Source of the DNA: Gemmatimonadales bacterium
GTDB lineage: Bacteria; Gemmatimonadota; Gemmatimonadetes; Gemmatimonadales; GWC2-71-9
Direction: 5' to 3'
Length of the DNA: 31,190 nt
NCBI GenBank assembly: GCA_025924275.1
Contig: JAICEH010000001.1
Location: 1-31,190, forward strand
Within the stretch, counting starts at the first letter, position 1. Each line of letters begins with the position of its first letter. Shown here piece by piece: positions 1-31,190 of this stretch. A model generated the notes under the pieces. That model was not told the DNA's origin. It worked only from the letters and a program-made list of their open reading frames with translations, and searched no databases. The translations under genes and the position numbers were made by a program.

Positions 1-196
1 AGTACGTAAACCTCTGAAACGTATCGAGATGGACTCGACGGCCCGCGGCCCGGGCCGGCGCGTCCGTTCACGCCGCATCGCTCTGCGACTCCGGCGCCAG
101 GTGGCGTCGGGCGGCGCATCGGGGGGGACGCCGCAGGGCGAATAGGATACACGCCGCCCGGAGGGAGCGGAAGGGGTCGGACCCCGGGCGTCCCCT

Positions 197-1375
197 TCAG
201 GACGCCACGACGAGCTCCCGCTGGGGCTCCCGGGGCGTCACCTCGGGCCCGGACTCGCCCACGTGTACGTTGACCTCGCTCCGCACCCCGAACCGGCCGG
301 GGAGGTAGACCCCCGGCTCCACCGAGAAGCCGATCCCGGGCACCAGCCGCCGCTGGTCGTTGGTCTCGTAGCCGTCGAGGTGGGGCCCGGACCCGTGCAG
401 CTCGTGGTCGATCGAGTGCCCGGTCCGGTGGACGAAGTACTCGCCGTAGCCCGCCGCCTCGATCACCGCCCGCGCCGCGCCGTCGGCCGCCGCCCCCGTG
501 ATCGGCTCCCCCGCCCGGGCCCCCGCCCGCACCGCCGCGATGGCGGCGTCCCGGGCGTCCCGGACCGTGGCCCAGACCCGGGCCACCTCGCCGTCCGGTT
601 CCCCGGCCGCCACGCCCATCCAGGTCTGGTCGGCGAAGACCGCCCCCGCCCGGCGACCCGCCCAGAGGTCGAGCAGCACCACCTGCCCGGCCTCCAGCAC
701 CGCGTCGCTCCCCGCGGCCGGCTCGTAGTGGGGATTGGCCGAGTTGGGGCCGAACCCCACGATCGGCAGCGTGTCGAACACCAGTCCCTGCCCCCGGCAC
801 GCCTCGACCACCCGGCCCTGCACCTCGGTCTCCCGGAGGCCCGTTCCCGCCAGGCGGACTGTCCGGGCCAGTTCCGCGCGGGCCACCTCCGCCAGGATCT
901 CGGCGGCTGCCCGGTGGTCCTCCAGGTCCGCCGCCGACCACCGGGCGGCGAACTGCGAGACCAGCGGCGCCGACGGCACCACCCGGGTCCCGAGCCGCTC
1001 GAGGAACTGGACCACCCCGTGGGGCACCCGGTCGAGGTACGGTACGCCGTCCTCGGGGAAGACCTCCATCGCCACCGTCTTCCCGCCCACCACCGCCCGC
1101 AGCGCGGCCTCGAGTTCCTGCCACCGGGCGTACGCCACGATCCGGCCGGGAAAGCCGGCCAGCGGGCCGAGCTCGATCTTGTGGGCCACCGCCACCGGCT
1201 CGCCGGTGGCCGGGAGCAGCACGAACAGGCGCCGCGTGGCCATCCCCTGGAGCCCCAGGATCTGGCGAAGGACCGGATTCACCCCGTGGAAGTCGAAGAG
1301 GAGCCAGCCGTCCGCCCCGAGTTCCCGGAGGGCGGCGGTGAGCGCCGGGCGGTCGAGTCGGTCCAGGGCGTTCAC
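197..1375 (-). CDS. Xaa-Pro aminopeptidase / M24 family metallopeptidase
   Basis: M24 motifs LLDLW, FADQTW, FVHRTGHSI..ELHG, FSVEPGVY..GRFGVRSE. GTG start at 1375 overlaps the upstream stop (GTGA); the ORF track extends to 1405. Confidence 0.9.
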   Translation of the reverse strand: MNALDRLDRPALTAALRELGADGWLLFDFHGVNPVLRQILGLQGMATRRLFVLLPATGEPVAVAHKIELGPLAGFPGRIVAYARWQELEAALRAVVGGKTVAMEVFPEDGVPYLDRVPHGVVQFLERLGTRVVPSAPLVSQFAARWSAADLEDHRAAAEILAEVARAELARTVRLAGTGLRETEVQGRVVEACRGQGLVFDTLPIVGFGPNSANPHYEPAAGSDAVLEAGQVVLLDLWAGRRAGAVFADQTWMGVAAGEPDGEVARVWATVRDARDAAIAAVRAGARAGEPITGAAADGAARAVIEAAGYGEYFVHRTGHSIDHELHGSGPHLDGYETNDQRRLVPGIGFSVEPGVYLPGRFGVRSEVNVHVGESGPEVTPREPQRELVVAS

Positions 1376-2022
1376 TCGTAACCTCGTGCGGCGGCGGCGT
1401 GCCACTCACAGGCGGCATCGCCCCGGCCGCGGCAGCGCGGATGGTCCACCGCCCCCTCGAACCCGGCGAGCCCGCGGAGGAGCTCGCCCAGGACGGCGGC
1501 ATAGAAGGGACAGGCGCCTCCGTCCGGGGCGGCGGCGAGCGCGGGGGTGTCGGCCGCCCGCGCGGCCGGCTCACCGGGGGCCGGCATCGGGAGCGGCTCC
1601 AGGCCGAACACCCGGGTGGCGAGCTCGAGCGCGCTCCGCGTGCCCAGCCGGCGGCTCACCCGGGCCGGCGTCGCCCGGCGGAGCGCTTCCGAGGTCCGCC
1701 CCACGAGCCGCGCGGCGTGCCGCGCCGCCCGGCGGCCGGCATCGGCGAAGACCAGCTCGCGGTCCGGGCGCCGCGCCACCAGGCGGAAGACCCCGACCGC
1801 CTCGGCGTCGGGCACCGCCTCGCGCCGTTCGGTGCTCGTGCGGTACCGCTCGATCTGGGCCGCCACCGTCTGGCTCAGGCCGAGCCGCTTCGCCACCACT
1901 TCCTCCGCGACCTCGGCCAGTCCGTCCTCGACCGGCGTGTCGAGGTTGCGGATGGCCTCGAGGAGGCTCAACGGGATGAGCGCGGGAACCTGGGCGGCAC
2001 GGGAGACGGCGGGGGTGGCCAT
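1372..2022 (-). CDS. Hypothetical protein with C-terminal V4R-like domain
   Basis: ATG at 2022 (MATPAVS...). C-terminal CPFY...HPRCRGRGDAACEW resembles the Cys-rich V4R/BchJ signature. Stop is coupled to the peptidase start. Confidence 0.65.
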   Translation of the reverse strand: MATPAVSRAAQVPALIPLSLLEAIRNLDTPVEDGLAEVAEEVVAKRLGLSQTVAAQIERYRTSTERREAVPDAEAVGVFRLVARRPDRELVFADAGRRAARHAARLVGRTSEALRRATPARVSRRLGTRSALELATRVFGLEPLPMPAPGEPAARAADTPALAAAPDGGACPFYAAVLGELLRGLAGFEGAVDHPRCRGRGDAACEWHAAAARGYE

Positions 2023-2030
2023 CGGGGCGG

Positions 2031-2059
2031 AAACTAGTCGGAACGACGGGAAGTCGGAA
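2031..2059 (-). promoter_or_regulatory. Candidate sigma70 promoter TTCCGA-N17-TAGTTT, 8 nt before the V4R gene ATG (near-leaderless)
   Basis: Motif and spacing read from the minus strand; no Shine-Dalgarno before ATG 2022. Confidence 0.35.
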
Positions 2060-2139
2060 AGTCGGGAAGGTCTGTCGCCCGCATCTTCCCGTCTTCCCGT
2101 CTTCCCGTCTTCCCGTCTGTCCGTCTGTCCGTCTGTCCG
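2045..2139. repeat. Octamer tandem repeats (TCTTCCCG)x4 + (TCTGTCCG)x3 at 2084-2139, with a degenerate inverted copy at about 2045-2070
   Basis: Direct reading of 8-nt periodicity; GACGGGAAG (2045-2053) is the reverse complement of CTTCCCGTC. Confidence 0.9.
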
Positions 2140-2157
2140 TCTCCCCCTTGCCCCCCC

Positions 2158-2183
2158 GGAACCCCCCGGGGACATTCCGCGTT
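2158..2183 (+). promoter_or_regulatory. Candidate ECF (SigH/SigR-type) autoregulatory promoter GGAAC-N17-CGTT
   Basis: GGAAC 2158-2162 and CGTT 2180-2183 match the known GGAA(C/T)-N17-CGTT consensus; immediately upstream of the ECF sigma gene. Confidence 0.6.
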
Positions 2184-2186
2184 ACG

Positions 2187-2750
2187 ATGACCGAGATCGG
2201 CGCGCGCACCCGCGATTTCGAGACGGCGGTCCTGCCCCACCTGGACCTCCTGTATCGCGTGGCGCGGCGCTACACCCGCGACACCCCGCGGGCCGAGGAC
2301 CTGGTACAGGAGACGGTGCTCAAGGCGCTGGCCCACTGGGACAGCTTCCGTCCCGGTTCCAACGCGCGGGCCTGGCTGCTCACGATCCTGCGCAACACCT
2401 TCGTGAGCGGGTATCGCAAGGCGCGGCGCGAGGCGGTGTCGCTCGATCCCGAGGCGCTCGACCGCGTGAGCACCCGGCCCGAGGTCGCCGCCGACCCGTC
2501 CGGAGAGTTCTTCGCCCGGATCACCGATGAGCGCATCCTCGCCGCGGTCGAGGCGCTGCCCCACGACTTCCGGGAAGTGGTGGTCCTGAGCGACATCGAG
2601 GGCATGAGCTACGCCGAAATTGCGCAGGTGCTGGGCGTGCCGGTCGGCACCGTGAAGTCGCGCCTCTTCCGCGCCCGCCAGCGGCTCCAGGCCGAGCTGC
2701 TGGACTACGCGGTCTCGATGGGCTGGGTGCGCCCGAGGGTGGCGGGATGA
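2187..2750 (+). CDS. ECF RNA polymerase sigma-70 factor (SigH/SigR-like)
   Basis: Region 2 AEDLVQET...AWLLTILRNTF and region 4 FREVVVLSDIEGMSYAEIAQVLGVPVGTVKSRLFRAR; followed by a zinc anti-sigma gene. Confidence 0.95.
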   Translation: MTEIGARTRDFETAVLPHLDLLYRVARRYTRDTPRAEDLVQETVLKALAHWDSFRPGSNARAWLLTILRNTFVSGYRKARREAVSLDPEALDRVSTRPEVAADPSGEFFARITDERILAAVEALPHDFREVVVLSDIEGMSYAEIAQVLGVPVGTVKSRLFRARQRLQAELLDYAVSMGWVRPRVAG

Positions 2751-2992
2751 GCGGCTCCACCGGCTGCCGCGAGGCGATCGCCCTGCTGGAGGACTGGCTC
2801 AAGGCCGAGCTCACGCCCGAGGTGGCGGAGCAGGTCCGGGCGCACTTCGACCGCTGCCGGCCCTGCTTCCGGCACGCCGAGTTCGAGCGCCGCTTCCTGG
2901 CCGAGCTCGAGGCCGCCGGCCGCGGCGACCGCTGTCCCGAGCGGCTCCGGGCCGAGCTGCTCCGCGAGATCCGCGGCGCGGACCCGGCCTGA
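2747..2992 (+). CDS. Zinc-binding anti-sigma factor (zf-HC2 / RsrA-like)
   Basis: HxxxCxxC motif (HFDRCRPC) plus N-terminal Cys; ATGA overlap with the sigma gene. Confidence 0.9.
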   Translation: MSGSTGCREAIALLEDWLKAELTPEVAEQVRAHFDRCRPCFRHAEFERRFLAELEAAGRGDRCPERLRAELLREIRGADPA

Positions 2993-3004
2993 GCCGGCGG
3001 GCCG

Positions 3005-3793
3005 GTGCCGCCGCAGGCGCTGCCCGTCTGGCTCCTCGCGGCACTGGTGGCCGGGGCGGCGGCGGCACTCGCCTGGCGGGCCCGGAGCCTGACACCCCCC
3101 GGCGCCGTCGCGGCCTGGCTGGTGGGCACCACCCTCGTCGGCGCGCTCGGGCCGGCAGGCCTCGCGCTCCTGGCCGCCTTCTTCATTCCCTCGAACCTCC
3201 TCTCCCGGCTCCTGCCACCCCCGGGTCCCCCGGACGCCAAGGGTGACCGCCGCGACGCGGCGCAGGTCCTCGCCAATGGAGGGCCCGCGGCCGCCGCGGC
3301 CCTCCTCGAACTCCGGACTCCCGGCCTCGGGCTCTGGGCCGCGGCCGCCGCCCTCGCCGCCGCCAGTGCCGACACCTGGGCCACCACCGTCGGGGTCCGG
3401 AGCGGCCGTCGCCCACGGCACATCCTGGACGGCACCCCGGTGCAACCGGGAACGAGCGGCGGCGTCACCTGGGTCGGCAGCGCCGGTGGCCTGCTCGGCG
3501 CGCTGGCGGTCGGCGCCACCGCGGCCGCGGTCGGGGCGGGCTGGCGCGCCGGCCTGGCCGCCACCATTCTCGGCACGGCGTGGATGTTCGGGGACTCGGT
3601 TCTCGGTGCCGCCCTGCAGGCCCGGTTCCGCTGTCCCGCCTGCGCCGAGGACACCGAGCGGCCCGTTCACCGCTGCGGCACCCCCGCGGCCCATCTCGGA
3701 GGCTGGCGATGGCTCACGAACGACGGCGTCAACCTGCTCGCCACGCTGGGCGCGGCGGCCGATGGCGCGCTGGCCTGGTGGCTCTGTTCCTGA
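3005..3793 (+). CDS. DUF92 (TMEM19-like) membrane protein
   Basis: KGDRRDAAQVLANGG, ADTWAT, GTSGGVT..G, DSVLGAALQ motifs; CxxC...C insert RCPAC..HRCG. Confidence 0.85.
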   Translation: MPPQALPVWLLAALVAGAAAALAWRARSLTPPGAVAAWLVGTTLVGALGPAGLALLAAFFIPSNLLSRLLPPPGPPDAKGDRRDAAQVLANGGPAAAAALLELRTPGLGLWAAAAALAAASADTWATTVGVRSGRRPRHILDGTPVQPGTSGGVTWVGSAGGLLGALAVGATAAAVGAGWRAGLAATILGTAWMFGDSVLGAALQARFRCPACAEDTERPVHRCGTPAAHLGGWRWLTNDGVNLLATLGAAADGALAWWLCS

Positions 3794-4209
3794 CGCTCGC
3801 GCTCGGGTGCAGCTCCGAGCAGCGCGACCCGGTCGGCCTGGAGGACGACGATCACAACCCCGGCACCGGGGGCGGGGGCGGCGGCGGCGGGGCCACCGAC
3901 GACGCCTTCGTCGGCAACTGGGAGAACATCCGGATCGTCGAGATCGGGGACGACGTGCAGACCACCACGACGGTCTGGCACTTCGAGGCCGACGGCGACT
4001 GCGTGGAGGGGTTCCTGATCGAGTCGCTGCTCGACGGGGTGGTCGAGTTCTCGGTCGAGGCCTGCAGCTGGGAGAACGACAGCCTGCTCCTGGAGCTCGC
4101 CGTCACCTTCAGCGACGGCGGCGGCACGGTCGTCTTCGAGTACGAGTTCCCCGGCCTGGACGGGAACACCCTGGTGCTGAACGGGCAGGAGTTCACCCGC
4201 GTGCCGTGA
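3709..4209 (+). CDS. Putative acidic lipoprotein, possible lipocalin-like beta-barrel
   Basis: GGAGG 6 nt before ATG 3709 (alternative GTG at 3778); basic N-region, hydrophobic stretch, LALG-C; Gly8 linker; beta-rich D/E-rich body with GNW; stop coupled to the next gene. Confidence 0.6.
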   Translation: MAHERRRQPARHAGRGGRWRAGLVALFLTLALGCSSEQRDPVGLEDDDHNPGTGGGGGGGGATDDAFVGNWENIRIVEIGDDVQTTTTVWHFEADGDCVEGFLIESLLDGVVEFSVEACSWENDSLLLELAVTFSDGGGTVVFEYEFPGLDGNTLVLNGQEFTRVP

Positions 4210-5426
4210 CGGCACTCCCCGCCTGCGACGCCCTGGTCGTGGGCGGCGGCCCTGCCGGCAGTGCGGTGGCCGGCCTGCTCGCCCACCGCGGGCTGCGCGT
4301 GGTCCTCGCGGACCGCGCCGCCTTCCCGCGGGAGAAGGCCTGCGCCGAGTTCCTCTCCCCCGAGGCGGTCCGCCTGCTCGACCGCCACGGCGTCCTCCCT
4401 CGGGTCGAGGCCGCGGGCGGGGTCGCCCTCCGCGGCACCACGGTGACCGGCCCGGGCGGTCAGCGGCTCGCCGGCGAGTTCGCGCGCGCCCCCCGGGCGC
4501 CCTGGCGGCCCACCGGACTCTCGGTGTCCCGGCGGGAGCTGGACCACGCGCTCCTCGACGCGGCCCGCGCTGCGGGGGCCGAGGTCCGGGAGCGCTGTGC
4601 ATTCCTCGGCCTCCTCCGCGAGGGGACGGCCGTCGCCGGCGCCGTGGTGCGCGAGGCCTCCGGCCGCGAGCTGATGGTGCCGGCCCGGCTGGTGATCGGC
4701 GCCGACGGGCTCCGCACCCGCGTCGGGCGCGCCCTGGGACCGCGGTGGCACGGGCGACCCGGCCGGGTGGCGGCGGTGGCGCACGTGGCGGAGGTCGATG
4801 ACCTCGGCGCCACGGCCGAAATGCACGTTGCGGACTCCGGCTATGCCGGGCTCAACCCGCTCGGTGGCGGGGTGGCGAACGTCGCGGTGGTGGCCCCGGC
4901 CCGCCGCGCGGCCGAGGCCCGCGGCGACGTCGACGGGTGGCTCTTCCGGGAGCTCGATGCCTACCCCGCGCTCCGCGGCCGGGTGCGCCGCGATCAGGTG
5001 GTGCGCGGCGCCCTCGCCACCGGTCCCTTCGCCGTCCGGTCGGCCCGGGTCACGGCCCCGGGAGCGCTCCTCGTCGGCGACGCCGCCGAGTTCTACGATC
5101 CCTTCACCGGGGAAGGAATCTGGCGGGCCCTCCGCGGCGCGGAGCTCGCGGATGCGGTGGCCGGCCCGGTCCTGGAGCGGGGCGGGCCGGTCTCCGCGGC
5201 GGCCCTCCGACCCTACCGCCGTGCCCGGCGCCGCGCCTTCGCCGGCGGCTGGGCGGTGGAGCGGCTCATCGCCTGGGCGATGCACACGCCGCGGCTCTTC
5301 GGCCGTGCGGTGGGCCGCCTCGGCGCCCGGGCCGGGATGGCGGACACGCTGGTGGGCGTCACCGGCGCCTTCGTCCCGGCCCGCGCGGTGCTCAACCCGG
5401 TGTTCCTGGCGCGGATGCTGGTGTAG
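4206..5426 (+). CDS. FAD-dependent oxidoreductase (geranylgeranyl reductase / flavoprotein monooxygenase-like)
   Basis: VVGGGPAG dinucleotide fold, FPREKACAE, VIGADG, LLVGDAAEFYDPFTGEGI; GTGA overlap at the start. Confidence 0.9.
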   Translation: MTALPACDALVVGGGPAGSAVAGLLAHRGLRVVLADRAAFPREKACAEFLSPEAVRLLDRHGVLPRVEAAGGVALRGTTVTGPGGQRLAGEFARAPRAPWRPTGLSVSRRELDHALLDAARAAGAEVRERCAFLGLLREGTAVAGAVVREASGRELMVPARLVIGADGLRTRVGRALGPRWHGRPGRVAAVAHVAEVDDLGATAEMHVADSGYAGLNPLGGGVANVAVVAPARRAAEARGDVDGWLFRELDAYPALRGRVRRDQVVRGALATGPFAVRSARVTAPGALLVGDAAEFYDPFTGEGIWRALRGAELADAVAGPVLERGGPVSAAALRPYRRARRRAFAGGWAVERLIAWAMHTPRLFGRAVGRLGARAGMADTLVGVTGAFVPARAVLNPVFLARMLV

Positions 5427-5427
5427 G

Positions 5428-5490
5428 CGGGGAACGGGGAACGGGGAACGGGCCCTTCCCCCGTTCCCCGTTCCCTGTTCCCCGTTCCCC
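5428..5490. repeat. Inverted heptamer tandem repeats (CGGGGAA)x3 / (GTTCCCC)x4 forming a hairpin
   Basis: Direct reading; intergenic between the oxidoreductase and the flavin reductase. Confidence 0.9.
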
Positions 5491-5504
5491 CTTACCTTCC
5501 CCCC

Positions 5505-5987
5505 GTGCCCGACGTCGATCCCCCCCGGTTCCGCCAGCTGCTCGGCCGCTTCGCCACCGGCGTCGCGGTGCTCACCACGCGGACTCCCGACGGCCGCGAC
5601 ATCGGGATGACCGTCAACAGCCTGAGCTCGGTGTCGCTCGTGCCGCCGCTCGTGGCGGTGAACGTCGAGCGCGAGGCCGACCTGCACGCCGTGCTCGAGG
5701 CCGCGTCGCGGTGGGTGGCGAACATCCTCGCCGCCGACCAGGAGGAGCTGTCCCGCCGCTTCGCGGTCCGCGGGCCGGAGCGCTTCGAGGGGATCGGCCA
5801 CCGGCGGACTGCCACCGGCATCGCGGTGCTCGACGGCATCGTCGCCCATCTCGAGTGCGAGCGGTGGGCCGCCTACCCCGGCGGCGACCACACCATCTTC
5901 GTCGGCCGGGTGATCGGCGGCGACCCGGGGGAGGGGAGCCCGCTGCTCTACTTCCGCGGCGGCTACGCGGCGCTCGGCCGCGAATGA
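5505..5987 (+). CDS. Flavin reductase family protein
   Basis: FRQLLGRFATGVAVLT, GMTVNSLSSVSLVPPLV, GGDHTIFVGRV, PLLYFRGGY. Confidence 0.93.
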   Translation: MPDVDPPRFRQLLGRFATGVAVLTTRTPDGRDIGMTVNSLSSVSLVPPLVAVNVEREADLHAVLEAASRWVANILAADQEELSRRFAVRGPERFEGIGHRRTATGIAVLDGIVAHLECERWAAYPGGDHTIFVGRVIGGDPGEGSPLLYFRGGYAALGRE

Positions 5988-6676
5988 CGCCCCCGCTCGG
6001 CCGCGAGCTGCTCGACGACCCCGCCGCCGATCCGGTGGCGGTGCGGGAATCGCTCTGCCACATCGTCGCCAGCAACCGCTGGTTCGGCGGCGCGGCAGCG
6101 CTCCGCTGGGGCATCGCCCGCGCGCTGGCCGCCGATCCCCCCACGGGCCCGCTCACCCTGCTCGACCTCGGGACCGGCGCAGGCGACCTGCCGATCGGGA
6201 TCGCGCGGTGGGCCGCCAGCCGCGGGATGGTGATCCGCCCGCTCGGCCTGGAGCGGATCCCGGCCGCGGCGACGCTGGCGCGGGACAACGGGGTCCCAAC
6301 GATCCTCGCCTGCGTCCGCGCCCTCCCGGTGCGCGCCGGCGGCGTCGACCTGGTCACCATCAGCCAGCTCCTGCACCATCTCTCCCGCGACGAGGCCGTG
6401 GCCCTCCTCCGCGCCGCCACGCGGATCGCCCGCCGGGCGGTCGTGGCGGCCGACCTGCGCCGCTCCGGCGTTGCACGGGCCGCCTTCCGGCTCGGCGCCA
6501 CCGTCTTCCGCTTCGACCCCCACACCCGGGCCGACGGCCTCACCTCGATTGCGCGGGGGTACCTGCCGGCCGAGTGGCGGGCGCTCTGCGGCGCGGCCGG
6601 CCGACCGGTGGAAACGGCCGAGCGCCCCGGCTGGCGCGTCGCGGCCTGGTGGCCGGCGCGCGGGGCCACGCCCTGA
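5984..6676 (+). CDS. SAM-dependent methyltransferase
   Basis: N-terminal ELLDD..NRWFGG, motif I LLDLGTGAGD, DLVTISQLLHHL, VVAADLRRS; ATGA overlap. Confidence 0.88.
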   Translation: MTPPLGRELLDDPAADPVAVRESLCHIVASNRWFGGAAALRWGIARALAADPPTGPLTLLDLGTGAGDLPIGIARWAASRGMVIRPLGLERIPAAATLARDNGVPTILACVRALPVRAGGVDLVTISQLLHHLSRDEAVALLRAATRIARRAVVAADLRRSGVARAAFRLGATVFRFDPHTRADGLTSIARGYLPAEWRALCGAAGRPVETAERPGWRVAAWWPARGATP

Positions 6677-7158
6677 TGCGCACCGTGGACCGGCTGGAGA
6701 TCGCCGCCCCACCCGAGGTCGTCTTCCGCCACGCCGCGGACGTCGAGCGCTGGCCCGCCATTCTCCCGCACTACCGCTGGGTGCGGGTGCTCGAGCGGGG
6801 CGAACCGGCCCTGGTCGAGATGGCGGCGTGGCGGCCGTTCGGACCGCTCCGCTGGCCCACCTGGTGGGCCTCGGAGATGTGGGTGGATGCGGGCCGCCGC
6901 GAGGTGCGCTACCGGCACGTGCGCGGGATCACCACGGGGATGGACGTCCGCTGGACGGTGTCGCCGCGGGCGGGCGGCGCCGTGGCCGAGATCGTCCACC
7001 AGTGGGAGGGACCGCGCTGGCCGCTCATCCGTCGGCCCGCGGCCGACTGGGTGATCGGGCCGGTGTTCATCCACGGCATTGCCTCCCGCACCCTCGCCGG
7101 CATCGGCCGCGCGGCGGAGGCAACGCCCGTCCTATCCGCGCCGGACGGGCGGGCGTAG
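6676..7158 (+). CDS. SRPBCC family polyketide cyclase/aromatase-like protein
   Basis: IAAPPEVVF..AADVERWPAILPHY N-terminus typical of Polyketide_cyc/START folds; TGATG overlap. Confidence 0.85.
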   Translation: MRTVDRLEIAAPPEVVFRHAADVERWPAILPHYRWVRVLERGEPALVEMAAWRPFGPLRWPTWWASEMWVDAGRREVRYRHVRGITTGMDVRWTVSPRAGGAVAEIVHQWEGPRWPLIRRPAADWVIGPVFIHGIASRTLAGIGRAAEATPVLSAPDGRA

Positions 7159-7166
7159 CGTCCGGC

Positions 7167-8414
7167 ATGGCATCGGCTCCCCGGCGCGTCCTGGTCACCG
7201 GCATCGGCGCCGTCACCCCCATCGGCACCGGGGTGGACGGGCTCTGGGCCGGGCTCCGCGCCGGCCGCTCCGCCGTCCGGCCCATCACCCGGTTCGACCC
7301 CGCCCCGTTCCGCTCGCGGATCGCGGCCGAGATTCCCGACTTCCGGCCCCGCGACTTCATGGGGGAGAAGGACGCGCGCCGCCTCGACCGGTTCTCCCAG
7401 CTGAGCCTCGCGGGCGCCCGGCTCGCCTTCGAGGACGCGCGGCTCGAACCGGCGCGCGAGGACCGGGAGCGCGTCGGCGTGATGATGGGGACCGCGCTCG
7501 GGGGCGTGGCGATGGCCGAGGCGCAGCACACCGCCTACCTCGCCGAGGGGCTCCGCGCGGTGGAGCCCTCGCTCGCCTTCACCGTCTTCGCCGGGGCGGC
7601 GAGCTGCTCGATCGCGGTGGCGTTCGGCTGCCAGGGGCCCAACTCCACCAACGGGATGAGCTGCGCCTCGGGCGCGATCGCCGTGGGCGAGGGCTTCCGC
7701 GCCATCCGGGACGGCCACGCCGACGTGATGCTCGCCGGCGGCGTCGAGGCCCCGCTGGCGCCGCTCAGCTTCGGGGCCTTCGCCATCATCCGCGCGATGT
7801 CCACCCGGAACGACGACCCCGCGGCGGCCTGCCGGCCGTTCGACGCCGGGCGCGACGGCTTCGTGATGGGCGAGGGGGTGGCGGCCCTGGTGCTGGAGGA
7901 GCGCGGCCGCGCGCTCGCCCGCGGCGCACCGGTCTACGCCGAGGTGCTGGGCTACGGCCTCACCAACGACGCGCACCACATGACCGCACCCCGGCCCGAC
8001 GGCTCCCAGGCGGCCCGCGCGGTGCGGCTGGCGCTCCGGGACGCCGCCGTGGCGCCCGGCGAGGTGGGGTACGTGAACGCGCACGGCTCCTCCACCCCCC
8101 TCAACGACTCCACCGAGAACCTCGCCATCCGGACCGTCTTCGGCGGCCACGCCGACCGCCTTCTCCTGAGCGGCACCAAGGGCTGGTACGGCCACGCCCT
8201 CGGCGCCAGCGGAGCGATCGAGGCGGCCATCTGCGCCCTCGCGAGCGCCCGCGACTGGGTCCCGCCCACCCTCAACCTGGCCGAGCGGGACCCGGCCTGC
8301 GACCTCCCCTGGCTCACGGGCGACGGGCACGCGGAAGCGCCCGAAGTCCTGGTCAGCAACTCGTTCGGGTTCGGCGGGGTGAACGCGGCCCTGGTGCTCC
8401 GCCGCGCGTCGTGA
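7167..8414 (+). CDS. fabF: Beta-ketoacyl-ACP synthase, FabF / type II KS-alpha-like
   Basis: RRVLVTGIGAVTPIG; Cys-His-His triad in SCASG, NAHGSST, KGWYGHALGASG; RDGFVMGEG; SNSFGFGG. May be a pathway-specific paralog rather than housekeeping FabF. Confidence 0.9.
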   Translation: MASAPRRVLVTGIGAVTPIGTGVDGLWAGLRAGRSAVRPITRFDPAPFRSRIAAEIPDFRPRDFMGEKDARRLDRFSQLSLAGARLAFEDARLEPAREDRERVGVMMGTALGGVAMAEAQHTAYLAEGLRAVEPSLAFTVFAGAASCSIAVAFGCQGPNSTNGMSCASGAIAVGEGFRAIRDGHADVMLAGGVEAPLAPLSFGAFAIIRAMSTRNDDPAAACRPFDAGRDGFVMGEGVAALVLEERGRALARGAPVYAEVLGYGLTNDAHHMTAPRPDGSQAARAVRLALRDAAVAPGEVGYVNAHGSSTPLNDSTENLAIRTVFGGHADRLLLSGTKGWYGHALGASGAIEAAICALASARDWVPPTLNLAERDPACDLPWLTGDGHAEAPEVLVSNSFGFGGVNAALVLRRAS

Positions 8415-8419
8415 CCCGC

Positions 8420-8449
8420 TTGCGCCGGGGTGACGCGGCTTCCTAGATT
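8420..8449 (+). promoter_or_regulatory. Candidate sigma70 promoter TTGCGC-N18-TAGATT for the aquaporin gene
   Basis: Motif and spacing; same TTG...TAnnnT pattern seen at three other intergenic sites in this window. Confidence 0.45.
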
Positions 8450-8493
8450 CGCGCCCGGCACCCAGCACCTCCTCCTTCCATCGGGACCTGCCC

Positions 8494-9177
8494 ATGCCTA
8501 CGCTCGTCCAGCGCCTCGCCGCCGAGGCGGTCGGGACCTTCGCCTTCGTGCTGATCGGCGCGGGGGTCGTCGTGACCACGGCATTCCCCGGCGCGGGATT
8601 CGGCCTGATCGGCATCGCCCTGGCGCACGCGCTCGCGCTCTCGGTGATGGTGACGGCCACCATGCGGATCTCCGGCGGCCACCTGAATCCCGCGGTCACC
8701 GCCGGCCTGCTGGCAGGCCGGCGGATCGCCCCGCGCGACGCGGCGCTCTACGTGGCCGCCCAGCTGGCCGGCGCGGTGGCGGCGGGCTTCCTGGTGAAGG
8801 CGCTCCTCCCCGGCGGGGCGGCGAGCGTGGTCGGGTACGGCGTGCCGGTCATCAACGGGCAGATCACCCTGGGGAAGGCCATCGCCATCGAGGCGGTGCT
8901 CACCTTCCTGCTGGTGACCGCGGTGTACGGCACGGCGGTCGCGAAGAACGCCCCCGCCGTCGGCGGCTTCGGCATCGGCCTCACCCTCTTCTTCACCATC
9001 CTGGTCGGCGGCCCGCTCACCGGCGCCGCGCTCAACCCGGCCCGCGCCTTCGGCCCCGCCGTCGTCGCCAACGCCTGGACCGGCCACGCGGCGTGGTGGA
9101 TCGGCCCCGTCCTCGGGGGCCTGGTGGCCGGGCTGCTGTGGGATCGGGTGCTGCTCAAGGGGGAGCGGGAGGCATAG
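8494..9177 (+). CDS. MIP/aquaporin family channel
   Basis: Two NPA boxes (GGHLNPAVT, GAALNPARAFGP) and about six hydrophobic segments. Confidence 0.95.
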   Translation: MPTLVQRLAAEAVGTFAFVLIGAGVVVTTAFPGAGFGLIGIALAHALALSVMVTATMRISGGHLNPAVTAGLLAGRRIAPRDAALYVAAQLAGAVAAGFLVKALLPGGAASVVGYGVPVINGQITLGKAIAIEAVLTFLLVTAVYGTAVAKNAPAVGGFGIGLTLFFTILVGGPLTGAALNPARAFGPAVVANAWTGHAAWWIGPVLGGLVAGLLWDRVLLKGEREA

Positions 9178-9187
9178 GGGGGCGCTC

Positions 9188-9322
9188 GTCGCTGATCGCT
9201 GTTCGCTGTTCGCTGGGCGGTGAACGAGAGAACGGCCTTCCCGGATGGGAGGGCCGTTCTTTCATCGAGCGATCAACGAACAGCGAACAGCGAACAGCGA
9301 ATGGCGAACAGCGATCAGCGAC
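9188..9322. repeat. Inverted heptamer repeats (GTTCGCT / AGCGAAC) with a perfect 19-bp outer inverted repeat (9188-9206 / 9304-9322)
   Basis: Direct reading; brackets an inner hairpin between convergent genes. Confidence 0.9.
9228..9264. terminator. Probable bidirectional intrinsic terminator
   Basis: About 14-bp stem AGAACGGCCTTCCC / GGGAGGGCCGTTCT with GGAT loop and pyrimidine tails on both strands, between convergent aquaporin and ccmD. Confidence 0.6.
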
Positions 9323-9419
9323 TCCTCACCCACAGGCTCACCGCATACCCCAGCAGGATCACCGCCGTCACCACGTACGCCGCCACCATGTAGGGGGCGT
9401 TCTGCGGCATCTCAGGCAT
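9315..9419 (-). CDS. ccmD: CcmD-like small membrane protein (34 aa, below the ORF-track cutoff)
   Basis: MPEMPQNAPYMVAAYVVTAVILLGYAVSLWVRSR*: single TM helix, Y..AY motif, basic tail; overlaps the ccmC stop (alternative ATG at 9410). Confidence 0.75.
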   Translation of the reverse strand: MPEMPQNAPYMVAAYVVTAVILLGYAVSLWVRSR

Positions 9420-10110
9420 CGTCGGCCTCCCGGAGAAGGGCCGCGCGGCGGAGGCCGATCCCGTAGCGCAGGGTCACGAAGCCGAGGTAGAGGACGGTGT
9501 AGGTGCCCATCGAGACCAGCAGGGTGCGGAGCATCGCCGGCGGCAGCGAGGGTCGGCTCGGCTTGAGCAGGATCGGCTGCGGGTGGAGGGTCCGGAAGAG
9601 GTAGACGCTCAGGTGGATGAACGGCACCAGCACCAGGGCCATGATACCGAGGACCGCGCTGAACCGCGCCCGCTCCACCGGGTCGCGCACCGCCGCCCGG
9701 AGCGTGAGGTAGCCGAGGAACAGCAGGAAGAGGAAGAGCGTGAGCGTGAGCCGCGCGTCCCAGGTCCACCAGGTGCCCCAGATCGGCTTCCCCCAGATCG
9801 GCCCGGTCGTGAGCATCACCGCGGAGAACGCGAGTCCCACCTCCGCGCTCGCTTCCGCGAAGAGGTCGAGCCGCGGGTCGTGCAGCCAGAGGTAGAGGAG
9901 GCTGGCGATCCCCACCAGCACGAACGCGATGAGCGCCCCCCACGCCGCCGGCGCGTGGACGTAGAAGATCTTCTGCGCCAGGCCCTGGCGTGCCTCGACC
10001 GGGGTGTGGGCCAGCGCGAGCAGGTACACCACCGCCATCCCGAGGAGGCCGAGGACGGTGAGCAGGCGGCCGGCCCGGATGATCGGGCCGGCGGCGGGCA
10101 GCGGGGTCAT
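9412..10110 (-). CDS. ccmC: Heme exporter / cytochrome c maturation protein CcmC
   Basis: WWD domain WGKPIWGTWWTWDARLT, IFYVHAP and LHP His ligands; ATGA overlap with ccmB. Confidence 0.95.
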   Translation of the reverse strand: MTPLPAAGPIIRAGRLLTVLGLLGMAVVYLLALAHTPVEARQGLAQKIFYVHAPAAWGALIAFVLVGIASLLYLWLHDPRLDLFAEASAEVGLAFSAVMLTTGPIWGKPIWGTWWTWDARLTLTLFLFLLFLGYLTLRAAVRDPVERARFSAVLGIMALVLVPFIHLSVYLFRTLHPQPILLKPSRPSLPPAMLRTLLVSMGTYTVLYLGFVTLRYGIGLRRAALLREADDA

Positions 10111-10787
10111 TCGTCCACCACGGCGGAGAAAGCCAGCGTGCACAGCGTGACGAACACCACGTCGTAGGTCCCGAGGAGCCTAAGCCACCCCAGGACCTCG
10201 GTCAACGGACGGCCGCCCAGCAGCCGGGCCGTCACCTGCACCGCGCCGATCAGGGGCGGCACCATGAAGGGCAGGATCAGCACCGGGAGCATCAGCTCGG
10301 CGAACCGGGTGCGCACCACCATCGCGCTCAGGATGGTGCCCACCGCCACGAAGCCGATGGTCGCGAGCACCAGCGTCAGCACCACCCCGGGCAGCGCCGG
10401 GCCGAGCGGGACGTTGAAGAAGAGCACGAAGAGCGGGAGGGTGAGGGCTTCCACCAGGCCCACGAACGCGAGGTTGGCGAGGAACTTCCCCCAGTAGATC
10501 GCCCCCCGCGGCACCGGCGCCAGCAGCAGCGCGTCGATGGCCCCCTGCTCCTTCTCGATGATGAACGCCCGGTTCATCGCGACCACCGCCCCGAACGCCA
10601 CCGTGATCCAGAGCGCGCTGGGCGCGAGGTCGGTGGTGGAGATGAGCGACTGGTCCCGCGAGAAGTTGAACACCAGCAGGGTGAGCACCGCGAACACGAA
10701 CGCGGAGAGGAGTCCCGTCCGGGTCCGGAACTCGAGCCGGAGGTCCTTGCCGGCGATCGCGAGCGCGGAGCGGACCGCCTCAGGCAT
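10107..10787 (-). CDS. ccmB: Heme exporter permease CcmB
   Basis: KDLRLEFRTR, LLPVLILPFMVPPLI; lies between ccmA and ccmC. Confidence 0.93.
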   Translation of the reverse strand: MPEAVRSALAIAGKDLRLEFRTRTGLLSAFVFAVLTLLVFNFSRDQSLISTTDLAPSALWITVAFGAVVAMNRAFIIEKEQGAIDALLLAPVPRGAIYWGKFLANLAFVGLVEALTLPLFVLFFNVPLGPALPGVVLTLVLATIGFVAVGTILSAMVVRTRFAELMLPVLILPFMVPPLIGAVQVTARLLGGRPLTEVLGWLRLLGTYDVVFVTLCTLAFSAVVDE

Positions 10788-11490
10788 CCACCAGCTCCTG
10801 GTAGCCGGCGAGGAACTCCTCGAGCGAGGCCGGCCGGGGGCCGAGCTGCGCCCACTGCCCCCGGGCCAGCACCCCCACGTGCGTGGCGAAGCCCCAGGCC
10901 TCGGCGAGGTGGTGCGTGACGATCACCAGCCCGCGGCCGGCGGCGCGCTGGGCGGCGAGGAACCCGCGGAGCCGGGCCGCCGAGGGCACGTCGAGGCCGG
11001 TGAAGGGCTCGTCCAGGAGGAGGATGTCCGGCTCGTGCAGCAGCGCCCGCGCGATGGCCACCCGCTGCAGCATCCCGCGCGAGAGCTGCCGCACCGGGTC
11101 GTCGGCCCGGGCCGCGAGCCCGGCCTCCTCCAGCGCCCGGGACGCCCGGGCCGCGAGGTCGCCCAGTCCGTACAGCCGGCCGGTGAAGTGCAGGTTCTCG
11201 CGCGCGGTGAGGTCGTCGTACAGGAAGGACTGGTGGGAGAGCAGGCCCACCCGGCGGCGCGCCGCGGGGTCGCGGGGCGTGCGCCCGTCGGCCAGCCGGA
11301 CCTCCCCCGTCGTGGGCCGCATCAGCCCCGCGAGGATCCGGAGGAGCGTCGTCTTCCCCGCGCCGTTCGGCCCCGCCACTGCCACCGCCTCCCCCGGGCC
11401 GAGCCGCAGGTCCACGCCGCGCAGCGCCCGCTGGGCGCCGAAGGCGCGGGTGATGCCGCGGGCCTCGAGCAGCGGGGCCTCAGGCGGCAT
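10780..11490 (-). CDS. ccmA: Heme ABC exporter ATPase CcmA
   Basis: Walker A GPNGAGKT, LSRGMLQR signature, LLLDEPFTGLD; operon context. Confidence 0.92.
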   Translation of the reverse strand: MPPEAPLLEARGITRAFGAQRALRGVDLRLGPGEAVAVAGPNGAGKTTLLRILAGLMRPTTGEVRLADGRTPRDPAARRRVGLLSHQSFLYDDLTARENLHFTGRLYGLGDLAARASRALEEAGLAARADDPVRQLSRGMLQRVAIARALLHEPDILLLDEPFTGLDVPSAARLRGFLAAQRAAGRGLVIVTHHLAEAWGFATHVGVLARGQWAQLGPRPASLEEFLAGYQELVDA

Positions 11491-11839
11491 CGATGCGCGC
11501 GGCCAGGTCGTCGAGGTCGAACGGCTTGAGGAGGTAGCCCACGTAGGGCAGGCCGAGCACCGCGAGCTGGGGCTCGATGCTGGCGTAGGCGGTGGTCACG
11601 ATCACCGGAAGCCCCGGCCGGCGCGCCACGATCTGCCGGAGCAGGGCCACGCCGTCGGTGTCCGGGAGGCGCATGTCCAGCACCAGCACGTCGGGCCGCT
11701 GCGCCTCGAGCTGCGCCAGGCCCTCCCCCCCGGTGGCGGCGAACGCCATCCGGTAGCGCCCCGCGAAGTAGCGCTCGTAGCTGATGCGGAGCGCCGGCTC
11801 GTCCTCGACGAAGAGGACCCGGCGGGCGGGGTCGGGCAT
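11480..11839 (-). CDS. Single-domain response regulator (receiver, CheY-like)
   Basis: VLFVEDE, LVLDMRLPDTDG (phospho-Asp), T, YLLKPF; no output domain; overlaps the ccmA start by 11 nt. Confidence 0.93.
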   Translation of the reverse strand: MPDPARRVLFVEDEPALRISYERYFAGRYRMAFAATGGEGLAQLEAQRPDVLVLDMRLPDTDGVALLRQIVARRPGLPVIVTTAYASIEPQLAVLGLPYVGYLLKPFDLDDLAARIDAA

Positions 11840-11845
11840 GGGGGA

Positions 11846-11851
11846 AGCATA
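11846..11851 (-). promoter_or_regulatory. Candidate -10 box TATGCT 6 nt upstream of the receiver ATG (possible leaderless internal promoter)
   Basis: TATGCT-TCCCCC-ATG on the minus strand; no SD; weak -35. Confidence 0.4.
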
Positions 11852-11882
11852 CCGCCGCCCCGGCCCGGGCGCACGCCCGCGT

Positions 11883-12188
11883 TCAGCCCTCGAACTCGAA
11901 CAGGTCGTCCAGCTTCGTCAGCACCAGGAGGAAGCGCAGCTCCTCGCTGGTCGCCCGGAGCGCCACCCGCAGGCGCCGCTCCGCGGCGCGGCGCTGCACC
12001 AGCATCAGGGCGCCCAGGCCGGCGGAGTCCACGTGCCGGGTGCGGGCGAGGTTGATCACCAGGCGGCCGCTGCCCTCGGGCAGCGTGTCGAGCAGGTCGA
12101 GTCCGGCCTGGCGGAACGTGGCGCGCGTCTCGAGCCCGAGGCTCGGGGGCGCCTGGAGCTCGCGCTCCGTAAGTTGGGTGGTGACCAT
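11883..12188 (-). CDS. STAS-domain anti-sigma-factor antagonist (SpoIIAA/RsbV-like)
   Basis: LVINLARTRHVDSAGLGALM with phosphorylatable DSAG serine, LTKLDDLF; GGAGG 6 nt before ATG 12188. Confidence 0.92.
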   Translation of the reverse strand: MVTTQLTERELQAPPSLGLETRATFRQAGLDLLDTLPEGSGRLVINLARTRHVDSAGLGALMLVQRRAAERRLRVALRATSEELRFLLVLTKLDDLFEFEG

Positions 12189-12280
12189 CGCATCCTCCGC
12201 TGTGGTCACCCGACAAGACAAGAGCGCAGCGCTTCGCCACGCCCTGCCGGTCGAAGTCGCCGCGCTCGTCGCGCGCTCTT

Positions 12281-12380
12281 CCACCTTCGGCACCGAGCTA
12301 TCTCATCGCCGGCTGAGCCGGTCGCTGAGACCTCTAGTTTTGCGGCCCCGGGTCGCCCCGGGTGTGCTCTTATCGGGCGG
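12281..12380 (-). ncRNA. GEMM-I (c-di-GMP-I class) riboswitch aptamer with A20, candidate 3',3'-cGAMP sensor
   Basis: Minus strand CCGCCCG-AUAAGA-GC-ACA-CCCGGG-GCGA-CCCGGG-GCCGC-AAA-ACUAGAG-GUCUCA...UGAGAU-AG-CUCGGU-GCCGAAGGUGG. Aligns by eye to the V. cholerae Vc2 aptamer (G21-C46, GNRA loop, C44, A47-A49, C92, G14-C93), apart from a longer P3 tip and a 1-nt shorter 3' strand. Confidence 0.88.
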
Positions 12381-12396
12381 TCGGTTCAGTTGTCGT

Positions 12397-12416
12397 GGAG
12401 GCCCCTCTTGGCCTCC
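12397..12416 (-). other. 7-bp hairpin GGAGGCC-AAGAGG-GGCCUCC at the predicted 5' end of the riboswitch transcript
   Basis: Perfect inverted repeat directly after the predicted sigma54 start site. Confidence 0.6.
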
Positions 12417-12428
12417 GCCTGCCGGAGA

Positions 12429-12444
12429 AGCGAGAGCGGTGCCA
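12429..12444 (-). promoter_or_regulatory. Sigma54 (RpoN) promoter TGGCAC-CGCTC-TCGCT
   Basis: GG-N10-GC spacing, one mismatch to TGGCAC-N5-TTGCW; predicted start near 12418, about 38 nt before the aptamer. Confidence 0.65.
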
Positions 12445-12543
12445 GCGCCGGGAGGTGGGCCCGGCGCAACGACTTCCGGGACTGCCGCGACACCGTCCCG
12501 AGCCCCGGGACGCACTGCGGAACGCCGGGAGGGGGGCGGAAAA

Positions 12544-12675
12544 CGGGGAGCGGGGAGCAGGGAGCGGGGAGCGGGTCGGCGGTCGACGGCGTTGGCGCGC
12601 CATCCGGTTCCGAGGTAGTCTAGGGGAAGTTGATTGGAGCACACCCGCTCCCCGCTCCCCGTTCCCCGCTCCCCG
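12544..12675. repeat. Inverted heptamer arrays (GGGGAGC / GCTCCCC): 33-bp arms 12544-12576 and 12643-12675, two differences
   Basis: Direct reading; 66-nt spacer; the right arm ends 2 nt before the acs ATG. Confidence 0.92.
12592..12621 (+). promoter_or_regulatory. Candidate sigma70 promoter TTGGCG-N18-TAGTCT for acs
   Basis: Motif and spacing; lies inside the spacer of the inverted repeat. Confidence 0.45.
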
Positions 12676-12677
12676 CC

Positions 12678-14630
<1,953 letters not shown>

Positions 14631-14637
14631 GTCGCGG

Positions 14638-16524
14638 CTAGAACTGGATCTGCGCCCCCAGCTCCACCACCCGCCCCGGGGGCAGCCCGAAGAATGCCGT
14701 GGCCGAGCGGGCGTTGCGGGTGAGGATGGCGAAGATCCGCTTCCGCCAGCGCGCCATCGTGCGCCGCGGCGTGATGATGAGCGTCTCCCGCCCGAGGTAG
14801 AAGCTGGTTTCCGGCAGCTTCACCTCGAGCCCGTGCTCGGTCAGGCTCCGCAGCAGCGCCGGCACGTCCGGCGTCTCCATGAACCCGTACCGCGCCACCA
14901 CCTGGTGGAACCCCTGCCCCAGGTCCCGGAGCGACTCGCGGTCGGCCTCCGGCACCCGCGGCACCGCCTCGGTCATCACCGACATCAGCAGCACCCGCTC
15001 GTGGAGCACCTTGTTGTGCTTGAGGTGATGCAGCATCACGGCCGGGATCCCCTCCGGGTCCCCGGTCATGAACACCGCGGTGCCCGGCACCCGGGTGGGC
15101 GGGTTCCGGCGGATGTCCTCCAGGAAGAGGTCCACCGGGAGCGTGTTGCGCCGCATGATGTCGGCGAGCAGCGCGCGGCCGCGCTTCCAGGTGGCCATCA
15201 GGGTGAAGGCGCCCGCCGCGATCACCAGCGGGAACCAGCCGCCGTCCGGGATCTTGTGGATGTTCGCCGCGAAGAGCGGGACGTCCACTGCCAGGAAGAG
15301 CAGCGTGATGCCTCCCGCGGCCGCGGCCCCCCAGCCCCAGGTGACCCGCATCAGCCGGTGGAAGAGGAGGGCCGTGATCACCATCGTGAGGGTCACCGCG
15401 ATCCCGTACGCCGCCGCCAGGTCCCCGGAGGTGCGGAAGCCCGCGACCAGCGCGAGGCAGCCGACGGCCAGCGCCCGGTTCACTTCCGGCATGTAGATCT
15501 GCCCGTACTGGGTCTCGGAGGTGTGCACCACGGTGAGCCGGGGACAGAGCCCGAGCTGGATCGCCTGCCGGGTGAGGGAGTAGGCGCCGGAGATGAGCGC
15601 CTGCGAGGCCACGATCGCCGCGAGGGTGCCGATCGCGATCATCGGGTAGAGCGCCCAGCGCGGGGCCAGCGCGAAGAAGGGGTTTCGCACCGCCTCGGGG
15701 TGCTCCAGCAGCCACGCCCCCTGCCCGAAGTAGTTGAGCAGCAGCGCCGGCAGCACCGCGCCGAACCAGGCCAGCCGGATCGGCCGGCGGCCGAAGTGGC
15801 CCATGTCGGCGTAGAGGGCCTCGCCGCCGGTCACCACCAGCACCACGGCGCCGAGCACCACGAATCCCGCCATCCCGTGCTCGGCGAAGAAGCGCACCGC
15901 GTGGCCCGGCCACACCGCGCCGAGGACCCCCGGGTGGGCCACGATGCCGCGGATGCCGAGCAGCGCGATCGCGACGAACCAGACCGCCGTGATCGGACCG
16001 AAGAGCCGGCCCACGCGTTCGGTGCCCCGCTTCTGCATCCAGAACAGCAGCACCAGCACCCCGGCCGCGAGCCAGGGAACCAGCGGCGCGATGCCCGGGG
16101 TCGCCAGCTCGAGGCCCTCCATCGCGCCGAGCACCGAGATGGCCGGCGTGATGAGGCCGTCCCCGTAGAGCAGCGCCGCGCCGAAGAGACCCGCCGCCGT
16201 CACCGCCCCGAGCCGGCCCCGGTGCGACTCGGGCCCCACCAGCGCGAGCAGGGCCAGGATGCCGCCCTCCCCGTGGTTGTCGGCCCGGAGGATGAACCCG
16301 ATGTACTTGACCGAGATGACCAGCGTCAGCGCCCAGAAGACCAGCGACAGCACCCCGAGCACGTCGGCCGGGTTGGGCGCCAGGCCGATGTGGCCCGAGA
16401 ACGCCTCCTTGAGCGCGTAGAGGGGACTGGTGCCGATGTCGCCGTAGACCACCCCGAGCGCGCCGAACGACAGCGCGGCCAGCGCTCGGCCGCGCGGGGC
16501 GGCGGCGCCGGGGGGCGCGCTCAC
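14638..16524 (-). CDS. kup: Potassium uptake transporter Kup
   Basis: GVVYGDIGTSPLYA, DNHGEGG, GGEALYADMGHFG, HTSETQYGQIYMP, YGFME, VVELGAQ. Confidence 0.97.
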   Translation of the reverse strand: MSAPPGAAAPRGRALAALSFGALGVVYGDIGTSPLYALKEAFSGHIGLAPNPADVLGVLSLVFWALTLVISVKYIGFILRADNHGEGGILALLALVGPESHRGRLGAVTAAGLFGAALLYGDGLITPAISVLGAMEGLELATPGIAPLVPWLAAGVLVLLFWMQKRGTERVGRLFGPITAVWFVAIALLGIRGIVAHPGVLGAVWPGHAVRFFAEHGMAGFVVLGAVVLVVTGGEALYADMGHFGRRPIRLAWFGAVLPALLLNYFGQGAWLLEHPEAVRNPFFALAPRWALYPMIAIGTLAAIVASQALISGAYSLTRQAIQLGLCPRLTVVHTSETQYGQIYMPEVNRALAVGCLALVAGFRTSGDLAAAYGIAVTLTMVITALLFHRLMRVTWGWGAAAAGGITLLFLAVDVPLFAANIHKIPDGGWFPLVIAAGAFTLMATWKRGRALLADIMRRNTLPVDLFLEDIRRNPPTRVPGTAVFMTGDPEGIPAVMLHHLKHNKVLHERVLLMSVMTEAVPRVPEADRESLRDLGQGFHQVVARYGFMETPDVPALLRSLTEHGLEVKLPETSFYLGRETLIITPRRTMARWRKRIFAILTRNARSATAFFGLPPGRVVELGAQIQF

Positions 16525-16537
16525 GCGGCGGCGCGCA

Positions 16538-17242
16538 TCAAGGCGTGGCGGGCGCGGTCGGCGCCGGGGGCGCGGCGGGAGCCAGCGAGTCCGCGAGTGC
16601 GCGGAGCCGGTCGTAGGGCTGGTTCCCCGGGTAGAGCTTGCCCCCGATGAGGAAGGTCGGCGTCGAGTTGACCCCGAGCCGGCTCCCCTCGAGGTAGCTC
16701 GCCTCGATCCGCCCGGCGTGGCGCTGGCTGTCCATGCAGTCGTTCCACGCGCCCACGTCCAGCCCCAGGGCGCGTGCCATCCCGCGGAAGGCGCCGGTCG
16801 GGTTGCCCGGCCGGGCCCATTGGGCCTGGGCCTGGAAGATCGCGTCCTGCATCTCCCAGAACCGGCCCTGGTCGGCGGCGCAGGCCGCCGCGTGGGCGGC
16901 GGTGCGCGAGTGCGGGTTGTTCTGCAGCGGGAAGTCGCGGAACACCCAGCGGACGCGGCCCGCGTCCACCAGCCGGCTCCGCACGTCGGGGAACTGCACC
17001 GCGCTGAACGCGGCGCAGTGCGGGCAGGTGTAGTCGGCGTACTCGACGATCTCCACCGGGGCCGCGTCGGAGCCGAGCACGTAGCCGCGGAAGCCGGCGG
17101 TGTCCGCCGGGAGCAGCGCCGCGTCCACCGGGGTGCCCGCGGTGCCGCGCCGGGTGCTCTGCCACAGCGCCAGCCCGCCCGCCGCCGCGATGGCCACGAG
17201 CACCATCAGGAACCTGCCCGAGCCGCCCGCCTTCGCCGCCAT
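16538..17242 (-). CDS. Membrane-anchored DsbA/thioredoxin-fold protein
   Basis: N-terminal TM helix, GSDAAPVEIVEYADYTCPHC, FRDFPL, GVNSTPTF cis-Pro loop; TGATG overlap. Confidence 0.9.
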   Translation of the reverse strand: MAAKAGGSGRFLMVLVAIAAAGGLALWQSTRRGTAGTPVDAALLPADTAGFRGYVLGSDAAPVEIVEYADYTCPHCAAFSAVQFPDVRSRLVDAGRVRWVFRDFPLQNNPHSRTAAHAAACAADQGRFWEMQDAIFQAQAQWARPGNPTGAFRGMARALGLDVGAWNDCMDSQRHAGRIEASYLEGSRLGVNSTPTFLIGGKLYPGNQPYDRLRALADSLAPAAPPAPTAPATP

Positions 17243-17526
17243 CAGTCCTCCTCCGCGTCGTCGTCGAGGAAGGAGACCTCCGAACGCCGCGCCTCGTCCA
17301 CCAGCCGGCGCGACTCGGCGATCTCCGGGGTGTCGTACGTGATGCGCACCTCGTAGTGGAACAGCTCCGAGCGCACGTCGCCCAGCAGCTTGAGCAGCTC
17401 CGGCGCCCCCTGCAGCAGGGCGCCCCGCCGGTCCAGCTCGGCGATCCGTCGCGCCACCTCCCGCAGCAGCTCCTCGAGCCGCCGGGCGCGGTCCGCCCCG
17501 TAGATCTGCTCGTGGTCGTCGCTCAT
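17242..17526 (-). CDS. Hypothetical helical protein (94 aa, acidic tail)
   Basis: ATG 17526; plausible protein composition; stop coupled to the DsbA-like gene. Confidence 0.7.
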   Translation of the reverse strand: MSDDHEQIYGADRARRLEELLREVARRIAELDRRGALLQGAPELLKLLGDVRSELFHYEVRITYDTPEIAESRRLVDEARRSEVSFLDDDAEED

Positions 17527-17578
17527 CCGGTGCCGTCCCGACCCAAATGTACATCGCCCCCGCCGGCGCGGGCCCCGA

Positions 17579-17607
17579 TTGCCGCGAAGGCCCATCAAGT
17601 CTATATT
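17579..17607 (+). promoter_or_regulatory. Candidate sigma70 promoter TTGCCG-N17-TATATT
   Basis: Good -10, 17-nt spacer, in the divergent intergenic region. Confidence 0.55.
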
Positions 17608-17648
17608 GGGGGCGCAGTTGCAGGCACGGTCTCCCACAAGGACGCTAG

Positions 17649-17921
17649 ATGGCCCGAAAGAAAGCTCAGCCGCGTCAACAGCCGACCAATCCCTCGTCGT
17701 TCGACCAGGCCCGGGACGAACTCTTCAGCCACATCCTCCGATGCGGCGTGATCGAGGCCGAACCGCCGCACCAGAAGGACTGGTTCGACGACACGATGCA
17801 GTACATCGCCGAGCGGTACACCGACCTGCCCGAGGAGTCGCTCGGCCAGATCCGGCTCCTGGGCGAGCGATACTGCCAGCCGGTGGTCCGCCGCCCGGAG
17901 GCGGTCGGATCGACGCCCTGA
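17649..17921 (+). CDS. Hypothetical protein (90 aa)
   Basis: AAGGA before ATG; globular-looking sequence (FDQARDELFSHILRC...WFDDTMQYIAERY); upstream promoter. Confidence 0.75.
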   Translation: MARKKAQPRQQPTNPSSFDQARDELFSHILRCGVIEAEPPHQKDWFDDTMQYIAERYTDLPEESLGQIRLLGERYCQPVVRRPEAVGSTP

Positions 17922-17981
17922 GTGCCCGATGAGTCGCGACGCCCCGCTTCCCGCGGGGCGTCGTGCATCGGGGCCCCCGCC

Positions 17982-18398
17982 TCAGTCCGGGACCAGCCGC
18001 AGTTCGTGGGTGACCCGGATGTCCTGCCGGAGGGAGTGGACCACGGAGCAGTACTTCTCCATCGAGAGCTCCACCGCGCGCCGGGCCTTCGCCTCCTCCG
18101 CCTCCCCGCCCTCCAGGACGAAGACCAGCCGCACCTCGGTGTAGTACCGCGGGTGCTCCTCCCGCCGGGTGCCCTCGGCCTCGACCCGGAACCGCGCCGG
18201 GAGCGCCCGCATCTTCTCCAGGATGCTCACCACGTCGGCCCCGGTGCAGGCGGCGAGCATCGCCAGCAGGCCCGCCATCGGCCCGGGCGCCTCGAGCCCG
18301 TCGCCGTCGACCAGGATCGGCGGGCGCCCCGCCTCGCCACCCCGGAAGCGGAGCCCGCCGGTCCACTCCAGCGCCACCTGCTTCACCTCGCCCGCCAT
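17982..18398 (-). CDS. OsmC/YhfA family protein
   Basis: PGPM..LL..LAACTGADV and SMEKYCSV (two conserved Cys); GGAGG SD. Confidence 0.9.
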   Translation of the reverse strand: MAGEVKQVALEWTGGLRFRGGEAGRPPILVDGDGLEAPGPMAGLLAMLAACTGADVVSILEKMRALPARFRVEAEGTRREEHPRYYTEVRLVFVLEGGEAEEAKARRAVELSMEKYCSVVHSLRQDIRVTHELRLVPD

Positions 18399-18415
18399 GC
18401 GGCCTCCGCTCCGGT

Positions 18416-18964
18416 TCAGGTCCCGACGGGACGGCGGGCCCCCCGTGCCTGCGCGTAGTCCCAGATGGCGTACATCGCGATGCCCGCCGTGGCCCAGGCC
18501 ATCGGCCGGAGCAGTTCCGAGCCGGTGACGAAGGCGAGCAGGGTCAGGTTCTGGGCCAGGGTGACCGCCTTCCCGCCGGCGCGGGCGGGAATGCTGCTCG
18601 GGCGGCCGCCGTGGAGGGTCGCCACGAAGGCGAACGCCGCCACGATGTCGCGGAGGAGCACGCCGGCGATCTCGTAGGGCTCGAGCCGGCCGGAGACCAG
18701 CACGACCCAGAAGGCGGCGGCCATGAACAGCTTGTCGGCCACCGGGTCGAGGAAGACGCCCAGCCGCGAGGGCCCGAACCGCCGGGCGATCAGGCCGTCC
18801 AGCAGGTCGCTCCCCGCCGCGAGCGCCAGGATGAGGAAGCGCCACCGGGCGTCCTCCACCAGCACGAACGCGGCGGCGAGCGGGAGCCGGAGCGCCGTCA
18901 GCGCGTCCGCTGCTCCCCACGCCTTCGCTTGTCGCTCCCCGAGGCTCGCACTAGCTTCGACCAT
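18416..18964 (-). CDS. CDP-alcohol phosphatidyltransferase family protein
   Basis: DxxDGxxAR...GxxxDxxxD signature (SDLLDGLIARRFGPSRLGVFLDPVADK). Confidence 0.92.
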   Translation of the reverse strand: MVEASASLGERQAKAWGAADALTALRLPLAAAFVLVEDARWRFLILALAAGSDLLDGLIARRFGPSRLGVFLDPVADKLFMAAAFWVVLVSGRLEPYEIAGVLLRDIVAAFAFVATLHGGRPSSIPARAGGKAVTLAQNLTLLAFVTGSELLRPMAWATAGIAMYAIWDYAQARGARRPVGT

Positions 18965-19047
18965 TCCGCCCCCCGCGGCGGGCGGCGCGGACGCGCTCCG
19001 CACCGGTCCCCCCCAAACAGACCCCCGCGCGGCGGGCCATCGAAGCG

Positions 19048-19353
19048 ATGAGCGACTGGAGCCACTGGGTGCAGGAGTTCTCCGGCCTGAACGGCGACCG
19101 CCTGGTCGACCCGGCGGCGCTGGCCGCCGCCGCCGTGGCCGCCGCGGCCGCCATCGGCCTGGCGCCCCATGGGCCGCCGCTCGCCCGGTCCGGGCCGGAG
19201 GGGGTGGACGTCCTGCTGGCGGGGCACGGCGGGCACATCGCCCTCCACGCGATTCCCTCCCGCGGCGCCTGCCTCGCCGACGTCGCCACCCGCCAGCCGC
19301 TGGCGGCCGCCCGCGCCGGCGAGATCCTCGCGCGCCGGCTGGGGGCGCGCTAG
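19048..19353 (+). CDS. S-adenosylmethionine decarboxylase (SpeH/SpeD)-like protein lacking the cleavage-site Ser
   Basis: By-eye alignment to class 1B AdoMetDC: H.V.EF, GV....GGHIALHAIP..G....DV, where enzymes have ESH..IHTWPE.G....D..TC. Confidence 0.6.
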   Translation: MSDWSHWVQEFSGLNGDRLVDPAALAAAAVAAAAAIGLAPHGPPLARSGPEGVDVLLAGHGGHIALHAIPSRGACLADVATRQPLAAARAGEILARRLGAR

Positions 19354-19372
19354 CCGACGCCGCGGCGGGCGC

Positions 19373-20083
19373 TCAGTCCCGCGCGCCGCCGCCGAGGGGG
19401 CGGCGCTCGAGCAGGAGGAGTGTCGCCGCCACCAGCCCCGCCCCGTACAGCCCGGCGTGCAGGGCGTCGGCCGCATCCAGTCCGGCGCCCAGCCGGTGCA
19501 TCGGCGGGAGCACCGCGTGCAGCCACCGGAGCGCCGCCCAGAGATCCACGCCGCGCCCGAGCAGGTCGGCGACGGTGTTCTGGAAGACGTGGATGAGGAG
19601 GGCCGCGAGCCAGTCGCGCGGGCCCGAGGTGCCCGCCGTGGAGAGGAAGAAGACCGTCCCGCCCAGCAGCAGGTAGGTGAGGGCCAGCTGTCCCACCAGC
19701 CCGGGATCGAGGCCGGACTCCCCGGTGCGGGCCAGCACGGCCAGACCCGTCGAGGCCACGGCGGCCAGCACCAGCGCGAAGCCCAGCAGCCACCGCACCA
19801 GGTAGAAGAGCGCCGGCCGGACCGGGCGGGCGAAGTAGAACCGGTAGTAGCCCTCCACCCGGTCGGTGCGGACGATCTCCCCGGTCGCCACCAGCACCAG
19901 CGGCCACCCCACCTGCTGGAGGTAGCCGGCCAGCAGGGTCGCGCCGCCCGCCTCCAGGGCCGCGCCGGGCAGCTTCCACACCAGCACGGCGAAGAAGCCC
20001 GAGATGATGGCCGCCACCAGGCCCGGCCCGCGCAGCACGTCGCGCGCCTGCCACCCGAGATACGCCGCCGGGTAGCCGCTCAT
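19373..20083 (-). CDS. Putative ABC transporter permease
   Basis: Multiple TM segments, DRVEGYYRFYFARPV loop; coupled to the ATPase gene. Confidence 0.75.
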   Translation of the reverse strand: MSGYPAAYLGWQARDVLRGPGLVAAIISGFFAVLVWKLPGAALEAGGATLLAGYLQQVGWPLVLVATGEIVRTDRVEGYYRFYFARPVRPALFYLVRWLLGFALVLAAVASTGLAVLARTGESGLDPGLVGQLALTYLLLGGTVFFLSTAGTSGPRDWLAALLIHVFQNTVADLLGRGVDLWAALRWLHAVLPPMHRLGAGLDAADALHAGLYGAGLVAATLLLLERRPLGGGARD

Positions 20084-20985
20084 CCTTCGCCCACCGCCTC
20101 GCGGAACGCCGCCTCGAGCCGGCTCCGCTCCGGGTACCACGCCTCCACCACCGCGCCGGCCTCGAGCAGCACCCGGAGTGCTGCCGACAGCTCGGCCGCC
20201 TCGCCCCGGACCCGCACCTCGATCCCGCCGCTCCCGACCGGCTCCGCCCCCGGGAAGGCGATGGCGAGGGCCGGGTGTGGTGCCGCGAGGCGCAGGCGCC
20301 GCCACCCGCCCGTGGGGCCGGCGCCCGGTTCCGCCACCCGCTCGAGCCGGCCCCGGTGCAGGATCGCGACCCGGTCGGCCACCCGCTCCAGCTCGTCCAG
20401 GTTGTGGGAGGCCACCACGATCACCCGGCCCGGGCGCCGCTCCTCCCGCACCACGTCGCGGAAGCGCTGGGTCCAGAGCGGGTCGAGGCCGTGGGTCGGC
20501 TCGTCCAGGATGAGCAGGGCGTGGTCGGCCAGGAGCGCCTGGGCCAGCCCCAGCCGCTGCAGGGTCCCCTTGGAGAGCTGCCGCACCTGCTTGCCGGCGT
20601 GCTCCTCGAGCCCCAGCCGCTCGATCGCCGCCGCGACCCGCCGCGCCCGCTCGCGGCCCGGCATGCCCGAGAGCACCGCGGCCCGCGCCAGGGCATCCGC
20701 GGCACGCCACCGCCCGGGGAGGGCCACCAGCTCGGGGAGGTAGCCCGCGCCGCGGGCCCGCACCCAGGCCCGGGGCGCCCGGCCGTCGATCGCCACCCGG
20801 CCGGCGCTCGGGTCGAGGAAGCCGAGGAGCAGCGAGATGAGCGTGGACTTCCCGGCGCCGTTCGGCCCGGCGATCCCCAGCACCTCCCCGTCCGGGATGG
20901 CGAGGGTCACGCCGGTGAGCGCCTCCACGGCGCGGCGCCGGAGCGGGCTCCGGTAGGTCTTGCCCAGCCCGTCGAGCGTGATCAA
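20080..20985 (-). CDS. ABC transporter ATP-binding protein
   Basis: GPNGAGKST, LSKGTLQR, LILDEPTHGLD, SHNL; TTG start overlapping the TPR stop (TTGA). Confidence 0.92.
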   Translation of the reverse strand: MITLDGLGKTYRSPLRRRAVEALTGVTLAIPDGEVLGIAGPNGAGKSTLISLLLGFLDPSAGRVAIDGRAPRAWVRARGAGYLPELVALPGRWRAADALARAAVLSGMPGRERARRVAAAIERLGLEEHAGKQVRQLSKGTLQRLGLAQALLADHALLILDEPTHGLDPLWTQRFRDVVREERRPGRVIVVASHNLDELERVADRVAILHRGRLERVAEPGAGPTGGWRRLRLAAPHPALAIAFPGAEPVGSGGIEVRVRGEAAELSAALRVLLEAGAVVEAWYPERSRLEAAFREAVGEG

Positions 20986-22100
20986 TGGATGATGCGGAGG
21001 ACCCCGGCCTCGGCGCTGCCGCGGATGAACGCCTCCGCGTCGGTGACCGGGATGATCACCCCGGTCTCCGCCCGGCCCTTCCGCGCCAGCCCCGCCATGA
21101 ACTCGGTCAGCGTGCAGTCGGACCACTCCCGGTCCGCCGCCTTCATCTGCAGCAGGATCTCCTCCCAGCTGCCCCGGAAGAGCCGGCCCGCGAGCGTCGC
21201 CACCAGGTGGGTGTCGGCCGCGGCCGCGCGCTTCTGCATCGCCTGCAGCTCCTGGTGCATCGCCCCGAAGAGCTCGAGCTGGCTCGGGTCCCGGACCGTG
21301 CCGTCGGGCTGCTGCGCCTCGACCTCCGCCAGCAGCAGGTCCACCGGGTCCGGCTCCGCCGCCACCTCGCCCAGTCGGTGGAGCCAGGGCTGCAGCTCGG
21401 GGTCGTCGTCGGGGAGCCGGTAGGTCGCCTTCCGGAGCTCGATGTAGCGCCACAGCCCGAGCTCGTCGTAGTGGTCCTCCGGGCTGGTGCGCTCCAGGTG
21501 GTGCAGGGCCGCCTCGCTCTCCCCCCGGTCGTAGAGCAGGTTGGCCAGGTAGATGCGGGCCTCGGTGAAGTCCGGATCCACCTCGAGCGCGCGCCGCAGC
21601 CAGTAGAGCGCGTTCGCCTCCCGTCCCAGCCGGTGTGCCGCGTAGCCCACGCACGCCGAGGCGTCCGGGGAGTCCGGCTGCGCCTGGATCGCGTACTCGA
21701 AGTAGCGGTGCGCCTGCGCCAGCAGGCCCTCGCGGAAGAGCGCCCGCCCCACCTGCAGCATCAGCTCGTGGTCGTCCTTGAAGCCGAGCTCGAGGATCCG
21801 GTCGAAGATCCCGAGCGCCGTCTCCCGGTGGCCGAACTTGAGCAGCGACTCGCCCAGGCCCGCCAGCGCGTCCTCGTGGTCGGGATCCAGGGACGATGCC
21901 CGCTCGAAGCCGCGCCGCGCCCAGGCGAATTCCTCCCGGGCCAGGTGCGCGTAGGCGAGCCCGACCAGCAGGTCCACGTTGTTGGGGTAGAGGCTCAGCC
22001 CTTCCCGGAGGATCCCGAGGGCTTCGTCGTAGCGTCCTTCATTGTAGAGCTGGTGGGCATTCTCGTCGTACTCGTCGGAGCTCAGGAAGCGATCCGACAT
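20982..22100 (-). CDS. Tetratricopeptide repeat protein
   Basis: Repeated TPR helices (YNEGRYDEAL..LREGLSLYP; A..LDPDH; YAIQAQPDS; RALEVDPDF) plus a non-TPR C-terminal region. Confidence 0.9.
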   Translation of the reverse strand: MSDRFLSSDEYDENAHQLYNEGRYDEALGILREGLSLYPNNVDLLVGLAYAHLAREEFAWARRGFERASSLDPDHEDALAGLGESLLKFGHRETALGIFDRILELGFKDDHELMLQVGRALFREGLLAQAHRYFEYAIQAQPDSPDASACVGYAAHRLGREANALYWLRRALEVDPDFTEARIYLANLLYDRGESEAALHHLERTSPEDHYDELGLWRYIELRKATYRLPDDDPELQPWLHRLGEVAAEPDPVDLLLAEVEAQQPDGTVRDPSQLELFGAMHQELQAMQKRAAAADTHLVATLAGRLFRGSWEEILLQMKAADREWSDCTLTEFMAGLARKGRAETGVIIPVTDAEAFIRGSAEAGVLRIIH

Positions 22101-22132
22101 CCGGGAAGCCTCCGGCAGGCGGGTTGTGCACA

Positions 22133-22161
22133 AACGTAAGAAATGTGGGCAACCCCGGCAA
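22133..22161 (-). promoter_or_regulatory. Candidate sigma70 promoter TTGCCG-N17-TACGTT for the TPR-ABC operon
   Basis: Motif and spacing in an AT-enriched intergenic patch. Confidence 0.5.
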
Positions 22162-22218
22162 GACCAAGAAGACCAACGAGTTTGGTGTGTGGATTGTCAT
22201 CGCGGACTGGAGTTGTCC

Positions 22219-22902
22219 TCAGTCCGCGCCGCACCCTGCCTGCACGAGGGCGACGTGGGCCGCCCGGGTGAGCCGGATTCGGGCGAGCACGCGGTCGCCG
22301 TCGGTCGCCGTCGTGACGGTCTCGAGATGGCGCTCCCAGGCGGCCGGCAGCGGGCCGTCGCCCCACGCCAGCGTCCGGCCCTCGTCCCCCACGGTGCGCG
22401 CCGCCAGCCGGCCGCGGCCGGTGTCGAGGGAATCGTCCCGCGCGATGACGCGGTGGGCGGGGCCGTGCGGGAGGAAGTCCTCGAGCAGCGGGCCCAGGTC
22501 CATCACGGCCGCCACCTCGTCCGGGATGAACGGGCGCGCCGACTCGTGCCAGGTGCCCGCGGAATCGAGGACGCCGCGCCAGCGTCCGCCCAGGAGTCCG
22601 CTGGCGTCGGGCGCCGCCTCGCCCTCGGGCGCCCGCACCCGGAGGACGAGCGAGTCGTACCACGCCTCGATCGCGAGCCCGCCCGCGGCCGGCGACACCG
22701 CGAGGAGGAGGCGCCCCTCGCGCTCCACCGTGACCTCCCGGCGGCGCCCGCCCGCCTCGCTCCGCGTGGTGGCGAGCACCCGCTCGGCGTAGGCGAAACA
22801 ACCGGAGGCCGCCCCGTACCGCGGGACGGCCTCCGGTTCCTGCGCCGCCAGCCCGGCGCCCCCGAGCGCGCCCGTGAGCGCGAGGAGGACCGCCCGCCTC
22901 AC
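22219..22902 (-). CDS. Hypothetical secreted protein
   Basis: GTG start overlapping the pruA stop; signal peptide RRAVLLALTGALGGAGLAA-QE; beta-strand-rich. Confidence 0.6.
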   Translation of the reverse strand: MRRAVLLALTGALGGAGLAAQEPEAVPRYGAASGCFAYAERVLATTRSEAGGRRREVTVEREGRLLLAVSPAAGGLAIEAWYDSLVLRVRAPEGEAAPDASGLLGGRWRGVLDSAGTWHESARPFIPDEVAAVMDLGPLLEDFLPHGPAHRVIARDDSLDTGRGRLAARTVGDEGRTLAWGDGPLPAAWERHLETVTTATDGDRVLARIRLTRAAHVALVQAGCGAD

Positions 22903-24527
22903 TCCGCGCCGAGGAACGGGTAGCGCCAGTCGTGCGGCGCGACGAACGTCTCCTTGATCGTCCGCGGCGACACCCAGCGTACCAGGTTGAGGATCGAGCC
23001 TGCCTTGTCGTTGGTGCCGCTGGCCCGCGCCCCGCCGAAGGGCTGCTGGCCCACCACGGCACCGGTGGGCTTGTCGTTCACGTAGTAGTTCCCCGCCGCC
23101 TGGCGGAGCGCCCGGTCGGCGGTGGCGAGCGCGGCGCGGTCCCGGGCGAAGACCGCCCCGGTGAGCGCGTAGGGGCTGGTCCGGTCCACCAGCTGGAGCG
23201 TCGCCTCCCACTCCCGCTCCGGGTAGACGTACGCCGTCAGCACCGGCCCGAACAGCTCCTCGCACATGAGCGTGTGCGCCGGGTCCTCGCTCCGGATCAG
23301 CGTGGGCTCGACGAAGAACCCGGTGGCGTCGTCCGTTCCGCCGCCCGCGACGATCTCGAGCGCGGGATCCTTTCGCGCGGCGTCGAGGTAGCCCTTGAGC
23401 TTGGTGAACGACTTCCGGTCGATCACCGCGCCCATGAAGTTGCGGAAGTCGCCGGTGTCGCCCATCCGGAGCTCGGCGATCATCGCCGCGAGCCGGTCCC
23501 GCACCTCGGGCCAGAGGTTCGCCGGGACGTAGGCGCGGCTGGCGGCGGAGCACTTCTGTCCCTGGTACTCGAAGGCGCCGCGGAGGAGGGCCACCGCCAG
23601 CGCCTGCGGGTCGGCGCTCGCGTGCGCCACCACGAAGTCCTTGCCCCCGGTCTCCCCGACCAGCCGCGGGTAGCCGGCGTAGCCGTCGATGTTGGCGGCG
23701 ACGCCCTTCCACAGCGAGTGGAACACCGCGGTGGAGCCGGTGAAGTGGATCCCCGCGAGGTGGCGGTCGGCGACGAGCCGGGCGGAGATGGCCGCCGAGT
23801 TCCCCGGGAGGAAGTTGATGACACCGGGCGGGAGCCCCGCCGCCTGCAGCACCCGGAAGACGTGCCAGTTGCTGAGCAGCGCGGTGGCCGCCGGCTTCCA
23901 GACCGCGACGTTGCCCATCAGCACCGGCGCCGTCGGCAGGTTGCCGCCGATCGCCGTGAAGTTGAAGGGCGTGATGGCGTAGACGAAGCCCTCGAGCGGC
24001 CGGTGGTCGAGCCGGTTCCACACCCCGGGCGAGGACACCGGCTGTTCCGCGTACAGCCGCTCGGCATAGTGGACGTTGAAACGCCAGAAGTCGATCAGCT
24101 CGCAGGCACTGTCGATCTCCGCCTGGTGGGCCGTCTTGCTCTGGCCCAGCATCGTGGCGGCGTTCACCGTGGGGCGCCACGGCCCGGCGAGGAGGTCCGC
24201 CGCCCGGAGCAGCACCGCCGCCCGGTCCTCGAATCGCGTCGCCGCCCACTCCCGCTGGGCCTCCACCGCGGTCGATACCGCCCGGGCGATGGTCTCCGGC
24301 GTCGCCTGGTGCGCCCGGGCGAGCACCCGCCGGTGCTCGTGGGGCGATACCACGTCCACCAGGTCGCCGGAGCGGACCTCTTCGCCTCCCACGACGCAGG
24401 GGATCTCGATGGGCTCGTCCCGCATCCGGGCGAGGGTCGCCTTGAGCGCGGCGCGCTCCGGGCTGCCGGGGGCGTAGGCGAGGACCGGCTCGTTGGCCGG
24501 GAGGGGAATGTTCGGGACGCTGCTCAT
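22899..24527 (-). CDS. pruA: L-glutamate gamma-semialdehyde (P5C) dehydrogenase
   Basis: NEPVLAYAPGSPER, GQSKTAHQAEIDSACELIDFWRFN, GETGGKDF, FEYQGQKCSAASR, EELFGP. Confidence 0.95.
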   Translation of the reverse strand: MSSVPNIPLPANEPVLAYAPGSPERAALKATLARMRDEPIEIPCVVGGEEVRSGDLVDVVSPHEHRRVLARAHQATPETIARAVSTAVEAQREWAATRFEDRAAVLLRAADLLAGPWRPTVNAATMLGQSKTAHQAEIDSACELIDFWRFNVHYAERLYAEQPVSSPGVWNRLDHRPLEGFVYAITPFNFTAIGGNLPTAPVLMGNVAVWKPAATALLSNWHVFRVLQAAGLPPGVINFLPGNSAAISARLVADRHLAGIHFTGSTAVFHSLWKGVAANIDGYAGYPRLVGETGGKDFVVAHASADPQALAVALLRGAFEYQGQKCSAASRAYVPANLWPEVRDRLAAMIAELRMGDTGDFRNFMGAVIDRKSFTKLKGYLDAARKDPALEIVAGGGTDDATGFFVEPTLIRSEDPAHTLMCEELFGPVLTAYVYPEREWEATLQLVDRTSPYALTGAVFARDRAALATADRALRQAAGNYYVNDKPTGAVVGQQPFGGARASGTNDKAGSILNLVRWVSPRTIKETFVAPHDWRYPFLGAE

Positions 24528-24591
24528 CGGGACCACCGCGCTGGGGTGCTGGACCGGGGGCGGGATCGGGCCCGCCGGCGCGGAGGGGAGC

Positions 24592-25593
24592 TTAGGGCCG
24601 GCCGGTCCCCGGGGCAACCGCGGCCTGCACCGCCGGCGGCGGCGGCTCGGGACCGCCGAAGCGCGGCGTGGAGACCGGCGTGAGCCCGCGGGACTCGAGC
24701 GCGACCCGGCCCGCCGGGGAAAGGAGGAAGGCGACGAAGGCCGTCGCGTCCGCCGGGTTGGGGGCGGCGCGGGGCACGGTGGCGGCGTAGGCGATCGGGG
24801 CGCCGCGGATCATGATCGAGTCGCCGCCGCCGAGCTCCGCGCCGGGCAGCCGCACGACCGCGCGGGCGTACGACTCGGCGCGCGCCGGGTCGCTCAGGTC
24901 CACCGCCGCGCCAAGGGCGGCGTGGGGCAGCCCGCGCTCCACCGCGATGCTGCGGTACGACCAGGCGTAGTCCACCTCGCCCGCCTCGACCAGGGCAGTG
25001 AGTTCCGCCTCCTTCGGGCGCAGGTAGCGGGGCGGCATCGCCGCGAGGAGCCGCGCCGCGAGCCCCGGCTCCCCGGCCTCGAGCTCCGCCAGCTGGAGGA
25101 CCATCAGCGTCCGGTAGCCATTGGGGTCCAGGGCCGGCTCCGCGCGCGCGGTCCGCACCCCCGGGGCCAGGAGTCCGCGCGCCCACGTCGCGGAGTCGAG
25201 CGCGGGGGCGTCGGGCCGCTGCAGGAGCACCATCGCGTTGGTGGCGAAGACGGCGTGCCACGCCGCGTGCGCCGGCTCGATCAGCTCCGCGAGCACCGCT
25301 TCGTCCGCCACCGCCAGCACGTCCGGGACCTTGCCCAGCTCGGTGAGCTTCCGCGCGGCCTCGAGACTGCCGCTGGATTCCTGCAGCACGCGCACCCCGG
25401 GGTGCGCGCGCTCGAAGGCGCGTGCCGCCGCGGCGATCGGCACCGCCAGCGAGCCCGCATTGTACACCGTGATCGAGCGGGGGGGCTCCCCGGCGCACCC
25501 GGGAAGCTGGCCCGCCAGCGCGGCCAGGAGTGCCGCCGACGCCCGGCCCGCGGCAGGTCGGTGGGCGCGAGTCTCGCGAGCGGGCATCGGCAT
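24592..25593 (-). CDS. wtpA: WtpA-like tungstate/molybdate-binding lipoprotein
   Basis: YNAGSL, ESSGSLEAARKLTELGK.PDVLAVAD, FATNAMVL, DPNGYR, RPKEAEL, GAPIAYAATVP; LPG-C lipobox. Confidence 0.75.
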   Translation of the reverse strand: MPMPARETRAHRPAAGRASAALLAALAGQLPGCAGEPPRSITVYNAGSLAVPIAAAARAFERAHPGVRVLQESSGSLEAARKLTELGKVPDVLAVADEAVLAELIEPAHAAWHAVFATNAMVLLQRPDAPALDSATWARGLLAPGVRTARAEPALDPNGYRTLMVLQLAELEAGEPGLAARLLAAMPPRYLRPKEAELTALVEAGEVDYAWSYRSIAVERGLPHAALGAAVDLSDPARAESYARAVVRLPGAELGGGDSIMIRGAPIAYAATVPRAAPNPADATAFVAFLLSPAGRVALESRGLTPVSTPRFGGPEPPPPAVQAAVAPGTGRP

Positions 25594-25689
25594 CCCGGTG
25601 CGGGAGTGGAGGTGGCGCGTATATTACGGCACGCGCCGGGGCGCACGCCATCCCGGCCGCGACACCCCGACCCTCCACGAGATCGCTCC

Positions 25690-26076
25690 ATGCGACGCCG
25701 CATCCTGCTTCCGCTCCTCCTCCTCGCGGCCGCCTGCCCCGGGTACGACAGCTACACCCCGCTCGCGCGCGACGCGGGCCAGGTGCCGGCCGACCGGTTC
25801 GCGGCCTACGGCACCGAGCAGGCGCAGGCCGTGGCGATCGGCCGCGAGTTCGCGATGGCCTACGTGGACGACACGCCCGAGGGCCGGGCCTCGCAGGCGG
25901 ACGCCGCCATCGCCTTCGCGCGGCGCATGCCCGACGTCGCCGACGTCCAGGCGGACACCCTGGGGCACCGGCTGACCGTCACCTTCAGGAGCGGATGGGT
26001 GAAGGGCATCGTGCCGATCGACGACGGCAAGACCGGCGCCGAGACCCCGCACCTCCCGGGCGCCCGCACCCGCTGA
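25690..26076 (+). CDS. Hypothetical lipoprotein
   Basis: MRRRILLPLLLLAAA-C signal and lipobox; 128 aa. Confidence 0.75.
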   Translation: MRRRILLPLLLLAAACPGYDSYTPLARDAGQVPADRFAAYGTEQAQAVAIGREFAMAYVDDTPEGRASQADAAIAFARRMPDVADVQADTLGHRLTVTFRSGWVKGIVPIDDGKTGAETPHLPGARTR

Positions 26077-26077
26077 C

Positions 26078-26416
26078 GTGACCGACGTCGTCGAGGTCGC
26101 CGTCGCGGTGCCCGATCGGGCGCTGGCCGAGCGCCTCGCCGAGGTGCTGGTCACGGAGCGGCTCGCCGCCTGCGTGCAGGTCGGCGGTCCGGTCGCGAGC
26201 ATCTACCGCTGGGAAGGGCGGGTGAAGCGGGCCGAGGAATGGACCTGCCGGGCCAAGACCACGCGGGCCGCGCTCCCCGCACTCGAGCGGCGGGTGCGGG
26301 CCCTCCACCCCTACCAGCTGCCGGAGGTCCTCGCCACCCCCGTCACCGGCGCCGCGGGGTACCTCGATTGGGTGCGCGCCGAAGTCGTCCTCCCCAGCCC
26401 GGACGGTGCCGGATGA
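26078..26416 (+). CDS. cutA: Divalent-cation tolerance protein CutA
   Basis: LVTERLAACVQV, SIYRWEG, HPYQLPEV. Confidence 0.95.
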   Translation: MTDVVEVAVAVPDRALAERLAEVLVTERLAACVQVGGPVASIYRWEGRVKRAEEWTCRAKTTRAALPALERRVRALHPYQLPEVLATPVTGAAGYLDWVRAEVVLPSPDGAG

Positions 26417-26682
26417 AGCGTGGGACGGTCATCACCCTCGTGGTCGTCGCCCTGTTCGTGGGCCTGCTCGCCATCTCCACGCTCCGCGCCCAGCGGGCCG
26501 AATGCGACGTGTGCGTCGTATTCAACGGCACCCGGAACTGCGCCACCGCCAGCGCCGCGTCCGAGGACGAGGCGGCGGAGTCGGCCCAGCGCACCGCCTG
26601 CGGACCGCTCGCCAACGGCATGAACGAATCCATCGCGTGCAGCAACCGGCCGCCGGCCTCCCGGCAGTGCCGCACGCGGTGA
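26413..26682 (+). CDS. Small membrane-anchored six-cysteine protein
   Basis: N-terminal TM, CDVC...NC...TAC...IAC...QC; ATGA and GTGA coupling on both sides. Confidence 0.75.
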   Translation: MKRGTVITLVVVALFVGLLAISTLRAQRAECDVCVVFNGTRNCATASAASEDEAAESAQRTACGPLANGMNESIACSNRPPASRQCRTR

Positions 26683-28025
26683 CCCGGCTTCGCTTCCCCC
26701 ACCCCCTCGTCCTGCTCGTCGGCTGCGTCGTCCTCGCGGCCGCGCTCACGTGGGTCGTCCCGGCGGGCGAGTTCGCGCGCACCCAGGACGCCGCCAGCGG
26801 CCGCGAGGTGGTGGTCCCCGGCTCCTGGCGCTCCGTGCCCCCGGCGCCGGTCGGCCCGTTCGGCGCGCTGGTGGCCATCCCGCGCGGAATGGCCGACGCC
26901 GCCGAAGTCATCTTCCTGGTCTTCCTCGTGGGCGGCGGGTTCATGGTGGTGGAGGCCACCGGCGCCCTGGGCCCGCTGGTGGCGGCCCTCGCGCGGCGGC
27001 TCGCCCGCCGCGAGCTGCTGGTCATCCCCGCCTGCTCGCTCGCCTTCGGCCTGGGCGGCGTGCTGATCCAGATGCAGGAAGAGCTGGTCGCCTTCGCCCC
27101 GGTGCTCCTCCTCCTCACCCGCCGGCTCGGCCTCGATCGCGTCACGGCCGCCGCGATGAGCATCGGGGCCGCGGTCGTCGGCGCGGCCTTCAGCCCGATC
27201 GACCCGTTCCTGGTGGGCATCGCGCAGCAGGTGGCGGGCGTGCCGCTCCTCTCCGGCGCGGGGTTCCGCACGGCGGTGCTCCTGCCCGCGATGGCGCTCT
27301 GGATCGCCGGGACGATGCGCCACGCCGCGCGCCACCGGCCGGCGCCCGAGGCGGTGGAGGACGTCGCCGGCGCCGCCTCCGCCGGCTGGCGCCAGGCGGT
27401 GATCCTGGCGCTCGTCCTGGCGGCGTTCACCGCCTTCGTCGTCGGCGTCCTGCGCTGGGGCTGGGGCTTCAACGAGATGTCGGCGACCTTCCTCCTGATG
27501 GGCACCGCGGCGGGCCTCGTCGCCGGCCTCGGCCTCGGCGGCACGGCCGAGGCCTTCGTGACCGGCTTCCGCTCGATGGCCTACGCGGCCCTGCTGGTCG
27601 GCTTCGCGCGGGCCATCTTCGTCGTCCTCGGCGACGGCCACGTGGTGGATACCATCGTCCAGGGACTCTTCACCCCGCTGGCCCACCTGCCCGTGGCGGT
27701 CTCCGCGGTGGGGATGATGGCGATGCACGCGCTGCTCCACCTCCCGGTGCCGAGCACCAGCGGCCAGGCGGTGCTCACGATGCCGATCCTTGCCCCGCTG
27801 GCCGACCTGCTCGGGATGTCGCGCCAGGTGGCGATCCTGGCCTACCAGTACGGCGCCGGCCTGGCCGACACGGTGAACCCCACCAACGGCGCCCTGCTCG
27901 CCATGGTGGCGGCCCTCGGCGTACCCTTCGGGCGGTGGCTCCGATTTGCCATTCCATTGGCCGGCCTGCTGTTCGCCCTGGGCGCCGTGGCCATCCTGGC
28001 GGCCCTGGCAGTCGGGCTCGCCTGA
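26679..28025 (+). CDS. yfcC: YfcC / DcuC-like membrane transporter
   Basis: FPHPLVLL..LTWVVPAGEF, PVPSTSGQAVLTMPILAPLADLLGMSRQVAILAYQYGAG..PTNG. Confidence 0.92.
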   Translation: MTRLRFPHPLVLLVGCVVLAAALTWVVPAGEFARTQDAASGREVVVPGSWRSVPPAPVGPFGALVAIPRGMADAAEVIFLVFLVGGGFMVVEATGALGPLVAALARRLARRELLVIPACSLAFGLGGVLIQMQEELVAFAPVLLLLTRRLGLDRVTAAAMSIGAAVVGAAFSPIDPFLVGIAQQVAGVPLLSGAGFRTAVLLPAMALWIAGTMRHAARHRPAPEAVEDVAGAASAGWRQAVILALVLAAFTAFVVGVLRWGWGFNEMSATFLLMGTAAGLVAGLGLGGTAEAFVTGFRSMAYAALLVGFARAIFVVLGDGHVVDTIVQGLFTPLAHLPVAVSAVGMMAMHALLHLPVPSTSGQAVLTMPILAPLADLLGMSRQVAILAYQYGAGLADTVNPTNGALLAMVAALGVPFGRWLRFAIPLAGLLFALGAVAILAALAVGLA

Positions 28026-28140
28026 CCCTGCCCCGCCGGCGGGACAGCCTGCCCTCCCGGCGCGGCAGTCGGGGCGTTCCGCGCCGCGACGGCGGAAACC
28101 CGACCGGAGCGGTAAGCGTTTGTCCCGGCACGGGCAGGGT
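28026..28140. other. Long imperfect hairpin after the yfcC stop
   Basis: CCCTGCCC..GGGACA pairs with TGTCCC..GGGCAGGG; inner GTCGGG/CCCGAC and TTCCGC/GCGGAA stems. Confidence 0.5.
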
Positions 28141-28166
28141 GGGGTCGCCCCGGGGGGGTAGCGGGT

Positions 28167-28182
28167 TGGCACTCTTGTTGCT
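28167..28182 (+). promoter_or_regulatory. Sigma54 (RpoN) promoter TGGCAC-TCTTG-TTGCT
   Basis: Exact TGGCAC-N5-TTGCW consensus, 50 nt before the GNAT ATG, followed by a GGAGG SD. Confidence 0.8.
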
Positions 28183-28232
28183 ATTCCGGGAACCGTGAGT
28201 GGGGCCGGCCAGGCCGGTCCCAGGGAGGAACG

Positions 28233-28658
28233 ATGGAAGATCCGGTCATTCGCGAGGCGGAACAGGACGAGGAGTTTTCGGCCTGGTTCGACGACCTGCT
28301 CCGGGCCGAGGGCCTCGAGTCGGGCGAACCCGTCGCCGTGGACGACCATTGGCTGGTCCTGACCGACGAAATCGGCGACTGGATCGGCGGACTGCGTTAC
28401 ACCGAGCGGGGCGGCGTGGCACACATGCTGGCCCTGATGGTACACCCCGGCCGGCGGCACCAGGGACACGCCCACCGGCTGCTCGAGGCCTTCGAGCGGC
28501 ACGCGATCGACATCGGCGCCCACGTCCTCGAGTTCTGGATGCCCGAGGACGAGGCCGAAGGGCTCTTCACCGGGCTGGGGTGGCGCCGGGTGCTGGACCG
28601 GCCCAACTACATCGGTGGGCGGACCTGGCACCTCCTGGAGAAGCGCCTGGCCGACTGA
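28233..28658 (+). CDS. GNAT family N-acetyltransferase
   Basis: LMVHPGRRHQGHAHRLL acetyl-CoA motif; A..LF..LGW. Confidence 0.88.
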   Translation: MEDPVIREAEQDEEFSAWFDDLLRAEGLESGEPVAVDDHWLVLTDEIGDWIGGLRYTERGGVAHMLALMVHPGRRHQGHAHRLLEAFERHAIDIGAHVLEFWMPEDEAEGLFTGLGWRRVLDRPNYIGGRTWHLLEKRLAD

Positions 28659-28697
28659 CCCGGGCGCTCACGCCCGGCCGGTTCTTGCGTTACCTTG

Positions 28698-28728
28698 GCA
28701 GGGGGCCCCGGCTGGCGGGGCCCCCTGC
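28698..28728. other. Perfect 13-bp hairpin between the GNAT and desaturase genes
   Basis: GCAGGGGGCCCCG-gctgg-CGGGGCCCCCTGC; no U-tract. Confidence 0.7.
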
Positions 28729-28753
28729 AGGCGTTCCCCGACCAGGAGCCGCG

Positions 28754-29728
28754 ATGGGACTGACCGACGCCGCCCGCCAGTTGTTCGAGCGCATCGAGGT
28801 CCTCCGCGATCTCGAGGGCGTCGTGAGCGGGCTGATGGCCCGGCACGAGGAGAAGCGCGAGCTCTGGTTCCCCGAGGACCTGCTCGGCGCCCCCGCCGGG
28901 ACCGACCCCGACCGGCACGAGGATGAGCTTCGCGCCCGCGCCGCCGGCATCCCGGATCACGCGCGTGCGGCCCTGGCGCTCAACCTCCTCACCGAGGAGG
29001 GGCTGCCCCACTTCCACCGGGTCCTCGCCGTCCACCTCGGCCACGACAGCGTCTGGCGGGAATGGACCAACCTCTGGACCGCGGAGGAGGACCGGCACGG
29101 CGCCATCCTCTCCGCCTATGCCCGGACCACGCGCATCTTCGACCAGCGCCGGCTCGAGCAGCTCCAGTTCGAGTACCTGCGGCGTGGCTTCGACCCCCAG
29201 TGGGACCAGGACCCCTACCGGGTGTTCGTCTACACCACCCTCCAGGAGCGAGCCACCCAGCAGTCCCACGCGCAGACCGGCAAGGTCGTCGCGGAATACG
29301 AACCGCTGCTGGGCGAGGCCCTGAACCGGGTCGCCACCGAGGAGGCGCGCCACTTCACCTTCTACCGCACTGTCTTCGAGGAGGTCCTGCGGCGGGATCC
29401 CGACGGCGCGCTGCAGGCCGCTTCGCTGGTGATGCCGGCCATCGACATGCCGGCCGTGGCGATGCCCGGCTTCAAGGAGTTCGCCGAGGTGATCCGCCGG
29501 TCGGGGATCTACGGCCCGCGCGACTACCTCCGCATCGTGCAGGAGCAGATCCGCGCCTGGCGGGTCGAGACCCTCACCGGCCTGGGCGAGGCCGGCCGCC
29601 GCGCCCAGGAGCGGATCCTCGAGGTGCCCGACCGGCTCCGGCGCATCGCCGATCTGATGGAGACCCGGGCGCGGGCGCGCACCTTCCAGTTCGAGGTCGT
29701 CTTCAACCGTGAATTCGCGATGGAGTAG
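28754..29728 (+). CDS. Soluble di-iron acyl-ACP desaturase (FA_desaturase_2, DesA-like)
   Basis: LLTEEGLP, WTAEEDRHG (ExxH), YTTLQERAT, EEARH (ExxH), IDMPA; AGGAG SD. Confidence 0.92.
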   Translation: MGLTDAARQLFERIEVLRDLEGVVSGLMARHEEKRELWFPEDLLGAPAGTDPDRHEDELRARAAGIPDHARAALALNLLTEEGLPHFHRVLAVHLGHDSVWREWTNLWTAEEDRHGAILSAYARTTRIFDQRRLEQLQFEYLRRGFDPQWDQDPYRVFVYTTLQERATQQSHAQTGKVVAEYEPLLGEALNRVATEEARHFTFYRTVFEEVLRRDPDGALQAASLVMPAIDMPAVAMPGFKEFAEVIRRSGIYGPRDYLRIVQEQIRAWRVETLTGLGEAGRRAQERILEVPDRLRRIADLMETRARARTFQFEVVFNREFAME

Positions 29729-30167
29729 CGCGCTCCTCGCGCTCGGCCTGGCCGTCGCCTGCGGCGGCACGGAGTCGGGCGCGGGGGGCCGGGGGCGCGG
29801 TGCGCTGCCCCCCGGGGCCGTGGCCCGCGACACCGCCGACGCCGACGCCCGCCGCCTCGGAGCGGAGGGGCTGCGGGTGATGGACGACGTGATGGCCTAC
29901 GGCTCCACCCGGCGGCGCACCCCCGCGTCCCTGCGCGAGGCGGGCATCGACAGCCTCACCCCGACCACTGCCCGCTGGATCGAGGCCGTGGACGGCCGGG
30001 CGGTCGTGTGGGTGGCGTTCCGCGACGCCGCGGGCCACGCCATCGTCGCCTGCGGGGTGGACCGCCAGTCGATCGAGGACCGTTCGCTCGCCGACGGGAG
30101 CTACGCCGCGCGCTGCCGCACCGCGGACGGCACCGTCGGCGAGCGCCGGGTCACCGAGGACCCGTGA
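29709..30167 (+). CDS. Hypothetical lipoprotein
   Basis: [11 protein letters not shown] lipobox; GTG start 20 nt inside the desaturase end; stop coupled to yggT. Confidence 0.6.
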
Positions 30168-30736
30168 GCGCGGTGCTCGCAGGGCTGCGACTGGCGGTGG
30201 CCGTCGCGGCGGGCTTCACCGGCGTCGTGGCCCTCACGCACTGGGCGGTGCGGCGCGGCCACCTCGCGCCCTTCGGCCCCCTCCCCCGCGCCATCCGGGG
30301 CCTGAGCGACCCGCTGCTCCGCCCCGTCGAGCGCCGCCTCCTCGGCTCGGGCGGCAATCCCCAGCAGGCCCCGCTCTGGCTCTTCCTCGGCGTGCTCGGC
30401 GGTGGGCTCCTCCTCATCGCGGTGGCCGGCTGGCTGCTCGGCGCCCTCGAGCGGCTCTGGTGGGCCGCGGGGGCCGGGCCGTGGGCCCTGGTCTACGTGG
30501 TGGTGGAGACGGCGATCAACCTGCTCATCGCCGCCCTCCTCGTGCGGGTGGTGGGGTCGTGGTTCGGCGTGGGCCGCGCGACGCGGTGGATGCGCCCCTT
30601 CTACGGCCTCACCGACTGGCTCGTCGAACCGATCCGCAAGCGGATGCCGCCCACCGGGATGTTCGACTGGAGCCCGCTCGTCGCCTGGCTGCTCCTCGTC
30701 CTCGCCCGCGCCATCCTGGTCGGCAAGGTCCTCTGA
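30164..30736 (+). CDS. yggT: YggT family membrane protein (duplicated YggT domain)
   Basis: [13 protein letters not shown] and [25 protein letters not shown]. Confidence 0.9.
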
Positions 30737-31014
30737 TCGAAGCCGTCCCCGGCGGAGTCCGCCTCCACCTGCTGGTCCAGCCCCGCGCTTCCCGCACCGA
30801 GGTCACCGGCCCTCACGGCGGGCGGCTCCGCGTCCGGCTCGCCGCCCCACCGGTGGAGGGTGCGGCCAATGCCGAGCTGCTCGCCTTCCTGGCGAAGCGC
30901 CTCGGCGTGCCGCGGGCGGCGGTGACGATCGTGCGGGGCGCGTCCGGCCGGCGGAAGGTGGTGGAGGTGGCGGGTGTGGCGGTGGCGGCGGCGGCGGCGG
31001 CGCTGGAGGCGTGA
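30733..31014 (+). CDS. yggU: DUF167 / YggU family protein (probable CTG start)
   Basis: [43 protein letters not shown]; canonical yggT-yggU order. Confidence 0.9.
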
Positions 31015-31069
31015 CTGGATGGCCGGAAGGCGGGTCCGCCCTCCCCCGTCCCGCCATCTGGCCATCCAG
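31015..31069. terminator. About 20-bp imperfect hairpin directly after the yggU stop, with degenerate 8-mer units
   Basis: CTGGATGGCC/GGCCATCCAG plus GGAAGGCGGG/CCCGCCATCT; no clear U-tract, so the terminator role is uncertain. Confidence 0.45.
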
Positions 31070-31190
31070 CCCGCACCCCGCTAGCCTTCCACGCACAACC
31101 GAGTTCCGTGGCGATTTGCGCTGATTGCGGCCACGTTAAACAAACCGCTAAAACGCCCGTGACCCAGCTTTCCCCCCATCCCGATCGCCC

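What the first reader, a model, noticed from the sequence alone, without database searches (positions are those of the whole stretch)
12397..12444. Sigma54 promoter placed exactly to transcribe the riboswitch
Seen: TGGCAC-N5-TCGCT on the minus strand; predicted start near 12418 opens with a perfect 7-bp hairpin, then the aptamer. Known: sigma54 needs an enhancer-binding protein acting about 80-150 bp upstream. Inference: two-layer control (activator plus cyclic dinucleotide). The expected enhancer zone (about 12500-12570) includes the GGGGAGC repeat arm and is shared with divergent acs.
Basis: partly seen in the sequence, partly recalled or inferred. Interest (0 to 1): 0.62.

Follow-up and report, generated by a model that had tools for sequence, protein, structure and literature searches.

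The report
Conserved sigma-54 promoter driving a riboswitch
A textbook-type sigma-54 (-24/-12) promoter sits just upstream of a cyclic-dinucleotide riboswitch in a soil Gemmatimonadales bacterium and is kept at that place in about ninety related genomes, so this signalling and cytochrome-maturation operon is probably switched on only when both an activator protein and the RNA switch allow it.

Summary
TGGCAC-CGCTC-TCGCT lies at 12444-12429 (minus strand). A perfect 7-bp hairpin (12416-12397) follows, then a c-di-GMP-I aptamer (12378-12286, 45.6 bits), a terminator-like hairpin, and a STAS / receiver / ccmABC gene run.

Taken alone, the motif is not statistically remarkable. The genome holds 22 such sites and about 19 are expected by chance.

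Comparative evidence settles it. TGGCAY-N5-TNGC occurs on the sense strand in 92 of 125 leaders of the orthologous STAS gene across the family. The rest of the same loci give 1 hit in 642 kb. The 5-nt spacer and the flanks vary freely.

The motif is present both in leaders with the riboswitch (57 of 62) and, about 64 nt before the start codon, in leaders without it (35 of 63). The genome has rpoN with an RpoN box and at least 7 activators with GAFTGA-type loops.

In riboswitch leaders a hairpin of variable sequence starts 1-4 nt after the predicted start. A family-wide block (TTGCA..GCGGAGTGC) sits at about -98 to -127. It abuts the GGGGAGC repeat arm but does not lie in it, and it is degenerate in this genus.

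The verdict is a real sigma-54 promoter and a plausible two-layer gate. The activator, the start site and the sign of the riboswitch remain untested.

The parts
12429..12444 (-). Sigma-54 -24/-12 promoter element TGGCAC-CGCTC-TCGCT (GG at -25/-24, GC at -13/-12)
   Evidence: The same motif sits at the equivalent place in 92 of 125 orthologous leaders, against 1 hit in 642 kb of control sequence. Spacer and flanks are unconserved.
12418..12418 (-). Predicted transcription start, 12 nt downstream of the C of the -12 GC (inferred, not mapped)
   Evidence: Follows from established sigma-54 promoter geometry. It is supported indirectly by the hairpin that starts 12-15 nt after the -12 C in 24 of 31 leaders.
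12397..12416 (-). 5'-proximal hairpin: 7 perfect pairs and a 6-nt loop, at +3 to +22
   Evidence: It folds as an independent module in all prefixes tested. In 51 non-redundant riboswitch leaders, 61% have a stem of 7 or more pairs against 9% of shuffles, with 44 distinct 5' arms.
12286..12378 (-). c-di-GMP-I (GEMM-I) riboswitch aptamer
   Evidence: Rfam RF01051, 45.6 bits (gathering score 35), the only copy in the genome.
12212..12245 (-). Terminator-like hairpin (12245-12221) followed by a U-rich tract: the expression platform
   Evidence: 11 pairs, 7 of them G-C, tail TGTCTTGTCG. It forms in the MFE folds.
12467..12475 (-). Promoter-proximal conserved element AAGTCGTTG (-57 to -49). Across the family it reads AA-N4-TTG, which resembles the reverse of the IHF core.
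   Evidence: A in 94% of leaders at -30 from the T of TGGCAC, TTG at -24 to -22, T in 86% at -9. Coordinates. The binder is unknown. One IHF-like gene scores below the NCBIfam cut-offs.
12512..12544 (-). Candidate enhancer (UAS) block: GTTTTCCG 12544-12537 and CCGCAGTGC 12520-12512. This is the window's diverged form of the family motif TTGCA-N15-19-yCGCGGAGTGCg.
   Evidence: the family motif sits at a fixed -81 to -85 from the T of TGGCAC in 30 of the 35 leaders that score above the 99% null. The window itself scores only 4.5 bits. The block is conserved among the three genomes of the genus, while the repeats next to it are not.
11883..12188 (-). First gene of the unit: STAS-domain protein (anti-sigma-antagonist type), preceded by RBS GGAGG
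   Evidence: Pfam STAS_2 / STAS. Orthologues found in 140 of 151 family genomes.
11480..11839 (-). Single-domain response-regulator receiver
   Evidence: Pfam Response_reg, 81.5 bits. Found downstream of STAS in 88 of 125 loci.
9412..11490 (-). ccmA, ccmB, ccmC (cytochrome c maturation system I), overlapping the receiver gene
   Evidence: Pfam ABC_tran, CcmB, Cytochrom_C_asm. ccmA lies downstream of STAS in 118 of 125 loci.

Best explanation
The site at 12444-12429 is a genuine RpoN (sigma-54) promoter. Transcription would start at about 12418 and needs an ATP-driven enhancer-binding activator, encoded elsewhere and not identified. That activator probably binds the conserved block about 95-127 bp upstream, possibly helped by a DNA-bending protein at the AA-N4-TTG element near -50. 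The transcript would open with a stem-loop 1-4 nt from its 5' end, most likely a stabiliser of the 5' end. It then carries the cyclic-dinucleotide aptamer and a terminator-type platform, which decides whether RNA polymerase reads on into STAS, receiver and ccmABC. Expression would then need two inputs in series: an activator signal for initiation and the second-messenger state for read-through. What is shown: the motif, its conservation, its constant position, the hairpin's structural conservation, and the presence of rpoN and activators. What is inferred: the start site, RpoN dependence, the enhancer assignment, the role of the hairpin, and the series gate. The sign of the riboswitch (on or off with ligand) is not resolved.
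For: The motif has the correct GG-N10-GC geometry. TGGCAY-N5-TNGC is on the sense strand within 400 nt of the STAS start in 92 of 125 orthologous leaders, against 1 hit in 642 kb of the remaining locus sequence on both strands. In 83 non-redundant leaders the spacer and neighbouring columns carry almost no information. The motif falls in two position classes: -157 to -283 with the riboswitch (57 of 62) and mostly -59 to -69 without it (35 of 63). So it belongs to the gene and not to the riboswitch. rpoN has the RpoN box ARRTVAKYR. Seven activators carry GAFTGA or GSFTGA and a Walker A motif. Consensus-like sites elsewhere in this genome lie in non-coding DNA before a pilin-like gene and pilM, both classic sigma-54 targets. 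No sigma-70-type promoter was found in 12100-12750. The hairpin starts 12-15 nt after the -12 C in 24 of 31 leaders, while the linker to the aptamer varies from 9 to 29 nt. An upstream motif sits at a fixed distance, and the composite of that motif plus the promoter occurs exactly once per genome in 5 genomes, always at this leader.
Against: There are no transcript data, so the start site and RpoN dependence are unmeasured. Position -14 is C (or G in relatives) instead of the usual T. The single site is no more than chance would give genome-wide. The candidate enhancer motif is degenerate in the window's own genus (4.5 bits). No activator gene lies on the window contig or within about 19 kb of the locus in 5 relatives. 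33 of 125 orthologous leaders lack the strict motif, although several of those carry looser GG-N10-GC sites at the same place. The fixed position of the hairpin could partly be inherited rather than selected.
Confidence: 0.8

Rival explanations
1. The conserved TGGCAC-N5-TNGC is a binding site for some other protein, or part of a longer leader transcribed from an unrecognised housekeeping promoter further upstream. An example would be the conserved TTGCA..GCGGAGTGC block read as a lineage-specific promoter. On this reading it is not an RpoN promoter.
For: Housekeeping promoter motifs of Gemmatimonadota are not characterised, so the negative E. coli-type scan is weak. The upstream block is conserved at a fixed distance and its function is unassigned. 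The -14 position is atypical.
Against: Both half-elements match the sigma-54 consensus at the exact spacing, and only they are conserved while the spacer is free. The motif is not palindromic as most repressor sites are. TTGCA and the following conserved bases are 20-25 nt apart, which does not fit a -35/-10 spacing. The gene upstream is divergent (acs), so there is no read-through source. rpoN and activators are present.
Confidence: 0.1
2. The promoter is real but is one of two or more. A constitutive sigma-70-type promoter in the same region supplies most riboswitch transcripts, and the sigma-54 promoter only boosts expression under one condition. The two layers are then not a strict series gate.
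For: Multiple promoters before riboswitch leaders are known for the Vibrio cholerae Vc2/tfoY leader (own knowledge, not checked here). The lineage's sigma-70 motifs are unknown, so they could have been missed.
Against: No second conserved promoter-like element lies between -12 and the hairpin, and the hairpin sits at the predicted sigma-54 start. Short leaders without a riboswitch leave only about 38 nt between the predicted start and the start codon.
Confidence: 0.08
3. The motif is a chance match in G+C-rich intergenic DNA and has no function.
For: The genome-wide count of such sites equals random expectation (22 against about 19). 7 of 100 window shuffles give 2 sites.
Against: 92 of 125 orthologous leaders carry it, against 1 hit in 642 kb of control sequence, with diverged surroundings.
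Confidence: 0.02

Closest known systems
Canonical sigma-54 (RpoN) -24/-12 promoters with upstream activator sites and an IHF bend, such as glnAp2, nifH and Pseudomonas Pu (own knowledge of the family)
   Same: GG and GC ten bases apart within TGGCAC-N5-T.GC. A conserved block at about -100 to -125. A conserved A/T-containing element near -50. rpoN and GAFTGA activators in the genome.
   Different: C or G instead of T at -14 throughout this family. The activator is unknown and not encoded nearby. The transcript begins with a hairpin and a riboswitch rather than a plain leader. The target is a STAS-receiver-ccm unit, which is not a described sigma-54 regulon member in the survey I read (PMC12316311 mentions neither STAS nor Gemmatimonadota).
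Vibrio cholerae tfoY leader: Vc2 c-di-GMP-I riboswitch combined with transcriptional control by VpsR, a c-di-GMP-binding enhancer-binding-type protein (own knowledge, not re-read here)
   Same: A c-di-GMP-I riboswitch leader whose transcription initiation is also under control of an activator of the enhancer-binding family, giving two layers on one gene.
   Different: VpsR works with sigma-70, not sigma-54. The leader has several promoters. There is no evidence here that the activator senses a dinucleotide.
Geobacter GEMM-I / GEMM-Ib riboswitches before cytochrome and electron-transfer genes (Kellenberger et al. 2015, as cited in PMC13194489)
   Same: The same aptamer class placed before genes tied to c-type cytochromes.
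   Different: No sigma-54 promoter is described for those leaders in the papers found. The phylum and the first genes (STAS, receiver) differ.
5'-terminal stabilising stem-loops of bacterial mRNAs, such as the ompA 5' UTR (own knowledge)
   Same: A stable hairpin within a few nucleotides of the 5' end, conserved as a structure but not as a sequence.
   Different: The 5' end is only predicted here. No decay data exist. The strand-specific G-U test was uninformative.

Membership tests
Sigma-54-dependent promoter | GG at -24 and GC at -12, exactly ten bases apart, within TGGCAC-N5-TTGCW | tested here: met
   15 of the 16 positions of the consensus string match (10 of its 11 specified bases). GG and GC are intact, with C for T at -14.
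Sigma-54-dependent promoter | rpoN present and apparently intact in the genome | tested here: met
   Sigma54_DBD at 216 bits on contig C63, open frame, RpoN box ARRTVAKYR. The genome is only 69% complete.
Sigma-54-dependent promoter | Enhancer-binding AAA+ activators with a GAFTGA loop in the genome | tested here: met
   8 strong Sigma54_activat matches. 7 show GAFTGA or GSFTGA and a Walker A motif.
Sigma-54-dependent promoter | The promoter elements are conserved in orthologous upstream regions while the spacer and flanks drift | tested here: met
   92 of 125 leaders against 1 hit in 642 kb of control. Information content is near zero in the spacer and adjacent columns.
Sigma-54-dependent promoter | Upstream activator site about 80-150 bp from the start | tested here: inconclusive
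   The family motif yCGCGGAGTGCg lies at about -98 to -106 and TTGCA at about -123 to -127, at a fixed distance. The binder is unknown and the motif is degenerate in the window (4.5 bits).
Sigma-54-dependent promoter | Transcription starts 11-13 nt after the GC and depends on RpoN and an activator | not testable with these tools
   Needs 5' end mapping and genetics or in vitro transcription.
c-di-GMP-I (GEMM-I) riboswitch | Covariance-model score above Rfam's gathering threshold, with an expression platform downstream | tested here: met
   45.6 bits against 35. Terminator-like hairpin at 12245-12221. Ligand identity and the sign of the switch were not tested.
IHF-assisted sigma-54 promoter | IHF consensus WATCAANNNNTTR between enhancer and promoter, and IHF genes in the genome | tested here: inconclusive
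   AA-N4-TTG is conserved near -50. The window has AAGTCGTTG, a partial match. One IHF-like gene scores below the NCBIfam equivalog cut-offs (90.6 bits against 115) and one gene is HU-like.
5'-terminal stabiliser hairpin | A stable stem-loop within about 4 nt of the 5' end, conserved in structure | tested here: inconclusive
   Structure and position relative to -12 are conserved. The 5' end is only predicted. RNAalifold on a sequence alignment found nothing and the strand test was neutral.

The most novel reading that the evidence does not exclude
A dedicated enhancer-binding activator with a single target recognises the once-per-genome TTGCA..GCGGAGTGC block. Together with the cyclic-dinucleotide riboswitch it forms a hard-wired two-input gate on cytochrome c maturation and a STAS/receiver partner-switching pair across Gemmatimonadales. 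If that activator itself senses the same dinucleotide, as FleQ- or VpsR-type activators do, the unit would be a protein-plus-RNA feed-forward loop on one messenger.
Probability: 0.15. Interest if true: 0.7.

Novelty: new variant of a known kind. Interest (0 to 1): 0.52.

Why it matters
Sigma-54 promoters are silent without their activator, and riboswitches act after initiation. A conserved pairing of the two therefore gives a clean natural two-input gate. I found no paper describing such a pairing. It also gives the first concrete, testable sigma-54 target outside the usual pilus and nitrogen genes in Gemmatimonadota, a phylum with almost no promoter data. It links cytochrome c maturation and a STAS/receiver module to both RpoN and cyclic-dinucleotide signalling. 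Sister lineages keep the same promoter without the riboswitch, which makes a natural comparison for what the RNA layer adds.

Tried and rejected
1. The genome-wide count of consensus-like sites does not exceed a second-order Markov expectation (22 against about 19), so I dropped enrichment of the raw count as an argument.

2. RNAalifold on a MAFFT alignment of 40 leaders predicted no pairs, because stems and loops of different sequence were not aligned. I replaced it with per-sequence hairpin statistics against shuffles.

3. I compared stem lengths on the sense and antisense strands to show an RNA-level structure through G-U pairs. The test was neutral (17 longer, 10 equal, 24 shorter).

4. 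The exact pattern TTGCA-N12-20-GCGGAGTGC found nothing in 5 genomes, because the TTGCA half is degenerate in them. The pattern GCGGAGTGC plus promoter worked.

5. I looked for a neighbouring activator gene. None is on the window contig and none lies within about 19 kb of the locus in 5 relatives.

6. I considered reading the apparent dyad in yCGC-GGAGT-GCGr as an RNA hairpin and rejected it. Variants such as GTGCTAGG break the pairing.

7. I considered a reverse-strand sigma-54 site in GCACTCCGC and rejected it. GG is not kept and the spacing is off by one.

8. The acs tblastn count used a wrong reading frame and is void. Divergent acs is seen by eye in many loci but was not counted.

9. MFE folding did not reveal which alternative structure opposes the terminator, so the sign of the switch is left open.

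Full report
**What is in the sequence.**
- Read on the minus strand, the acs-STAS intergenic region contains TGGCAC (12444-12439), the spacer CGCTC and TCGCT (12433-12429).
- With the C of the GC taken as -12, +1 falls at 12418.
- The next bases form a perfect hairpin: GGAGGCC 12416-12410, loop AAGAGG, GGCCTCC 12403-12397.
- After a linker comes a c-di-GMP-I aptamer at 12378-12286 (RF01051, 45.6 bits against a gathering score of 35). It is the only copy in this genome.
- A terminator-like hairpin with a U-rich tail follows at 12245-12212. Then come GGAGG and the ATG at 12188.
- The genes downstream are a STAS protein, a single-domain receiver and ccmA, ccmB and ccmC, with overlapping or close reading frames.
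- acs starts divergently at 12678.

**Is it more than chance?**
- Taken alone, it is not. The window has 2 sites with at most one mismatch against 0.32 expected, and 7 of 100 shuffles reach that number.
- The whole 2-Mb assembly has 22 such sites, against 14-29 (mean 19) in second-order Markov simulations.
- What differs from chance is where the sites lie. Many fall in stretches without codon periodicity, 20-140 nt before an open reading frame.
- The genes behind them include a pilin-like protein and pilM on a contig that also carries an activator gene. Others are Lon, a glycosyltransferase, an ATP-grasp enzyme and a receiver.
- Pilin genes are classic sigma-54 targets (own knowledge). I take this as a positive control that the canonical consensus applies in this organism.

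**The organism and its sigma-54 machinery.**
- The window is the whole of contig C1 of a 69%-complete assembly with 74% G+C.
- The closest public records that encode the receiver protein (94% and 86% identity) are titled Gemmatimonadales bacterium MAGs.
- rpoN is present, with a 216-bit DNA-binding domain and the RpoN box ARRTVAKYR.
- Eight strong Sigma54_activat matches exist. Seven show GAFTGA or GSFTGA and a Walker A motif.
- None of them is on the window contig.

**Comparative test.**
- The STAS protein has orthologues in 140 of 151 sampled genomes of the family.
- I collected 125 loci after leaving out duplicates, one weak hit and all loci from genomes flagged unpublished (G001, G017, G094, G159). 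No claim in this report rests on those genomes.
- TGGCAY-N5-TNGC occurs on the sense strand within 400 nt upstream of the STAS start in 92 of the 125 loci. It never occurs twice in a leader.
- The same pattern occurs once in the remaining 642 kb of those loci, counting both strands.
- In 83 leaders that are less than 85% identical over 136 nt, the five spacer bases and the columns on either side carry almost no information. The leaders are therefore not simply recent copies of each other.
- Several of the 33 leaders without the strict pattern have looser GG-N10-GC sites at the same position, for example TGGCAA-N5-TTGC or CGGCAC-N5-TGGC.
- This is the footprint expected of a sigma-54 promoter under selection.

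**The promoter belongs to the gene, not to the riboswitch.**
- I classified leaders with an HMM of the riboswitch region.
- 62 leaders are riboswitch-type, and 57 of them have the motif at -157 to -283 from the start codon.
- 63 leaders lack the riboswitch, and 35 of them have the motif, mostly at -59 to -69. That leaves a leader of about 38 nt.
- In a quick STAS tree, a 32-row clade (SH-aLRT 95) has the promoter without the riboswitch. A 71-row group mostly has both, with a few secondary losses. The deepest rows have neither (the tree has low resolution).
- ccmA follows STAS in 118 of 125 loci and the receiver in 88.
- Of 26 other c-di-GMP-I riboswitches in related genomes, only two have such a motif within 200 nt upstream. 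One of those two precedes a STAS homologue in a sister family.
- The pairing is therefore specific to this operon. The riboswitch appears to have been inserted between an existing sigma-54 promoter and the ribosome-binding site.

**The hairpin.**
- In 51 non-redundant riboswitch leaders, 61% have an uninterrupted stem of 7 or more pairs just after the predicted start. Only 9% of shuffled sequences do.
- There are 44 different 5' arms among them.
- The stem begins 12-15 nt after the -12 C in 24 of 31 leaders with clear stems. The linker from the hairpin to the aptamer ranges from 9 to 29 nt.
- In the window the hairpin folds independently in every co-transcriptional prefix tried.
- A structure kept at a fixed distance from the promoter fits a 5'-terminal stem-loop. 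The best-known role of such stem-loops is protection of the 5' end (own knowledge). This is an inference.
- A strand-specific G-U test gave no answer. RNAalifold on a sequence alignment failed.

**Upstream elements.**
- Two further conserved features appear when leaders are lined up on the promoter.
- The first is close to the promoter: A in 94% of leaders at 30 nt before the T of TGGCAC, TTG about 6 nt further on, and T in 86% at 9 nt before it.
  - The window reads AAGTCGTTG at 12475-12467 (-57 to -49).
  - AA-N4-TTG(AT) is the reverse of the IHF core. However, the genome's one IHF-like gene scores below the curated cut-offs, so I leave the binder open.
- The second is a block reading cTTGCAg, then 15-19 nt, then yCGCGGAGTGCg.
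  - Its second half starts 81-85 nt before the T of TGGCAC in 30 of the 35 leaders that score above the 99% null.
  - That places it at about -98 to -106, with TTGCA at about -123 to -127.
  - Leaders without the riboswitch have a related form at the same place.
  - The combination of GCGGAGTGC with the promoter at this distance occurs exactly once in each of five genomes searched whole, always at this leader.
  - Position and phasing are those expected of an activator site. No activator gene lies within about 19 kb in those five genomes.

**The window's own enhancer zone.**
- In this genus the block is diverged: GTTTTCCG 12544-12537 and CCGCAGTGC 12520-12512, scoring 4.5 bits.
- The three genomes of the genus are nevertheless nearly identical from about 12545 down to the promoter.
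- By contrast, the inverted GGGGAGC / GCTCCCC repeat next to the block changes its unit in one of them.
- The repeat arm (12545-12572) therefore abuts the candidate enhancer. It is unlikely to be the enhancer itself.

**How it most likely works.**
- RpoN holoenzyme binds 12444-12429 and waits as a closed complex.
- An unidentified activator bound around -95 to -127 remodels it, and transcription starts near 12418.
- The 5' hairpin forms first, then the aptamer. The terminator at 12245-12212 either stops the polymerase or lets it pass, according to ligand occupancy.
- The MFE folds keep the terminator in all cases, and I could not identify the competing structure. The sign of the switch is therefore open.
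- The result would be two inputs in series on STAS, receiver and cytochrome c maturation genes.

**Comparison with what is known, and novelty.**
- The promoter meets the sequence-level criteria of the sigma-54 family, apart from C (or G in relatives) at -14.
- The functional criteria (start site, RpoN and activator dependence) cannot be tested here.
- Full-text searches for riboswitch together with sigma-54 or RpoN-dependent promoters returned no paper that describes such a pairing.
- A 2025 survey of sigma-54 regulons mentions neither Gemmatimonadota nor STAS genes. These searches cover open-access papers only.
- Both components are well-known kinds. The conserved combination, its target genes and the phylum are new. 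I rate it a new variant of a known kind, of moderate interest.

**Earlier notes of this scan.** Earlier notes on this window described the riboswitch, the STAS-receiver-ccm unit and the inverted repeats. My results agree with them and add the promoter layer.

Noticed in passing
window 28167-28182 (+), gene 28233-28658 (+): A perfect sigma-54 consensus (TGGCACTCTTGTTGCT) lies in non-coding DNA 50 nt before a 141-aa GNAT acetyltransferase gene. It is a second candidate RpoN promoter in the window.
   Followed up: partly
window 12545-12674, compared with L035 (same genus): The inverted tandem repeat between acs and the candidate enhancer uses GGGGAGC / GCTCCCC units here and in L034, but GGGAGAG-like units in L035. 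The inverted layout is kept. Other genera show repeats of yet other units at the same intergenic place, for example L091 and L116.
   Followed up: partly
L009:1437-1452 and 1501-1586 (G011, same family): Another c-di-GMP-I riboswitch with a sigma-54-like site (TGGCAT-CCGAG-TTGC) 64 nt upstream. It precedes open reading frames without any Pfam match.
   Followed up: partly
G000 contig C21: 14897-14912 (-) and 7816-7831 (-): Consensus-like sigma-54 sites lie before a pilin-like gene (N_methyl motif) and before pilM. An activator gene sits on the same contig at 11733-12230. This looks like a PilR-type pilus regulon.
   Followed up: partly
Leaders without riboswitch, e.g. L071, L082, L041, L063 (about 30-75 nt upstream of TGGCAC): The short-leader clade carries extra conserved elements: GTGAG-N6-(C)TCAC, then the direct repeats TTGAC-N6-TTGAY, then GTTAG just before the -24 element. 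They may be sites for a further regulator.
   Followed up: no
window 31098-31172 (+): SAM-II (SAM_alpha, RF00521) riboswitch, 57.8 bits, at the end of the contig.
   Followed up: no
window 12478-12497 (-): A genus-conserved imperfect inverted repeat, GGAC-N12-GTCC, lies at about -79 to -60, between the candidate enhancer and the AAGTCGTTG element. It is not conserved in other genera.
   Followed up: no
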